DNA of 64,000 nt from positions 294-64,293 of the IMG/VR virus record IMGVR_UViG_3300027857_000018, one strand, 5' to 3'. Both the position numbers and the translations under genes were made by a program. The notes beneath the pieces were generated by a model. The model worked only from the letters and a program-made list of their open reading frames with translations, had not been told where the DNA came from and ran no database searches. Shown piece after piece: positions 1 through 64,000 of this stretch. Position 1 is the first letter of the stretch, and each line of letters begins with the position of its first letter. The stretch is from a virus (taxonomy: Duplodnaviria; Caudoviricetes).

Positions 1-89
1 AGATACGGATCTTGCCCATGCCGAGGTCGGTCATGATGACGCGGCCGGGTCCGTCGCCGAGGACCATGCGCGGGGCGAGGATGGGGATG

Positions 90-2282
90 TCAGGCGGGAA
101 CATGCGGCGCCCCCTGCGGCTTCCCCACAACCACCGGCTGCGGGTGCATCACCTCATGCTGCCGCGCTACGTGCTGCCCGAACAGGTCGGCGGTATGGCC
201 AAGCAGCGCTCGGAATGTTTCGGCTTTCTCGCTCATCTGCGTGCGCTGCATCTCCAACTGGTCGCTCCTGGCATCCGCCTGCGCTGCGATCTGCCGCTCC
301 TGGATCTTGCCTTGTGCCGCGATCTGTGCAGCCTGCACCCGTGCCTGCGCCGTCTGCTGGGCAATCTGTGGGTTCTGGCCGCCCTTCTCGCCCTGCTGCA
401 TCGCCTGGATCGCTTTCTGGAAGTCGAATCCAGGCACCACGAACCGGTCGCCATCCTTGTAGCCGGCCAGCGCGAACACCTCGTGCAGCACTTCCTCGAA
501 GTTGATGCCCTGAGCCAACACGGGCCCGAAGAACTTTTGTAGCGACTCCGCCGCCATCAGGAAGTTACGCATCTTGATCGCCGGGTTCGTCGCGCCGATC
601 CCGACATTGACCTTGACCGTCGCGTCCTTATCCAGCAGCGCGTCGGTGACGGCCGAGATGCCGTATTTCTGCTCGATCTTGGCCCGCTTGCCGCAGATGG
701 CGAGTACCGTCTGGTCCGTCTCATAGGCTCGGATCAGATGCACCAACTGGCGCAACAGCGGCTCGACGAAGCTCTCGGCGAACACGCGCAGCTCATACTC
801 GTTCATCCCGGACGCCTGCCCGGACATCAGATGCATGCCGGTCGCCGATTGCTCCTGGATCTGGGTTGCCTGCACCGACGAGTTCGAGAAATCCCCCACC
901 AGTTCGTCGAAGTCGAGGTTGATGCGGTCCTGTTCGGCGTAGGCTGCCTGCGACGGCTCCGGCGGACGGTCCCACACGATATCCGTCTGCGGGTCCTTCG
1001 TGACGACAACCTTGCCGGGGATGAACGTCCGAACGTCCACGACCTCGATGCCAACACCCTGCTTGATAAACTGTCTCGGCATCAGCGACATTTTCATCTG
1101 ATCAAAGCGCAGGTTCCAGTCGTCGTTGGTCGCCCGCTGTAGGTCGCGCACCAATTCTATCTTGCTCGCCGGATAGGTTTTATGCGTCTCCACCACCACG
1201 AAGCCGATCGTGAACGGCCGCATGCCGTGGAGGTAGACTTCTTCCAATGGCCGCGGATTGGTCAGCATCGCCGCCTGCCGGCCGAGCGTGTAGAAATGCC
1301 AGTCTCGGCCGGCCCAGCGGATGATGTTCTCGTGCACCCAGACGATATCGAAGTCCTTGGGCTTCCACGCATCGTGGTCCTTGCCCGGCACGCGTCCCGG
1401 CTCGCGTGCCCGTCGCGTTGTGTCATCGTCGATGTCCGTCGCCGATCGCATGGCCGAGTCCGGCATCGGGAACCACTCGCCCTTGTCCATCATCTCGCGC
1501 ACGTCGGAGACATACATTGCGATCTGATAGATGAGGTAGGGCGATGCTTCGACGACATTGCGCCAGTCAGCGCCGGGTTCGAAGCGGATATTTTCCATCG
1601 GGATCAGGTCGACAACGGGCTTGTCGTGGACCTTCTCAATGTCGTCCTCTTCGCGGATCTGGATCTGGCCATCCGCGCCGCGCAGCATCGCGCCCGTGTG
1701 GGGGTCGATCGCCGGCACGATCCGCGGGCCATGGTTGACCTCCTCGTACTTCCAGTAGGCTTTCGCCGCGCACAGGCCCATGACCTCGCCGTCCTGCCGC
1801 GCGCCGACCAGCGTGAGAAACCATGGGATGCCGCCCTCGCCCGTCGGTTTCGTCAGGCGGTATTGGAGCAGTTCCTGCATCACTGCGGCACTGGCAGCCT
1901 GTTCCTTGTTATCCTCGTCCGCTGGCTGGATGTTGACCACATCCTCGTTCGAGAAGAACGCCGCCGCAGTCTGCGCCTCCGACTTTCGCACCATTGCGCG
2001 CGACTTCGGGCGGAATAGCGTCGTGCGGTGGCCGTATTCGCGCGAGTAGTATTTGCTATCGATCGAGTGCAGGCTCTGGAAGGCGCGGAGGCTTTCGGTC
2101 CAGCGGGCGCGTTTGCCGCTGTTGACCCAGTTCGTCGCCGCGGAATAGCAATCACGCGCAAGTTTCTGCCCTTCTTCCGGCGATAGATAGCCGCGCCGTA
2201 TTCCTCGATCGCCGGGAGCGTCTGGCTCCCACCCTCCAGGGCCATCTTGGATAGATGGGGGCGTAAGTTCTCCATCAGGCAT
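90..2282 (-). CDS. Portal protein (copy A)
   Basis: 730 aa downstream of TerL, with podoviral portal-like size and a Q/A-rich coiled C-terminus. Near-identical to 58507..60699, which precedes the scaffold. Confidence 0.88.
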   Translation of the reverse strand: MPDGELTPPSIQDGPGGWEPDAPGDRGIRRGYLSPEEGQKLARDCYSAATNWVNSGKRARWTESLRAFQSLHSIDSKYYSREYGHRTTLFRPKSRAMVRKSEAQTAAAFFSNEDVVNIQPADEDNKEQAASAAVMQELLQYRLTKPTGEGGIPWFLTLVGARQDGEVMGLCAAKAYWKYEEVNHGPRIVPAIDPHTGAMLRGADGQIQIREEDDIEKVHDKPVVDLIPMENIRFEPGADWRNVVEASPYLIYQIAMYVSDVREMMDKGEWFPMPDSAMRSATDIDDDTTRRAREPGRVPGKDHDAWKPKDFDIVWVHENIIRWAGRDWHFYTLGRQAAMLTNPRPLEEVYLHGMRPFTIGFVVVETHKTYPASKIELVRDLQRATNDDWNLRFDQMKMSLMPRQFIKQGVGIEVVDVRTFIPGKVVVTKDPQTDIVWDRPPEPSQAAYAEQDRINLDFDELVGDFSNSSVQATQIQEQSATGMHLMSGQASGMNEYELRVFAESFVEPLLRQLVHLIRAYETDQTVLAICGKRAKIEQKYGISAVTDALLDKDATVKVNVGIGATNPAIKMRNFLMAAESLQKFFGPVLAQGINFEEVLHEVFALAGYKDGDRFVVPGFDFQKAIQAMQQGEKGGQNPQIAQQTAQARVQAAQIAAQGKIQERQIAAQADARSDQLEMQRTQMSEKAETFRALLGHTADLFGQHVARQHEVMHPQPVVVGKPQGAPHVPA

Positions 2283-3003
2283 GTATGTTCATTTCAGCCT
2301 TGCGGCGTGCCCACGTGGCTTTTAACGATTCCGCCGCTCTTGCTCTTGATTTAGATGACCGTTTTTTCGCTCCTGCGCTAATATTGGCACAATGCGAGTC
2401 AGACCGTTCGCGGCCACTCATTTTAGCTTTCGCCGCATCCGAGTGACGATAGGAGCGGTGCTTTGCGCGACATTCCTCGCTCATTCTCCTTCCGCGTCGC
2501 ACAACCGAAAGTTTGGCTCGCGTCTCATCACTAAGGCACTTCCCTTTGCGTTTCGCCGACATTTTAGCCAGCGCTTCATTTGAGAAGCCGTGACCTCTCA
2601 GTTTAGCAGAAATACGAGATCTCGCTTCATCGCTCAAAATGGGGCGGTTTTTTCTCGCCTTAGCCGATGCGGACATCTTCGCTCGCGTATCTCCGCAAGG
2701 ATCGTAAACCCCATCACCGCCAGCGCTTAGATTGTAGCCTCGCTTAGCCAACGTGCTATCTTGAGCGATGAGAATACGCTCCAATTCTAGCAAGTTCTTT
2801 AGTCCCGTTGCGCAGGCGATAACCTCGAAATTGAACGCTGAGCGTCCGTATTTCGCGATGGCACGACCGATGCCGGTCTTCTTCGCATTTATCGGAGCGC
2901 AATGCGCCGACCACCGAAGTGACGGCTTCTGCGTCGTCACACCGATATAAGCCTTCCCACTTTCGATGCGAGTGATCTTATAGGCAACAAACGTCACAAC
3001 CAC
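2275..3003 (-). CDS. Free-standing GIY-YIG homing endonuclease with NUMOD3-like repeats
   Basis: N-terminal VAYKIT...AYIGVT...RWSAH...E...GYN motif and repeated S-D/N-E-T/A-R-AK-M/L-S units. Probable start GTG 2997. Absent from copy B. Confidence 0.9.
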   Translation of the reverse strand: MVVTFVAYKITRIESGKAYIGVTTQKPSLRWSAHCAPINAKKTGIGRAIAKYGRSAFNFEVIACATGLKNLLELERILIAQDSTLAKRGYNLSAGGDGVYDPCGDTRAKMSASAKARKNRPILSDEARSRISAKLRGHGFSNEALAKMSAKRKGKCLSDETRAKLSVVRRGRRMSEECRAKHRSYRHSDAAKAKMSGRERSDSHCANISAGAKKRSSKSRARAAESLKATWARRKAEMNIHA

Positions 3004-3281
3004 CCCACCACAAACACCCCATCCCCGGGAATCTCGGTCATCAGCACCAGCCCCGTCGCCGAGAAAATGCCGGTCGGATCGCCATCCGTATCCTTCAGCC
3101 CGCTGCCGTCCACGTAATTGGTCGGCCAGAGGTTGTTCATGAGCATGGTCGTGCCTGGCGAGGTCGCGTCGTTGAACCAGAAGTCGTTGAGATACGGCTG
3201 CGTCGTCACAGAGAAGGAAGTAATCGTCGCGGTTCCCAGCACCACTAGACTTTGGCCAGTGAACGTTCCCGAGCCAGCCAT
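2994..3281 (-). CDS. Small beta-rich virion-associated protein (putative)
   Basis: Start after AGGAGG at 3281. GTATITSFS motif is shared with the upstream gene. Protein identical in copy B. Confidence 0.7.
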   Translation of the reverse strand: MAGSGTFTGQSLVVLGTATITSFSVTTQPYLNDFWFNDATSPGTTMLMNNLWPTNYVDGSGLKDTDGDPTGIFSATGLVLMTEIPGDGVFVVGWL

Positions 3282-3307
3282 GTCAGCCTCCTGCGTGAAA
3301 GGCTGTG

Positions 3308-3589
3308 CTAGGCTCCGCCCACCGTCGCCGTGCCAGTCGTCTGCACCGTGACGCCCACCTTGCACACGAGGCCGACGGGCGTTGCCGGGCCGCCGTACTT
3401 GAACCCACCCGGCGTCACGTAATCGGAGGGCCAGATACAGTTCGAAAGCTCGGCATCGCCCGGGGATGCGCAGTCATGCACGCTCGCCGGAACCGTGGTC
3501 GGCGTCACAGTGTGGGAAAAGCTCGTGATAGTCGCTGTTCCGGTCACGATCGTCGATTTCGGACCCTTGGTCGTGCCGTTCCAGGCCAT
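3308..3589 (-). CDS. Small beta-rich virion-associated protein (putative), paralog of 2994..3281
   Basis: TAATG-coupled start, GTATITSFS motif, conserved in copy B. Confidence 0.7.
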   Translation of the reverse strand: MAWNGTTKGPKSTIVTGTATITSFSHTVTPTTVPASVHDCASPGDAELSNCIWPSDYVTPGGFKYGGPATPVGLVCKVGVTVQTTGTATVGGA

Positions 3590-3966
3590 TAGTGCCGACT
3601 CCTTTCCACAATCCCCTCCAACCGCACGCCATGCTCGATCGCCCGCAGCCGCCACCGCTCCGGCGCACGATCGCGGGGTAACCCATACCGCTCCAGAATC
3701 TCGCCGCCAGCCTGCATCACGCGCTGATGCGCACCTGGCGCCATGAGCGTCGTCAGGTGTAGCAAGTAGCCGTAACCGTTCACGTCCGGGTCATCCTCGA
3801 CCATCAGCCGGATCGTGACCGTGCCGCCGTCGTAGGAGACACCCACCGCCCAGTCGTATCCTGGATAGTGCTTCGCCAGATCCTGTCCCACGGCGAGGCA
3901 CATGTCCTGTTCGGTGAGAGCATGCTCGCCGTAGGATTGGAGGTCGATGGAGAGAGTGTCGGTCAC
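3589..3966 (-). CDS. Hypothetical phage protein
   Basis: Conserved in copy B with mostly synonymous changes; overlapping start/stop. Confidence 0.75.
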   Translation of the reverse strand: MTDTLSIDLQSYGEHALTEQDMCLAVGQDLAKHYPGYDWAVGVSYDGGTVTIRLMVEDDPDVNGYGYLLHLTTLMAPGAHQRVMQAGGEILERYGLPRDRAPERWRLRAIEHGVRLEGIVERSRH

Positions 3967-4238
3967 GGCATTTCCACCACGCCACGTAGTCGTTCCCGGA
4001 GTTTGCGTGCGATCTTATCCGCCAAATCCACCGTCATGTCGGCGCCGACGGCATCATCCTCTGACATTGTCTCGTAAATGATCTTGGAAATTGCCTGCTC
4101 CGACAGATCTAATGCCGTCGAATGATAAGGTCTACTTCCCCAATACCACCAGTTTTCGCCGCCTGCGATAAGTCCCTGGTTGCTCTCTGTCACAATGGCA
4201 ACTGGCTTCATGAACGATTGGGGTTCGCGCCAGACCAT
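3963..4238 (-). CDS. Hypothetical phage protein
   Basis: Conserved in copy B. Confidence 0.7.
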   Translation of the reverse strand: MVWREPQSFMKPVAIVTESNQGLIAGGENWWYWGSRPYHSTALDLSEQAISKIIYETMSEDDAVGADMTVDLADKIARKLRERLRGVVEMP

Positions 4239-4319
4239 CTATTTGCCTATCAACGACCAAGCCACCAGCAAAAAGCCGAAGCAGGCTAACCCGCCAATCG
4301 CGATTCCCACGAAATGCAT
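4239..4319 (-). CDS. 26-aa hydrophobic membrane peptide (MHFVGIAIGGLACFGFLLVAWSLIGK)
   Basis: Not in ORF track. TGATG coupling, fills the intergenic gap exactly, frame conserved at 61954..62034. Confidence 0.6.
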   Translation of the reverse strand: MHFVGIAIGGLACFGFLLVAWSLIGK

Positions 4320-4639
4320 CAGTCCCACGCCAGCGAGAACGTGCCGCCACCGCTCGCGAATGACAGTCCGGCGAACAACGGCCAGTCCAACGTCGTCACG
4401 GCACCCACCGCCATGCCGCCGGACCCCACGCTCCAGATCGTGCCGGACCCCGAGGCCGTTGACGTACTGTCGTTGATGTAGGCGGCTGCCGTATTCGTCG
4501 CGACGCAGACGATCTTGCGGAAATAGCCCAGCGGCATGGACGCAGGCGAGACGCTACCCGGAGCCTTCAGCGCCGCGACATTCGTGGAGACGCTATTTAG
4601 TGTCGCATTGGCACCGATGACCCGGACATCAGCCGTCAT
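4319..4639 (-). CDS. Small beta-rich virion-associated protein (putative)
   Basis: Identical protein in copy B despite many synonymous changes. Confidence 0.75.
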   Translation of the reverse strand: MTADVRVIGANATLNSVSTNVAALKAPGSVSPASMPLGYFRKIVCVATNTAAAYINDSTSTASGSGTIWSVGSGGMAVGAVTTLDWPLFAGLSFASGGGTFSLAWD

Positions 4640-4922
4640 GCTGGGTCTCCGGCGACAGCGTCTCTGCGGTCATGACGGGCTCGGCAGAGGATGGCGTCCC
4701 CGCATCCCCCACTGGCGACAGCGGCTCCTGCGCGAACTGGCTCGGCGCCGCTTCGGGCGCCACCGTTGCTGCGGCGGCGCCAGCCATCGCTCGGAACGTA
4801 TTACGCCCCATCTCGACGCCCGCATCTTCGTCCGGGTGCGTGTCCCAATTGCGAATGCGGTTGCCGAGCGAGTGGAGCGCCTCGAACGCGGCACGGGCCA
4901 TGGCTTCGATGTCGAGGGTCAC
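4629..4922 (-). CDS. Hypothetical phage protein
   Basis: Conserved in copy B, which has an in-frame 18-nt insertion. Confidence 0.7.
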   Translation of the reverse strand: MTLDIEAMARAAFEALHSLGNRIRNWDTHPDEDAGVEMGRNTFRAMAGAAAATVAPEAAPSQFAQEPLSPVGDAGTPSSAEPVMTAETLSPETQHDG

Positions 4923-5221
4923 TTATGCCCCCTAAATCCGAACTCGCCCCGATCCGTCTTCATCTTCGCGACCTTTCCTGGCGGGTGTTTCAGCGGCGAC
5001 GCAGCAGGGATGGCTGTGGGTTTGTGCAGCTTGCGGTCCGCCTTGGCGTCGATCTTGTGCTCTTCGGAGGTGGACATGCGGCCGGCTTTCACCGCCTGCG
5101 TCGCGCGTGCCTTCGCGTTGGCTGCGTGACTGGCATCTGGAATTGGGTACGATCTATCAGGGCCGGCGAACGTCGATGCCGGAAGTTTCGCACGCGCCTT
5201 GGTGCTGAGAACTGCCATCAA
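4919..5221 (-). CDS. Basic phage protein (DUF6582-like)
   Basis: LSTKARAKLPASTFAGPDRSYPIPDASHAANAKAR motif, common in phage head modules. Confidence 0.7.
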   Translation of the reverse strand: MMAVLSTKARAKLPASTFAGPDRSYPIPDASHAANAKARATQAVKAGRMSTSEEHKIDAKADRKLHKPTAIPAASPLKHPPGKVAKMKTDRGEFGFRGHK

Positions 5222-5222
5222 C

Positions 5223-5447
5223 TTAGATCCTCTCTTGATCGCGGCTCAGAACACTTGCACGTCTTAGCGAACATCTCGCGGCTTCCACTCGTTGAATGAC
5301 AGGCCATTCCGGGTAGGCGGCTTCTCCTAGCCAAAAATAGAAGCTAGGCATCGGGCGCGGCAGCACGATTTCTCTTTTGTTGCCGGACTCATCCCAGCCG
5401 GAAACAAGAAGTGGCCTCTTCCAGGGGTTTAATTCTATGGCCATCAA
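5223..5447 (-). CDS. Hypothetical inserted gene (copy A only)
   Basis: Present between two genes that are adjacent in copy B; AT-richer. Confidence 0.5.
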
Positions 5448-5755
5448 TCCGCCCTTCCCTGTCGCACAAACCCATCCCGCATCGGCTCAGCCTTGTGCGC
5501 CTTCATGCGCCGATGCGCCGTGCTCTTGCTCGTGCCGAACTCTTTGGCCACGCTCGCGATCGTCTGGCCTGCGGCGTGCCGCTCGGTCATGTGGTGGCCT
5601 TGCGGGGTAGGCTTGGCCGCCTTCGGCAGCTTCCCGCCGGGATCGGCGTTGGCGAACTCCTGTCCCACCTTCTTCGGAATGCCGAGAATGGAATGTCCGT
5701 GCGCGGCTGCCTCCATGGCGCGGCGCTGCTTCTCAGAGACAGGTGGCATCAGCAA
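5444..5755 (-). CDS. Phage protein with C-terminal HTH-like segment
   Basis: [27 protein letters not shown] motif plus [20 protein letters not shown]; conserved in copy B. Confidence 0.7.
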
Positions 5756-5769
5756 CTCCTATCCAAACG

Positions 5770-5907
5770 AGCCTTTTATTGTTTCGCCTCGGACATGCTC
5801 AGGTCCGGCGCGGGCCAAGCTAGGGTCTTAACGCCTATACGGGGCAGCCACGGCTAGCCGCGCATCCCGTTCAGTACTCCCCTGCTGACATAGGCCACAC
5901 CCCTATG
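5770..5907 (-). ncRNA. Candidate structured non-coding element between terminase and head genes
   Basis: Several stems (CAUAGG/CCUAUG, ACGGG/CCCGU, GCGGC/GCCGU, CGCC-GGAC/GUCC-GGCG). Only about 3 differences from copy B. Confidence 0.35.
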
Positions 5908-6112
5908 CCGGTTCGCTGTCCCTCTCGACTCGTCTCATTTCCGCCGCCTCTGGCGTATGTACCGGTCGCAGCATTGCCGCCATCTCGCGCCCATGCTGCA
6001 TCGCGTCTCTCTCGTCTGGGAATGCCATCTCCCACCGACTTGCGAAGCCATCATCCCATTCGATGAGGACGCCCCAGCCTCCGCGATCAGGAAAGGTGGT
6101 GATTTTGGTCAT
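5903..6112 (-). CDS. Hypothetical phage protein
   Basis: ATGA overlap with TerL stop; conserved in copy B. Confidence 0.65.
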   Translation of the reverse strand: MTKITTFPDRGGWGVLIEWDDGFASRWEMAFPDERDAMQHGREMAAMLRPVHTPEAAEMRRVERDSEPA

Positions 6113-7857
6113 CGATCCGCATAAACCGGCGGCGTCGTATCCTCGGCGGAGTAGAGTGCTGGCGGAACTATTTCCATATCGTATATTCTCGACGTAGCGT
6201 CAATCAGGTCTTTTCGTTCCCCAAACGGGAACGTCCTGTACTCCTCGATCAGCGCCAGCGTCACGTCATAGATCCGGCCGTCTTGGTCCGTCGAGCGAAT
6301 CGCCTTCGCGACGAGGTCTGCCGAGCCGGCCTGCACCGTCGCCATCTGCAGCTTCGTCAGCCCCTCTACCGGGCGAAATTCAATCTCCCCGAACAGCTTC
6401 GACTCCTGGTCCGTCTCAACCCGCCACACCGCAGGCTTGCCATCATGCCACACGGCCAGCGGCAGATAGAAACGCGAATTGCGGAAGTCCGGTTCCAGGC
6501 GCTCCACCCGCTCCGTCTTGCTCTGCCCAGAGTCCCGCACCCAATTCAGCTCTTTGAGCGTAAACCAAGCCTTGTCGCGCTGCATCTGCTCCTGGAAGTA
6601 CTCGTCGTCAGATTGGGCGCCGTATCTTTCGTAGCCCACAGCGATGTGCCCAACGCCAACCGCGCGCGACCACTTACGGTACAACTCCCGCATCCGCACC
6701 CAGCGTTCCGATAACGTCATCCGGTGGCAATGGCCGTCGAGGAAGAATTTGGCGCCGTTCCTCGCCAGCCCTACCACCGCCATCGCCGTGTTGTCTGAGG
6801 TCGCCGATCGGCCGCGGCTTGGGTCGATCATGATGTAGACGTTCAGCGTCCGCGGACGCACCTCATAGGGTCGTAGCCATTCGGTGCGGAAGGTAGCATC
6901 ACTGTCGGCGAGCGGGTTCTGTAGGAGCTGCGCCGCCACAATCGTGCGGGACTGTGTCCGTAGCCGACGCTGCCACTCAGCCACCGAAAAAAGCACCGGG
7001 CGACCGTCCATTCGACCGTTATGCGTAGCAGGATAGATCCGTGGCTTGGCTGCTCCACGCTTGATGATCTCCGCGTAAGTGTCCGCGAGGGAATAACGCG
7101 TGCCGATATGCCGAGCGGCGCCCCCATATTCCGGTTGCACGCCCAGGTTGTCACTCAACCCCCATGCCTCCGTCGTCTTCTGCACCTGGTCAGGTGTCGT
7201 CACGCTCTCACGCGTCACCACGTCATCGTAGACTCGCAGGCGGAAGTGCTTGCCAGTGGGCTGTCCGTCCACCAAGCCCCACGCCTCAACCGTCGCCTCT
7301 TTCGGGTTGCCACGGCGCTTGACGATGATGCCGCCGTCCTCGCTCCACTTCGGCGATTCCTTCGCCGGGTCAGCGTAGAAGATATCCGGGTACGTCGCCT
7401 TTAGAACGTCGTTGATCTCGAGTTCAACCTTGATCTGCTTGAGAAACCCCTTCGCGATCGGCCGTGTATGCGAGAAGATCCCAACCGTTATCTCCGGATC
7501 GCGGCAAATATCCTGGATCGTCATGCCGAACGTGATTATACTCGACTTGCCGTGCTCTCGTGCCCATAGGTCCAGGTATCCGTCGCGGGCGGTCTCCACT
7601 TCCCGGCAGCGGTCGAACAGCCAGTCTTTGTCGAGGTCCTCCCGGCGCAACAGCACGACCAGCAAAAAGAATAGGTCGCGCCGGCCCAACTTCTGTCGTA
7701 GCTTGCCGACCTGACGGATCTTGCGCGCGTCGGCATGGCAGTCGCGGTAAAACTCCCAGCTAGCCGTCCGCGTCGGCGGGTTTGGCAGCACCCAGTCTTC
7801 GAAGCATGATTTCGTCTGCCCCATCCGGCTCCTCGGTCGGCTTTGGCGTCGTATCAT
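6109..7857 (-). CDS. terL: Terminase large subunit
   Basis: Walker A-like WAREHGKSS, Walker B RVYDDV, coupling motif IGTRY, nuclease IDPS...D...KDLIDA. True start may be GTG 7791. Confidence 0.93.
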   Translation of the reverse strand: MIRRQSRPRSRMGQTKSCFEDWVLPNPPTRTASWEFYRDCHADARKIRQVGKLRQKLGRRDLFFLLVVLLRREDLDKDWLFDRCREVETARDGYLDLWAREHGKSSIITFGMTIQDICRDPEITVGIFSHTRPIAKGFLKQIKVELEINDVLKATYPDIFYADPAKESPKWSEDGGIIVKRRGNPKEATVEAWGLVDGQPTGKHFRLRVYDDVVTRESVTTPDQVQKTTEAWGLSDNLGVQPEYGGAARHIGTRYSLADTYAEIIKRGAAKPRIYPATHNGRMDGRPVLFSVAEWQRRLRTQSRTIVAAQLLQNPLADSDATFRTEWLRPYEVRPRTLNVYIMIDPSRGRSATSDNTAMAVVGLARNGAKFFLDGHCHRMTLSERWVRMRELYRKWSRAVGVGHIAVGYERYGAQSDDEYFQEQMQRDKAWFTLKELNWVRDSGQSKTERVERLEPDFRNSRFYLPLAVWHDGKPAVWRVETDQESKLFGEIEFRPVEGLTKLQMATVQAGSADLVAKAIRSTDQDGRIYDVTLALIEEYRTFPFGERKDLIDATSRIYDMEIVPPALYSAEDTTPPVYADR

Positions 7858-8176
7858 TCACGTCCAGCGCCTGCTTCGGCATCCCGTCGAGGCGGTTGAG
7901 CACGCTATTGGCGGCGTTGAGCGTGAGGAAGTCGAGTGCGTCGCCGCTGCCGTCGGTGCGGTCCATGAGTGCGACCAGCTTGTCCAGCGCGCGACGCTTG
8001 AGGCGTTCCCGTTCCTCGTTTTCGATGCGCATCAGGAATCGGCCTTTCGCGTCACGCTTGCAGACCTCCACACCCGCGCCGGGACGCCAGTTCGAGCGAC
8101 GGCCGAACGCCGCTCCGCCTGTTCCTATTCCTCGCCCGGCTCGGGCAGGGCCGTAATTCGTCCATCCTGCGCCCAT
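7760..8176 (-). CDS. Terminase small subunit (putative)
   Basis: Immediately upstream of TerL; RDAKGRF and AANSVLNRLDGMPKQ motifs typical of TerS-like proteins. Confidence 0.7.
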   Translation of the reverse strand: MGAGWTNYGPARAGRGIGTGGAAFGRRSNWRPGAGVEVCKRDAKGRFLMRIENEERERLKRRALDKLVALMDRTDGSGDALDFLTLNAANSVLNRLDGMPKQALDVNDTTPKPTEEPDGADEIMLRRLGAAKPADADG

Positions 8177-8228
8177 TTGTTGCTAACCCGGTGCACACGT
8201 CATACCGGCGCACGTAGCCCCAGCGCGA

Positions 8229-8681
8229 TCATACACGCTTTTGTGCCCCAAATCGCGCCAACTGTGCAAGAGGCGATTTCTCGGCCATCGTTTGTGCGAT
8301 GATGGCGATACCCTGGAAATACCAGCGCCGGATCGCCCGATGGTCGGCTTTTACGAGCCTCGCGATACGCTTCCATGTATAGATATGCCGGTAGTTGGTC
8401 GGATGGATGAGGCTGCGGGCTCGCACCACGCGGCGCAAGACGAATTTGTCATCTGGAATGTAGTGTATCCACGAGAACGCTTCATCCATTCGCGAAATAG
8501 TTGCGGCATTCGGGATCGCTGCGCGCATTGAGGTGGGGGTATAGCCATAGGCTTCCTCGTAGTCATGCACGGGCTCTGGCCAGCTATTGCCGTATCCCTT
8601 GGGCGTATATGAGGGGAGATGCATCGCCAACAATGTAGCGCCGGCTTCTTCGAGACGGCCGATAATCTCCTCGGGAGTCAT
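8229..8681 (-). CDS. DUF6362-like putative late transcription regulator
   Basis: RLEEAG.TL...WP...ISRMDEAFSWI...W..IA motif; lies just upstream of the packaging genes. Confidence 0.65.
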   Translation of the reverse strand: MTPEEIIGRLEEAGATLLAMHLPSYTPKGYGNSWPEPVHDYEEAYGYTPTSMRAAIPNAATISRMDEAFSWIHYIPDDKFVLRRVVRARSLIHPTNYRHIYTWKRIARLVKADHRAIRRWYFQGIAIIAQTMAEKSPLAQLARFGAQKRV

Positions 8682-9950
8682 CGATGCTGATTCCTTTCCT
8701 GCCCCACGGCCTGTGCGCGCCAGAACAGCAGGTCGCGGCGGAGTTCGTCGAGTTCGGAGGAGGGAGGGGCGGTTATCGAAAGATGGCGCTTACCATCGTA
8801 GCGGCCCAAAACGTATCCGGCGGCATAGGCACATGCCATCAAAAGAAATGTTGCGAAAATGCCCATCATGTCTCCCCCGTCCCCTTTCCTACGGCACAAG
8901 CCGAGATGGGCGGCATTGGCGCTGTTCGTCCAGTGGATTTGACGAAGGACGACGACCGCGTTCTACCGCGACACCCGCGAAATAGCCGCCGGCCCAAAGC
9001 ATGACGCCAGCCACCAATATCCCGATATCGTTCAACATTCTCCTGTCCCCTTCACATACCGGAACACACCGTCGTTGCCGCGCCGCCAGAGACCGCCGAG
9101 GTTGTCAAGGAAGGTGGCGTCGTTTGGCCTAGGAGAGCAAGAAACCCGACGCACCTGAGCAATCTCACAGCCTAGCATAGTACCGAAAAGCGCACCGTAA
9201 CTGACGCCAAGAAGCCCGGCGACGCTTGCTGGATCAGCAGTCATGCCATTTTCCTCCAGCCTCGTTCGACCAACCAGCGAGCTACTCCATGGCGGCTACA
9301 ATCATCAGGATCTGATTCCTGCCATCGTTTTATTTCGTCGGCAAGTTCTCCAACGTGGTTCCAGCCTTGCGGATTAGGGTAGCCTACACTAGCGGTCCCG
9401 AGTATGCCCTGAGGGCTCACCGTCCATTCTCCACCCGTTCCCGCGCCCTCTCGACCTCCACCCTCTCGCTTGCGTCGCGGATCGCCTGGGCGACGGTGGG
9501 CAAACCGCGGTCGGAGACGAGGAGCTCGACGGCGCGGCCGAGCCATTGGAGGAGGGCGTATTCGGCTGCAGTCATTGCAGTCTGTCCAATTCTGCCTTCG
9601 TAATGGTTAGCCATTCCTGGCCAAGCCAATCAATTGCCTTGTACAATTCATCAAGCCTGTCCTCCCATGCCCCAGGATAATCGGGAAATTCCGCCACGCA
9701 ATCGTGCAGCCTTTCCACGGCTCGGCGTGCCCTCACAAGCGCGCTGTCGTATCCTGAAGAACTCATTCTTCCCCCAACACATGGTCGATCATGGCGCGCC
9801 AGGTTGCCATTGCCTGGCTAGCCTCCCTCAACGCCCGCAGCACCACCCGCACATCCCGCGCATACGTCTCCACCGTCTCCGTGGTCATCATCTCGGCGTT
9901 GTAGCCGTGGGAGACGGCGAGGGCGCGGGCGGCGCGGGAGAGGTCGGGGG

Positions 9951-10271
9951 TCACGTCCAATCGCCCTTCATCCGCCCGCTCGCCACCTCAATCCTCTCAC
10001 CTTCCCCTTCAACTAGCACAGTCGCCGTATGCTGGTCATCGTCGACCCACAGGAACTCCATAGGGGCTTCCACCAGATCACCCAGCAGCTTCTGCGTGGC
10101 TTCCACGAGGTCAACAAATACCCGGAACTCATGGAGGCATACGTCGCGGCGGTCCTCGGGAACCTTGGCGAAGTCGTGGATGGTGCTGATGTGGTAGGAG
10201 CGCCGCCTGGCGAAATCGTCACGCAGGCTGGCGATGCGGCGGATGATCTTCTCACCTTCCTCCGGGGTCAT
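9951..10271 (-). CDS. Hypothetical phage protein
   Basis: Plausible composition from MTPEEGEK; overlaps the next gene. Confidence 0.5.
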   Translation of the reverse strand: MTPEEGEKIIRRIASLRDDFARRRSYHISTIHDFAKVPEDRRDVCLHEFRVFVDLVEATQKLLGDLVEAPMEFLWVDDDQHTATVLVEGEGERIEVASGRMKGDWT

Positions 10272-10670
10272 GAACGGACCCACGCTCGCCACATTACAAC
10301 CACCATCATCGCCCCCCCGGTGATCATGCCAGCGGCAGCCGACCATTCGCCGCCAAAGATGCCGGCGCCGAGGCTGGCTAGCATGCCGGTGCTCCAGCCA
10401 TACCACCAGCCGGCTTGGCGCTCGGTCACTCCCCGATCTCCTTGCGCACGCGGATGCCTTCTATGGTTAGCGCCCAGCACTTAACCCACCGTTCAGCGCC
10501 TTCCACCCCGCGCATCTCCAACCATTGGCGGCCAGCGATACCACGACGCGTCAAGGCATCGAGCGTGCGCCACAAGGGATTCCCAGGAGAATGGCGCCAT
10601 CCCCCATCCGCCGGCAGCCAGCGCAGGGCCCGGAGCTTGGCGGGAGTGAGGGTGGGAAGCGGAGCGGCGC

Positions 10671-11099
10671 TCACGACACCCCTCCCTCGCCCGAAATCCG
10701 GCCCGTGGAAGGCGGTGAGGCGGCCGGGGCGTAACTGGGGCACGCGGAGGGGGTAGCGGGCTCTGGCGGGCCGTCTGTGGCGTTGAGGGAGCCGAGATAC
10801 CTCCACGCCGCATAAGCTTTCGCGTCAGGCTCGGCATCGCGCCCATAGAACACCGCAATGTCCACACCGCCGTCGTCGTCGATCATCTCCACGCGCCAGC
10901 CGCCGCTGATGCCGACGTTACGGGCGACGCTGACCTCGACGAAGATCCTGCTCACTCCACCCTCCACCACCTTCACGCCATCCTCCCAGACGGTCGCATA
11001 GCGGAATACGGCGTCCATCTCCCGCCCGATCCGGTGCGCCACACCCTCCCACGATGCCGATCCGATGCATGTGCTACCGGGGGGAAGCGCCGAGAGCAT
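10671..11099 (-). CDS. Hypothetical phage protein
   Basis: WRVEMIDDDGGVDIAVFYGRDAEPDAKAYA segment resembles a common alphaproteobacterial phage family. Confidence 0.45.
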   Translation of the reverse strand: MLSALPPGSTCIGSASWEGVAHRIGREMDAVFRYATVWEDGVKVVEGGVSRIFVEVSVARNVGISGGWRVEMIDDDGGVDIAVFYGRDAEPDAKAYAAWRYLGSLNATDGPPEPATPSACPSYAPAASPPSTGRISGEGGVS

Positions 11100-11171
11100 G
11101 ACGCTTGGTCCATCCGGGGCGGGGTAGCGGCCGGTCGAGCGGCCTGGGCGGCGTTGCGGGAGGTCGGGGGG

Positions 11172-11393
11172 TCATCGCTCCCTCCAAATCCGCAACCCGT
11201 CGCCTTCCTGGCGCGACACGAACCGCACGTCGGGGTGGGTTTGGCACCAGCGTGTCGCCGCATTGCGGGCGCGGATGCCATCCAAGCCACTCCAATGGCG
11301 GCTGGCACCGACGGGCCACTCCGCGAACCCGTACCGGCCGTATCGGGGCGGAGAATCGGTTGGTATCGGTATATCGGTCTGATACTCGCTCAT
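11172..11393 (-). CDS. Small putative DNA-binding phage protein
   Basis: MSEYQTDIPIP...YGFAEWPVGAS...GLRIWR. Confidence 0.6.
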   Translation of the reverse strand: MSEYQTDIPIPTDSPPRYGRYGFAEWPVGASRHWSGLDGIRARNAATRWCQTHPDVRFVSRQEGDGLRIWRER

Positions 11394-11419
11394 GTGAAGT
11401 AGCTTATCGGATTGCGGGG

Positions 11420-11580
11420 AAAATGGCAAGGGGTTTTTTGGGTGCATGGAAAACGCGTGGCTCCTGCTTGGGGGAAAGAACCCCAAGCGCTGCATGGCTT
11501 GGGTTCTTCCCCTTTAGGGGCCACATCAAACCCATGCGCTTGGCTTGTGCATGGCTTCCGCATGGGTTCAGGCTTCCCAT
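11420..11580. other. Candidate replication origin
   Basis: Directly downstream of the primase-helicase. Two inverted repeats (11471-11512, 11529-11568) and four GCATGG hexamers. Confidence 0.4.
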
Positions 11581-13649
11581 TCAATGCCAAAAGGCGTGCC
11601 TTCGGGAGAACGGATGCCCTTGGCAATCACCCGGTTTTTGCGCTTGTACGAGACCTCCTCAAAGCCAGCGTTCGTTAGGTGCGCACTCATCTCCTTTCCC
11701 CCGGCGGCGGTAGAAATCCCATTATCTCGGTATAGATTAATGATGGAGCGCGTCGTACCAGCACGGAACGTATAAGCCTCACCGTCTATCCCACGAGAAA
11801 TAGCAGCTTTTATGGTTTCAATAGTATCGAGAGAGATTGCGTCTTGGGGCGGAATCCATGGAACGGCGGCGGCCACGTCCTCCCCGTTATCAAGGGCATA
11901 CGCATCGCGTCGGAACCATTCCGCTTCCTCGATCGGAGCGTGATTGATCTTGGCACCATCGAGCCGGAAATAGAATTTCCTCCTTTCTATGGAAATTCCG
12001 AGGTTTTTCGCCTCTTCTTCCGACATTGGACAAACTGTAAATGTCACGCGAGCGGCGCCAACGATTGCGCCAGCCCCGCGTATTCCGTCCGGATCGCCGG
12101 GCACGATCGCACCTTTGCGGACGTGGTGGGCTAGGATCACCGCTAGTTTGTGGTGCTCGGCCAGCCCACGTAATTGTGCAACAACAGCCCGTAACCCTGT
12201 GTTATCGTTCTCATCAGAGGTGTGAAGCTCCACCATCGGGTCAAGCATGACGATGTCAGGCTTGAATTCCTCGATATGAGCGAGAAGATCCACCATCGCA
12301 TCCGTCAGCTTTACGCGGCCGGTCATCGCATCGCGCTCGATCAGGGTGCCGATGTCGTTTGGACCGACCGTGCGAAGGTTGGGAACGAGATCAGCCGGCT
12401 TACAGTTGAACTGCCTCACGGTCGCTGAGAGGCGTCTTCGTTCCTCGCGGAGATCATCCTCCACATTGTACGAGAGCACCCGCATGGGTTTGCATGGGTT
12501 GAACCGGTGGTATCCGACGCCCAAAATCGCAGCCACCGACCATGCCTTGAGCAGCATGGACTTGCCGACCGCGCCAGCTCCGGCCACGACGGTGACGCAG
12601 CCGCGCTCGATGTAGCCTTTCGCTAGCCATTCGCGCGGCGGGATATCGGCTTCGACCCAAGCCTCGTCGGAGTACCAAAGCGCCCGCTTAGGCAGCTTTT
12701 GCGGAGCTATGAAAGCTAGCAGCCGGTCGGCGTCCCACCCATCGCGCACCGCATCGCCAACGTCCCATCCCTCTGGGACACCATCGGGGGGTGTAAGGAC
12801 AGTAGGACGCGCACCATAGTGCGGGAGCTGCTCAGCTATATGGGCCGCTGCTTCTCTGCCTGGCTTATCGGCATCCGGCCAGATCGTGACATCCCGGTTG
12901 GAGAGCATCGCCCATTGGACGTATTTCCATGAGGCTGCTCCGTTCGGCCATGACAGTGCGATCCAATTATCGGGAAGCGTTTCGTTGGCGAGATCGCATT
13001 TTGGTTCTCCCTCGACTAGAAGGATCGGAGCGTCGGGAAACTGATGCAGGAGTTCAGCACGATAGAGGCTGCGCGGCTTCGGGAGAGATTGCCAACGCCA
13101 ACTCTCTTCCCCCGTTTTGGTATTGCGGCAGTAGGTTAACGGGACAACCTGCTTCCCTTTCTCGGGTTCGCACCGGTACACAAATGCGATGATATTGCCT
13201 TCCGTGTCCCGATAGTGGGCGACGTGCTTGGGTGCACCATGCTCGGGATGCCTAGTTGGTGGCGGCGGAGCGTTTGAAGGAATGGGAAATATACCATCCC
13301 ATTCCACCGATTCCCGCGAACGGATTGAAGTAACTTGCGCGGTCCTGGGTGTGATCTGGCTCACACCTCCAAGGATGTCGGACAATTGCTTTGCTGCTTC
13401 GATCTGGTTTATCCGGTGCATAGCGGCAAACAGACTGATGAGGTCGCCACCGCGGTCATCCGTGGAAAAGTCTGCCCAGCGTCCTGTTCGAATATTGATC
13501 GAAAGGGATTCGCCAGCAGCACCCGACAGGTCCCCAACAACAAATTCCTGGCCGCGGAATTTGCCGGCAGGAAACCACCGTTGCAGCAGATCGTTCGCCT
13601 GCGCCAATGCAGCGTGCGCTACCGACTCGAAGTCAAACGCCGTGCTCAC
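11568..13649 (-). CDS. Primase-helicase (TOPRIM plus RecA-fold AAA_25/RepA-type helicase)
   Basis: LLVEGEPK and IWPDADKPG TOPRIM motifs; GAGAVGKS Walker A; IVMLDP Walker B; HHVRK, RGAGAIVGAAR. Confidence 0.9.
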   Translation of the reverse strand: MSTAFDFESVAHAALAQANDLLQRWFPAGKFRGQEFVVGDLSGAAGESLSINIRTGRWADFSTDDRGGDLISLFAAMHRINQIEAAKQLSDILGGVSQITPRTAQVTSIRSRESVEWDGIFPIPSNAPPPPTRHPEHGAPKHVAHYRDTEGNIIAFVYRCEPEKGKQVVPLTYCRNTKTGEESWRWQSLPKPRSLYRAELLHQFPDAPILLVEGEPKCDLANETLPDNWIALSWPNGAASWKYVQWAMLSNRDVTIWPDADKPGREAAAHIAEQLPHYGARPTVLTPPDGVPEGWDVGDAVRDGWDADRLLAFIAPQKLPKRALWYSDEAWVEADIPPREWLAKGYIERGCVTVVAGAGAVGKSMLLKAWSVAAILGVGYHRFNPCKPMRVLSYNVEDDLREERRRLSATVRQFNCKPADLVPNLRTVGPNDIGTLIERDAMTGRVKLTDAMVDLLAHIEEFKPDIVMLDPMVELHTSDENDNTGLRAVVAQLRGLAEHHKLAVILAHHVRKGAIVPGDPDGIRGAGAIVGAARVTFTVCPMSEEEAKNLGISIERRKFYFRLDGAKINHAPIEEAEWFRRDAYALDNGEDVAAAVPWIPPQDAISLDTIETIKAAISRGIDGEAYTFRAGTTRSIINLYRDNGISTAAGGKEMSAHLTNAGFEEVSYKRKNRVIAKGIRSPEGTPFGIEWEA

Positions 13650-13660
13650 GGCGAAGGGGC

Positions 13661-13879
13661 TTACAGAGGCGCGACAATCACTGTGTCGAGCGCCTCTCGA
13701 TCGCGCGTCGAGCCGACGAACCTGCCATCGTCGCGTTCGCGCTCGAAGGTGTCGAGTACGCCGATTGCCATACGGACGACGTCATTGGTCGAAATGTCAC
13801 GCTTTGTTGCAATGGCCCGCACGCGAGCTGCTACGGCAGGCGGCAGGTAGACCGACAGGCGCTCCCGGGTGGCTGACAC
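13661..13879 (-). CDS. Ribbon-helix-helix (CopG/Arc-like) protein
   Basis: RLSVYLPPAVAARVRAIATKRDISTNDVVRMAI. Confidence 0.7.
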   Translation of the reverse strand: MSATRERLSVYLPPAVAARVRAIATKRDISTNDVVRMAIGVLDTFERERDDGRFVGSTRDREALDTVIVAPL

Positions 13880-14016
13880 GTCGCGGCCTCGTTTCTCGGC
13901 AGAGTTAACGTCATTTCTGCCACCCTACCACGCTCCGCGAGCGCAACACAACCGCCCGCGCGACGATCGCGGACGAAAAACGCGTGGGGGAAATGCGCCA
14001 ATGGCCGATTTAGGTG

Positions 14017-14045
14017 TTGACGGCGATGGGCCGGTGGCTTATCCT
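14017..14045 (+). promoter_or_regulatory. Sigma70-type promoter of the + strand cassette
   Basis: TTGACG-17 nt-TATCCT, flanked by inverted repeat GTGTTGAC/GTCAACAC, with AGGAGG RBS downstream. Confidence 0.6.
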
Positions 14046-14070
14046 ATTACGGTCAACACAGGAGGCTTAT

Positions 14071-14391
14071 GTGATCCGCCAAGGCGACGTACTTATCGTG
14101 CCGGTCGAGACGATCCCCGAAAACGCGCAGCCCATGGCTTCGAAGGACGGCCGCTTCGTCCTGGCCGAGGGGGAAAGCACAGGTCACGCGCACTCCATCG
14201 CGCTCTCCGACCGTATCGCAATGTTCCGGGAGGACGGCTCCGGTGGCGGCCTCTTCCTCACCGTCTCAGGCGATGCGCCCGCGGTACTCGAGCACCAGGA
14301 GCACACAGCGCTTCCGATCGCGCCCGGGAAGCATCGCGTGGTGATCCAGCGAACGTTCCAAGCGGGAATGGTTCGCCGCGTGGCCGATTGA
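14071..14391 (+). CDS. Conserved phage protein (RQGDV / EGExTGHxH motif)
   Basis: GTG start after AGGAGG; family usually adjacent to DUF6745 genes. Confidence 0.8.
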   Translation: MIRQGDVLIVPVETIPENAQPMASKDGRFVLAEGESTGHAHSIALSDRIAMFREDGSGGGLFLTVSGDAPAVLEHQEHTALPIAPGKHRVVIQRTFQAGMVRRVAD

Positions 14392-14392
14392 C

Positions 14393-15724
14393 ATGGAAAA
14401 AATCACCGAATTGACGGCCGAACAGGCCGCGATGCTCGCTGCGACGCGGGACGAGCATCTGCGGCATGGACTCTGCTGTGATCCGGCCGATCGCCCGCGC
14501 GCAACTTCAGCCTTCGAGCGAATCTACCAGCGGCTGTCGCTGAAGGCGCCGTGGGTGATCTGGGTCAGCAGCCCTCTCGGCGCGCATTTGGCGCACGCGC
14601 TGCTGACGGCGACAGGTTTCCGGGCTCAGGTCCGGGCTCAGGTCCGGGCTCAGGTCCGGGCTCAGGTCCGGGCTCAGGTCGGGGCTCAGGTCTGGGATCA
14701 GGTCGGGGCTCAGGTCTGGGATCAGGTCGGGGATCAGGTCGGGGATCAGGTCTGGGATCAGGTCGGGGATCAGGTCTGGGCTCAGGTCTGGGATCAGGTC
14801 GGGGATCAGGTCGGGGATCAGGTCCGGGCTCAGGTCTGGGATCAGGTCCGGGATCAGGTCGGGGATCAGGTCGGGGCTCAGGTCCGGGCTCAGGTCGGGG
14901 CTCAGGTCCGGGCTCAGGTCGGGGCTCAGGTCGGGGCTCAGGTCGGGGCTCAGGTCGGGGCTCAGGTCTGGGATCAGGTCTGGGCTCAGGTCCGGGATCA
15001 GGTCTGGGATCAGAAAATCGACTTCATGCCGGCCACATTATTCGGTCAGCACGACGCCGGCTGGGTTGCCTGGGTCGTGGCGGCCGTCGCGATCGGCGTG
15101 AAGCTCCGAAGCGATACTGCGGACACATTCAGGATTTTTCTGGACCTCTGCCAGTCCTGCATGTGGGCGTACTGCTTCCGGGGTGCCGTCATCGCATGCG
15201 ACCGGCCGGCAACGATTCACCGCGACGAAATCGGGCGGCTGCACAACACCTCCGGGCCGGCGATGGCGTTCCGCGACGGGTGGACGATCCATGCCGTCCA
15301 TGGCGTTCGGGTGCCGGGCTGGATCATCGAACACACCTCCAGGATCACCGTCGCCACAATCGAAAGCGAGCAGAATTCCGAGATTAAGCGGGTCATGATC
15401 GAGCTATTCGGCTGGGATCGCTACGCCCAGGAGTCCGGCGCGGAAGTCGTCGACCACGACGAGCGCTGGGGGACGCTCTATCGCCGCGTCGCCGGAACGG
15501 AACCCATTCTCTGGCTCGGCGTCATAAACCGTTCGCCGGAGCCGGATGGGTCGTTCCGGAGGTATGTGCTGCCGGTGCATCCCGAGCTGCGACTGCTCCC
15601 CGATCCAGCGCTTCCCGGAGACGATTTCGGAGCACCTCAGAAGCTCACCGCGTTCAACGCCGTCGCCAGCACGTTCGGAATGACAGGAGCCGTCTATGCG
15701 GCGCAGCTGAGCGCAGAGAGCTGA
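14393..15724 (+). CDS. DUF6745-like protein with internal QV[RGW][AD] repeat tract
   Basis: [40 protein letters not shown] motifs. Confidence 0.85.
14627..15010 (+). repeat. 32 x 12-nt tandem repeat CAGGTC[C/G/T]GGG[C/A]T
   Basis: Counted directly; encodes [24 protein letters not shown]. Confidence 0.95.
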
Positions 15725-15955
15725 ATGGCGATGACCACGCAGGACTTCCGCGCCTCACTCCAACGCCTTGGCTTACGCCAGATCGACGCGGCGCCAATCC
15801 TCGGCATGAGCGCCGGCCACGTCAATCGGTGCGCGCAGGGGAAGCGCCCCGTGGCACCTCCGGTCGAGCGGCTGCTATGGGCGTTGGAGCGGGATCCGGC
15901 TCTGGTAGGCGCCGTGGCGCAGGCGTTCGCCGACGAAAAACGCCGCCCCGGGTGA
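15725..15955 (+). CDS. XRE-like HTH protein
   Basis: LGLRQIDAAPILGMSAGHVNRCAQGKRPV. Confidence 0.75.
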   Translation: MAMTTQDFRASLQRLGLRQIDAAPILGMSAGHVNRCAQGKRPVAPPVERLLWALERDPALVGAVAQAFADEKRRPG

Positions 15956-15970
15956 GGGGCGGCGTTTTTC
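15935..15970. terminator. Bidirectional intrinsic terminator
   Basis: Perfect 15-bp inverted repeat GAAAAACGCCGCCCC/GGGGCGGCGTTTTTC between convergent genes. Confidence 0.8.
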
Positions 15971-16283
15971 TTGCACAGGGACCAGAGTTTGCCGATGGGA
16001 AGGAGGTTAGCGCGGTAGCCGCCCACAGTCAATCACCTCCTGCGCCTCCCGCCACATCCTCTTCAGCTCGCGTCTCGCCTCGGCATCCGGCGCGGGCCAA
16101 GCGGGGGAGTTGGGGTAGTCCACGTAATGGCACGCAAGGCCGTCGCTGCATGCGCAGAAGGGATCGCCAAAGGGGCAGGCGCGGTCGGTCACGTCTCCCC
16201 CGCCAGTATGCAGCGGTCCATGTTGTGCGGGGTCATGCGGAAACGGCCATGCGGGAAAGCTTCGTGGAGGGGGTCGGATCTGA

Positions 16284-16478
16284 TCATGGCGCAGGCCCCA
16301 TCTTGCGGCGTTCCAGCCGTTCGGCACGGCCCTGCTCGCGTTCTAGCCACATTTCCACCGCCTGCACGATCTGCCCGGCCACCGACCCAGGCCGGCGCCG
16401 CAACTCGTCGTAGAGCGGCTGCGGGAGGCGGACGGGAACCTGGAAGGACTTGCGGGTCTGGCGCTTGGGTTGAGTCAT
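16284..16478 (-). CDS. Small RHH/Arc-like DNA-binding protein
   Basis: FQVPVRLPQPLYDELRR..SVAGQIVQAVEMWL. Confidence 0.55.
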   Translation of the reverse strand: MTQPKRQTRKSFQVPVRLPQPLYDELRRRPGSVAGQIVQAVEMWLEREQGRAERLERRKMGPAP

Positions 16479-17025
16479 GGGCGCCGCTCCAGCCAGCAGG
16501 GCTTGCCTTCCTCATATTCCAGCCACTGCTGCCAATAGAATAGCCCCCAGTTTATGGGGTACCATCCGCCGCGCAGCAATTCGCCGAAGCGTGTGAGTAC
16601 GACCAGACGGTGTTTTGGCTTGGCCATAACCGGATAGTGCCATTGCCATCGGTGGAGATGGTATGCATCTAACGCAGGGCAGAGATGCAATGCATCTTCT
16701 GATTAAATGGTTAGATGGAGTGCATTCTTCGCTCGTCAACAACAAGTTGGCCCAGCGCCTCGTGGTTCTGGGGCGGAGACAATAAATGGCTGCAAATCTC
16801 ATCAAACTCGCGAACTGCGAAGGCCGAACATTCGCTCTCGGACAGACTGTCGTCTGCCGCGGCGAATCCGAGGTTCCGAAGGTCGAAGGCACGATAATAT
16901 TTCCACCGCCGGCCCATTCCGCCCTTGCTCACCCGTGCCGGACGTGGCATAGTTGCGCAGACGACGGGACTTGGACGTCTCCCTCCCTGGAACTGGCTCG
17001 GCTGCCTTAGGCGCCGGGCCTTATT

Positions 17026-17406
17026 TTACGCCCCCCACCCCCTCGTCCTCGCCACCGCCCCCGACGCCAACACCACCTCCATCTCGATTGCCGACCCCCA
17101 CTTGCCAGCCCGCGTCCGGACCATCAGCGCCCCTTCCTCGGTCAGCGACTTCAACGCATGCGAGAGCGTATCGTTGCTCATATCCATCTCCATCGCAAGC
17201 GCGGACTTGTACGGCAGCACGCCGCCCACCGCAGCCTCCAGACGGGCCAGCACGCGCTGGGCGGACGAGCCGTAGCGGGGGCGCTGCGGAGGCGGTGGTG
17301 CGGGCTCCAGTGGCTGTGGTGGCGGGACGGAGGACCAGCCGGGCGGGAGCTGGGGGCGGAGGGATTGGCGGCGGAGCGCTTCAGCGGGCGACATCACGCG
17401 ACCCAA
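17026..17406 (-). CDS. Putative winged-helix protein
   Basis: YKSALAMEMDMSNDTLSHALKSLTEEGAL. Confidence 0.5.
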   Translation of the reverse strand: MGRVMSPAEALRRQSLRPQLPPGWSSVPPPQPLEPAPPPPQRPRYGSSAQRVLARLEAAVGGVLPYKSALAMEMDMSNDTLSHALKSLTEEGALMVRTRAGKWGSAIEMEVVLASGAVARTRGWGA

Positions 17407-17942
17407 TCAAAAAGCGGCGTTCCGAGCATAGATCTCGGCCATGCACGCCGCGGCATCGGCATGTCTTCCGGTACCATCTGCAAAGCGAGCAAGCCGCCTT
17501 GTGTCTCTCCACACGGTTTAAATCCTGCCTTCATAAACGTCCATCCCCATACCGGGTTGCCGTGCACCATCGTAGGTTTTACCTTGTCCCGATCAATGAA
17601 TGTGACCATACCAAGATCCGGCCGCGAGCCATAATAAGCCCAGGTCGCAGCGATTGCCCACCGGATCATATCAGACGCAATTCCTGCACCCTCTGACCGA
17701 AAAGCGGAACATACCCGCGCACCGGCCCAGGCGTGTTTGGTGAATTCCGCAAACGGCGCCGAAGTCACCCAGTATGCGTGACCATTGCGCGCCAGTAGGA
17801 CAAGGCACGATCCTGGCGGTACAAACTGCGGTGAATCTGGCGACTGGCGGCTGTAATGGCGATCCGCTAATCGCTTGGCGGCTGGATCGGCACGGTGCGA
17901 GAAGCACCAGGGTTGGTCTGGATGATAGGTCACGGCACCCAC
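17394..17942 (-). CDS. Conserved phage protein, possible Mom-like GNAT-fold DNA-modification enzyme
   Basis: LADRHYSRQ, CSAFRSEG, MVTFID, GWTFMKAGF motifs; fold assignment is inference. Confidence 0.55.
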   Translation of the reverse strand: MGAVTYHPDQPWCFSHRADPAAKRLADRHYSRQSPDSPQFVPPGSCLVLLARNGHAYWVTSAPFAEFTKHAWAGARVCSAFRSEGAGIASDMIRWAIAATWAYYGSRPDLGMVTFIDRDKVKPTMVHGNPVWGWTFMKAGFKPCGETQGGLLALQMVPEDMPMPRRAWPRSMLGTPLFDWVA

Positions 17943-18057
17943 CTCACCACCTCATAAATCCCCCACCACCCCAGCACTGCCCACGCCACCATCCCGACGA
18001 CGGGGCGCCAGTAGAGCAGCGGGAACGCGAGCGCGGCGAGGGGGATGAGGGCGCGAG

Positions 18058-18441
18058 TCACCTGCTCGGCCTCACCCCATACCGCACCCACCCGCCAACC
18101 GTCTCCCTATGCACACCCATCCAGTCGGCGAGCGTGCACAATCGCAGCCCGCACGCCATCCACTGCCGCATGAGGGCCACGTCGCGCATCCCCGGCCCGA
18201 CGCCGGCCGCGCGTGCCATGTCCTCTACCATGCGGCGCTGGTGGGCATTGGCCGCAGCGATCGTGGCGGCTCGGGAGGCAGCGGCACGGGCACGTGCCTC
18301 TGGTGTGTTGGCGAGAGGCAACCGCGCCTTCACGGCCGCGATGTCATAGACTTGGCGGCGGCGCTGCTCGGTCAGGCGCATACGGTTGGCGGGGATGGCC
18401 CACCAGGCGCGCATGCCTGGGTGGGAGACGAAGAGGGACAT
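18058..18441 (-). CDS. HTH-containing protein
   Basis: C-terminal LCTLADWMGVHRETVGGWVR. Confidence 0.5.
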   Translation of the reverse strand: MSLFVSHPGMRAWWAIPANRMRLTEQRRRQVYDIAAVKARLPLANTPEARARAAASRAATIAAANAHQRRMVEDMARAAGVGPGMRDVALMRQWMACGLRLCTLADWMGVHRETVGGWVRYGVRPSR

Positions 18442-18446
18442 GGGGG

Positions 18447-18905
18447 TTATGTCCCGTCGGGTAGGGAGATAGGACGCACATTGCGACCATGGCGCCAGTT
18501 CGGGTTGAGCTCTCCCCGAAAGCTGGGGCGCCGGCCTCGCTCCGTCGAATCGCGCTGATTGTCAACAGGCGTCCCAGGTAAGAGGTGCTCCGGATTTACG
18601 CATGGAGGATTGTCGCAGGCATGCCGAGCCTGTTCGCGTTGCCACTCGTCCATCGTACCATGAACGATCTCGCATACAAGGCGCGAAACCACAATCCGCT
18701 TCGGGTTCCTACGATCGATTGGCTTGCGTGGATCGCAGACGTCGGCATAGCCTCTGGAAGTTTTTGTTCTGGTCCACTCCCAGCAGCCAGACGGGGTTTC
18801 CGCCGAATAACGGCGCAGAAACGCCACGAAGGCGTCTCTACCTTCCTTTAGGGCAGCGTCCAATTCTCGCGGCAATCCACGCCGGTAACCAGCCGTCCAA
18901 TGCAT
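18447..18905 (-). CDS. Free-standing HNH endonuclease
   Basis: GCWEW...GY...RHACDNPPCVNPEHLLPGTPVDNQRD. Confidence 0.88.
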   Translation of the reverse strand: MHWTAGYRRGLPRELDAALKEGRDAFVAFLRRYSAETPSGCWEWTRTKTSRGYADVCDPRKPIDRRNPKRIVVSRLVCEIVHGTMDEWQREQARHACDNPPCVNPEHLLPGTPVDNQRDSTERGRRPSFRGELNPNWRHGRNVRPISLPDGT

Positions 18906-18908
18906 TGG

Positions 18909-19298
18909 CTAGTATCCCCCACCAAGAATGACACACTGTATCTTTTCGTTATAGTACCACGCTGCGACGACATCTGGAACATTCTTCTGATTCTTCAGAT
19001 CGACGCGCCGGTCGTCCTCAATCGGCAGCCACTTATCTGGGATTCCGCGCGATGGGTCGGGATGCTTAGGGCGTGCCTCTAGTACGTTGCCATGCTGGCG
19101 AATCGTAACGAACGCAAAGTCCCCTTCGGAGCAGCAGAATCGTCCCATGTGATCATGCTGCTTCGCAATCCATTCCTTCTCCGTCGCGGAGAATGTCGAG
19201 AGTTCCTTAGCATCCGCCGAGCCTGGTGGAGGTGGAACGGCCAATGCCAACGACGGAATTATTGCCGCCACAACGATAAGCCCACGAATCATGTTCAT
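18909..19298 (-). CDS. Exported Cys-containing protein
   Basis: Signal peptide ending ALA; CCSEGD and C-terminal C. Confidence 0.65.
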   Translation of the reverse strand: MNMIRGLIVVAAIIPSLALAVPPPPGSADAKELSTFSATEKEWIAKQHDHMGRFCCSEGDFAFVTIRQHGNVLEARPKHPDPSRGIPDKWLPIEDDRRVDLKNQKNVPDVVAAWYYNEKIQCVILGGGY

Positions 19299-19320
19299 GT
19301 CCCATAGGAGTTAGTGTTGC

Positions 19321-19701
19321 CTAGCCGATAACTGTTGTCATGGATTGCGGAGGTGAAACGCCCTTCTTGAGCCTCCCATACCCGATCCGCGGCTCCAACC
19401 CTTCCCGCGCCCGCTGCTGCACGCAGGCTCGCACGCTGCGGCCGGTCGCGAGGGAGATGGCCTTGTATGAGGCGCCCGTGGGCCACATGCGATGCAGGGT
19501 GGCGTTCTCGGCGACTGTCCACGGCATGCGGCGCTGGGCCTGCTTCAGCAGCGCGGGGTCGAGCTGCCTGGCGCGGCGCTTGGCTGTCTCGACGTGCACG
19601 CCGACGCGCTTCGCGATCGTGTGCCAGTCGGTGTGTGCGGTGCGAAGAGAGATGATGGCGGCATCCATGTCGCGATTGAATTGGATGATCAATGGACCCA
19701 C
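19321..19701 (-). CDS. Tandem HTH / Myb- or GcrA-like DNA-binding protein
   Basis: WHTIAKRVGVHVETAKRRARQL and WTVAENATLHRMW..GASYKAISLATGRS. Confidence 0.6.
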   Translation of the reverse strand: MGPLIIQFNRDMDAAIISLRTAHTDWHTIAKRVGVHVETAKRRARQLDPALLKQAQRRMPWTVAENATLHRMWPTGASYKAISLATGRSVRACVQQRAREGLEPRIGYGRLKKGVSPPQSMTTVIG

Positions 19702-19798
19702 TCCCGGAGCCCGTGGGTGGAGTCCTGGAAAATCGCCAGATCAGCGCCCAGCACGAACGCGAGGATGCCGCAGAGGAAGAGGAAGACGGCGAGGCGGG

Positions 19799-20731
19799 TC
19801 ATTCGCACAATCCATAGCTCGACACACAGACTGGGGCAGGCAGCAGCGCCATCATGTCGTACTGGCGACCGCCACGGCGGGTCCTCGCCCAGCGGACACG
19901 GCTGTCGATCTTCATGCGCTCGAAAATCTCCGCATTGGTCTCCCCATCCTCTGCGCCGTCGCAGAAGAACGTCGTCCAGCCCTGCTTCGAGCATTCCGAC
20001 ACCAGCGTTTCCCACTCACGCAACCGTGCGATATGACGCGGCCAGCGACGAGCGCAGTTGGCGATCTCATCCTTCTTGGCATTGATGCAAAGCATGCAGC
20101 CCACGCGGGAACAGCCCTGACTGTAGAGCGGATTGAGCCGGCCGCCCTCGGCCTGGATGTAGTCGACTACCTGTTGCGCCGTCCACGACGCGATCGGCCG
20201 GCGGATGAGCCAGCCTTCCGGCGCCCATTCCTCGTCAAGCGCGTCCTTGCGGGCCTCACTCTCGTCGCGGCGCACGCCCTGCCAGACTTCGATCGTCGAG
20301 AGGTCGTTGATCAGCGCCGACACGTAGGCGTCGAGCGGCATGCGCTTCAGAAAAAAGGTGCAGAACTGCGCCATGCGGGACGGGAACCGTCCCTTCATCA
20401 TGCACAGGTCCAGGAAGGGGTTGCCTGTCGGTACGAGTAGTTCCAGCGCCCGCGCAATCCGGTCTGGCGGCACGCCGTCCTTCGCCCATTGGCGCTCGAT
20501 GAAACGTCGCTTGCGGGCGATGTCCCGGGAGAAATCGGCCCGCACGATGTCAATCTGCATCCCGAGTTGCGCCGGAAGGTCGACGCGAACGAAATGCTCC
20601 GTGATCTCGTGCTCATTGCCAGTGTGGGCGGTGACCAGCCGGACGTTCTCGCGGCCGTGCTGCTTGATGGCGAGGAGGGCCGTGGCGTGGCTGTCCTTGC
20701 CGCCAGAGATGGAACAGACGATGAGAGTCAT
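19799..20731 (-). CDS. PAPS-reductase-family (PP-loop) protein
   Basis: SISGGKDS PP-loop, FCTFFLK, GVRRDESEAR, LNPLYSQGCSRVGCMLC; start at MTLIV. Confidence 0.9.
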   Translation of the reverse strand: MTLIVCSISGGKDSHATALLAIKQHGRENVRLVTAHTGNEHEITEHFVRVDLPAQLGMQIDIVRADFSRDIARKRRFIERQWAKDGVPPDRIARALELLVPTGNPFLDLCMMKGRFPSRMAQFCTFFLKRMPLDAYVSALINDLSTIEVWQGVRRDESEARKDALDEEWAPEGWLIRRPIASWTAQQVVDYIQAEGGRLNPLYSQGCSRVGCMLCINAKKDEIANCARRWPRHIARLREWETLVSECSKQGWTTFFCDGAEDGETNAEIFERMKIDSRVRWARTRRGGRQYDMMALLPAPVCVSSYGLCE

Positions 20732-21207
20732 GGCTTTGTCGCTACCCCCCGCACAAACGCGAGGTCGGCCGCGTCGCGCCAAGCACGGGCGGCCATGCAT
20801 GGCTGTGCGAATTCATCGTCCGGCGGTGCATCCTTAGCGCGCAATGCCCACAAACTACCAAGGTGCCGCTCGCAAATCGCCATCGCATGGTCGAGGTAAG
20901 TGGGGGGCGGCGCCGCCTTCGCATCGCTGCTGTCGCCGCGTTCGTGGGCGGGTGAGATGTGGCTGTCGCCTGCACGCCATTCGTCACACAATTCCGGGTG
21001 CTCGGCACAAGAGAATGAGCCGGTCATCAGCCGATCGGCTGCGCACGAACGTTCTTCGCCGGTAGCACAGCGTTGGCTGCCGTCATCAAGCGAAATACAG
21101 AACTTCGGGCGGCACATGCCGTCTGGCTGCAGCACGATGCTCTGCTGCGCCCCCGCCGACCCGGCGAGCGCGAGGGAGGCGACGGCGAGGATGATGGGGC
21201 GGATCAT
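20728..21207 (-). CDS. Exported Cys-rich protein
   Basis: Signal peptide ending AGA; many cysteines. Confidence 0.55.
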   Translation of the reverse strand: MIRPIILAVASLALAGSAGAQQSIVLQPDGMCRPKFCISLDDGSQRCATGEERSCAADRLMTGSFSCAEHPELCDEWRAGDSHISPAHERGDSSDAKAAPPPTYLDHAMAICERHLGSLWALRAKDAPPDDEFAQPCMAARAWRDAADLAFVRGVATKP

Positions 21208-21216
21208 GGGTAACTC

Positions 21217-21843
21217 CTAGGGTTTGTAAAACGTCGCCGCAACGCGCAACGCCCGCCCCGTCGCCTTCCCCTGCCGAGCCCGCGCCGGCCTGCGGGGCTT
21301 GCCCAGCGCGTGCTGGCGCGCGGCTTCGGCGAGGAATTGGTCGATCGCTTCTGCGCGGCGCATGGCTCCGGGGCGGAAGGGGACAATACCTGACGCTATC
21401 GCAGCCTTTACGTAGGCAACAGCGCAATCCGCGACGTAGGTTCTGTGGCCGAGGCGATTCAGTTCGTTGATCACGCGGTCTTGGTTTGAGCATTTCTTCA
21501 CCTGCTTGCCGCGCGCCTTCAACTCGCAGCGGAAAGTATCGCCGCCCAATAGGCATAATTCAGTATCGGGCCAACCGCTAACGATTCCTCTCGCGGCTTC
21601 GAGAATATGCTGTGTGTCATTGGTTTTTTTGGTGCGGTCGTGCGCGGCGAACTTATGGGGGATCGCGACGTATTCGCGGACGAGGCCCTTCAGCTCTTTC
21701 TGGAGCGCATGTTCAGGACGCCTGCGCCACTGGCGGGGCGGCTCCAGTCCCTCGCGCTCATAAGCCTCCAGCAGATCCATCACGCTCTCTCCGTGTCCAC
21801 AGTAGACGCTGGGGCTGTCCTCGTAGCCGTCCCACATGCACAT
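21217..21843 (-). CDS. VRR-NUC-like PD-(D/E)xK nuclease / resolvase
   Basis: PEHALQ...GIVSGWPD...CELK...Q...L..LGH. Confidence 0.7.
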   Translation of the reverse strand: MCMWDGYEDSPSVYCGHGESVMDLLEAYEREGLEPPRQWRRRPEHALQKELKGLVREYVAIPHKFAAHDRTKKTNDTQHILEAARGIVSGWPDTELCLLGGDTFRCELKARGKQVKKCSNQDRVINELNRLGHRTYVADCAVAYVKAAIASGIVPFRPGAMRRAEAIDQFLAEAARQHALGKPRRPARARQGKATGRALRVAATFYKP

Positions 21844-21854
21844 GCCGGCGGTTC

Positions 21855-22139
21855 CTACGCTGCGTGCCCGACAAGCGACCGCATTTCTTCTACCGACAAT
21901 TCCGTAATTGGCTTCGGTGCCGTGTCCTTCCTCGGCCGCCCCCGCCGAACAGCCGGCGGGACTGGCATGGCGCTAGAGGTGACCAACTCGTAGGACATGG
22001 CGACGTTGCCCTCGCCGACGATGCCAGCGAATTCCTTCTCGGCATGGTCCATGTCCGCCCGCAACGGCGCCAGCATCGGCGCACGTGCGAATTCGTCGTC
22101 GTTGAGGGTGATCTGGTAGGTGACGGTGAGCTTGGCCAC
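21855..22139 (-). CDS. Hypothetical protein with AT-hook
   Basis: RRGRPRK motif. Confidence 0.5.
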   Translation of the reverse strand: MAKLTVTYQITLNDDEFARAPMLAPLRADMDHAEKEFAGIVGEGNVAMSYELVTSSAMPVPPAVRRGRPRKDTAPKPITELSVEEMRSLVGHAA

Positions 22140-22142
22140 AGT

Positions 22143-22382
22143 CTACTCCTGCAAGGTTGAAGGCAAAGGCGGCAATGTCTCCGCGCCACGCACGCGCCGG
22201 ATCGGCGGTGGCTTGGCGGAGGTATGGCGGATGGGCGACGGCAACTCCTGCAGCCCGAGGCGATGGGCTTTGCCGATGACGGCGTTCTTGGACATGCCGA
22301 GCTGCAGCCCGATCTCCGCGGTGGGCATCGTGGCCCAGAGTTTGCGCAGGCGGGCGATCTTGGCTTCGGTCCATGTGGTCAT
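22143..22382 (-). CDS. GcrA-like protein (N-terminal domain only)
   Basis: WTEAKIARLRKLW...AEIGLQLGMSKNAVIGKAHRLGL matches the GcrA N-terminus. Confidence 0.85.
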   Translation of the reverse strand: MTTWTEAKIARLRKLWATMPTAEIGLQLGMSKNAVIGKAHRLGLQELPSPIRHTSAKPPPIRRVRGAETLPPLPSTLQE

Positions 22383-22777
22383 TGATTGGCACTCTGCGAA
22401 AGTTGCTGCCTAGACAGCCACATTTGCAATGCGATAAGGCTCTTTCCGCTGCAGGGATTCTTGACCCACTTATGGTGCTTGTCGCGAGTAATTTTAGCGA
22501 TTATCGCCTTGATATCGGGATCATCATTTATCATTGCCTCGGAAGGCAACCTTACTGTCATCATCTCATCGCAGTAGGAAAACCATTCGCGCACCGCGCG
22601 ATGTTCCGAAACATACCAATGCAACCAATATTCTGCGCCTTTTTTGCCTTCTTCGCAGCGCAGCAGGCTCAATGTATGATAATGCGTTGTCTGCATGCAT
22701 CTCAACCGTTCTAACGGACGTGTAGTAAACCCTATTTTGACCAACCGGACTTCGTCAGACATTATGAAATAGATCAC
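22379..22777 (-). CDS. GIY-YIG-superfamily (T5orf172/MUG113-like) protein
   Basis: IYFI...VKIGFT..PLERL..MQT...E..LH...EWF. Confidence 0.8.
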   Translation of the reverse strand: MIYFIMSDEVRLVKIGFTTRPLERLRCMQTTHYHTLSLLRCEEGKKGAEYWLHWYVSEHRAVREWFSYCDEMMTVRLPSEAMINDDPDIKAIIAKITRDKHHKWVKNPCSGKSLIALQMWLSRQQLSQSANQ

Positions 22778-22987
22778 GAATTGCTTCTTTCTTCAACCGC
22801 TTTCTCAAGCACGGATAGCAAACCCGACAGGCTACCCAATGTTGGAGTGCTGTTCCCCCCCTTCCACCTACTGAAAACGGCCGGCGACAGATTGGCCTTA
22901 CGGCATGCCTGCGCCATCGTGATGCCGGCTTGCACGGCCATGATCTCAAGGTCTTGCGGGGTTGGTAGCTGCTTCATGGGCATCATG
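22774..22987 (-). CDS. Cro-like HTH regulator
   Basis: AGITMAQACRKANLSPAVFSRWKGGNSTPT; first gene of the leftward arm; exact start among clustered ATGs uncertain. Confidence 0.75.
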
Positions 22988-23075
22988 AATAGCGCACGCT
23001 GATACCCGATGCAAGCGAATTGTGCGCGGCGAGGAATTTTAATCCTTGACAGCGGGTGCGGATCGGCGCAATAGT
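22986..23075. promoter_or_regulatory. Divergent early promoter pair
   Basis: Rightward TTGACA (23046) with AATAGT-like -10; leftward TTGCAT-17-TATTCA; both spacers contain CGGGT-N8-GCGC. Confidence 0.55.
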
Positions 23076-23113
23076 GCGTCACCCCACACGGCGGGACCGC
23101 TCGCCAGGAGAGA

Positions 23114-23497
23114 ATGATGGGAACGAAAAACAACCCCGCCATGTTCGATTGCTACGCCAGCGCTGATCCCGACGAACCAATGTTCGTTCTGCTCGGTCGC
23201 GACAAACATGCGCCCACACTGGTCTGGCTGTGGGCGTCGCTCAGGGAGCTGGATGACGAAGATCCTGTGAAGGTGATGGAAGCACGCACCTGCGCGGCAG
23301 AGATGATGAAATGGGCGCATGACCACAACCGCAAGGTCGTCGGATTCGGTCAGGCCACACTTGCTGGTATCGTGGAACTGATCCGAACGATCAACAGTGC
23401 CGCAAAGCGACTCGGGCAAAATCCGACCAACAACGCGACGGATGTCGAGATCCTGCGCATGTTTCTCGCGGAAACTGAGTTTGAGAAAAGCACATGA
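23114..23497 (+). CDS. Conserved phage hypothetical protein
   Basis: MGTKNNP..FDCY..A.PDEPMFVLLGRD motif; AGGAG RBS. Confidence 0.75.
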   Translation: MMGTKNNPAMFDCYASADPDEPMFVLLGRDKHAPTLVWLWASLRELDDEDPVKVMEARTCAAEMMKWAHDHNRKVVGFGQATLAGIVELIRTINSAAKRLGQNPTNNATDVEILRMFLAETEFEKST

Positions 23498-23536
23498 TCG
23501 ACACCCACCCAACCCCCCGCTCTCCAGGAGAGAATA

Positions 23537-23890
23537 ATGCCAGCAATCCAGATCAATGACGGCGTTCCGTCAATCAGCCTTCATATCGTTTTGAACTCAG
23601 CCGCCGATGTCGACTGGCTTATTGGCGCACTCAACGCCGCGAAGCCCATTGCATTCCCGCCAGTGGAAACGCATTCGGTGATCCTGCGCGCGCCTGGCGA
23701 AAAGCGGATCAATGTCATCAAAGAGATTCGTGAGATCACTAGCCTAGGACTGAAAGAGGCCAAGGATATGACCGAGGGCGATATGCCCAAAACGGTGGCC
23801 ACGGGGCTGACTCCGCAGCAGGCCGCCAAGGCGGTGAGTGCTTTGCTCAACAATGGCGCCGATGCATATTCCCAGGCAGTCGCGCCATGA
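23537..23890 (+). CDS. Ribosomal protein bL12 (L7/L12) C-terminal-domain protein
   Basis: GEKRINVIKEIREITSLGLKEAKDMTEG..PKTV matches the bL12 CTD; N-terminus unrelated. Confidence 0.88.
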   Translation: MPAIQINDGVPSISLHIVLNSAADVDWLIGALNAAKPIAFPPVETHSVILRAPGEKRINVIKEIREITSLGLKEAKDMTEGDMPKTVATGLTPQQAAKAVSALLNNGADAYSQAVAP

Positions 23891-24111
23891 TCGACACCCG
23901 CCTAGCCCCCTGCCTCCCCACGCCGGCCGCCTTCGCGCGCCACGCCGCAGACCAGATCGAGGCGCGGGTCGAGAGCGGGGAGCCGTTGGAGATCGTGGAG
24001 ATGATGGACCTGATGCGCATGCTCCGCCTGCTGGCGCAGCGGATCGAACCGCCGGAGAGGGTGGTGCGATTGCAGCCAGCGCTGACGTTGCTGAACGGGG
24101 GATTGTCGTGA
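23887..24111 (+). CDS. Hypothetical phage protein
   Basis: ATGA-coupled early gene. Confidence 0.5.
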   Translation: MIDTRLAPCLPTPAAFARHAADQIEARVESGEPLEIVEMMDLMRMLRLLAQRIEPPERVVRLQPALTLLNGGLS

Positions 24112-24316
24112 CCGAAGCTATCTGGCCATACCTGCCCAATCATGAGGCACCGACGCCCCTCGAATCCTCCGTATTCTACGACCAGCGCGCGCACCTGCTC
24201 GCCGCCATCAATGCCCTGGAGGACGCCAAATCCCACCTCTCCTACGATGACGAAATCGGCGATATGCTCCGCGCGCTGCAGTCGATGCTGCGGTTGCGGC
24301 TGGTGAGGGTGGGGAA

Positions 24317-24820
24317 GTGATGGATTACGACCGCCACCTCCAGCGCCAATACCCCGCCGGCATCGAGGTCATCCCGCAAGCGCGCCACACTGGGTCCAAC
24401 ACCATATGGGCAGCCGATGATCTCCCGCAGCCATGCGAGCGGCCCGCGATCGAGCGCGTATACGACTGCACCTATCGCGCCAACGAATACCGTGCGATGG
24501 CAGACTCGTGCCGCGCCGCGAATCGCTGGGGGCGTGCGGCAGAATACGAAGATCTGGCCGAGCAGATTGACGCGGAGGCAGAGGCTTTGCGGGCACAGGC
24601 AATCCGCGATCTAGAATCGGAAGTGCGATCGCAACTCGCGACGCCCGCACCGCCGCCAGAGCAACCAGACCGCGCGGCCCATTATCGCACCTGCGCGCGC
24701 CAGCATCGTTGGTCGGCGGCGCTCTACGAAGAGGGCAACGGTGCCCGCACCACGCACCTCCGCCGGGCCGAGGAATGCGACGCCAAGGCTGATGACATCG
24801 AACTTTGGGGCACGCTATGA
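24317..24820 (+). CDS. Hypothetical helical protein
   Basis: Coupled start/stop in the early operon; internal A..YR..A..C/H repeat. Confidence 0.55.
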   Translation: MMDYDRHLQRQYPAGIEVIPQARHTGSNTIWAADDLPQPCERPAIERVYDCTYRANEYRAMADSCRAANRWGRAAEYEDLAEQIDAEAEALRAQAIRDLESEVRSQLATPAPPPEQPDRAAHYRTCARQHRWSAALYEEGNGARTTHLRRAEECDAKADDIELWGTL

Positions 24821-25077
24821 CGTGGCAGACCGCACGACGCCCACGGAAGTTCGTTAAGGGCCCAAAGGTGCTTGGGATCTGGGAGGCCCTGCAAGCCGTT
24901 CAGGAAGGACGCTACACCCTTTTCCACGACAAGCCTATGCATCATGCCGTGCTACGCAATTGGTCAATCGTCCAGATCGAGAGCGCGTGTCGCAGCGGCC
25001 AACTATACCACGCTAATCCGAATCCTGCTCATCCCACCAACGTCATCGAAGATGAACCGTCAAAGGTAGAACCATGA
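24817..25077 (+). CDS. Hypothetical phage protein
   Basis: ATGA overlaps at both ends. Confidence 0.55.
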   Translation: MTWQTARRPRKFVKGPKVLGIWEALQAVQEGRYTLFHDKPMHHAVLRNWSIVQIESACRSGQLYHANPNPAHPTNVIEDEPSKVEP

Positions 25078-25937
25078 GCCAAGCCCTCGCCACACGCGAT
25101 CAGCCGCCGTCAGCCAACGCTGGCAGTCTGATCCCGCGCTCGCTACCGGAGGCCATGCGGATGGCGGAGATCATGGCCAACGCGCGCATGGTCCCCAAGC
25201 ATTTGCAGGGCGATGTCGGCTCCTGCTTCATGATCGTTGAGCAGGCCCAGCGATGGAACATGTCGCCTTTTCTCGTGGCGCAGTGCACGAGCAACATTGG
25301 GGGGAAGCTCTGTTACGAAGGAAAACTAATCGCCGCTGCTATTACCTCAACTGGCGGCATCATCGGCGAGTTTGACTACGAGTTTATCGGCAGCCAGAAA
25401 GACCCTAAGACGCTCTCCGTCAAGGTTTCCGCCCTCCGCGCCAGTGACCGGCAACGTAAGGAAATCACGCTCTCGTGGGCAGAGGCGAAGACGGAGAACA
25501 AGTACTGGGTAAGCCAACCGGAACAGCAGCTCACCTATGCGGGGGCCCGTGTGTGGGCCCGGCGCTGGACGCCCGGGCCGATGCTGGGTGTCTATGCCCC
25601 GGAGGAACAGGGGCGCGAGTTTGACGTGGAGGCTGTGGCGGAAGCGGAAGTGGCGGCGCTGCCAGACGAGCCCCATGATGAGCCGCCGCCAATTGAGCGC
25701 GAAAAGCCGCAAGCCCGCCAAACAATCGGCGAATGGCTCGCCGCGTTCAAGGAGGAACTCGCCATTGCGACCGCGCAGGGACAGGATGCGGTGAACGCGT
25801 TGTGCGACCGAGAGGACGTGAAGAAGGCTGCGGGAATTCTCCGAAACGGAGCAAAGAAGGCGTTCGATGACGCGATCGCAGACGCCTTGGACAGAACGTC
25901 CGGGCTCGACACCCGCTCCGCGCCGATGGAGACGTGA
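25074..25937 (+). CDS. RecT-like ssDNA-annealing recombinase
   Basis: VPKHLQG...C...QA.RW.M.PF.VAQ...GKL.YE.KLI.A...W...PEQQL.Y...R.WAR...P..MLGVY.PEE. Confidence 0.85.
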   Translation: MSQALATRDQPPSANAGSLIPRSLPEAMRMAEIMANARMVPKHLQGDVGSCFMIVEQAQRWNMSPFLVAQCTSNIGGKLCYEGKLIAAAITSTGGIIGEFDYEFIGSQKDPKTLSVKVSALRASDRQRKEITLSWAEAKTENKYWVSQPEQQLTYAGARVWARRWTPGPMLGVYAPEEQGREFDVEAVAEAEVAALPDEPHDEPPPIEREKPQARQTIGEWLAAFKEELAIATAQGQDAVNALCDREDVKKAAGILRNGAKKAFDDAIADALDRTSGLDTRSAPMET

Positions 25938-25940
25938 GAG

Positions 25941-26129
25941 ATGCCAAAAGTAGCCAAGATGCGCTATTGCTTCAACTGCGGCGCGCAACTCGGCGTCTAT
26001 GCCGATTACGACCCGCTTGACGATTGCGGCAAGCGCGAATGCCAGCGCGCCGCTCATGATGCGATTCGTCAGGAACGAGACGAAGCACACGAACAGTTGG
26101 ACCGCGATCGTGGCTGGGAGCACTGGTAA
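25941..26129 (+). CDS. Small zinc-finger protein
   Basis: CFNC...C...C. Confidence 0.6.
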   Translation: MPKVAKMRYCFNCGAQLGVYADYDPLDDCGKRECQRAAHDAIRQERDEAHEQLDRDRGWEHW

Positions 26130-26707
26130 TGTCCATGACCCCAGATCCTAGCATAGCCAAGCGTCATGATAGCGGATGCCGCAACAAGATGCCACTTCCG
26201 GTTGGCGTGAATGGATCTGCGACCTTTCGTGGCGATCGGCACGAGCACCGTATCCACTTAGAGCGCTGGTGGGACGGTAGCACTGAGGGCAACGGGCCGT
26301 TCGCGCTATGGATCGGCATGAATCCGAGCGCCGCCGAGGCTGATGTTGACGACTTAACCATCCGCAAGGAATGTCACTTCACGAAACTGCTCAACTATAG
26401 CCGCTACGTGAAGGTCAACGCTGGCAGCTACCGTCTCACGGATAGCGCTGCAATCGATGCCGTTCGCGCGCCGTTGTCGCATCCCGATAACCTGTCGCGT
26501 ATTCTTTACCTTGCCCGGCAGGCCGGCGTGATCGTGCTCGCAACCGGTTCGCCACCTAATGCGCTGGTTCCGTATGCGCGGTCGTTGTTCCGCGAATTGA
26601 AGACGATCGACGCGCGACCATTGTGCCTTGGAATAACGCGTGACGGCTGGCCGAAGCATTCGAGCCGGCTCGCCTACGCAACGCCGTTCACGGAGTATCG
26701 CCTATGA
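26129..26707 (+). CDS. DUF1643-family protein
   Basis: WIGMNPSAA...DDLTIRK...N...CLG.T.DG.PKH. Confidence 0.8.
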   Translation: MSMTPDPSIAKRHDSGCRNKMPLPVGVNGSATFRGDRHEHRIHLERWWDGSTEGNGPFALWIGMNPSAAEADVDDLTIRKECHFTKLLNYSRYVKVNAGSYRLTDSAAIDAVRAPLSHPDNLSRILYLARQAGVIVLATGSPPNALVPYARSLFRELKTIDARPLCLGITRDGWPKHSSRLAYATPFTEYRL

Positions 26708-27333
26708 CCCACGACCCTCGCCTGGCCAATGCGACGCGGGCGGCGCATGACCCGCAGATAAGCGAAGAGGCGATCGACGCAGCGGTGCAGTTTGCCGGCT
26801 TGGCACCCGCCGAGATGGACGATAGGGAGCTGATCGCTGGCGCCCTCCACGCTGCGCTGCCGTTCCTGCGGGGAAAGGGGGCAGCGGGAGGCGATCCGTG
26901 GCAGCCAATCAAAACAGCGCCCACCGACGGCTCTCTCATTCTAGTCTACGCATCGCCCAGAGATGATCTGCCGGGATTCATCACCGTATGCGCATATCAT
27001 GAAGACGCAGGGTTCTGCGTCGATGAGTTACGATATACTACACATTGGCGACCGCTGCCAGAACCACCGGTCGCTATCGCTGACCCAGATACCCCCACCC
27101 CCACCGAACTCGCCAAGGCGCAGAGCTTCCGGGAGGGGTATATCGAGGCCCCGACAGAAGGATGGCTCCCCGACACCCCCGACTTCGACCGCCGCCGCGG
27201 CGCGCTCGCCTACTACGCCCGCGTGCCATACGACCCGCGCCAGACCGACGCGTGGCGCGAGGGCTGGCGGCTCTCGGCGAGTGCGGGGTGGCGACCGGAA
27301 TGGGGGAATTCACTAACAGGAGAACGGCCGTGA
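26704..27333 (+). CDS. Mosaic protein with DUF551-like segment
   Basis: WQPIKTAPTDGS...THWRPLPEPP. Confidence 0.65.
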   Translation: MTHDPRLANATRAAHDPQISEEAIDAAVQFAGLAPAEMDDRELIAGALHAALPFLRGKGAAGGDPWQPIKTAPTDGSLILVYASPRDDLPGFITVCAYHEDAGFCVDELRYTTHWRPLPEPPVAIADPDTPTPTELAKAQSFREGYIEAPTEGWLPDTPDFDRRRGALAYYARVPYDPRQTDAWREGWRLSASAGWRPEWGNSLTGERP

Positions 27334-27623
27334 CAGATCAGACAATAGTATCGGCAGTTTCCGTATTGAACGAAATTGCTGCGGAGCGGCAGAGACAACA
27401 GACTACAGAGGGATGGACCGCGCAACACGATGACGCGCATTCACGCGGAGAAATGGCAGATGCAGCGGCATGTTATGCAGCCACTACATATATATTCCAC
27501 GCGCTTTGGCCTTGGGGTAATGAATGTTGTAAACCTAAGGATAGGCGCAGTGATCTAATTCTCGCAGGTGCTCTGATCGTCGCTGAGATTGAGCGACTGG
27601 ATCGGGCGTCAAATGGTCTCTGA
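27330..27623 (+). CDS. Conserved phage hypothetical protein
   Basis: ERQRQ..EGWT..HDD.H..GEMA.AAACYA...AGALIVAEIERLDR. Confidence 0.75.
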   Translation: MTDQTIVSAVSVLNEIAAERQRQQTTEGWTAQHDDAHSRGEMADAAACYAATTYIFHALWPWGNECCKPKDRRSDLILAGALIVAEIERLDRASNGL

Positions 27624-27841
27624 CCCCATGACCGCCCCCGCAGCCCCGCAGAGGTTGAGCGACACACCAACCGAGCGCGAGGTCAGGCTGGCGCGGGAGA
27701 TGTCGTCAATGGTAGAGCGCTTGGCCGATAGTATCAACACCAAGGTCATCGCGAGCGGCATGCGTGGGCCACTCGTGCGTTCGGTAATCATCGCCGCAGT
27801 CGGGCGCCGGCTGCTCGCGATGGCGGGGGAGATGGAGGGGC

Positions 27842-28243
27842 CTACCTCATCCCCGTAGCGCATCGTCCAATCTGCCCGTAGAAAGCGTTGTCAGTCGGCA
27901 GCACATCGCCGAATGTCTTCTTCCACAATACCGCGAATATGCGCAAGTCCCAAGCCGTAATCTGGTTGCGAATACTATCAGACGCGCAAAACTGTGTCTC
28001 TATTTCTATAAGATCCGCGCCATTTTTAGCTGCGATCGCACGCAATTCGGCGATCTTTTCTTGATCAAAAGTTGACTGTCTCTCCAGCGCTGCGATGTGG
28101 ACCGCCTGCGCATCGGCGGTATTCTGAACGGTGTTGATCTTGACGAGCGTGGTGATCAGGCCGCCGAACAGGATCACTGCGATGGCAGCAAACGTTCCGA
28201 CCGTCTGCCACCGGGCGTTGCCGTTCGTCGGCTCGCCGCTCAA
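27842..28243 (-). CDS. Membrane-anchored coiled-coil protein (possible lysis accessory/spanin)
   Basis: One N-terminal TM helix, coiled coil, two Cys; at the end of the lysis cassette. Confidence 0.55.
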   Translation of the reverse strand: MSGEPTNGNARWQTVGTFAAIAVILFGGLITTLVKINTVQNTADAQAVHIAALERQSTFDQEKIAELRAIAAKNGADLIEIETQFCASDSIRNQITAWDLRIFAVLWKKTFGDVLPTDNAFYGQIGRCATGMR

Positions 28244-28357
28244 ACGTTGACACAGCCGCTCACTCGGCTATCCTCTCACGGCTGCGACCAGCACTTTCAG
28301 CCATCATTCAGCTTTGGCCGGCTGCTCTCGCTGGTATGGAAGCGCCGGCCGCAGCGC

Positions 28358-28693
28358 TCACGCCGCAGGCACAGCCACAGCCTTCGCAGGCACCGTCGTC
28401 GCCACGGTCGGCGGCGCTACCGGCACACCGCCAATGACCGCACACACGTTGGCAACCGTCTGAGCCGCCTTCCCAGTGACCAGGAACGGCTTGCCCGTGG
28501 CGGCGTCCACGACGGCCTGCAGGGTCTGCCCGACGCTGCACAGGAGTTGTCCGTCTGCGAGCGGCGTTGCGACGCCTGGCATCGTGGCGCTAGCGACGGA
28601 AACAAGTGTCTGGCCCGCAGCGGTCTGCGCTGGGGTGAGGGGTTGGGAGCATGCGGCGATAGGGAGAAGAGCGGCGAGAAGGAGGCGGTTCAT
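28358..28693 (-). CDS. Lipoprotein (possible spanin)
   Basis: MNRLLLAALLPIAAC lipobox. Confidence 0.65.
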   Translation of the reverse strand: MNRLLLAALLPIAACSQPLTPAQTAAGQTLVSVASATMPGVATPLADGQLLCSVGQTLQAVVDAATGKPFLVTGKAAQTVANVCAVIGGVPVAPPTVATTVPAKAVAVPAA

Positions 28694-28800
28694 GGCGATG
28701 TTCCTGTCATGGGATGATGCCCCGAGCCGCCGCGCCACATCTCCGCGCAGCCGACGATCGCGAGGCAGAGGAGGGAGAGGACGAGGACGGCGCGGGTCAT
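28690..28800 (-). CDS. 36-aa lipoprotein
   Basis: MTRAVLVLSLLCLAIVGCAEMW..., lipobox IVGC, ATGA overlaps at both ends; not in ORF track. Confidence 0.5.
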   Translation of the reverse strand: MTRAVLVLSLLCLAIVGCAEMWRGGSGHHPMTGTSP

Positions 28801-29205
28801 GCTGGCTTGTCCATCGCACCGCCAGCGATGACCATGAGTTTCTTGGTTTTGCGTCGAGAAAGCAGTCTCATGCTGACTTCGGTCACGTCGGCACCGTTAT
28901 CGATATACGTCTCGAAAAATACGACCAGCGAAAACAGTCGCGCTCCGTAAGCTTCGAGCCCACGACCGTGCAGCATTTGTGCAGCGAGCTCTGCTGCTTT
29001 GATGCGAGCGCTGCGTGAGGTGCGGCGTGCGCGGGTCACGTAGTCTGCGGCCGATATGGGGTCACAGGCTGTAAGTCGGCGTGCAAAGACATTTGCTGCC
29101 AGCTCAATGGATTCAGATACGGCATCTTCTGCATCGCTGCGATTGCCGCCAGCGCCTCAGCAGCCTTTTCCAGCGCCACGATAAGGCGCTCTTCCTGTTC
29201 GAGCG

Positions 29206-29559
29206 TCACGGCTGCGCGGCCGGCGCCGCCGGAGCCGGAGAAACCGGCGGCGTAATCGTCGTGGTCGTCGAAGCCGCCCCCGGCGGCACAGGCGGCGTCA
29301 TCGTCGCCATCTTCGCATCCTTGGCCGTGCTTCCGGCGCTCGACCCGACCCAATAGTAGACGACAGCCGCAGTCAGGGTGCCGAGAGTGTTGACCATGTA
29401 GCCTGTCGTTTGGGACTCGGCGACGGCTTTGGTCATGACGAGGGCCAGCGTCAGCAGAAACGAGAGCACGATGACCGCGCTGACGACGACGCGGCCCCAG
29501 GTGTTGATGGTATCGGCTCGGGTCTCGGCCGGCGTTAGCGGAGTGGTGGTGCCGCTCAT
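29206..29559 (-). CDS. Holin (putative)
   Basis: Two TM helices and YYWVGSSAGSTAKD motif, downstream of the endolysin. Confidence 0.75.
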   Translation of the reverse strand: MSGTTTPLTPAETRADTINTWGRVVVSAVIVLSFLLTLALVMTKAVAESQTTGYMVNTLGTLTAAVVYYWVGSSAGSTAKDAKMATMTPPVPPGAASTTTTITPPVSPAPAAPAAQP

Positions 29560-29661
29560 CGGTGTGCCTCGGAAATGTTCTGCTGCGCCTAGCATAACGC
29601 CGTGGTTTCTGCTATGGGGAAATGACCGCGTTATAATCGCCCTCGCGGGGGCTTAGGAGAC

Positions 29662-29970
29662 GTGACCATGGCTTATCATGAAATCCGGGTGCGCCCGGTG
29701 GTTCGCTATATCGTGACCGAATTCTCGTGCGATGACGAGATGAGAAATGGCAAGTCGATTGAGTTCGGCGAGTTCGACAATGTGCACCGCGCGAATGTCG
29801 TTGCCTACGCACTCTCGGAAGCCGACGCGACATCGAACGGTTCGGCGGAATGTCAAGTCGAACCTGCAAGGGCGCTTCGTATCGACTGGCTGCGCGGTCC
29901 CGGAGAACCTCAGGAAGCTATTCGATGGGAACTGCGAGAAGTCGAAAACGCAGCAGGCTCGAGCAACTAG
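29662..29970 (+). CDS. Moron-like hypothetical gene, opposite strand, inside the lysis cassette
   Basis: TATAAT at 29632, AGGAG RBS, VRPVVRYIVT motif. Confidence 0.65.
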   Translation: MTMAYHEIRVRPVVRYIVTEFSCDDEMRNGKSIEFGEFDNVHRANVVAYALSEADATSNGSAECQVEPARALRIDWLRGPGEPQEAIRWELREVENAAGSSN

Positions 29971-29991
29971 CGAAAGCCGCCGGGTTAGGCT

Positions 29992-30103
29992 ATGACGAAG
30001 GCGCTGCGGCAGCCGAGTGAGGATTACATCCCCTGCAGGGGACGGCCGTTCGATACGGCTAGGCTAATGCCGGGGACGCCTGGCAGCTGCAGCGCCTATC
30101 CCA
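29992..30103 (+). ncRNA. Candidate structured ncRNA with tRNA-like arms
   Basis: 12-bp closing stem 29999-30010/30086-30097, inner AGCC/GGCU, UCCCC/GGGGA hairpin, 5-bp stem with UUCGAUA loop, UGCCGGG/CCUGGCA hairpin; G-U pairs favour the + strand. Confidence 0.45.
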
Positions 30104-30626
30104 TCCCCGCCGCCGCCCGCGCCGCCGCGTCCCGAGCATCACACCGATTGAGCCACCCGCGCTCGAACACCGGATTCGCCAGCGCGATATAATCCGCCTG
30201 CTGTGCCGCGTAGAGCTGCGCGAGGAGCACGCCCGCGTCCGGATAGGCGAACACCGTCACGGCGGCGAGCGTGAGCGGCCCGATGATGCCGTCCTCGGCA
30301 GCGCCGACGACGTGCTGCAGGATGCGCGCCGAGGTGCGGACGCCGCGGTTGACTCCGTGATCGAACACCGAAAGCCCGACGCCCACCGGAAGTCGCTGCC
30401 CGCAGACCGGCGTCCAGCAGAGTGCCCGATAAATTGGCGCCGCAGTCTCCGGTGTCAACGCGCGCACGTCGTCCGTGGTCGCCGTGTGCCCGAGCCAGCG
30501 GCGCATGTCGGCGAGCGTGAGGCCGAGATTGGTTAATCCGCCCGGATCGGCGGGGTTGTTCGACAGACCGCCCTCGGCCGAGAGGGTGAAGGCGAAGGCC
30601 GCGGGGAAGGGATCGGTTCCGCTCAT
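30096..30626 (-). CDS. Endolysin, glycoside hydrolase family 108
   Basis: EGGLSNNPADPGGLTNLG, FDHGVNRG, DGIIGPLTL, F.RGWLNR. Confidence 0.92.
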   Translation of the reverse strand: MSGTDPFPAAFAFTLSAEGGLSNNPADPGGLTNLGLTLADMRRWLGHTATTDDVRALTPETAAPIYRALCWTPVCGQRLPVGVGLSVFDHGVNRGVRTSARILQHVVGAAEDGIIGPLTLAAVTVFAYPDAGVLLAQLYAAQQADYIALANPVFERGWLNRCDARDAAARAAAGMG

Positions 30627-30949
30627 TCCATACCCCAATGTTTCATGAGCGCCTTGCCAACTTCAGGACCAAAGGCAAGAGCAAGTAACGACGCCATGCT
30701 GCCGAGCACCCAATACGCCGTCTTCCGGAATCCACGCCATGTCGAAAGGTCTTCGCTTTGCGATTTTTGGATCCGTACCATTTCTTCTATCTGGCGTCCT
30801 TGCGCCTCCGAACGCTCTTTAAGCGTGCCCATCCCCTCGATTAATTGCGCGAGCTGTTCTTGCACGACTCGCGCCTCAGCGTGCGTCGTTGGGAAGCCCG
30901 GCGGCAGATCCGGCGGACGGTTCAAGGGAATGACCTTTGCGGCGCTCAC
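30623..30949 (-). CDS. Coiled-coil protein with C-terminal TM helix (holin/antiholin-like)
   Basis: Directly upstream of the endolysin. Confidence 0.6.
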   Translation of the reverse strand: MSAAKVIPLNRPPDLPPGFPTTHAEARVVQEQLAQLIEGMGTLKERSEAQGRQIEEMVRIQKSQSEDLSTWRGFRKTAYWVLGSMASLLALAFGPEVGKALMKHWGME

Positions 30950-31065
30950 GGAGCATACTCCACGGCATGGCCTACTCCCGCGATCACAAAGTTCGTGATC
31001 GTTGATTTAGCACGGTTTTGGGACGAAATGTCACAGGTCATACCGTGAAATCCTCGTAAATTATT

Positions 31066-31464
31066 CATCAAACCCCATCACAATCGTAATCGAACTTGTC
31101 AGATGTGATCGACGTGCCTGTGATCGTGATCGTTGTCAGGTTGTATCGGAATGCCAGTGCCGGTGATCGGCATCCCGGGCTGTAGGGCCGTGGCGGTCGT
31201 GAGCGCCAGCAACGTGCTCGCCGTCGGCTGCGCGAGATCTACCGTGATCGCTACTGGCGTCGCAGCGGCAGCGTTGACGCTGACCGAAGTTGGGTTGGCC
31301 AGCCAAGTCCTCATGACGAGGAACGGCGGCTGGCCACCCTGCGGATTCTCGATGTTCCCCCATGACAGGTTCGTGCCGCGCATGGTCTCGGGTGACAGTT
31401 CCGCGCGGGCGGACATCGCCGCCAGCACAGTCGCCGAGACAGTCGCGAGACAGATCTTGCGCAT
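31066..31464 (-). pseudogene. Truncated, frameshifted remnant of a tail-spike-like gene
   Basis: N-terminus paralogous to 31512..33599. After TGTGIP the Thr-rich sequence continues in another frame (NLTTITITGTSITS) and then stops. Confidence 0.55.
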
Positions 31465-31511
31465 GGAGGAAGTCCTTATTGGTGAGGACGGGGCTATCTT
31501 TTTTGCTGGTA

Positions 31512-33599
31512 TTACGGTGACACGTTGGTATTGCCCGATGCATTCGTACCCGGGTCCTGACATGTCCACGTGATAGTTCCGCTACTCGTCAAGGTATTCG
31601 TGAAGGTGATTCCAGTCGTGGATGCGACGCCTGTCAGAGCAGCTAGACCGGACTGGGAGTTATAGGTGCAATCTGGGACAGCGCTATGCGTATGATTCCA
31701 TGCCATTGTGCAACCTGTCGCGCTGGTCCCTTCCGTGAGAGTGCCATGCGCATCAGTCGCACCAAACGATACTGAAGGTGTGCCACCGCCGCAACTGGTC
31801 AGGGCACCGACAGCAGGCCCAACGAGGATGTGCGAGCCCTTGATGTACTCGTCAATGTTGACATCTGGCACAGTCGAGACCACGACCATGGCAGCGGTTG
31901 TATAGTCGCCAGGATATTGGTTGCCGGATATGGAATAGTGGTTACCGCCTCCGACCAATATGTCATACAGTGGATGATTTTGGGCTGGGCCGCCGAATAT
32001 AACGCCATGGACCGATCCATAGTTGAGACCGCCTGTCAATTGGATATTGGCGTATCCACCGCCGCTAGTGGTATTATTAATATATAATCCACTTAACGAC
32101 ACCAAAGTGCCACCAGTAATATATGCCCCAACTCTGCTATTAGTCGTCACCCAGGTATCAAAATTAGCCCCTAGCAGGTGTGTATCGGATATGAGAATTC
32201 CATCGTAATCTCCATCTTCGATAGCACCACCCTTGTATATCCAACCTCCTTCCTTGGCCGTGACGGCCAGTGTCAAGGTCGTACCATTGGTGACGCTGGC
32301 AGCACTGTCCGCATTTCCCGTGGTAGCATCGACGATGCTGATACTGGTATTCGTGATGAACGAGCCAACCACTGCGTTGCTCGGCACGTTGGTACCTGTT
32401 ACCGTCTCACCGACGATTACCCCCGTCGTGCTCGCGACCGGGATTACGCCGCTGGAATTGCCATTGCCACTGGCTGCCACGGTGAAGCTATCGGATGTCC
32501 AGCCAGCTATTTGGAACGAATTCCATGCGCCGGCAACGTGGTCGGTCGTTCCTGTGCCGTAGAAGCCGCCTTCATCGGTGGTGAAGCCGTCGAAATATAG
32601 ACCGGTGAGTTGCGAGTTTGCATATTGCAGTTGCGTGCACACTGATCCAAGACCGCCGCGGAAAGCGTGTCCGCCGGCAAACCCGATGCCATCGGACGAC
32701 TGTATCATAAATATGCAGGAATAAGTTTCCCCTGCGCCACCCGCTCCGCCGTCTGCTTCCAGACCCATGAAGTTGTTTTGAGATGGAGTCTGACTAGCGA
32801 TGCTAGTATTGTGGACATATAGCATGTAGGAGCCAGCGGAAGTGTTATCACCATCCAAATACGTTTTCGTTGAAAACGTATTGACACAACTGCTGCATTC
32901 GAGATTGCGATAGCCGCCGGTCAGTTCGATCTCGTCCATGGCGAACACGTTCGTGCGATCTAGAAGAACTGCCGCACCAGAACTTGAATTTGCTACCTGT
33001 GGGAATACTCGTAGCTTCGCAATCGAGTCACCGTGCGCGTTCGGCTGGCCATTTGCCGGCTGAAAATGGAATAGATTATTCCCGCCAGCTGTCCAGAAGA
33101 TTACGGTAGACCCAATACCAAGTCCCTCTATGCGGACTCCGCCGCATGGAATCGAGATTTCCCCCGCAGTCGTGTCAATCTGCAGACTGCCTCCGGGGAG
33201 CCTGATAACAGAATCAGTTGGCGACGCCGCGCATACCGTGGCCACAAGGCTCGTAAGGACGGCCTGATTTTGCGCGCCTGTTTTTGAGGCACCCATACCA
33301 TAGTCTGCTGCATTATAGATTGTGCAGTTAGATCCAGACGCATCGCACCCAGCAAACCGCTGTGCCAATGTGAGTGCGGCTGTACCTCCAAGAACCTTAA
33401 CAGTTGATGAAGATACATTACCGGTTGGATTTGTAAGCCAATCCCGCAATACCAAAAAGGATGGAGGGCCGCCATTCGGATTTTCGATATTCCCCCACGA
33501 CAAATCGGTGCCACGCATGGTTTCTGGAGAAATCTCCGCACGGGCGTGGGCAGCAGCCAATGCGACTATGAAGCCTATTGCAATCCATACGTGGCGCAT
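31512..33599 (-). CDS. Tail spike / beta-helix depolymerase-like protein
   Basis: YNAADYG...IRLPGG...IEGLGIGSTVI pectate-lyase-3-like start; G/S/T/N-rich; AT-richer DNA; start MRHVW. Confidence 0.75.
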   Translation of the reverse strand: MRHVWIAIGFIVALAAAHARAEISPETMRGTDLSWGNIENPNGGPPSFLVLRDWLTNPTGNVSSSTVKVLGGTAALTLAQRFAGCDASGSNCTIYNAADYGMGASKTGAQNQAVLTSLVATVCAASPTDSVIRLPGGSLQIDTTAGEISIPCGGVRIEGLGIGSTVIFWTAGGNNLFHFQPANGQPNAHGDSIAKLRVFPQVANSSSGAAVLLDRTNVFAMDEIELTGGYRNLECSSCVNTFSTKTYLDGDNTSAGSYMLYVHNTSIASQTPSQNNFMGLEADGGAGGAGETYSCIFMIQSSDGIGFAGGHAFRGGLGSVCTQLQYANSQLTGLYFDGFTTDEGGFYGTGTTDHVAGAWNSFQIAGWTSDSFTVAASGNGNSSGVIPVASTTGVIVGETVTGTNVPSNAVVGSFITNTSISIVDATTGNADSAASVTNGTTLTLAVTAKEGGWIYKGGAIEDGDYDGILISDTHLLGANFDTWVTTNSRVGAYITGGTLVSLSGLYINNTTSGGGYANIQLTGGLNYGSVHGVIFGGPAQNHPLYDILVGGGNHYSISGNQYPGDYTTAAMVVVSTVPDVNIDEYIKGSHILVGPAVGALTSCGGGTPSVSFGATDAHGTLTEGTSATGCTMAWNHTHSAVPDCTYNSQSGLAALTGVASTTGITFTNTLTSSGTITWTCQDPGTNASGNTNVSP

Positions 33600-33610
33600 A
33601 GGAAGTCCCT

Positions 33611-33895
33611 TTAGTGAGGAATGGCAGCCTTTGCAGGTGGTTCGGAAGCAACCGTCGCCGCCCGTTTCTCCGCCTCGGCGAGCTTCTGCGAGAACTCGGA
33701 GATCGACTTCTGCAGGTTCGCGACCTCCTGGTCGGCACTTTCGCTGCGCTCGTCGGCGAGCGCGCGCTGCAGCGCACACTCGTTGAGTTGCCGCGACATG
33801 GAGGCGATGATCTTGTTCGGATCTGGGTTGCGCTGCTGCGCGAAGGCAGGAGCGGCGGCGAGGATGGCGGCGGTGGCGAGAAGGGAAAGGCGCAT
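33611..33895 (-). CDS. Small coiled-coil protein with signal peptide
   Basis: MRLSLLATAAILAAAPAFA-Q; AGGAG RBS. Confidence 0.65.
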   Translation of the reverse strand: MRLSLLATAAILAAAPAFAQQRNPDPNKIIASMSRQLNECALQRALADERSESADQEVANLQKSISEFSQKLAEAEKRAATVASEPPAKAAIPH

Positions 33896-33917
33896 AGAAT
33901 CTCCTGTTGATGGTCGG

Positions 33918-36900
33918 TCAGTAACCTGTGCATTGGAAAGCGATGACATCGGTAGCGCCCGCACCTGCAGGAATTGAGAGAGTCGCGGTCGTTTGGTTGC
34001 TAGCTGATTGCGAGATAAGCACCGTGGGCGCGGTCTGATCGGATGCGGAGCATGCCCAGCCATTGGTCGCCGTTGCGCCCGTGGCGCCTGCGATGGTGAT
34101 CACAGCCGAGCACGCGCTGGCTCCGAGCGTGAATTTGCCGGCGCGAGCACCGCCAGTGGTCGAAGAAATGGAGCACCCGGAAGTGGTGAACTTGGTACCT
34201 GCGTCTAGGATCGGGCCAGTGAAAGCATTAAGACCAGCGCCTTTGGTGATATAGCTGACGCCGATGTTCGAGTCCGTTCCTGTGGCGTTAAGCGACACAT
34301 TATGCGTAGCCGTATTCGAGTTGAACTTGAGGAAGTTCGCTTGCGTACCTGCGGTTCCGACGCCAAACTGTGCCATGACGACACCGCCGGAATCCGTAAG
34401 GCTGAACACAGGGCTTGACGCGCCTGCGACAGAATTTAGGAACGAGACCGACCCGGCACCGCCCGACACCGTTACGGACTGCGTCGATCCGGTTCCCAGC
34501 AAAGCCGATCCGCTGACATTCAGCGCCGAAAGTGTCGCCGTGCTGGTAATTGAACCCGTGATCGCGGCGGGAGCGAGCGTGCCTCCTGTCATCGTGCCGA
34601 AGAAGGTACTTGGCCCGATCTGGCCCTGATACGTCCCCAATGTCCCCGGCGCCGTGAATGTGAAGGTCGCACCGCCTCCACCATTCGTGCCTACATTCAT
34701 GATATAATCGCGCGCATCATCGGTAGCCATCGACACGATTGCGGCATTCGAGGCAGAACCGCCGAGAACGACATCATCATACATGTCGAGAACGCCAAGC
34801 GTCTCTTGGATGTATGGCACTGTCGTGGTTTGCCCGATCGCGAGCAGCGTCGTGTTTGAGATGTTCGTCACTGCAGCCGACCCGTTCGTCAACACCATCG
34901 TCGTGGCCGGGTTGTTCATCGTGAGAGAGCCACCCATGATCGACAATTGGGCGCCAGTGTTCACGATCGCCGCAGAAGCGGAGCCGCTATATGGCAGATA
35001 GAGATTGGAGAAATAGAGACGCCCACTTGTGGCTTGAAGGGCCGGGGTTGCCGCGCCGTTCACCACGCCTGCGCCAGGAAGATAGACATTCCCGAATTGG
35101 GTCCATTGGGTACTGGAACCGTTTGCGACCAGACCACCTGTCGTATCCATCTGCAATGAATTGAAATGCCCGAATGTCCAATTGCTCGTGAGCGTCCCAG
35201 GCTGGGCAAAGCACTGCATGATATTGAAGTCAGCAGCGTCAACGCGGTCAAATTTGAAGCATTGGCCACCGTTGTAGAAGTTTTGCAAGAACGCAGCGCC
35301 TCCGCCAAGATATGGTGCGAACATCCCGAATGGCCATGATTCGAAGACACCGATCTGCGCGAAGTTGGCCGTGAGGCCCGCTTGGATTGCAGAGTTGATC
35401 GCCCCTACATGCGTCGTGCCGATGCGCCAGCTTTGCGTCGCACCACCGCTGCCGTAGATGCTGTAGCCCTGCCAGACATTGTCCATGTCCACATTATCGA
35501 TGTAGACGAGTCCGGCGCCACTCGCGTAGATGACAGGCGGATAGATGCACGGCGCCGAGCCCGCCGTCAACGAACACGACCCCAGCGCTACGGCTGCGGA
35601 CTGCGGCATGGCAGCATGGATCGAATCCCCGACATGAATGCTGCCAGCGGCCACCACAGCGGGACTGAACGTGACGACGTTGCCGACGATATTGGTGATC
35701 GTCGTGCTCGCCGTCTGCTGCGGCCACTGGGAGAGCGCGCCAGTCCGCGACGCATCAACGAGGTAGTCGCCGATGGTGAAACCAGCCACCGAGTTGAGCG
35801 TTACGCTAGTTCCGCCAGCCGCCACGCCACTGGTAACCACCGTCGTTACCGCATCCGGCGGCTGGTGCTCCTGAATCTTCATGTTCATGACGCAGGGCTG
35901 CGTCTGTAACCCAGAGTTCAGCCCATTGCCGTTCAGGATGATGACGCCGTTCTGCCCGGCCTGGAAATCCGTCGAGATATCCAGCGTCGTCGCATTCTGA
36001 ACGCCCGAGATGCATTGCGAGGTCGGGCCGATGCCTACCGTGATCGGCGATTTGAGGTGGTACGTGCCAGCGGGGAGATTGACGCTGCGAATGATGCCGA
36101 AGGATGTCGCCGCGAGCGCCTGATTGATGCCTGGCGCGCTGTCCAGAGCCCCAGTCGGATCGACACTAGAGAACTGCGTCGCATCCACAGCATCGAGCGA
36201 GAGCGTGCCGAAGTTGCGCGCGATGCCACCCGTGGCCGGGGGCGTCACCGTCGCGAGCGAAATGTCGGAGTTAAGCGTGCCGCCGTTGACGGTGCCGATA
36301 AGGTTGACGGTGCCGCCGGCCGTGCCGACGTTGACGACGGTTGCCCGTGTCGAGGTCATGCCGAGCGAGATGTGGCCGCCTGTGCTGTCTCCCGTCGTTG
36401 CCTGCGTGCCAGTCAATGATGCAGTGCTGATATCCGGCGAAAGGACGGAAACCGTAAGTGCGCCCATGCCGACCGGCACCGTCGCCCCGACCACGCCACA
36501 GTTGCTCGTGACCGGCACTTCCGCCCAGTTCTGCCCGAACGGATTGCCGCCTGCGACATTGTAGACGCCAGCATTCGTGATCGAAAGTGCGCCGAAGAGC
36601 GTGCCACCGCTGCTCACTGTCCCGGCAAGTTGGAATGGCGTGACACCGACGCCGGAAGCATCCGTCAGCGTGCACGACCCAGGCGTGCCGCCGGAGCCGC
36701 CATTGTCCACGGTGTTCGTCGAGATGACGAGAGTCTGCGTAACTTGGTACTGGCCGGTCGAGATGTTGCCAGGGCCATAGAGGATGTCGCCCGGGAAAGA
36801 GTTGTCCTGCCCGAGCTGCGCATTGATGCTGTCGCCATTGACGGCGATGGAAGGCGTGCCAGTGACGGTAAAATAGCTCGGCGCGATCGTGAGGCCGGAT

Positions 36901-38252
36901 GATGACGGTGCCAGCGTTGTGGCGCCAAGGGCGATCGTGCCCATGCCATCGACGGAGAAGTTTGGCGAAATGAACGGATGGCCGCTTTGCAGCGTGAAAT
37001 TTGCCCAATGGGCATCGACGAAACTGGTCAGCAGTTCGGGGCGAAACTGGCAGCAGTTGCCTTGCGAACCGACGTTCTGCTGCGGATCTGTGGTGAGAAT
37101 GACGCCGGAAGGGGGGAGAGGCAGATACGAACCCGGCCCCCCCACAACGAAAGCCTTCTGGATCGTCGGCACCGCTCCATTCTGGACAGCCAGCCGCAAC
37201 CCATCATTCGTGCGCGTGCCGCCAGTCGTGTGCGAGTTCAGCAGCACCCAGGACTGCTGGATTTCATCAAGCGGCGCGCTGTTGACACCTGGAGGCGCCT
37301 GCACGCTCATATCCCATTCGCCGGCTGTCTCCACGAGGATGAAGCCAGTTGCTCCCGGCGTCAGCACCGTCTGACCTGATATGCCGTAAGCAAGCCCGGC
37401 CGGGCACGACGTGCCGCCTCCCGTGCTACTTGTGCAATGCGAGTGATTGTATGTCAGGCTGAAATATGCTGGTCCATCCTGCTCCGTCTTATTGAGCATA
37501 TTGCCGGTATCGAACAGCGTCACGGCAAGCGGGGTGCTGGCACCAAGACCATCTGCCGTGCCAAGGTTTTCCTGGATTTTTAGGACGCCAACACCGCCTG
37601 CGCCATGCAGCGTCCCACTATTGTAAAACGTCGTATTGGCATTCAGAGCCATTGTATGCGGAAAAAACGACGTGAGATTACTGGCGCCGCTATCCGAATA
37701 TGTCTCCACGAATTCATTATATTGCGAAGTCAGTGTCGGAGGCGTATAGGTAGCCCCGCCGAAAGCAATCGTCGGCAACCCAGCCATTGAGAGATTGCCG
37801 TTGCGGAAACTGAGCGTCCCGGAAAATCCCAGCCCGTTCGTGCCGTTGACGGCGATCGTCGCGCAGCCTCCCGAGAGGCAGTTCCCCGAGGTGGATGATC
37901 CTGGCGTGAGTGTAACGGCGGCTTGTCCGCCGCTTCCGACCGCCACGGCCCCGGTAAACGTGTCCCCAGCCCGGTTGGCTGGCGTGTAGCCAAGGATCGA
38001 CGCCACCTGCGCCGATGTGATCGTGTTCGTGATCTGCAGCAGGGAGATCGACCCTTGGCCACCCTGCGCGAGCGATGGCCGAAACCCAAGTACGAGGTCG
38101 GTCGGTTGCGCTGTGATGATCGGCGATGTCTGGCAGCCCCAGTACGACGGCGACGCGGGGAAACTGCACGGCTGCGCCTTGGCCATCGAGGGCAGCGCGC
38201 AAAGAAGCGCCGTCGCAAGGCCCGTGCTGAGCAGCAATCCGTTGCGTGTCAT
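33918..38252 (-). CDS. Large tail fibre/spike protein
   Basis: LGYTPANRAGDTFTG fibre motif, DPTGALDSAPGINQAL...LPAGTYHL beta-helix motif; start MTRNG. Confidence 0.8.
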   Translation of the reverse strand: MTRNGLLLSTGLATALLCALPSMAKAQPCSFPASPSYWGCQTSPIITAQPTDLVLGFRPSLAQGGQGSISLLQITNTITSAQVASILGYTPANRAGDTFTGAVAVGSGGQAAVTLTPGSSTSGNCLSGGCATIAVNGTNGLGFSGTLSFRNGNLSMAGLPTIAFGGATYTPPTLTSQYNEFVETYSDSGASNLTSFFPHTMALNANTTFYNSGTLHGAGGVGVLKIQENLGTADGLGASTPLAVTLFDTGNMLNKTEQDGPAYFSLTYNHSHCTSSTGGGTSCPAGLAYGISGQTVLTPGATGFILVETAGEWDMSVQAPPGVNSAPLDEIQQSWVLLNSHTTGGTRTNDGLRLAVQNGAVPTIQKAFVVGGPGSYLPLPPSGVILTTDPQQNVGSQGNCCQFRPELLTSFVDAHWANFTLQSGHPFISPNFSVDGMGTIALGATTLAPSSSGLTIAPSYFTVTGTPSIAVNGDSINAQLGQDNSFPGDILYGPGNISTGQYQVTQTLVISTNTVDNGGSGGTPGSCTLTDASGVGVTPFQLAGTVSSGGTLFGALSITNAGVYNVAGGNPFGQNWAEVPVTSNCGVVGATVPVGMGALTVSVLSPDISTASLTGTQATTGDSTGGHISLGMTSTRATVVNVGTAGGTVNLIGTVNGGTLNSDISLATVTPPATGGIARNFGTLSLDAVDATQFSSVDPTGALDSAPGINQALAATSFGIIRSVNLPAGTYHLKSPITVGIGPTSQCISGVQNATTLDISTDFQAGQNGVIILNGNGLNSGLQTQPCVMNMKIQEHQPPDAVTTVVTSGVAAGGTSVTLNSVAGFTIGDYLVDASRTGALSQWPQQTASTTITNIVGNVVTFSPAVVAAGSIHVGDSIHAAMPQSAAVALGSCSLTAGSAPCIYPPVIYASGAGLVYIDNVDMDNVWQGYSIYGSGGATQSWRIGTTHVGAINSAIQAGLTANFAQIGVFESWPFGMFAPYLGGGAAFLQNFYNGGQCFKFDRVDAADFNIMQCFAQPGTLTSNWTFGHFNSLQMDTTGGLVANGSSTQWTQFGNVYLPGAGVVNGAATPALQATSGRLYFSNLYLPYSGSASAAIVNTGAQLSIMGGSLTMNNPATTMVLTNGSAAVTNISNTTLLAIGQTTTVPYIQETLGVLDMYDDVVLGGSASNAAIVSMATDDARDYIMNVGTNGGGGATFTFTAPGTLGTYQGQIGPSTFFGTMTGGTLAPAAITGSITSTATLSALNVSGSALLGTGSTQSVTVSGGAGSVSFLNSVAGASSPVFSLTDSGGVVMAQFGVGTAGTQANFLKFNSNTATHNVSLNATGTDSNIGVSYITKGAGLNAFTGPILDAGTKFTTSGCSISSTTGGARAGKFTLGASACSAVITIAGATGATATNGWACSASDQTAPTVLISQSASNQTTATLSIPAGAGATDVIAFQCTGY

Positions 38253-38268
38253 GTGCTGTTCTCTTTTC

Positions 38269-38523
38269 TTACGGGCCGAGGGTGTAGATCGGATTGCCGA
38301 ACGGATCGAACATGAGGTTTCCGTACGGGTCGCGAAGCTGCTCCAGGACGATATCGTAATCCTGGTAATAGGGCACCGGGTTGACGAAGCACCGCCCGTT
38401 GGAAAACTCATAGATGATCGGTTGCAGAAGACGCCGATAGAAATCCGGATCGGCCTCCTGAACGAGTCCCGTCCAACTGATGATGCGCGTCGGCGGCGGC
38501 GAAGGCCATGTCGAGCCGCTCAT
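38269..38523 (-). CDS. Hypothetical virion-module protein
   Basis: ATGA-coupled to the upstream gene; fills the gap. Confidence 0.6.
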   Translation of the reverse strand: MSGSTWPSPPPTRIISWTGLVQEADPDFYRRLLQPIIYEFSNGRCFVNPVPYYQDYDIVLEQLRDPYGNLMFDPFGNPIYTLGP

Positions 38524-41500
38524 TGGGGTTCGTCCTTTCTACCGCCGAGTTGGTTGGCGAGCAGCGTCGTTTGCAGCCGCGCCGCGAGGCGGCGCATCAG
38601 CACGGGTCCGGGCTTGTCGTTGGCGACGCGCTCCATGAGGACGCGGGCGAGATCGGGATGGAGAAAGGCTTCGCGGCGCAGAGCATTCACCGTATCGATT
38701 CCATGTTGCCGCAGCGCGCTCACGACCACGCCACCGACACCGCCAAGCGCTTCGCCGAGGATCGGCAGGTTTAGCGCATGGCCCGCTGCTGTGCCTGCTG
38801 CCTCGCCAGCGATGAACGAGAACAGCGACTTGCCATGGCCGCCAAACATCCCCGTCTTGTGGCCTGCAGCCACGTCCGTGGACGTGCGCGAGCCCGGGAC
38901 GGCCTGCGTGCGTTGTGCCTGCCGCCGGAGGTCCGCCCCAATCATTTCGAAGTTCTGCAGCCCCTGGCCGCCGAACAGGATCTTGAGCGGCTGTTTGTTG
39001 CGCTCGATCCATGTGCGGAAGACATTGGCCTTCATGAAATCTTCCGTCTCGGTTGCCGCTGTCGACGAGGAGACTTTCTGATCCAGCCAATCCACCACGG
39101 CACGCTTCAATCCCTCGCGCGCATCGGCATTACCCGCAACCGCGCGAGCCAGAGCCGTGAACTTGGTCGGATCATTGGCGGCAAGCGTGCGACTGATCGC
39201 CTGCACCGGATCTTGGCCGAGGAAGGATTTGGCAACGCCGTTCTGATAGTCCTTAATTGCCGCTTCATGCTGTGCAACGGTCTGGTCGTAGAATTCCTGC
39301 GCTGTCCGCGCATTGGCCAGCTTTGGTGCGAGCGCCTCTCCGCTGGCCGCGTCAAGCTGCTGGATCGCCGGCTGTCGTTGGCGTGCCCATGCGTCGAAGT
39401 CGGAGACGTTCATCGCCCCGGTTTTGGGGTCAATGATTCCCGCATGGCGCAATTCGCTGACCAGATAGTCCTTGGCGAGTTCGACAGCGCTAGTATTGCT
39501 CCCCGCGGCTTTGATATAGGCGCCCACTGCCGCTGGATCGACATCGCCGCGACGGAAGAATTTTGCAGGAAGCATGAGGTCGGAGGTTTTGCGATTCTTG
39601 TTGGCATCAGTTGCCAGTGCTTCGCCGACCGGACCTTGGCGATAAGTCCCCTTATAATCGGCCCATCCCGCCACGGCCGTCTTATATGCCTGCGCGCCTT
39701 CTGGCGTTATCCGTTCCTCAAGCGGGGGTCGTCCTGCTCCAGCATTTCGCGCAGAATTTGTAGCTCCCGGAGGCATTGGAAGTCCGCCTTGCGCCGAAAT
39801 GCCTGCTCCAGTTGGGCCAGACGGACCTTCACCAATTCCCGCGGCAGAATTTTGAGATGAAGCCACAGCTCCATTCTCGGCAGCGGCGCGGTCGCTAATG
39901 GCGGAAAGTTCTGTGACAAGGGCTTTCCCGACCGTTGACTGCGGGGCAATTGCGCGGTTGACAGCATCCTGAATGGACTGATCGACGCCGCGCTTGAGGT
40001 CAGTTACTTGCCGCATGGCGACGCTTTCGGCGCCTACCTGCGGATCGCCTGCGATCTTTCTGGAAGCTTCGCTGAGCTGGGACCGAATGTCGCGGAAGAC
40101 ATCAAACGGCACGACATCAGGCCACTTGGAAATCGTGGTTGCGATCTTCTCGACAGAGGGATGCAGTTCGGCACCCGTCTCAATCCCTTGGATTGGCCCA
40201 ACGCTTGCGAGCACTTTTGCTGCTGCATCTTTGGCGGGATTCGCGGCTGCGGTCATATCTCTTGGAACGAGATCGAAGAGGCTGCTGCGAGCGGCTTTCA
40301 CCGTTGCTTGTTCGGTCGAAAGGCCCTCATGCATCCCCGCGCCATATTCCTCCGTGCGTTGCAGGCCGCCGAGCGGAGGACCGGCAGCAGCGGTGCGGGC
40401 AGCCCCCGCAGCGCCCGCTTGCGTCGCCTTCTGCGTCTCCAGCGCGTCCAGCCCGCGCGTGAACATCTGCCCAACGGATTGCGGCGAGGCATTGGTATCC
40501 GCCTGTCCCTGGATCGCCGCCAGCCGCGCCGAGTTCTGCTCGGCCTCGCGGGCGATGAACGGCCCGGGATTGGCGACGCGTGCGTCCTTCTCCATGCCGG
40601 CAACGCGGGCCAGCGCATCAGGCGCGAGCGGTTCCCCGCCGGGCGTGAAGGCTGCCTGTGCGAGCGTCGGCTTGGAACCGGGGACGAGTTCCTGCGTGTC
40701 CTCGGTGGCGCGGAGTTTCGGCAGTAGTCCCGGAACCGCGTTCAGTTCCTCGCCGACCTGGCGCGCCTGGGAGCCGGTGACAGCGACGCCGCCGAGGGAT
40801 TGCTTGGGGCCGATGCCCATACGGCCCGCGGCATTGGCTGCCGCGCGGCCAACAGAGAGCGCGCCCTCTTGTCCAATCGCTGCTGCACCCCCGCCAATGA
40901 GATTGCCAACGATGTTGGCATAGGGCTTGGCCCAATCGGGCGCTACGTCTTCCGCCACCTGCCCCGTGGCGGCACCAGCGGCAACTGGCAAAGCACTCCT
41001 AGCGATCGGTGTTTCGCGGAGGGTCTGGCCGACACCGCGCGTAATCGCCGCTGTCGTAGGCGCGAGGAATGGTGCGGCTGCTTCCAGTCCGGCACCTCCG
41101 AGCGCCATACCGCCGAGCTGGCCAGGAACCTGCCCAACCGCGCGAGCGACGCGCTCCGGCTCTCCGTGCGGCTGCACCTCGGTCGGAGAAAATCCCCCCG
41201 TCGCCCGTGCCAGCGCCCGCGATGCCTCGCCGCCGACGTCCGTGTTGAACTGCGGAATCTGCGTACCCGCCACAGCATTGAGCCCGCGGATGCCGAGATT
41301 CGTGACGGCGTTCGCCGCGTTCGGCAGCATCGCGGCGGCGTTCCAGCCACCCTCTGCGAGTCCGGCGCCGAGGTTACGACCGATGCCGCCGAGGGTAGAG
41401 CCTTGCTCGGGAGGGGCCTTGATGCCCAACTTCTGCGCGGTCGCAGGATCGATCCACTTCGTCTGCTCGGGCGCGGCGGCGGGGAACTGATCCCAAACGG

Positions 41501-41711
41501 TGGCTGCCTTCACCGTCTGTGCGACCGCCTTCGGTGCAGCTTCGTCTCCTTCGCCACCAGTCGCCCATGCTGGCAGCGTCGCAGGCGTCATCCGCGCCTG
41601 AGATTGTCGCAACGCCGCATCCTGCGCAGCCTGAGGCGCCATCCACTGTTGCTGTTCCGGCGTGGCCGGCGGAAACTGATCCCAGACGCTATTGTCCAGA
41701 GGCACCTGCAC
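38520..41711 (-). CDS. Large internal virion / DNA-ejection protein
   Basis: 1063 aa, Ala/Gly-rich, repeated VWDQFP motif, third of three ejection-type genes. Confidence 0.7.
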   Translation of the reverse strand: MQVPLDNSVWDQFPPATPEQQQWMAPQAAQDAALRQSQARMTPATLPAWATGGEGDEAAPKAVAQTVKAATVWDQFPAAAPEQTKWIDPATAQKLGIKAPPEQGSTLGGIGRNLGAGLAEGGWNAAAMLPNAANAVTNLGIRGLNAVAGTQIPQFNTDVGGEASRALARATGGFSPTEVQPHGEPERVARAVGQVPGQLGGMALGGAGLEAAAPFLAPTTAAITRGVGQTLRETPIARSALPVAAGAATGQVAEDVAPDWAKPYANIVGNLIGGGAAAIGQEGALSVGRAAANAAGRMGIGPKQSLGGVAVTGSQARQVGEELNAVPGLLPKLRATEDTQELVPGSKPTLAQAAFTPGGEPLAPDALARVAGMEKDARVANPGPFIAREAEQNSARLAAIQGQADTNASPQSVGQMFTRGLDALETQKATQAGAAGAARTAAAGPPLGGLQRTEEYGAGMHEGLSTEQATVKAARSSLFDLVPRDMTAAANPAKDAAAKVLASVGPIQGIETGAELHPSVEKIATTISKWPDVVPFDVFRDIRSQLSEASRKIAGDPQVGAESVAMRQVTDLKRGVDQSIQDAVNRAIAPQSTVGKALVTELSAISDRAAAENGAVASSQNSAAGIGEGPSGPTGAGISAQGGLPMPPGATNSARNAGAGRPPLEERITPEGAQAYKTAVAGWADYKGTYRQGPVGEALATDANKNRKTSDLMLPAKFFRRGDVDPAAVGAYIKAAGSNTSAVELAKDYLVSELRHAGIIDPKTGAMNVSDFDAWARQRQPAIQQLDAASGEALAPKLANARTAQEFYDQTVAQHEAAIKDYQNGVAKSFLGQDPVQAISRTLAANDPTKFTALARAVAGNADAREGLKRAVVDWLDQKVSSSTAATETEDFMKANVFRTWIERNKQPLKILFGGQGLQNFEMIGADLRRQAQRTQAVPGSRTSTDVAAGHKTGMFGGHGKSLFSFIAGEAAGTAAGHALNLPILGEALGGVGGVVVSALRQHGIDTVNALRREAFLHPDLARVLMERVANDKPGPVLMRRLAARLQTTLLANQLGGRKDEPQ

Positions 41712-43614
41712 CTCCTGGAACGACGCGGGGGATGCCGTCGGGCCCGACGAACATGGTCCCTGGGAGCATATTTTTTACCGCCCCGGGCGTGTTGACCCGG
41801 ATCGGATGCACCTGAGAAATTGCCCGGTCGGCATACATTTTCGGCGTATACTGCGTGTTGAATGCCGTCTCCGCGCCGATCAGGTTCCCTTGGCGCTGCT
41901 GCATCCAATTCGTCTCGAAATTCCGCAGATCCACCTCGCGCTGATTCATTTCGCGATAGCCGCCTGAGATGAGTTTGTAACCCTGTGGCGTGTTCTCCGT
42001 GCCAGGCGTTGCGGCAGCCGACATGTGAATGATCTGCGCCGCCTCGCGCGAGCCAAGTTGCCGCGCCTGCGCAAACGCAAGCTGGGTTTGAAGCTTATTC
42101 GCATCTTCCCACGACGCCACCTTCGTGGGATCGACGGCCGGTGCGATGCCGAGCGGTGTCAGGAGGCCGTTGACCTGCTTCGCGAGCCCGAGGCGGAAAT
42201 TGTTCCCTGCGCCCGTGACCGACCAGCCGCCGCCGGAATTGAGTGTGGCAATGTTCTGGTCCTGCTGCTCCAACTGGAACAGCGAATTGATCGCGCCTTC
42301 GTATTTGGCCTTATTCTCGTTGGCGTACTGATCGGAGAGATGCTTGATTGTCTCTTCCTGTCCCGGCGCCATCTTAACGACGGGGCCTTCCGAGCCGGGT
42401 GTGAAGCCGCCAGTTACGGCGACGCCGCCCTGGTCGTTCGGCGCGATGAAGCCGCCGCGTTCTTGGCCGGTCACAGGATCTGTGAACTCGTGGTATTCCG
42501 GCTGGCGGTAGATTTCCTTGTTTGTGCGTGGATCGTAGACGCCGGCACGGGTGACGACCGGCTTCTGCCACGAAGCCGCCGCCTCAGCGCCGGCCGTTGC
42601 CGCCGCCTTCTGCCCCGCAGTCGCTAGGTCGAAGTACTTCCCTGCTTGCTCCAATTCCACCTTTGCGAGCTCGGGATTTACGAATGCAAATTGGTTCGCG
42701 CGCGCGTAATGCTGCTGCGCTTGCGCCATGGCGCCTTGGTCTATGCCATTTTGCAGAACGCTTTGCGACGGGGCCACTCTTCCGATATAGGCTGGAATCG
42801 TCGTGCCATTCTCATCGGCAGGACTGTTCTTGCCGCCGCTTTTCAACCAGTTCGCCATGCCTGTCGGGCCGGCTAGATGCATGCCGGCGAGGATTGCCTC
42901 ATGCGTCATGGGCATGCCGCCGATGGTCTGACCCTCATATTGATCAAGGCCCATCGTCTTCGCCTGCGTCTCCAGATTGCTCGCATGAGCGCGAAACGCA
43001 GCATCCTGCGCCTGCGGATTTTGTAGCCAGTCCCCAATCGTCATCGGCTTGTATGGAGCGATGTTGAACGTACCCTTCCATTGATTTTTGGAAAGGTCCT
43101 CTCCCGGCGCCGGCTTATAGACGCCAGCATCGGCAAGGTCCGCCGCCCCAAGCTGGTACTTCCCGGCGAAGCCGAGGTTATTCATCGCGGAATAATTGTT
43201 GCTGCTCTCGACCTGCCCGAGACGATCGGCGAATGGTGCCGCAGGCGTCGCCTGTCCACCGAACGGCAACGGGACGCTGGTCTGTTGCTGTCCTCCTGGA
43301 AGCGATGCGATTTGGGCTTTCGCTAATGCTTGCGCATATGGGAGTTGTGCAGCGGCAACTTGGTTCTGCAGCCCGAGTCCCTGGTTCTGCAGATTCGCCT
43401 TCTCCAGTTCCGCCCGCATGAATGGCTGCTTCTGCTGCCATTCCTGATTAGCCAGCACCGCCGGCCCGAGTGCGCCGAGTCCCCCGCCGTATTTCAACTC
43501 CCCCATCGGCCCGCGCGCATTGGCGGCAACCGAGAGATTGCCTCCGAAATTGGCTAGATTTGACCAGAAATTCGGCGATTGCCCAAGGAAGTTGCTGTCG
43601 TCGGTGCCGCTCAT
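41689..43614 (-). CDS. Internal virion protein with lysozyme/lytic-transglycosylase-like domain
   Basis: VESSNNYSA.N..GFAGKYQL...NPQAQD...HLAGPTG. Confidence 0.75.
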   Translation of the reverse strand: MSGTDDSNFLGQSPNFWSNLANFGGNLSVAANARGPMGELKYGGGLGALGPAVLANQEWQQKQPFMRAELEKANLQNQGLGLQNQVAAAQLPYAQALAKAQIASLPGGQQQTSVPLPFGGQATPAAPFADRLGQVESSNNYSAMNNLGFAGKYQLGAADLADAGVYKPAPGEDLSKNQWKGTFNIAPYKPMTIGDWLQNPQAQDAAFRAHASNLETQAKTMGLDQYEGQTIGGMPMTHEAILAGMHLAGPTGMANWLKSGGKNSPADENGTTIPAYIGRVAPSQSVLQNGIDQGAMAQAQQHYARANQFAFVNPELAKVELEQAGKYFDLATAGQKAAATAGAEAAASWQKPVVTRAGVYDPRTNKEIYRQPEYHEFTDPVTGQERGGFIAPNDQGGVAVTGGFTPGSEGPVVKMAPGQEETIKHLSDQYANENKAKYEGAINSLFQLEQQDQNIATLNSGGGWSVTGAGNNFRLGLAKQVNGLLTPLGIAPAVDPTKVASWEDANKLQTQLAFAQARQLGSREAAQIIHMSAAATPGTENTPQGYKLISGGYREMNQREVDLRNFETNWMQQRQGNLIGAETAFNTQYTPKMYADRAISQVHPIRVNTPGAVKNMLPGTMFVGPDGIPRVVPGGAGASGQ

Positions 43615-43619
43615 CTACA

Positions 43620-44621
43620 TCATCCGAACGGGTTCGAAGACGGGTTGCCACCGCCTGGCCCAAGCAATGACCCAAGGCCGCCGGCCAGCGACGAGAACGA
43701 CCCAAGGCCCGAGAGCAGCGGACTCGTGCCGGGAAGCTGGATATTGTTCGTCAGCGAATAGGGATTGTTCGTGATCGAGGACTCCTGCACGCCGAGCATC
43801 TGGAACGGATATTGCGTCTGGTTAAGGTATTGCTGATATGCCGTGTTGAGTTGCTGCTGTAGGTTCGTCTGCTGCAACTGGCCGGCATCCTCCAGCGCAT
43901 TAGCACCCGTCAATCCCATCTGCTGATACTGGCCGGCAAGATTGGCCAACTGGTTGCCGCCCTGCAAGAGCGTATTCTGCTCGTTCAGTCCCAAATTCTG
44001 CTGCTGCTGCTGGACGCCCTGCTCCTGCAAACCAAGGTTCTGCTCGCCCTGCGCGGTTGCGAGCGCCGTATTGTACCCCGTGTTTAGTCCCTGCGCCTCG
44101 ATGCCGGCCATGGTCTGGCCGCCGTAGTAATTGTTGAGTGCATTCTCCACACCCTGCCGTGCATCCCCGAATGCTCCCGCCGAAGTGGCCTGCGCATTCG
44201 TCTGGTTCTGCTGGTTATTGAGATTGAGTTGCGCCTGCTGCAACTGCGGCTGCAAGGATTGCTGAATATAGGGCGACATGTATCGCCCTATATTCTCATT
44301 GCTTAGCGCCAAGTTCTGATTGAACGGATCGGTGGCATTCGTCGCGCCACCGTTGATCGGATTGGCGTTGATCGCGTTTGTGTCGAGATTCGCAGCATTC
44401 GTCAGCGCGGGCGCATACGCCCCGGCCGCGTTCGTTGCCGCTTGAATGCCCTGATTCTGCAGCGATGTCAGGGGCTGGACAAGCTGCCCCTGATATTGCG
44501 GGAACGGTTGGGAGGCGAGGTAATTCGCCGTCCCCATGTTCTGCTCGGCCTGGGTCTGCACGTACTGCGGCGGCTGGTTCGTGACCGTCTGCGCAGCCGG
44601 AGCACTAGGAGCGCCGCCCAT
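43620..44621 (-). CDS. DNA-ejection (pilot) protein
   Basis: Gln/Asn-rich; YMSPY, AGAFGDARQG, Q.QYPFQ.L motifs. Confidence 0.75.
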   Translation of the reverse strand: MGGAPSAPAAQTVTNQPPQYVQTQAEQNMGTANYLASQPFPQYQGQLVQPLTSLQNQGIQAATNAAGAYAPALTNAANLDTNAINANPINGGATNATDPFNQNLALSNENIGRYMSPYIQQSLQPQLQQAQLNLNNQQNQTNAQATSAGAFGDARQGVENALNNYYGGQTMAGIEAQGLNTGYNTALATAQGEQNLGLQEQGVQQQQQNLGLNEQNTLLQGGNQLANLAGQYQQMGLTGANALEDAGQLQQTNLQQQLNTAYQQYLNQTQYPFQMLGVQESSITNNPYSLTNNIQLPGTSPLLSGLGSFSSLAGGLGSLLGPGGGNPSSNPFG

Positions 44622-45026
44622 CTACCTCTCCGTCCATCGCAACATGATCCCTTCGAGCTTTGCCTGCGGGAACAATTTCGCCCACCCGGCGCGGCCGATG
44701 CATTCGAAGCCACGGCAGCCGTTCACGTCGCGCCATTTCTCCAGTTCCGAGAGAAAGCCATGATGATCCTGCCGGCAGTCCTTGCGTGCTCCGTCCAGCC
44801 AGATCCGCACCCAGCAGCCGCGCGGGTAGGTCGCAAACTCCGTGACGATCGCCGCCTCGACGGTCGGTTCCTGCCACTGCACCCAGAGTTGCCCCGCGCC
44901 GCCCATGCACAGAAGCCGCGCATCCTCATCCGAATACGTCGGCCGTTCTGCCAGAAGGGGAGCGAAGAGCGGCGAAACCTGAGGCCAGAGACGTGCGATG
45001 TTTTCCGGAAAGACGCGGAAGATCAT
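44622..45026 (-). CDS. GNAT-like podoviral tail-module protein
   Basis: LWPQVSPL...GQLW...GCRGFECIGRAGWAK. Confidence 0.7.
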   Translation of the reverse strand: MIFRVFPENIARLWPQVSPLFAPLLAERPTYSDEDARLLCMGGAGQLWVQWQEPTVEAAIVTEFATYPRGCWVRIWLDGARKDCRQDHHGFLSELEKWRDVNGCRGFECIGRAGWAKLFPQAKLEGIMLRWTER

Positions 45027-46240
45027 CCCGGCGGCGGATAGAAGTTGTACGGCTGGCCGGTTACGGCTGTGAACGGATTATAATTCGTGAACGTCGGCCG
45101 TCCCGGAGCGCCGCTCTGCGGGTTCGGGCCGGCCGGATTATGGTAGGGGATCGAGCCCTGCGGCAGTGACAGGTTCGGCGTGGCTGGTGAGAGCGCCTGT
45201 CCAGCGAGGCCGCCCAATGCCGAGCCGGCGCCGCGGAGGGCCATCTGGCCGCCCGTGAGATCGCCACCGCCGCCGCCGCCGAAGATGCTGCCAAGTCCCC
45301 CGCCGCCTCCGATCGTCCCCGGGTTCGGGCCCGGCGGATTGACGCCGCTTGGCTGTGCGCCGGCCAGCATGGAGCCCCCAAGTCCTGTGCTCGCCCCCGG
45401 ATTGCCTTGGATACCGTACTGCGTCGCAAGTGTGGCGTTCGCCGGATTGCCAAATGGTGTCGTGGTCGGAGAGGCAAAGTTTGAGGCATCCGTTGTCGGC
45501 GTAGACGACCCGCCGCCAAGCCCTCCCGCCAGCGCATTCCCCGCGGCACTCCCAAGGCCGGCCGTCAGCGCCTGCCCGGTATTGCCGCCACCGAGGAGAG
45601 ATCCGGCCGCCGAGCCGATGCCGCCCCCGATCGAAGACGCGGCGCCAGCCCCGAGAGTATCGGCAAGCCCCAGCGGCCCGAGGAGTTCCGGCGCAGCAAT
45701 GGCCCCCCCGATGCCGAGCAGCATCGGCAGGATTGAGGAGAAAATGCCGTTATGCTCCTCGACGCCGGTCTGCGGGTTGTGGGGCGCGGCAGGACTGCCG
45801 ACGATCATGGAGCGCGGATCGACGCCGGCCTGCTGGAATGCCTGCATGATCGTCTGCATGAGCTGCGGCGGCAGCATGCGCGGATTGATGACGATCTCAC
45901 CCGGGGTGAGATGTCCTAGCACCGTGTCTCCGAACCGACCCATCGACGCCGCTTCCTGCGGTCGCAGCCCCATCTGCTGGCCCTGTGGCGCGCCCATTGC
46001 GCCGGGCTGCGCCTGCGCCGCGCGGCCGAACGCTGCAAGCCCTGGCGACGCGCCCTGCGGCGGCGGGATGGGCGCAGGAGGAGGGCCTTGGGGGCGTTGC
46101 ATCTGTTGCGGCGGCATCTGCCCCTGCGGCATAGCCTGGCGCTGCTGCTGCAGCCGTTGCATGAGCATGGCCGCGAGTTGCGGAGGGATCTGCGGCTGGC
46201 CCTGAGGCTGCGCCTGCGGCTGCATCATCGCGCCGGACAT
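45023..46240 (-). CDS. Gln/Gly-rich internal virion protein
   Basis: GRFGDTVLGHLTPGEIVI...NPQTGVEE motif. Confidence 0.7.
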   Translation of the reverse strand: MSGAMMQPQAQPQGQPQIPPQLAAMLMQRLQQQRQAMPQGQMPPQQMQRPQGPPPAPIPPPQGASPGLAAFGRAAQAQPGAMGAPQGQQMGLRPQEAASMGRFGDTVLGHLTPGEIVINPRMLPPQLMQTIMQAFQQAGVDPRSMIVGSPAAPHNPQTGVEEHNGIFSSILPMLLGIGGAIAAPELLGPLGLADTLGAGAASSIGGGIGSAAGSLLGGGNTGQALTAGLGSAAGNALAGGLGGGSSTPTTDASNFASPTTTPFGNPANATLATQYGIQGNPGASTGLGGSMLAGAQPSGVNPPGPNPGTIGGGGGLGSIFGGGGGGDLTGGQMALRGAGSALGGLAGQALSPATPNLSLPQGSIPYHNPAGPNPQSGAPGRPTFTNYNPFTAVTGQPYNFYPPPG

Positions 46241-46249
46241 GGTGTCTTC

Positions 46250-46537
46250 CTATTCATTGCTCTGCCGTGTCACGGTCGGCGACACGATGCCCTTATTCGT
46301 CAGCGCGGTCACAAACGTTGCCACATAGTTCGCCACGTCCGCGAGCGTGGATGTCCCCGTGATCACGGTGTTGGTCGTGAAGTTGGACGCCAGCAACTGC
46401 TGCCCGGCGGGCGCCGACTGCACGCGCGAATAATCCTCCAGCAGCCGCTTTGCCGAGCGAATCCAAATGCACACATCCCGCAGCGTGGCCTTCTCCGGAT
46501 CAGGCGCGCCCGGCAGGATGAGCCGCTGGATAGTCAC
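46250..46537 (-). CDS. Small tail-module protein
   Basis: GTGA-coupled to the nozzle gene. Confidence 0.65.
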   Translation of the reverse strand: MTIQRLILPGAPDPEKATLRDVCIWIRSAKRLLEDYSRVQSAPAGQQLLASNFTTNTVITGTSTLADVANYVATFVTALTNKGIVSPTVTRQSNE

Positions 46538-48543
46538 TTGCGCGCACTCTGCGGCGTGATCTCGGCGCGCAGCATGCCGAGGCGGAAGGTCGCGCCGGGT
46601 GTCGAGGTAAAGTTGAGGTTGAACATCTTCCCATCGTCGCGCACGTCAATGCGCTCGCTCGTGCTGGTCAGCGCCGCCTGCGCGTCCACCGTCGGCACGT
46701 CCTGCGGATAGTAGGCTGATCCGAACGCAAAATCGATCGTGCCGCTGATATGCGACATGTCCACTACCAACCCCGTAATGGCGATATTCACGTCTCCGTT
46801 CTGCACGTCCATGAACGAGCCGAGCAGATTGACCGTCGCGCCCTCGGCGAAGGTCGATCCGATTTCCTGCTGGTACATCGAGCCGGTGATGTCGATGGAA
46901 TAGGGGTTTGTCAGTAAATCCGCATCTGTCCACGCCGTGCGCGAAATCCCCTCGCCAGGGTCCGGCACCGACCAGCATGCCTGATCGATCTGGTAGATGG
47001 CGTGGCGATCGATCTCGTTGCTGAGACTCGACACGTCGAAAAACCAGATCTCGTTTTTGAGCTTGTTGGAGCCTGCGATAGCCTTGTTGAAATATGTCTT
47101 GTTCGGTCCCGCTTCTGGGTTCGTGTTCGGACTGCCGAAGATGAAATCGTGGATGTCGTCCTGTGGCAGCCGCACGACGCTGCCATTATACGACCAGAAC
47201 GCCGAGGTGTCGCGCCAGTAGGCCGCTTCACCCATCTCGCACACCGCCCATTGCGAGCAGCATCCCGCATTGTCGGCGATCCGAGGCGTCGAATAGATTT
47301 CGTTGTCTCCAGTGTAGGACATCAGGAACGCGCTTTTGTCGGTAAACGCGAGACTGATGCCGTTCACCACCGGAATGCCGGCTGTGAAGTAGGCGCCTCC
47401 GATCAGATTGCGTCCTGAGTTCGCCGTGTTGTTCGGTAGCGATGTCCATTGCGTCGGCACCGCCTGGTCGCACCACGCCATCTGCAGCGGGCTCGACGAG
47501 GTGCCTAGCGCCACGATGAATCGCTCCGGCGTCACGAAATGCGCATTTACCTTCGTCGGCGCATTGGCGATCGGATAGGCCGTGCCACCGGCCACAGGAT
47601 CGTAGAAGTAAAGCGTATCTCCTGTGTTACATACCGACATCAGGCCGCCATAGGGCGCCAGTGTCCACCCGGGCTGCAGATAGGAAGGATTGTTGGCGTT
47701 CGACACGTTGAACGTCACGACCACCGCGCTGCCGCCGCCAGTCGCGCCGCTAAGTGCCGGAATGGTCGAATGCACCTGCACGATGTTGAGGCTCGCGGCC
47801 GTGACCGCGTAGGCGCCGTTCAGCAGAATCCCGCCCACCGACGATGCGCCAGAGATGTAGATGATATCGCCGACATTCGGAATGTAGGAGAATGGCACCG
47901 CGATTGAGACCGTCTGCGAGCCGCCGATGGTCGTAATCGGGTTCGAGGATAGCGTCGTACGCGGCAGGTTGAGCGTCGAGGTTGCGGCGCCCGAGGTACC
48001 AGAGGTCGCAGCAGTCGGCGACGTGACCGTGAAGTTGCCAGAGCCGATAGCCGTCACCGGAACCCAGCCGTTGAGTTGAATGCCTCCCACGGGCGTTGCC
48101 ATGGAGATGAACACCCAATCGCCGACCGCGACCGGGCTGCCGTTGGTCACCACCACCGACGTGGAGTTGTTCGTCGTCGTGTAGGTAATTGACCCTCCGC
48201 CCATCGTCAGCGTCGTGAGCGGCGTCACCTCCGTCGTCGTCGTGCCATCCCAGACATAGAGCCCGTTGGCCGTGCCGACCATAGTGCGGATCTTGTTGTC
48301 CACGCCGAGCCACTGCTTCATCGAGCGCGCGATGGCGCGGATGCCCGCGAAGTTCGTCTTGACATCGCCAGCAAGCTGTTCCGGCCAGCCGTCGGTAAAC
48401 CGGATATTGTTCGTCGTCGTCCAGCGCCCGCGGGCCATGCGCTCGGCATTGAAGGACAGCGTCTTGCCGGCGGCATAGGCGCTCTGGTTCTTGGTGACGC
48501 CAGGCTCGAAGAAGATCGGCGTGAGTGCCATCAGTACGGCCAC
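46534..48543 (-). CDS. Tail nozzle / packaged-DNA stabilisation protein (P22 gp10-like)
   Basis: NIRF.DG.PE, WCDQ...W...NTA, NEIWFF motifs; follows the adaptor. Confidence 0.75.
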   Translation of the reverse strand: MAVLMALTPIFFEPGVTKNQSAYAAGKTLSFNAERMARGRWTTTNNIRFTDGWPEQLAGDVKTNFAGIRAIARSMKQWLGVDNKIRTMVGTANGLYVWDGTTTTEVTPLTTLTMGGGSITYTTTNNSTSVVVTNGSPVAVGDWVFISMATPVGGIQLNGWVPVTAIGSGNFTVTSPTAATSGTSGAATSTLNLPRTTLSSNPITTIGGSQTVSIAVPFSYIPNVGDIIYISGASSVGGILLNGAYAVTAASLNIVQVHSTIPALSGATGGGSAVVVTFNVSNANNPSYLQPGWTLAPYGGLMSVCNTGDTLYFYDPVAGGTAYPIANAPTKVNAHFVTPERFIVALGTSSSPLQMAWCDQAVPTQWTSLPNNTANSGRNLIGGAYFTAGIPVVNGISLAFTDKSAFLMSYTGDNEIYSTPRIADNAGCCSQWAVCEMGEAAYWRDTSAFWSYNGSVVRLPQDDIHDFIFGSPNTNPEAGPNKTYFNKAIAGSNKLKNEIWFFDVSSLSNEIDRHAIYQIDQACWSVPDPGEGISRTAWTDADLLTNPYSIDITGSMYQQEIGSTFAEGATVNLLGSFMDVQNGDVNIAITGLVVDMSHISGTIDFAFGSAYYPQDVPTVDAQAALTSTSERIDVRDDGKMFNLNFTSTPGATFRLGMLRAEITPQSARK

Positions 48544-49214
48544 CCTGTATCCGTCGACAGACCCGTACCGTCGATCCAGCCACCGCCGATGGCACGCCGC
48601 GCGCGGTCGCTGTTGGCCTGAACCTTGTTCAGTTCGTCCATCGCCGCTTGCTCATAGTAAGTGCGATCGAACTGCCCCTGTCCGATCTCCTTCGTCCATT
48701 CGCACGCATGCATCATGATCACGACGCGCATCAGCCGCGTGCAGTTGTTTGTGAGGAAGTTCGTCGGGTTGCCGCTGCTCAGTCGCGCTGGCATCTGGTA
48801 ATAGAGCAGCGAGTACGGGTACGCTTGATCTGGGACGCTGTCAAAGTTGAAGTTGGTGTTGTCGAACGAGTAGCGCCACGGCTGTTGCGGCACGAGGTTG
48901 CCGTTGCCATCGTATTGCCACGCCGCCATCACCTCCTGCGGCGTCACTTGCCGGATGACGCGGCGGTTCACGCCCGTAATCAGAAAAAAATCCGGTTCCA
49001 GCATGTCGGACGGATAGGCCAGCGAAAGTGTTGTTGTCGGTAGCGTTCCGATCACGGCAGGCGGCATCATCCGCCAGTGGCGCAGGCGCTGATAGATCCA
49101 GTCTTGCGTTTCGTCCACGATCGTTGGAGCGGAAACGGAAATCCTTCCGTCATTGCACCAATCTGCAATGGAGCCAGGAGTGCCCTTATTGGCAACGAGT
49201 GTGTTGTAGTCCAA
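48531..49214 (-). CDS. Head-tail adaptor
   Basis: DYNTL...I.QRLR..RM, P.PDQAY, L.Y, TNFLT motifs. Confidence 0.75.
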   Translation of the reverse strand: MDYNTLVANKGTPGSIADWCNDGRISVSAPTIVDETQDWIYQRLRHWRMMPPAVIGTLPTTTLSLAYPSDMLEPDFFLITGVNRRVIRQVTPQEVMAAWQYDGNGNLVPQQPWRYSFDNTNFNFDSVPDQAYPYSLLYYQMPARLSSGNPTNFLTNNCTRLMRVVIMMHACEWTKEIGQGQFDRTYYEQAAMDELNKVQANSDRARRAIGGGWIDGTGLSTDTGWPY

Positions 49215-49215
49215 G

Positions 49216-50031
49216 TCAATCGTCCTCGTTCAGCCGATCCGGAACCGCGATCTGCACCGGCCCGAACGACTCGTGCTGGCATAGCCAGCCCAGCGCGAAG
49301 TCGCCGCGCACATAATGCGCGCGGTCGAGCTCCGCGATGATGCGCTCGTCGGACGCCTTGCCACGCTCCACGAAGATCATCGGCCGGAAGCGTTCGATGA
49401 TCTGCCGCGCCCCACGGAGTGCCTCGGCCTCCATGCCCTCCACGTCGATCTTGATGAAATCGCAGCGCGTCAACCCGAGATCATCAATCGCGATCATTGG
49501 CGTGCGGATCGTCAGCTTCTCATAATCGATCGGCTGCCCGATGTCCTCCGTCTTGCCGTCGGCGCGTGGCCGGAGCTCGAAAGAGCCGAGCGAGCCGGCC
49601 TTTGAGTAGTCGATCTCCGGTATGCTCATCGTGCCACTGCGGTTTGCGATGGCACCGTAGAAGGCCGTCACGTTGAACAGGTTGTTGAGCGCGATGTTGC
49701 CGCAGAGTGCATAGAATAGCCGCAACTGCGCCTCGACTGCGACGACGCTGCCCCACTTCGTCATCGCCCGCGCCATGACCGTCGTCATGATGCCGATGTT
49801 CGCGCCGCAGTCCACCACCACCACGCCGTTGCCGTTGCGCTTGCGCAAGCCGCGCAGCATCTCGACGACAATCTCCATCTCCTTCGCGTCGCATTCCCCG
49901 GTGTAGAGCACCTGAAACCCGACGCCGAAGCCGTAGTCTTCCTCGATTTCCTTCATGTCGAGATGGGAGACGATGAACGTGCCCTGGTTTGTGGCGGCGA
50001 GGACGAAGGGAAGGGAGCGCTGGGGAGGCAT
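49216..50031 (-). CDS. FkbM-family SAM methyltransferase
   Basis: VDCGANIG, IKIDVEGMEAEALRGA; TAATG-coupled start MPPQRS. Confidence 0.9.
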   Translation of the reverse strand: MPPQRSLPFVLAATNQGTFIVSHLDMKEIEEDYGFGVGFQVLYTGECDAKEMEIVVEMLRGLRKRNGNGVVVVDCGANIGIMTTVMARAMTKWGSVVAVEAQLRLFYALCGNIALNNLFNVTAFYGAIANRSGTMSIPEIDYSKAGSLGSFELRPRADGKTEDIGQPIDYEKLTIRTPMIAIDDLGLTRCDFIKIDVEGMEAEALRGARQIIERFRPMIFVERGKASDERIIAELDRAHYVRGDFALGWLCQHESFGPVQIAVPDRLNEDD

Positions 50032-51629
50032 TAGTCGGCGGCCTCGGCCACGATCTTCTTCTCCCTCTCCACCCGCGCCAGCACCTTCCCGATTACGTCC
50101 AGCATCAGCTTCGGCGCTACCCCCGACGCGCACAGCGCCGCTTTCGTCTCCGCATGCTGGTTGCAACGCGACCAATCGTAATGCAGCCGATGGCATGGAT
50201 AGCACGGCGCCATCTCGGGATCAGGCTGCAGCACAAGCGTCCGCTTCCAGTGCTTCGTGAGGTTCTCGTGCGATGAGTGCGAAAGGTAGATGACCTTCCA
50301 CACATTCTCAAAGGCCATTGCGTTGAGGATGCCTGTTTCGGGACCGACAACCACGTCCGCCATCAGCCCGAAGGTGAGACTCTCCCGCACCGTCTGCTGG
50401 CCGCAGAGCCCGTGCAGCCGAGATGTGTCGAAGCCGTCCGCACGGATGCGTTTCAGCAGCCCTTCCTGAATCGGCAGGCTTTGGATCTTGTCGCCGCAGA
50501 GCACGACATGGACATCGCCGCGCTCCATCAGCCACGCAATGACGGCTTGCGGATAACCGTAGATCTTGTGGGGACTCGATCCATTGATCGCCCAATAGAC
50601 CACGTACCCATCCATCGTGTCTCGGAGCGCCCGGGCCGAGGCCAGTTCCTCGGCGGTCGGATAGAATTTCGGCGCGAAATCATGCGGAACACCCGCCAGG
50701 TCATGCGTGCGTTCCAGGTAGTTGACGGTCCCCATCACCTTGCGCCGCACCAGCGGCGGCATCATGTCCTCGCGCCGTGTCGGCAGCGCCAGCAGCGATC
50801 CCTCGATGCTTTCGCAAAGATTGATGAACAGGTCATAGCGCTGCGACAGCGCATGCCAGTAGGGGCCGAGCTGCTCGTTGGGCACGTAGCCCGTCGCCTG
50901 GATCACCCACTCGTCGATGTGCGGGTCATGCCGCAGGATGTCCTGACCGCTTGGCGTGGTATTGTAAGTGACGTGGTAGCCCTGCGCCTTGAGCGCCGGC
51001 AGGATGGACGATGCGATGATCTGGTCGCCGATGGCGCCGTACCGCACGATGATGGCGCGTTTCTTGCCGTCTGGGTTGCGTTGCCAGAGATTTTCTGACC
51101 AACCAGCCTCCGTCTTACGCGCGACGATGAACAGGCTGTATTCGTCGCGTTCTTCGCGTTCCTCGGATTCGATGAGTTCCCAGCCAAGGCCCGTCATCCC
51201 ACGCAGGATCTTATCGATCTCCCCCGGAAAGATATCCCACTGATGCGCCGTGTTCGCGCCTTCTTCCCCGATACGCGGATAGAGATTGGCGCTCGGCACA
51301 TAGAGCACGAGATACCCGCCGACCTTGAGCACGCGCGCCCATTCCGCCAGCACAGCCGGCACGCGTTCGCGCTCGATGTCCTCCAGCGCATGCGACGAGA
51401 ACACCGCGTCCATCGTCCCGTCCTGGAACAGCGACAGGTCGGTGATGTCGCCGCGGATGCCCTGTGTGTTTTCTCCGAACGCCGAGCCGTTGTCGATGCC
51501 GATCACATTCGGCCAGACGGGCGCCATACCGCAGCCGAGATCGAGGACGCGACCTTGCAGGTAGTGGATGGCTGCCGCGGCAATTTTTGCCGATTCGAAG
51601 CCCTTGGATGTCTCGACCGACCAGACCAC
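50031..51629 (-). CDS. SAM-methyltransferase plus GT9-like glycosyltransferase fusion
   Basis: VLDLGCG, FSSHALED, VLKVGGYL; then IVRYGAIGD, HKIY, DVVVGPETG..N, PCYPCH. Confidence 0.88.
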   Translation of the reverse strand: MVWSVETSKGFESAKIAAAAIHYLQGRVLDLGCGMAPVWPNVIGIDNGSAFGENTQGIRGDITDLSLFQDGTMDAVFSSHALEDIERERVPAVLAEWARVLKVGGYLVLYVPSANLYPRIGEEGANTAHQWDIFPGEIDKILRGMTGLGWELIESEEREERDEYSLFIVARKTEAGWSENLWQRNPDGKKRAIIVRYGAIGDQIIASSILPALKAQGYHVTYNTTPSGQDILRHDPHIDEWVIQATGYVPNEQLGPYWHALSQRYDLFINLCESIEGSLLALPTRREDMMPPLVRRKVMGTVNYLERTHDLAGVPHDFAPKFYPTAEELASARALRDTMDGYVVYWAINGSSPHKIYGYPQAVIAWLMERGDVHVVLCGDKIQSLPIQEGLLKRIRADGFDTSRLHGLCGQQTVRESLTFGLMADVVVGPETGILNAMAFENVWKVIYLSHSSHENLTKHWKRTLVLQPDPEMAPCYPCHRLHYDWSRCNQHAETKAALCASGVAPKLMLDVIGKVLARVEREKKIVAEAAD

Positions 51630-51925
51630 TATCGCTGCCCCCGCAGAAACTTCTTCGCCGCTTCAACGCCATGCCACGTCTCGCCGTAGCTCTCGACCAG
51701 CGCCCGCAAGGCATTCCCGTCCATGGCCTTGAGTTCATCCTCCGCCGCTTCCTGGGGAACCGGCTCTTCCTCCACCTCCATCGCATCGAGCGGCTCGCCG
51801 TGCATGTTATAGGCGATGCCGTCCTGTTCGAGCGTCGTCGCAGGACCGCCATAGGTCGTGGCATAGTCCCGTGAGAAGTCGAGGCGGCGATTGCTCGCCG
51901 CCCCCTGCTTGAGTGCCAGCGCCAT
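51629..51925 (-). CDS. Hypothetical head-module protein
   Basis: Coupled start/stop. Confidence 0.6.
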   Translation of the reverse strand: MALALKQGAASNRRLDFSRDYATTYGGPATTLEQDGIAYNMHGEPLDAMEVEEEPVPQEAAEDELKAMDGNALRALVESYGETWHGVEAAKKFLRGQR

Positions 51926-52176
51926 CAGTCGCGCTCTCCGATCACCCGTCCATACGTGCAGTACCCCCGGAGCAAGTCAGCCTTCGATACGTCGGTCCCG
52001 CCATCCGAGAGCGTCGTGTCAAGCGGATAGCCCGGATCGTAGGACGCGTCGGCCACGCGGCAGGCCATGCCTTGGCCTCCGCGCATGTCGATGGGACGCT
52101 CGCCCTCCACGTCGCCTCCCTGTGGCCGCCCCGGCGGGCAGCACATGGAGTCTTCCCGTTCCTCGCGCCGGCTCAT
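51925..52176 (-). CDS. Hypothetical head-module protein
   Basis: Coupled; ADLLRGYC motif. Confidence 0.55.
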   Translation of the reverse strand: MSRREEREDSMCCPPGRPQGGDVEGERPIDMRGGQGMACRVADASYDPGYPLDTTLSDGGTDVSKADLLRGYCTYGRVIGERD

Positions 52177-52511
52177 TCGCGAGCCTCCCGACGCGAGCGT
52201 GCCGGCGCTGGAGGCGCCGCGGGCTTCTCGCGCCCGGCCTCCATCGCCGATTTGGCCCGCGGGCGCGTGCTGATCTCGTCGCGCTCCACTTCGTCCTCGG
52301 GACCGCCATGAGCGGACAGATGACCCTTCTCGCCGGTCACATAGCCGCCATCACCGAACTGCATCGTGTACGGATCCCAGTCCGGGCCGCCGCTGTCGTC
52401 CCGCGCAATCAGCTCATCATCGGGAATCAGCTTCGGCTTGATGTAGGCGGCATCTCCGCCGGCCCGGTAGCCATCCTGGTTGCGGAGGCTTCTCCGCTCT
52501 TCGCGTGCCAT
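52173..52511 (-). CDS. Hypothetical head-module protein
   Basis: Coupled. Confidence 0.55.
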   Translation of the reverse strand: MAREERRSLRNQDGYRAGGDAAYIKPKLIPDDELIARDDSGGPDWDPYTMQFGDGGYVTGEKGHLSAHGGPEDEVERDEISTRPRAKSAMEAGREKPAAPPAPARSRREARE

Positions 52512-52512
52512 T

Positions 52513-52971
52513 CTAGCCCCTTTCGGTTGGAATACGCGGCCGGGTCAGAAACCCGCGCGCTTCCCGGTTGCGGGAGCGGAACTCCCAATCGCGCTTCAGA
52601 CGATCGGCATTCCCCAAGTCCTCATCGGGATGCCGCGGCTGGCTGCTGCGCTCGACGTAGTTGCCCTTGTCATAAGCCGGATCTTCCGTGATGCCAGGGT
52701 CGCAATATCCCCGGATCACGTCCGCTTCGTCGATCCCGAACCCGTGCGCCTGGCGTTCGATGGCGGGGTTGTACCCGCCATCATACTCGGTTACGACCCC
52801 GCGGGGATTCGGGTACTGCTTGTCGTCGGACGTGTAGCTGCCCAGCAGGCCTTTGTCCCCGTAGCCGCGGTTGCCGCGATCGCCGCGCGGCACCTGTCGG
52901 AAGGTGCTCCGCTCCTCGTCCCGTTCGATCGGGCCGAAGATCGGAATCTGGCCGATGAACGCAACCATCAC
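52513..52971 (-). CDS. Hypothetical head-module protein
   Basis: Coupled; ADVIRGYC motif. Confidence 0.6.
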   Translation of the reverse strand: MMVAFIGQIPIFGPIERDEERSTFRQVPRGDRGNRGYGDKGLLGSYTSDDKQYPNPRGVVTEYDGGYNPAIERQAHGFGIDEADVIRGYCDPGITEDPAYDKGNYVERSSQPRHPDEDLGNADRLKRDWEFRSRNREARGFLTRPRIPTERG

Positions 52972-53366
52972 GGATTCCCCGAGAACGTCGCTGCCGGATC
53001 AACGTGCGCTTCGAAGATGATCACCTCCTGGCCCGCTGCATCCGCGCCCGACACCACGCCGAACGTCGAACCCGCCGCAAGCGTCAGATTCAGGTCGGCA
53101 ATGTTCACGATCGAGCCGACCGCGAGGGCCGACGTGATCGTGTATTTGCCGATCGATGTGGTGCCGCTGTAGTACGTATACGTGCCGGCGGCCGTGCTGA
53201 CTTTCGTCACCAGCACGCTCGCCGAACGCAGCCGCATCGCCGACACGCCGGAAGGGGGCGCGTAGGCATAGTACGTCGTCGTCGCAGCCCCACCGATCAG
53301 CGGCGATGTGATCGACATCCGCTGCAGGTAGGCGGGGTGGCCATAGTCGCCTTGTGCCGTTGCCAT
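52968..53366 (-). CDS. Putative capsid decoration / minor capsid protein
   Basis: Beta-rich, 132 aa, directly after the MCP stop with RBS. Confidence 0.65.
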   Translation of the reverse strand: MATAQGDYGHPAYLQRMSITSPLIGGAATTTYYAYAPPSGVSAMRLRSASVLVTKVSTAAGTYTYYSGTTSIGKYTITSALAVGSIVNIADLNLTLAAGSTFGVVSGADAAGQEVIIFEAHVDPAATFSGNP

Positions 53367-53378
53367 GTCCGTGTCCCC

Positions 53379-56300
53379 TTATGCCGCGCTCGCCCACTGC
53401 ACGATACGGGCCTGCTTGGCCTGTGTCTGCGTGAGGGCAAACCCACCCAAATAGTTGATATTGTTCACTAAAGCTCGCTAGGCTCTAGCCGCCGTTGCCA
53501 GCAGCTCATGGTTTCCCATGAGTCCAGACCATATCATCACCGGTTGCCCAGTGCTGTGCGCTTCCGGCCGCTTGGCCGTACTCCCCGAAGGGATGGTCGT
53601 TGCTCCTTCCCTCTTGCGAGGGCTCGGATCAGGATTGCCGGCGGCCTTACCCGCTGCGGTGTTCCCTGAGTTCACACAGTTTATAACGCGAGGCCTACTT
53701 AGGTTAACCACGCGATACCTTTGTTCCGACCATAGTCGGATGGGATAGCCTGTTTATTCACCGCTCTTCGCTGCGTAGCGGCCGTGCTTGAAGTTTCCGT
53801 GCCGTGTATTCGTCGGGCCGCCGGCAGCTTGCCTGCGGATTCCTTTGACGATCCGTCCCACCTGAGCCCGGGACAGGCCGAACATCTTCGCGACCACATA
53901 TTGCTGGTGCCCGTTCGCGACGAAGTGGCGGATTTCTGCCACGGTCTCGTCGGTCACTTTGCATTGGCCGTTTCGTTCGCCGGGGCAATGCCGGTCCTTG
54001 GCAACCATATCGGCCAAGTTATCGGCATGCGTTCCGAGGAACAGATGTTTCGGGCGCACACATGCATGGTTATCGCAGGTATGGCAGACTTCCAACCCAC
54101 GAGGAATGACGCCTTTGGCGAGAAGGTAGGAAACGCGATGAGCATACACTGGCATGGAACCCCATACCGCATGCACCCTCAACTGTCCGTATCCGTGACT
54201 CTTGCCTTTGGTCCATTCCCAGCAATCGTCGTCCTCCTCTGACGATCTGCTGAAACCAGATTCAAACACCTCAAGCACCGCTGCGGCTTTCACCGCAGAT
54301 TGGACTATATCTTCACCCCAGATCGCTTTGGGGGCTGGGCGCTTCCGCGGGGCTTCCCGCGTACTCGCTTGCGCGATAGTCTCTGAACCTTCCGGCATAT
54401 CCGAACCGGCTTGGCTGCTGATTGCCATATCGTGATTACCTCCGAAGACTGAGGCAACTTACCACGACTTAGGGTTTCCAGCAATTCACCCAGTGAATTC
54501 CCTAGCTCGAAGGCTAGGCTGCGAGGCGCCATCCACCACGCATCTCTTCAGGCACGACCAGTGCTTCGGCGACCGTGTCTTCCATAATCTTCGCGCCGGA
54601 TCGCAACTCCGACACCGCTTTCGCTGCTTACGGTTTCCCGTAAGATGGGACTATATCATGATCTCTGCGGAACGTCCACGGAGACCCTTCGCGCTTCGGG
54701 GGAGCATTCCCCCTACGGCCTTTCGGCCTAGTCTCTGGACCTTCCCCTTGCGGGGCTTGGCTGCTGATTGGCATAGGCCCGGTCAAAGCCCTTAGCTTTC
54801 CAGCAATTCACGAAGTTTTCAGTGCATCGTCGCCGATGCATGCGGCAAAGTTTTACCGAAGAAGAAAGCATTATCGCTTAGTCCATTCGTCCAGGCCGTA
54901 AAGTTAGTCGCGACCTGATAGGCACCGGAGCCGTAGTTTCCTTTCGGCACGTTCGTCTGTTCGATGAACCGCACGCCTTCGAACTTGCCGATTTCGCCGT
55001 TGTAGATCATCTGGAAGCCTTCGTCGCGGTATTGGTAGACGCTTTCCAGATCGTTCTTGACAGGACGCCACGTCGACGGCCACGCAATTCCGAAATACTC
55101 ATCCCCTGCATACGGGGGTATGTTCCTTTCTTTCATTGCGTCCACGATACTTTTGATATGGTTCTTGCGAAGATTGACGTTGTTCGTCGAGGTCGCAGTC
55201 CCATTGGTCGTCAGCGTGATCAGCGTCGTGTCGGTGCCGGCGGATGCCACCACCTTGAGCGGGGTGCTGTAGAACTGGTACCATGCTTGGCTGTCGAGGG
55301 CCTTTTTGGCGTCGTTCTTGAGCACTTTGTTGATTATTTCCTGTACTGGATGTTTGGACAAGTTGTCCAAGAAGCCAGTGTAAGGAACGGCGTTGCCCAA
55401 CTCAAGAACAGTTCCAGTTCCTTGAGCTATCGTGAAATTCGTTTGGGGCAGCGTCGAAGTCTCGGTAAGCGTCGTGCCTCCTGTTGCTACGTCGTTGTAG
55501 ACGTTCCAGGTGAACAACTGCGTCATGTTCATGCAGGATCGCTAATCCTGCACCGCTTTTAGCAGCTCACGGTTTCCCGCGAGACCAGATCATATCATGA
55601 CCCCATGAGGGCCCGGTGCGCTTCGGGGCGCTTGCCCCTACTCCCTTCCGGGATGATCGTTGAACCACTCGCCTGTCGGCCAAATGGCTGCTGATTGCCC
55701 AATCCTCACACTTTTCAGGCCATCGCGGCCGCCGTTGCCGGCCACGCTGTGGCAGTGAGGCTCTAAGGGTTTCCCAGCAATTCACACCGTTTGCACCGTG
55801 TCTTTCAACGCGGTGGGGCTAGATGTTAACCCTTGTGAAGTCCCTTGTCGGTGAAGTCTTTCGCATCCGTTGCTGTTACTTCGCCGCGTCACCTACGCGG
55901 GTCCAGACCCTTCCGGGCGGGGCGGCATTTCTGCCGCCCTCTCATACTCTCGCATGAGACCAGAGCACATCATGGCGCGATCGGTTCGAGCGCTTTGCGT
56001 GCGCTCTTGCCTCTCTCACCTCTCGCGTATGCTCGTTGAGGAACTCGGCGAGGCGATCGACTGTCTTGGATTTGGTAAGCCGTAGGAACTCCAGGATCAG
56101 ATCGACGTCTGCTTGCGTGTAGCACGTATTGTTGCGCTTTCCCTCGGTGCGGGAGCGCTCCATGCGGAGTTCGATCAGCCGAAGGAGGATCTTCCCTCTC
56201 TCGACCTTCTCTGTGCTGGCCAGCCTCGGCAGCATGATCGTCAGGAAGCGTTGCAGGTTGGTTGTCGTCGAAACGTGGATGAGTTTGATCATCCGGCCCG

Positions 56301-56747
56301 TCTCGCAGCCATACCGCTTGCTGACTTGCTGCTGCACGTGGAAGCCAACTCCGATTTCCTGCATCGTAGTGATGATCCGCTCGACGATTCCCTCGTCGGT
56401 ATTGCCGATCGTCGCACGCGCCTGAAGCCGGAACCCTCCGCGCTTTCGCTGCGGGAACACCATGAGAGCGATACAGCCCTCGCCGTCCATGATGCCTGCA
56501 AGCCACGAAAGCCTAGCTACTAAGCCGATTTCCTGCTGGTTGTCTGTATTCACCGGATTGTTCCTTATCAGGACCGGGACCTTACCAGATGTTCCAGCAT
56601 ATAGCGAGATTTTAGTTCTGCCTTGCGATGTTAACAGAACTGGCGAAACTTGCAGAGCGGCTGCACCGCCGTCCGCAAAATATCTGACAATTCGAGACTG
56701 TACATGTAGCCGCCAAGACTATTGACGGCCCAGAGTTGGCCAGCCAT
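53379..56747 (-). CDS. Major capsid protein (N4-gp56-like), spliced: join(56747..56634, 55867..55829, 55520..54855, 54582..54535, 53749..53707, 53455..53379), 328 aa
   Basis: Exons join in frame to MAGQLWAVNSLGGYMYS...KFRQFC|DAKDFTDKGLHKG|QLFTWNVY...GEIGKFEGVRFIE...AFFFG|EDTVAEALVVPEEMRG|AIPSDYGRNKGIAWY|YLGGF...WASAA*; follows the scaffold. Confidence 0.9.
53456..53706 (-). ncRNA. Group I intron 5 of MCP (251 nt, no ORF, apparent omega-A)
   Basis: P1 CGCGUGGU/GCCUCGCG with U-G; P4 CUCAGG/CCUGA; P7 GACCA/UGGUC; P7.1-7.2; P9 CAUGG-GAAA-CCAUG. Confidence 0.85.
53750..54534 (-). ncRNA. Group I intron 4 of MCP (785 nt, HNH-encoding)
   Basis: P1 UGCGUGGU/GCCUCGCA; AAUUGCUGGAAAC, AAUCAGCAG, UUCAGAGACUA, GAAGAUAUAGUCC consensus elements; ends AAACAG. 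Confidence 0.9.
53754..54428 (-). CDS. Intron-encoded HNH homing endonuclease
   Basis: CWEW...GYG...AHRVSY...CHTCDNHACVRPKHLFLGTHADN plus C-terminal HTH; start uncertain. Confidence 0.88.
   Translation of the reverse strand: MAISSQAGSDMPEGSETIAQASTREAPRKRPAPKAIWGEDIVQSAVKAAAVLEVFESGFSRSSEEDDDCWEWTKGKSHGYGQLRVHAVWGSMPVYAHRVSYLLAKGVIPRGLEVCHTCDNHACVRPKHLFLGTHADNLADMVAKDRHCPGERNGQCKVTDETVAEIRHFVANGHQQYVVAKMFGLSRAQVGRIVKGIRRQAAGGPTNTRHGNFKHGRYAAKSGE
54583..54854 (-). ncRNA. Group I intron 3 of MCP (272 nt, no ORF)
   Basis: P1 CGGU/GCCG; GAAUUGCUGGAAAG, AAUCAGCAG, CCAGAGACUA, GAUAUAGUCC; ends GAUUAUG. Confidence 0.9.
55521..55828 (-). ncRNA. Group I intron 2 of MCP (308 nt, no ORF)
   Basis: P1 GGGU/GCCC; GAAUUGCUGGGAA, AAUCAGCAG, UUCAACGAUCA, GAUAUGAUCU; ends CAUGACG (alternative in-frame G at 55524). 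Confidence 0.88.
55868..56633 (-). ncRNA. Group I intron 1 of MCP (766 nt, LAGLIDADG-encoding)
   Basis: P1 AGUUCUGU/GCAGAACU; AUGCUGG/CCAGCAG; UCAACGAGCA/GAUGUGCUCU; P3 UCUCGC/GCGAGA; ends CAACG. Confidence 0.9.
55942..56553 (-). CDS. Intron-encoded single-motif LAGLIDADG homing endonuclease
   Basis: WLAGIMDGEGCI motif, IGNTD; GTG start after AAGGA. Confidence 0.88.
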   Translation of the reverse strand: MNTDNQQEIGLVARLSWLAGIMDGEGCIALMVFPQRKRGGFRLQARATIGNTDEGIVERIITTMQEIGVGFHVQQQVSKRYGCETGRMIKLIHVSTTTNLQRFLTIMLPRLASTEKVERGKILLRLIELRMERSRTEGKRNNTCYTQADVDLILEFLRLTKSKTVDRLAEFLNEHTREVREARAHAKRSNRSRHDVLWSHARV

Positions 56748-56758
56748 TACTTAGCCCT

Positions 56759-57835
56759 TTATCTCATAGGCGCCAGTCCCCTCGCCTTCCGCATCTGCTC
56801 GACAATCTCCGAACTGGTCGGATACTGCCGGGTCGGTGCTGAGACGGCGCGACGATCGGCGGCCTGTGGGAGCGATGGAGCCGCACGCTTGCGTTCCAGC
56901 CGCGAGGGCTGCGCTGCCTGTGGGGCGGGTGTACCGTCCGGTGCCGGCTGAGACTGCGGTGGGACGAGACCGAGCTCGTCGCGCACGGTGCGTGCAGCCT
57001 CCCGATACAAATCCAGGTCGGATCGGAATACGCCCATCGCCGCGTCGCGCTTGCGCAGGTCGCCGAGGGCGAGCGCTGCAAGCTGGGAGCGGCGGTTATG
57101 GGCGGGTGTGAAGTCGTCGGGGCTGCCGAAGATCTCGGGGAACTCGGCGCCGACGGTCGCGAGGTTGTTCTGCAGGTCGATAGCCTGCCGCGTCTGCTGG
57201 ACGGCGGCGCGGATGATGGCGTTGGGATCGACCTGCGGCGTGGGAGCGACGCGGGAGACCGCCGTCTCAACGATACGCTGGATGGCCTTGGCGTTGGTTG
57301 TCTCATCGCCGTAGACGAGATCGCGCGCAAGGGCCTTAGCCTCGTCTTCGGCGAGGATCGGGCCGCGGGGTGGGGGCTGCGGGACGGGCGGGGGCGTCTG
57401 ACGGGGCTGCGTCTGCTGCCGCTGGAACTCCTGCACTGCCTTGCGGGCCACCAACCCATCGCGAGCGAGCTGGGCGGCCTGCTCGGGCGTGAAGTGGATG
57501 CCGTCGATGACGATGGTCTGCGGGGCTGCTGGTGTAGGCTTCGGTGGCTCAACCGCAGGCTTGGGGGCATCTGCGGGAGCTGCCGTTTCCAGCGCCCTCC
57601 GCGCCTCTTCTGTCGCGCGCTCTTCGGCCGCTGCGGCTTCTTCGGGGTCTGGCGTCGTCGCTTCCTGACCGTAGGCCAGTTCCAGCGCCCGGGCGCGCTC
57701 GCGGTTCTCGACGATCGACATCATCGCCTGTTCGCGCGCGGAAAGCTGGCGCTCGGCGGGGGCTTCGGTTGTCTCGGCCGGCGGCGCAGGCGGCAGGGTC
57801 GTGTCGGGAGGCAATTCCAGGACGGTGTCACTCAT
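56759..57835 (-). CDS. Capsid scaffolding protein
   Basis: Acidic/Pro-rich helical protein directly upstream of the MCP; C-terminal SEIVEQMRKARG. Confidence 0.8.
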   Translation of the reverse strand: MSDTVLELPPDTTLPPAPPAETTEAPAERQLSAREQAMMSIVENRERARALELAYGQEATTPDPEEAAAAEERATEEARRALETAAPADAPKPAVEPPKPTPAAPQTIVIDGIHFTPEQAAQLARDGLVARKAVQEFQRQQTQPRQTPPPVPQPPPRGPILAEDEAKALARDLVYGDETTNAKAIQRIVETAVSRVAPTPQVDPNAIIRAAVQQTRQAIDLQNNLATVGAEFPEIFGSPDDFTPAHNRRSQLAALALGDLRKRDAAMGVFRSDLDLYREAARTVRDELGLVPPQSQPAPDGTPAPQAAQPSRLERKRAAPSLPQAADRRAVSAPTRQYPTSSEIVEQMRKARGLAPMR

Positions 57836-58019
57836 TCGGCAGTTTCCTCAACGTCTCGCGCAGAATGAACCAATGGTTCTGAATGCCGCGCTTTGCATTC
57901 CCGATCTGTTCGGCGTCGGCCATGTCAGGGAAGTGCGGCGCAGAAAGCTTGATGACGCATTCCTTAATGATATCCATCGCCTCTTCGAGATTCTGACGCT
58001 CCGTTCGCGTCTCACTCAT
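57828..58019 (-). CDS. Hypothetical protein
   Basis: Overlapping neighbours. Confidence 0.55.
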   Translation of the reverse strand: MSETRTERQNLEEAMDIIKECVIKLSAPHFPDMADAEQIGNAKRGIQNHWFILRETLRKLPNE

Positions 58020-58338
58020 GTTCAGCGCGCTCGCTCATCTGTTCCGCCAGCAAGTCCGTCTCGGCAGCCGCTGCCGACTGGCGTACGGCCTCAATCGTCC
58101 GTATCGCCTTCACACTGCGATAGACCCGCGCCTGCAGGTCCATGATCACTCGATGATCGCCAAGATCGGCCTCCGCGAACTCCAGCAGCGCCAGTTCCGC
58201 GTCGCGCTTGTACGCCGCGTAGATGACCGCCAGCGGACGGCTCTCGCGCAGTTCCGCCTCGAAATCGATGCCGAGGCGGACGGCTTGTAGGCGCGCATCG
58301 TTGGCGATCTGTTCGGAGAGGCGTGCGTCGGGGGTCAC
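58012..58338 (-). CDS. Small helical head-module protein
   Basis: Between portal and scaffold. Confidence 0.65.
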   Translation of the reverse strand: MTPDARLSEQIANDARLQAVRLGIDFEAELRESRPLAVIYAAYKRDAELALLEFAEADLGDHRVIMDLQARVYRSVKAIRTIEAVRQSAAAAETDLLAEQMSERAEHE

Positions 58339-58520
58339 AACCGTTCGTTCACAAAATCAATAATGCACCGCCGCAACTCATCCTCGGAGAAATCCCCGCC
58401 TTCGCCCGACGGCCGATAGATGCGAATCTTGCCCATGCCGAGGTCGGTCATGATGACGCGGCCGGGGCCGTCGCCAAGGACCATGCGCGGTGCAAGGATG
58501 GGAATGTCAGGCGGGAACAT
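58335..58520 (-). CDS. Hypothetical protein (MFPPDIP...)
   Basis: Overlaps the portal stop; homolog truncated by window edge at 1..103. Confidence 0.55.
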   Translation of the reverse strand: MFPPDIPILAPRMVLGDGPGRVIMTDLGMGKIRIYRPSGEGGDFSEDELRRCIIDFVNERL

Positions 58521-60699
58521 GCGGCGCCCCCTGCGGCTTTCCAACCACCACCGGCTGCGGATGCATGGCCTCATGCTGCCGCGCCACATGCTGCCCGAAC
58601 AGATCGGCAGTATGGCCCAGCAGCGCGCGGAATGTCTCGGCTTTCTCGCTCATCTGCGTGCGCTGCATTTCCAACTGGTCGCTCCTGGCATCCGCCTGTG
58701 CCGCGATCTGCCTCTCCTGGATCTTGCCCTGTGCCGCGATCTGGGCTGCCTGTACGCGTGCCTGCGCTGTTTGCTGGGCAATCTGCGGGTTTTGGCCGCC
58801 TTTCTCTCCCTGCTGCATCGCCTGGATCGCCTTCTGGAAGTCGAACCCAGGCACCACGAACCGATCGCCATCCTTGTAGCCTGCCAGCGCGAACACCTCG
58901 TGCAGTACTTCCTCGAAGTTGATGCCCTGCGCCAGCACGGGCCCGAAGAACTTCTGCAGGGATTCAGCTGCCATCAGGAAGTTGCGCATCTTGATCGCCG
59001 GGTTGGTCGCGCCGATCCCGACATTCACCTTGACCGTCGCGTCCTCATCCAGCAACGCATCGGTGACAGCCGAGATGCCGTACTTTTGCTCGATCTTGGC
59101 GCGTTTGCCGCAGATGGCGAGCACCGTCTGGTCTGTCTCATAGGCCCGGATCAGATGCACCAACTGCCGCAACAATGGCTCAACGAAACTCTCGGCGAAT
59201 ACCCGCAGTTCGTACTCGTTCATCCCGGACGCCTGCCCCGACATCAGGTGCATGCCAGTCGCCGACTGTTCCTGGATCTGGGTCGATTGGACGGATGAGT
59301 TCGAGAAATCCCCCACCAGTTCGTCAAAGTCGAGATTGATCCGATCCTGTTCGGCGTATGCCGCTTGCGATGGCTCCGGCGGACGGTCCCACACGATGTC
59401 CGTCTGCGGGTCCTTGGTGACGACGACCTTCCCAGGGATGAACGTCCGCACGTCCACGACCTCGATGCCGACGCCCTGCTTGATGAACTGCCGCGGCATC
59501 AGCGACATTTTCATCTGATCAAAGCGCAGGTTCCAGTCGTCATTCGTCGCCCGCTGCAGATCGCGCACGAGCTCGATCTTGCTCGCTGGGTATGTCTTGT
59601 GCGTCTCCACCACCACGAAGCCGATCGTGAATGGCCGCATGCCGTGGAGGTAGACTTCCTCCAATGGCCGCGGATTGGTCAGCATCGCCGCCTGCCGGCC
59701 AAGCGTGTAGAAATGCCAGTCCCGTCCGCCCCAGCGGATGATGTTCTCGTGCACCCAGACGATATCGAAGTCCTTGGGCTTCCACGCGTCGTGGTCCTTG
59801 CCCGGCACGCGTCCCGGCTCGCGTGCCCGTCGCGTTGTGTCATCGTCGATGTCCGTCGCCGATCGCATGGCGGAGTCCGGCATCGGGAACCACTCGCCCT
59901 TGTCCATCATCTCGCGCACGTCGGAGACATACATTGCGATCTGATAGATGAGGTAGGGCGATGCTTCGACGACATTGCGCCAGTCAGCGCCGGGTTCGAA
60001 GCGGATATTTTCCATCGGGATCAGGTCGACAACGGGCTTGTCGTGGACCTTCTCAATGTCGTCCTCTTCGCGGATCTGGATCTGGCCATCCGCGCCGCGC
60101 AGCATCGCGCCCGTGTGGGGGTCGATCGCCGGCACGATCCGCGGGCCATGGTTGACCTCCTCGTACTTCCAGTAGGCTTTCGCCGCACACAAACCCATGA
60201 CCTCGCCATCCTGGCGCGCACCGACCAGGGTGAGGAACCACGGAATACCGCCCTCGCCCGTCGGCTTGGTCAGGCGGTATTGGAGCAGTTCTTGAAGGAC
60301 GGCGGCGCTTGCGACCTGTTCCTTGTTATCCTCGTCAGCGGGCTGGATGTTGACGACGTCCTCGTTAGAAAAGAACGCCGCCGCCGTCTGCGCCTCCGAC
60401 TTCCGCACCATGGCTCTCGACTTCGGCCGGAACAGCGTCGTGCGATGGCCGTATTCGCGCGAGTAGTACTTGCTGTCGATCGAATGCAAGGATTGGAAGG
60501 CGCGGAGGCTTTCGGTCCAGCGGGCGCGTTTGCCACTGTTGACCCAGTTGGTTGACGCTTCGTAGCAGTCGCGCGCGAGCTTCTGTCCTTCCTCGGGGGA
60601 AAGATAGCCACGGCGCGCGCCTCGATCGCCAGGAGCATCGGGTTCCCACCCTCCCGGACCATCCTGGATAGAGGGAGGCGTGAGTTCGCCGTCAGGCAT
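58507..60699 (-). CDS. Portal protein (copy B)
   Basis: 730 aa, a handful of substitutions versus copy A. Confidence 0.88.
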   Translation of the reverse strand: MPDGELTPPSIQDGPGGWEPDAPGDRGARRGYLSPEEGQKLARDCYEASTNWVNSGKRARWTESLRAFQSLHSIDSKYYSREYGHRTTLFRPKSRAMVRKSEAQTAAAFFSNEDVVNIQPADEDNKEQVASAAVLQELLQYRLTKPTGEGGIPWFLTLVGARQDGEVMGLCAAKAYWKYEEVNHGPRIVPAIDPHTGAMLRGADGQIQIREEDDIEKVHDKPVVDLIPMENIRFEPGADWRNVVEASPYLIYQIAMYVSDVREMMDKGEWFPMPDSAMRSATDIDDDTTRRAREPGRVPGKDHDAWKPKDFDIVWVHENIIRWGGRDWHFYTLGRQAAMLTNPRPLEEVYLHGMRPFTIGFVVVETHKTYPASKIELVRDLQRATNDDWNLRFDQMKMSLMPRQFIKQGVGIEVVDVRTFIPGKVVVTKDPQTDIVWDRPPEPSQAAYAEQDRINLDFDELVGDFSNSSVQSTQIQEQSATGMHLMSGQASGMNEYELRVFAESFVEPLLRQLVHLIRAYETDQTVLAICGKRAKIEQKYGISAVTDALLDEDATVKVNVGIGATNPAIKMRNFLMAAESLQKFFGPVLAQGINFEEVLHEVFALAGYKDGDRFVVPGFDFQKAIQAMQQGEKGGQNPQIAQQTAQARVQAAQIAAQGKIQERQIAAQADARSDQLEMQRTQMSEKAETFRALLGHTADLFGQHVARQHEAMHPQPVVVGKPQGAPHVPA

Positions 60700-60708
60700 T
60701 TGCCACCG

Positions 60709-60996
60709 TCACAGCCACCCCACAACAAATACCCCATCCCCTGGAATCTCGGTCATCAGCACCAACCCCGTCGCCGAGAAAATGCCCGTCGGATCGCCGT
60801 CCGTGTCCTTCAATCCGCTACCGTCCACATAATTGGTCGGCCACAGATTGTTCATGAGCATGGTCGTGCCAGGCGAGGTCGCGTCGTTGAACCAAAAGTC
60901 GTTGAGGTACGGCTGCGTGGTCACCGAAAACGAGGTAATCGTCGCGGTTCCCAACACGACCAGACTTTGACCTGTGAATGTCCCGGAACCAGCCAT
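60709..60996 (-). CDS. Homolog of 2994..3281
   Basis: Identical protein. Confidence 0.7.
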   Translation of the reverse strand: MAGSGTFTGQSLVVLGTATITSFSVTTQPYLNDFWFNDATSPGTTMLMNNLWPTNYVDGSGLKDTDGDPTGIFSATGLVLMTEIPGDGVFVVGWL

Positions 60997-61022
60997 GTCA
61001 GCCTCCTGCGTGAAAGGCTGTG

Positions 61023-61304
61023 CTAGGCCCCGCCCACCGTCGCCGTGCCTGTCGTCTGCACCGTGACGCCAACCCTGCACACGAGCCCGACGGGCGTTGC
61101 CGGGCCGCCGTACTTGAAGCCGCCCGGCGTCACGTAATCGGACGGCCAGATGCAGTTCGAGAGCTCAGCATCCCCGGGCGATGCACAGTCATGCACGCTC
61201 GCCGGAACCGTCGTTGGCGTCACCGTGTGCGAGAAACTGGTGATCGTCGCGGTGCCGGTCACGATCGTCGATTTCGGACCTTTGGTCGTGCCATTCCAGG
61301 CCAT
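61023..61304 (-). CDS. Homolog of 3308..3589
   Basis: Near-identical protein. Confidence 0.7.
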   Translation of the reverse strand: MAWNGTTKGPKSTIVTGTATITSFSHTVTPTTVPASVHDCASPGDAELSNCIWPSDYVTPGGFKYGGPATPVGLVCRVGVTVQTTGTATVGGA

Positions 61305-61681
61305 TAGTGTCGGCTCCTTTCCACAATCCCCTCCAGCCGCACGCCATGCTCGATCGCCAACATGCGCCAGCGCTCAGGCGCTCGATCCCGCGGGAGCCCA
61401 TAGCGCTCGAGGATCTCGCCGCCAGCCTGCATCACGCGCTGATGCGCACCTGGCGCCATGAGCGTCGCCAAGTGCAGCAGGTAGCCGTACCCATTCACGT
61501 CCGGATCATCCTCGACCATCAGCCGAATCGTGACCGTGCCGCCGTCGTATGAAACGCCCACCGCCCAGTCATAGCCAGGGTAGTGCTTGGTCAGGTCCTG
61601 CCCGACGGCGAGGCACATGTCCTGCTCGGTGAGGGCGTGTTCGCCGTAGGATTGGAGGTCGATGGAGAGGGTGTCGGTCAC
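61304..61681 (-). CDS. Homolog of 3589..3966
   Basis: Near-identical protein. Confidence 0.75.
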   Translation of the reverse strand: MTDTLSIDLQSYGEHALTEQDMCLAVGQDLTKHYPGYDWAVGVSYDGGTVTIRLMVEDDPDVNGYGYLLHLATLMAPGAHQRVMQAGGEILERYGLPRDRAPERWRMLAIEHGVRLEGIVERSRH

Positions 61682-61953
61682 GGCATTTCCACCACGCCAC
61701 GCAGCCGTTGCCGGAGCCTGCTAGCGATCTTGTCTGCCATCTCCACCGTCATGTCGGCGCCGATGGCATCGTCCTCCGACATCATCTCGTAAATGATCTT
61801 GGAAATTGCCTGTTCCGACAGATCAAGCGCTGTCGAATGATAAGGCTTGCCTCCCCAATACCACCAGTTTTCACCGCCAGCAATGAGTCCTTGGCTGCTC
61901 TCCGTTACGATGGCAACCGGCTTCATCAAGGATTGCGGTTCGCGCCAGACCAT
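61678..61953 (-). CDS. Homolog of 3963..4238
   Basis: Similar protein. Confidence 0.7.
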   Translation of the reverse strand: MVWREPQSLMKPVAIVTESSQGLIAGGENWWYWGGKPYHSTALDLSEQAISKIIYEMMSEDDAIGADMTVEMADKIASRLRQRLRGVVEMP

Positions 61954-62033
61954 CTATTTGCCTATCAGCGACCAAGCCACCAGCAAAAAGCCGAAGCAGG
62001 CCATTGCGCCAATCGCTATTCCCACAAAGTGCA

Positions 62034-62354
62034 TCAGTCCCACGCCAGCGAGAACGTGCCGCCGCCGCTCGCGAACGACAGCCCAGCGAACAGCGGCCAA
62101 TCCAACGTCGTCACGGCGCCTACCGCCATGCCGCCAGAACCCACGCTCCAGATCGTACCGGACCCCGAGGCCGTGGACGTGCTGTCGTTGATGTAGGCGG
62201 CGGCCGTGTTGGTCGCGACGCAGACGATCTTGCGGAAGTAGCCCAGCGGCATGGACGCAGGCGAAACGCTGCCCGGGGCCTTCAGCGCCGCAACGTTCGT
62301 GGAGACACTGTTGAGCGTCGCATTGGCGCCTATAACCCGGACATCAGCCGTCAT
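62034..62354 (-). CDS. Homolog of 4319..4639
   Basis: Identical protein. Confidence 0.75.
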   Translation of the reverse strand: MTADVRVIGANATLNSVSTNVAALKAPGSVSPASMPLGYFRKIVCVATNTAAAYINDSTSTASGSGTIWSVGSGGMAVGAVTTLDWPLFAGLSFASGGGTFSLAWD

Positions 62355-62655
62355 GCCGTGTCTCCGGCGAAAGTGTTCCGGCGGTCGTGACAGGTTCGGC
62401 AGAGGATGGAGGCTCTGTCGGCACTACCATCCCCGCATCCCCCACTGGGGACAGCGGCTCCTGCGCGAACTGGCTCGGCGCCGGTTCGGGCGCTACGGTG
62501 GCCGCAGCAGCGCCAGCCATCGCGCGGAACGTGTTGCGCCCCATCTCGACGCCCGCGTCTTCGTCTGGGTGCGTGTCCCAGTTGCGAATACGATTGCCGA
62601 GCGAGTGGAGCGCCTCAAACGCGGCGCGGGCCATGGCTTCGATGTCGAGGGTCAC
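62344..62655 (-). CDS. Homolog of 4629..4922
   Basis: Six residues longer. Confidence 0.7.
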   Translation of the reverse strand: MTLDIEAMARAAFEALHSLGNRIRNWDTHPDEDAGVEMGRNTFRAMAGAAAATVAPEPAPSQFAQEPLSPVGDAGMVVPTEPPSSAEPVTTAGTLSPETRHDG

Positions 62656-62951
62656 TTATGCCCCCTGAACCCGAACTCGCCCCGATCCGTCTTCATCTTC
62701 GCGACCTTTCCTGGCGGGTGTTTCAGCGGCGACGCGGCTGGGATGGCGGTGAGCTTGTGCAGCTTGCGATCCGCCTTGGCGTCGATCTTGTGCTCTTCGG
62801 CGGTGGACATGCGGCCGGCTTTCACCGCCTGCGTGGCGCGTGCCTTCGCATTGGCTGCATGGCTGGCGTCGGGTATCGGGTACGAGCGGTCGGGCCCGGC
62901 GAATGTCGAGGCCGGAAGCTTCGCCCGCGCCTTGGTGGTGAGAACTGCCAT
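62652..62951 (-). CDS. Homolog of 4919..5221 (DUF6582-like)
   Basis: Near-identical protein. Confidence 0.7.
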   Translation of the reverse strand: MAVLTTKARAKLPASTFAGPDRSYPIPDASHAANAKARATQAVKAGRMSTAEEHKIDAKADRKLHKLTAIPAASPLKHPPGKVAKMKTDRGEFGFRGHK

Positions 62952-63262
62952 TAATCCGCCCTTCCCTGCCGCACAAACCCATCCCGCATCGGCTCGGCCT
63001 TGTGCGCCTTCATGCGCCGATGCGCCGTGCTCTTGCTCGTGCCGAATTCTTTGGCCACGCTCGCGATCGTCTGGCCTGCCGCATGGCGTTCGGTCATGTG
63101 GTGGCCTTGCGGGGTGGGCTTGGCCGCCTTCGGCAGTTTCCCCCCCGGATCGGCGTTGGCGAATTCCTGTCCCACCTTCTTCGGAATGCCTAGCGTCGAA
63201 TGGCCATGCGCTGCTGCCTCCATGGCGCGGCGCTGCTTCTCGGAGACGGGTGGCATCGGCAA
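62951..63262 (-). CDS. Homolog of 5444..5755
   Basis: Near-identical protein. Confidence 0.7.
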
Positions 63263-63409
63263 CTCCTATCCAAACGAGCCTTTTATTGTTTCGCCTCGGA
63301 CATGCTCGGGTCCGGCGAGGGCCAAGCTAGGGTCTTAACGCCTATACGGGGCAGCCACGGCTTGCCGCGCATCCCGTTCAGTACTCCCCTGCTGACATAG
63401 GCCACACCC

Positions 63410-63619
63410 CTATGCCGATTCGCTGTCCCTCTCGACTCGTCGCCGTGCCGCAGCTGTAGGCGTATGCACCGGCCGTAGCGTTGCTGCCATCTCGCGCCCA
63501 TGCTGCAGCGCGCCTCTCTCGTCCGGAAACGCCATCTCCCAGAGGCTTGAGAAGCCGTCATCCCACTCGATAAGGACGCCCCAGCCGCCACGATCGTGGA
63601 AGGTGGTGATCTTGGTCAT
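63410..63619 (-). CDS. Homolog of 5903..6112
   Basis: Similar protein. Confidence 0.65.
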   Translation of the reverse strand: MTKITTFHDRGGWGVLIEWDDGFSSLWEMAFPDERGALQHGREMAATLRPVHTPTAAARRRVERDSESA

Positions 63620-64000
63620 CGATCCGCATAAACTGGCGGCGTCGTATCCTCGGCCGAATAGAGCGCCGGGGGTACGATCTCCATGTCGTAGATCCGGGAC
63701 GTAGCGTCGATCAGGTCCTTTCTCTCGCCAAACGGAAACGTCCTGTACTCCTCGATCAGCGCCAGCGTCACGTCATAGATCCGCCCGTCCTGGTCCGTCG
63801 AGCGAATCGCCTTCGCGACGAGGTCTGCCGAGCCGGCCTGCACCGTCGCCATCTGCAGCTTCGTCAGCCCCTCCACCGGGCGAAATTCAATCTCCCCGAA
63901 CAGCTTCGACTCCTGGTCCGTCTCAACCCGCCACACCGCAGGCTTGCCATCATGCCACACGGCCAGCGGCAGATAGAAACGCGAATTGCGGAAGTCCGGT
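63616..64000 (-). CDS. terL: Terminase large subunit, 3' part (copy B, cut by window edge)
   Basis: C-terminal protein identical to 6109..6493. Confidence 0.9.
   Translation of the reverse strand, partial: PDFRNSRFYLPLAVWHDGKPAVWRVETDQESKLFGEIEFRPVEGLTKLQMATVQAGSADLVAKAIRSTDQDGRIYDVTLALIEEYRTFPFGERKDLIDATSRIYDMEIVPPALYSAEDTTPPVYADR

Follow-up and report, generated by a model that had tools for sequence, protein, structure and literature searches.

A soil phage capsid gene apparently split by five group I introns

How does a phage make its major capsid protein from a locus at which the largest ORF is a fragment of 237 aa? The question is raised by a 64,000-nucleotide stretch of viral DNA (the window), which is a complete ~64-kb phage genome from a soil metagenome and has a virus record rated 100% complete. 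The fragment (55532..54819) recurs as a 237-aa gene call in the protein database (P0001), exactly the truncated product that standard gene callers had been expected to report. The original prediction was of a capsid gene cut by five group I introns that leave micro-exons of 39, 48 and 43 nt, and this now has the support of four matches to the group I intron model RF00028 and of a comparative case for the remaining insertion, intron 1. Upstream of the capsid gene are a portal gene of the SU10 type (Pfam E 2e-36) and an ORF of 358 aa.

When joined by script, six minus-strand exons of 114, 39, 666, 48, 43 and 77 nt give 987 nt, encoding 328 aa and a stop, with 0 internal stops. With the intronless homologs P0002 and P0003 as queries, tblastn against window positions 53000-57000 recovered six colinear minus-strand pieces (Table 1). 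The joined product aligns with 0 gaps to all four 328-aa homologs compared, as the prediction of one open, gapless frame requires, with 283/328 identities to P0003, 283/328 to P0006, 284/328 to P0005 and 276/328 to P0017, and it has 298/329 identities to P0002. Alignments to eighteen intronless loci, each with an identity of 75% or more, run across every one of the five junctions, and the residues flanking the insertion sites (D39, G51, Q52, G274, E275, R289, G290, W304 and Y305) are invariant in 13/13 close homologs. At one related locus, L097, the 13 codons of exon 2 are contiguous with the remainder of the gene.

Table 1. Exons, introns and intron-encoded ORFs of the capsid locus, in order of transcription, with tblastn matches to P0002 (exons) and RF00028 matches (introns).
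Feature	Coordinates	Strand	Length	Description	Match
Exon 1	56634..56747	-	114 nt	aa 1-38; ATG at 56747; 3' end ...UGU	35/38 identical, E 9e-19; aa 1-38 at 56747..56634
Intron 1	55868..56633	-	766 nt	LAGLIDADG-type group I; last base G	
Intron-1 ORF	55942..56553	-	203 aa	from GTG; single-motif LAGLIDADG homing endonuclease/maturase candidate	
Exon 2	55829..55867	-	39 nt	aa 39-51	13/13 identical, E 5e-5; aa 39-51 at 55867..55829
Intron 2	55521..55828	-	308 nt	ORF-less, IA-like; P7 GAUCA/UGAUC; last base G	46.8 bits, E 5.8e-10, 55863-55566
Exon 3	54855..55520	-	666 nt	aa 52-273 and first codon of next junction	88% identical, E 5e-148; aa 52-275 at 55520..54852
Intron 3	54583..54854	-	272 nt	ORF-less, IA-like; last base G	92.5 bits, E 1e-23
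Exon 4	54535..54582	-	48 nt	aa 275-290; 3' end GCGUGGU	15/16 identical, E 1.5e-5; aa 275-290 at 54582..54535
Intron 4	53750..54534	-	785 nt	IA-like core 54559..54281; last base G	83 bits, E 8e-21
Intron-4 ORF	53754..54278	-	174 aa	HNH homing endonuclease; from GTG at 54278	
Exon 5	53707..53749	-	43 nt	aa 291-304 and first base of Tyr305; 3' end GCGUGGU	P0002/P0003, aa 291-304 from 53749
Intron 5	53456..53706	-	251 nt	ORF-less, IA-like; P7 GACCA/UGGUC; last base A	54.5 bits, E 3e-12, 53743..53505
Exon 6	53379..53455	-	77 nt	aa 305-328 and TAA stop	22/24 identical, E 6e-10; aa 306-329 at 53453..53382

Exon 3 matches the phrog_1357 major head protein (E 1e-15). The HK97 fold expected of the product was found in the predicted structure of P0002, which shares 91% identity with the joined product and stood in for it; this model (mean pLDDT 82.8) matches the HK97-fold capsids of Pan3, NF5, N4 (9e99), GP4 and HK97 with a Foldseek probability of 1.00 and E values down to 4e-13. 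On this predicted structure the capsid protein is an HK97-fold protein. P0002 scores 40.1 bits (E 2.6e-10) and exon 3 alone 38 bits against TIGR04387 (N4-gp56 major capsid), for which the curated cut-off is 60, so the protein is related to this family and is not an equivalog by the NCBI threshold. Several homologs carry the JGI name N4-gp56 family, despite the sub-threshold score of P0002.

The gaps between the exons occupy 2382 of the 3369 nt of the locus (70.7%, close to the 70% first estimated) and could in principle be inteins, programmed frameshifts or boundaries between separately translated gene fragments. For such arrangements we found no support and regard them as exceedingly improbable: the exon frame meets a stop 0-11 codons into each gap, none of the 13-16-codon micro-exons contains a start codon, the endonuclease ORFs lie out of frame with the exons and the gaps match a ribozyme model. 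As predicted, all five upstream exons end in T/U, which can form a U-G pair within a 6-8 bp P1 helix. P1 is 6 bp in intron 2 and 7 bp in intron 3 (CGGU|AAA/UUUGCCG), and in introns 4 and 5 it has 7/8 positions paired, with one U-U mismatch. P10 directly adjoins P1 in introns 3 (GAAG/CUUU) and 4 (7 bp, GCUAUCC/GGAUGGC). The final base is G in introns 1-4, in line with the claim that four gaps end in G, and A in intron 5.

Introns 3, 4 and 5 exceed the RF00028 gathering score of 50 bits and intron 2, at 46.8, comes close to it; the search that had been proposed as a check returned matches for these four and none for intron 1. The model alignments of introns 2-5 are full-length, with compensatory substitutions at three positions of P3 and an altered P4 in intron 5, and for intron 3 the model places the splice-site U at 54855, the junction deduced from the protein. 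P4 and P7 elements had been placed in every gap; the motifs quoted are present in introns 2-4 and compensated variants in introns 5 and 2, and in intron 1 P4 is present and P7 degenerate. Subgroup IA is defined by extra P7.1/P7.2 elements between P7 and P3', and inspection of the alignment revealed a ~30-nt insertion with two short hairpins at this position in introns 2-5, which intron 1 lacks. A scan of the 64-kb genome returned group I matches nowhere outside these four capsid-gene introns. The HNH ORF of intron 4, positioned between P9 and the 3' splice site in a frame that is open from an ATG at 54428 within the ribozyme core, matches Pfam HNH_3 (41.6 bits, cut-off 24.8; E 1e-10) and phrog_1872 (E 1e-30); relatives are encoded at 29 viral loci, and at the intron 4 site one of the related capsid loci, L060, carries an intron whose HNH ORF is related. 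Traces of similar insertions are also apparent in database proteins, as P0028, P0035, P0064 and P0117 begin with intron-derived residues at the intron 2 site and P0067 continues into the start of a similar intron at the intron 3 site.

Intron 1 had zero RF00028 matches even when searched alone at E 10, and 0/8 of the relatives tested gave one, so its failure to match is explained by a model that misses its family. An 8-bp P1 (AGUUCUGU/GCAGAACU) with a U-G pair at the splice site is followed by P4/P4' (UGCUGG/CCAGCA), and a 5' UCUCGC pairs as P3 with GCGAGA ~600 nt downstream, across the ORF. The 5' core and 3' tail are common to L060, L061, L097 and L108, and the P4-P5-P4' motif was found in 49 metagenome loci. 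Covariation was scored where a hexamer fully complementary to a locus's own P3 immediately follows a GACUA-like P7 and precedes a UAGUC-like P7'; this was so at 26 of 45 non-duplicate loci of the family. In 200 control trials with P3 taken from another locus, the count averaged 4.9 and was never above 10. L097 has a close homolog of intron 1 at an identical codon boundary, with a compensatory change in P8, followed by uninterrupted coding sequence for aa 39-329. Five of eight tested relatives sit within 23S rRNA matches. LAGLIDADG introns of bacterial 23S rRNA (L093, L095, L102, L115 and L141) have the same P3-P4-P5-P4' core as intron 1, an ORF that starts inside P5'-P4' (MNTDNQQE) and a ...GUAACA...G tail, whereas intron 1 resides in a protein-coding phage gene and its P7 and J8/7 have diverged from the family consensus, GACUA/UAGUC. 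Sequence comparison thus places intron 1 in a family of LAGLIDADG-bearing group I introns with members in bacterial 23S rRNA genes.

The first codons of the intron 1 ORF overlap P5'-J5/4-P4', and its N-terminus, MNTDNQQE, is kept in relatives that are merely 25-32% identical. The ORF carries the motif LAGIMDGEG and matches phrog_5046 (E 4e-11); phmmer against PDB sequences detected I-PanMI (E 6e-4), I-OnuI variants and I-CreI (residues 15-174, E 0.08), and the Pfam LAGLIDADG_1 score (15.4 bits, E 0.036) is below the 23.1 cut-off. By inspection, P7 of intron 1 contains three G-U pairs in the L108-homologous register and J8/7 departs from canonical relatives, features with which splicing may depend on a maturase-like function of the ORF, or may be impaired.

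Exon ligation in group I chemistry needs a terminal G, and intron 5, which ends in A, may therefore splice poorly or at another site. The A at 53456 is the end of the intron at the sole junction that restores the conserved W-Y-Y-L-G-G, there is no G within the 10 nt upstream of this junction, and the end base did not differ in an independent set of contigs, assembled from a run that may be the source sample. Vibrio phage 1.232.O (MG592596; L001), which has a capsid protein of the same family (51% identity), has an 83-bit RF00028 match at the same position, between the first two bases of the Tyr305 codon, and a similar 3' tail; this intron, however, ends in G, its guide pairs perfectly with CGUGGU and its core is 54% identical to that of intron 5. 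The MG592596 record annotates just a 290-aa capsid protein. In intron 5 the guanosine-binding position of P7 is an ordinary G-C pair, and a 10-bp P10-like helix extends from base +2 of the 3' exon. Ligation at the terminal adenosine, with the 3' site held by this unusually long helix or with the help of a protein, is a possibility that we put forward tentatively and at clearly less than even odds.

Alternatively, intron 5 could retain its 5' site and end at a nearby G, most plausibly G53468, which would give a 332-aa capsid protein with Tyr305 replaced by five residues (W-LNNIN-YLGG). Terminal-G mutants of group I introns are known to activate cryptic G sites, and by enumeration G53468 is the sole in-frame option that keeps U53707, a G end and a short insertion. 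Introns 2 and 3 have 13-nt tails past the last hairpin, and G53468 and G53466 are 10-12 nt past the equivalent hairpin of intron 5, as judged by inspection. We nevertheless consider such a shift rather unlikely, as exactly three residues lie between the W304 and G308 columns in 70/70 homologs, down to ~28% identity, with no insertion seen, and the insertion would fall in a beta-strand of the predicted model. The P10-like helix, moreover, pairs the guide with the exon from 53454 and not with the sequence that follows G53468, and the 3' tail of the Vibrio phage intron inserted here can be aligned with that of intron 5 up to the A.

Exons 4 and 5 have the same terminal heptamer, GCGUGGU, and introns 4 and 5 the same guide sequence, GCCUCGC. 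From these common heptamers, skipping of exon 5 is predicted, with alternative exon-skipped products, and the overlap itself could reflect ectopic reverse-splicing between the two sites, which are 43 nt apart. Landthaler and Shub are said to have reported in 1999 that orf142 of Staphylococcus phage Twort has three group I introns and undergoes exon skipping; it resembles the window in having several group I introns, short exons and a risk that guides pair with the wrong exon, with three introns where the window has five.

The terminal A of intron 5 and the degenerate P7 and J8/7 of intron 1 would also be expected if the capsid gene were defective, with intron 5 and perhaps intron 1 no longer spliced, in a non-viable or helper-dependent variant. 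This is improbable given that the record is rated 100% complete, all exons are intact, free of stops and frameshifts, at 86-91% identity to homologs, and both endonuclease ORFs are open. Across the locus, contig word depth is ~105-190 with 0 variant contigs, as would fit a replicating population; the run concerned may be the source sample. None of the RNA runs searched for the locus contained this sequence.

The reading that we favour, with a probability of roughly 85%, is of a single HK97-fold major capsid gene colonised by five independently acquired mobile group I introns that self-splice and are clustered around endonuclease genes. Five GTP-initiated self-splicing reactions on the late transcript would be needed to assemble a 328-codon mRNA from the six exons, and in-frame stops near the intron starts would halt ribosomes on unspliced RNA. 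The endonuclease genes lie after P9 (HNH, intron 4) and after P4'/P6, overlapping the core (LAGLIDADG, intron 1). The four IA-like introns are mutually 51-58% identical and each is equally close or closer to introns of other phages; by blastn, cultured phages have similar cores in their genes for DNA polymerase and terminase. Introns 1 and 2, 39 nt apart, and introns 3, 4 and 5, 48 and 43 nt apart, form two clusters that each surround one endonuclease gene, and the ORF-less introns may therefore spread by co-conversion, once the neighbouring endonuclease has cut the intronless allele of a co-infecting relative. Counting against co-conversion, cluster members are found alone in relatives; L097 has intron 1 and lacks intron 2, and in L108, which also lacks intron 2, a LAGLIDADG intron is present at aa 42/43. 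Splicing in vivo, homing and co-conversion are all processes that we infer here from sequence.

Introns in capsid genes have been published before. The view that phage introns are mostly reported in nucleotide-metabolism, replication, terminase or lysin genes, from which the original prediction started, is thus dated (PMC3706429, PMC7886860). In mycobacteriophage LittleE and lactococcal phage Tuc2009, as in the window, a capsid subunit gene contains a group I-like intron that carries a homing endonuclease gene (Pope et al. 2013, PMC3706429). RT-PCR and N-terminal protein sequencing demonstrated splicing in LittleE; the two phage genes have one intron each, and that of the window five, predicted from sequence. 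Genome OLRF01000054, of the crAss-like Zeta group, likewise has a split phage capsid gene found by metagenomics without RNA proof, in this case in five fragments with four insertions (Yutin et al. 2021, PMC7886860). The window differs in having five insertions in a far shorter gene (987 nt) with micro-exons of 39-48 nt, and ribozyme cores identified for all five; its lineage (SU10-type portal, N4-gp56-like capsid, soil) is unrelated, and its introns are all in one gene whereas the 14 of OLRF01000054 are spread over the genome (PMC7886860). The Jumbo gut ('Jug') phages (PMC12880540) have many group I introns per genome, HNH and LAGLIDADG endonucleases and essential genes in 2-3 fragments, and 37/76 predicted introns were confirmed as spliced by metatranscriptomes; those genomes are 360-402 kb with introns over many genes, in contrast to 64 kb and a single gene here. 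The window is, then, a new and extreme case of a known phenomenon.

Five introns in one gene might also constitute a splicing-dependent timer or checkpoint on capsid production, selected for the benefit of the phage. Nothing supports this directly; all detectable introns of the genome are in one late gene, and in-frame stops follow every 5' splice site. We consider it quite improbable, as close relatives lack any or most of the introns: L097 lacks introns 2-5, and the gene is uninterrupted at 43 of 55 related viral loci, a count biased towards intronless alleles because the viral contigs were scanned with peptide patterns that include one across the exon 2/3 junction. Six loci are interrupted, each with an RF00028 match in a gap. 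The introns are, moreover, unrelated acquisitions, two with homing endonuclease genes, which is a signature of selfish spread. Some relatives have a subset of these introns and others lack them all, and insertion sites in the capsid family number at least 12, with others near aa 14, 35, 42, 54, 94, 190, 238, 295 and 305; this polymorphism and number of sites identify the gene as an intron hotspot, the first of the two interpretations originally offered. The build-up of introns in this phage is best read as a pile-up of selfish elements at conserved sites of a conserved gene, and not as regulation.

Past the 358-aa ORF at 57835..56759, the ORF list for window positions 50000-60000 contains no full-length capsid ORF. 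The largest capsid piece is a 237-aa ORF at 55532..54819, and the window's own gene call in the protein collection (P0001) is just this fragment, as the original prediction had anticipated. Searching that collection with the 237-aa piece returned 2589 proteins at E <= 1e-5; among the best 120 of these, 29 are exactly 328 aa long and several have the JGI name 'N4-gp56 family major capsid protein'. A tblastn comparison of the intronless homologs P0002 (329 aa) and P0003 (328 aa) with window positions 53000-57000 revealed six colinear minus-strand matches, those to the micro-exons having E values of 5e-5, 1.5e-5 and 1e-6. They coincide exactly with the six segments predicted to form one 328-aa frame and, joined by script, constitute 987 nt that read as 328 codons, uninterrupted by stops, and a terminal stop codon. 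As expected of a spliced product, the translation aligns with 0 gaps to each of four 328-aa homologs (276-284 identical residues) and shares 298 of 329 positions with P0002. The introns account for 2382 of the 3369 nt of the locus (70.7%), in agreement with the earlier estimate of about 70%.

Exon 3 resembles phrog_1357 ('major head protein', E 1e-15), a Vibrio phage homolog is annotated as the major capsid protein and a SU10-type portal gene lies upstream on the same strand (Pfam E 2e-36); the match to TIGR04387 is weak (38-40 bits, cut-off 60). The structure was predicted for P0002, a 91% identical homolog, rather than for the joined product itself. A 13-sequence alignment, which gave a pLDDT of 35.8, was replaced by 70 diverse sequences from a full-library profile search, and the resulting model (pLDDT 82.8, pTM 0.81) matches the solved HK97-fold capsids of Pan3, NF5, N4, GP4 and HK97 (Foldseek probability 1.00, E 4e-13 to 1e-9), so that the predicted HK97 fold is borne out on this homolog. 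The viral record (64,293 bases, rated 100% complete) is covered almost entirely by the window. Among sequencing runs, the locus was listed for no RNA run and for a single DNA run. Contigs from this DNA run are identical in sequence across the locus, with no joints, and as the run may be the source sample, they are not independent support.

The Rfam group I intron model RF00028 matches introns 2 to 5, exceeding the gathering score of 50 bits in introns 3, 4 and 5 and falling just short of it in intron 2 (E 5.8e-10 in a 4.2-kb search); intron 1, which was also predicted to be group I, is not matched. There are no further group I matches in the genome, either at gathering level or down to E 0.05. 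On the plus strand, positions 16952-17026 have a weak match to the SorX sRNA (27.5 bits, gathering score 46.6, E 0.017) that is probably due to chance.

For intron 3, the model places the splice-site U on 54855, the junction derived independently from the protein. Introns 2 to 5 are built alike, with P3 to P9 and a ~30-nt insertion folding into two hairpins between P7 and P3', an arrangement that is the hallmark of subgroup IA. Alignments of these introns reveal compensatory changes at three P3 positions (UUC/GAA, UGG/CCA, UGU/ACA, GGU/ACC), a compensated P4 and P7 in intron 5 and a compensated P7 in intron 2. A P1 helix with a U-G pair, as predicted for every 5' splice site, was found by a script search at all five, and the same search identified a P10 immediately beside P1 in intron 3 (4 bp) and in intron 4 (7 bp). 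The P1 placements given by Rfam for introns 2 and 5 lie inside exons, contain mismatched or non-canonical pairs and conflict with the protein-defined junctions, and are regarded as misalignments. Introns 2 to 5 are just 51-58% identical to each other and as close or closer (60-64%) to introns of other phages, and are thus separate acquisitions; recent duplication of one intron within the gene is ruled out by this low identity. Similar cores are detected by blastn in 185 phage records, including in DNA polymerase and terminase genes.

Introns of the capsid gene (minus strand, 53379-56747), with the amino acids flanking each insertion site. P and L designate database proteins and related viral or metagenome loci, respectively.
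Intron	Site (aa)	Length (nt)	RF00028 (bits)	P1 (script)	First in-frame stop (codons into intron)	U before junction (of 18 intronless alleles)	Cluster	Exon heptamer GCGUGGU; guide heptamer GCCUCGC	Same or adjacent site elsewhere
1 (LAGLIDADG)	38/39	766		8 bp	0	9	1, 39 nt from intron 2		Occupied in L097; foreign residues precede DAKDF at the start of P0105
2	51/52	308	46.8	6 bp	0	2	1		Occupied in P0028, P0035, P0064, P0117
3	274/275	272	92.5	7 bp	11	8	2, 48 nt from intron 4		P0067 reads through into ...KTLPRASVTVH, similar to KTLPHASATMH of the window
4 (HNH)	290/291	785	83	7 of 8 positions	6	5	2, 43 nt from intron 5	54535-54541; 54521-54527	Occupied in L060, with an HNH relative
5	304/305	251	54.5	7 of 8 positions	2	18	2	53707-53713; 53688-53694	Occupied in Vibrio phage 1.232.O; HNH relative in L062 one codon downstream

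Searched alone at E 10, intron 1 gives no RF00028 match. Its 203-aa ORF has one LAGLIDADG motif, weakly resembles I-PanMI (E 6e-4), I-OnuI and I-CreI, and falls below the cut-off for Pfam LAGLIDADG_1. Distant relatives (25-32% identity) are encoded in two viral contigs, both inside interrupted structural genes, and one of the contigs (L060) has a capsid gene of the window's family. The N-terminus MNTDNQQE is common to all three ORFs and its codons overlap conserved RNA, preceded by the P4 motif UGCUGG, that reads as P5'-J5/4-P4'; this overlap accounts for the retention of the first eight residues in otherwise divergent ORFs. A search of viral contigs for the exact 23-nt intron-1 motif found nothing beyond two contigs already identified, and 49 metagenome loci match a gapped P4-P5-P4' pattern. 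In 26 of 45 loci, with two non-intron matches (L138 and L139) and five duplicates excluded, a P3' hexamer that can pair over its full length with the P3 of the same locus is present downstream across the ORF, at a distance of hundreds of bases; it lies no more than 12 nt past a GACUA-like P7 and no more than 90 nt ahead of a UAGUC-like P7'. With a P3 swapped in from another locus, the mean was 4.9 and the maximum 10 (200 trials). There are 14 distinct P3/P3' pairs among the 45 loci, that of intron 1 being UCUCGC/GCGAGA, and the 19 loci lacking such a P3' include one-base P3 register shifts and truncated contigs. Five of eight family members tested (L093, L095, L102, L115 and L141, all metagenome contigs) lie inside matches to bacterial 23S rRNA, and none of the eight has an RF00028 match at gathering level. 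The model therefore overlooks this family of ORF-bearing introns, and its failure to match intron 1 does not count against a group I identity.

A close homolog of intron 1 is at its site in L097, before DAKDFTDKG, with aa 39-329 then encoded without interruption. It has a nearly identical 5' core, the same guide sequence, an ORF judged by eye to be about two-thirds identical, the same tail ...AAGUAACAG...G, and a G-C to U-A compensatory change in P8. By inspection, P7 has drifted in both introns (GGUCU with GGGUC/AGGUC, rich in G-U pairs) and J8/7 departs from the family consensus; intron 1 may require its ORF as a maturase. The 1351-nt metagenome contig L108 encodes a homolog of the capsid protein (93% identity in aa 1-42) with a LAGLIDADG-type intron after DAKD, four codons downstream of site 1, that has the P3 hexamer of intron 1 and a canonical P7 (GACCA/UGGUC). 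A different capsid-like gene, in the structural-gene region of the IMG/VR contig L061 (2950-6376), has six RF00028 matches (59, 46, 29, 28.5, 25 and 18 bits) in ~3.5 kb; there, with putative exon boundaries, a LAGLIDADG intron, a 39-nt stretch and the next intron resemble intron 1, exon 2 and intron 2 of the window.

Intron 5 is the one real puzzle. The sole junction that restores the motif G-I-A-W-Y-Y-L-G-G leaves it ending in A (53456), with no G in its last 10 nt; four gaps had been predicted to end in G, and the exception is indeed confined to this intron. The same bases are present in an independently assembled contig set, from a run that may be the source sample. Enumeration of in-frame splice-site combinations of U with any final base identified none that both ends in G and restores W-Y-Y-L-G-G. 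Were the intron to end at G53468 instead, five residues would be inserted in place of one, and the W304 and G308 columns are separated by exactly three residues in 70 of 70 homologs. The guide region can form a 10-bp P10-like helix with the exon from 53454, and the Vibrio phage has an intron inserted at this codon position whose tail can be aligned with that of intron 5 and ends in G. Homolog spacing, helix and tail are evidence for the A junction as the real 3' end. The guanosine-binding G-C pair in P7 is intact and, given established chemistry, exon ligation at A should be very slow; the allele may be defective or, alternatively, an unusual mechanism may operate at this 3' end. To our knowledge, natural introns without a terminal G are rare, and a literature search for them returned mechanistic papers only.

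The heptamer GCGUGGU stands at the end of both exon 4 and exon 5, and the guide heptamer of introns 4 and 5 is likewise identical (GCCUCGC), with a U-U mismatch in each pairing. This guide would pair perfectly with GCGAGGU, a sequence that could encode Arg-Gly at site 290, which suggests that the guide of intron 5 came from a site-290 target. The two introns are otherwise no closer than other pairs (51%), and the shared heptamers predict a cross-reaction that would skip exon 5. The ORF of intron 4, positioned between P9 and the 3' splice site with its stop 4 nt short of the junction, encodes an HNH_3 protein (41.6 bits, cut-off 24.8; phrog_1872, E 1e-30), and its 3' end overlaps a motif, CAGCGAAGAGCGGUG, similar to the segment after P9 in intron 3. 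Related ORFs are present at 29 viral loci, at least four of which (including L065 and L073) have them in or adjoining capsid genes of the window's family.

Among 55 related viral loci, 43 have a single full-length capsid match, six have partial matches at contig ends and six (L001, L039, L042, L045, L046 and L047) are interrupted, each with an RF00028 match in a gap; the scan used peptide patterns and is biased toward alleles without intron 2. With the window's sites reused elsewhere and additional family insertion sites near aa 14, 35, 42, 54, 94, 190, 238, 295 and 305/306, the suggestion of an extreme intron hotspot is supported. The residues flanking the window's sites are invariant in 13 of 13 close homologs. 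At sites 1 to 4 the base before the junction is a wobble position, occupied by U in the intron-bearing allele. Many database homologs are truncated at intron sites, as in the window. Among the best 150 representatives at 50% identity, many capsid-family proteins have a terminus near aa 95 or aa 180-197, and some (for example P0143, P0147, P0151, P0167 and P0170) have 230-300 extra N-terminal residues, suggesting that gene callers joined intron ORFs in frame to the exon that follows; contig truncation is also possible. In Vibrio phage 1.232.O (MG592596; L001 3706-4120), the annotated capsid protein has 290 aa (NVP1232O_08), an 83-bit RF00028 match comes after the Trp304 codon, and a last exon missing from the annotation (YLGGFG...SAS) is present at ~4030-4120, before an annotated HNH nuclease gene. 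Judging from this one record, the other 27 Vibrio phage records may have the same unannotated intron and last exon.

Based on family membership, the late transcript would fold into five ribozymes, with GTP opening each intron at the P1 U-G pair and attack at the 3' splice site closing it. The five introns fall into two clusters, one on either side of the 666-nt exon, and each cluster includes a single endonuclease gene. The ORF-less introns could be carried in the co-conversion tract when a neighbour's endonuclease cuts an intronless allele, with linkage in a cluster not being obligatory, as L097 and L108 demonstrate. There is no evidence for a regulatory role of the introns.

Capsid-gene introns have been published for Tuc2009 and LittleE, with splicing demonstrated for LittleE (PMC3706429), as have a crAss-like capsid gene broken into five pieces (PMC7886860), Jug phages with an average of 18.5 introns per genome (PMC12880540) and an intron endonuclease with a competitive role (PMC11620839). 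As described, the crAss-like gene is nearest in density, with four insertions as opposed to five in the window. Searches of the open-access literature yielded no bacteriophage gene described as having five introns, and no introns in this capsid family. No group I intron array denser than the present one, which packs five introns into 987 coding nt and leaves exons as short as 13-16 codons, could be found there for any bacteriophage gene. The presence in phage capsid genes of an intron family also found in 23S rRNA is a new, modest link. For annotation, the consequence is that gene callers report the most abundant virion protein as a 237-aa fragment. If intron 5 splices without a terminal G, it bears on the rules of 3' splice-site choice. 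The array provides a natural setting in which to study the folding of adjacent ribozymes and how they escape cross-reaction, and could show whether introns lacking an ORF spread by means of the endonuclease of a neighbour.
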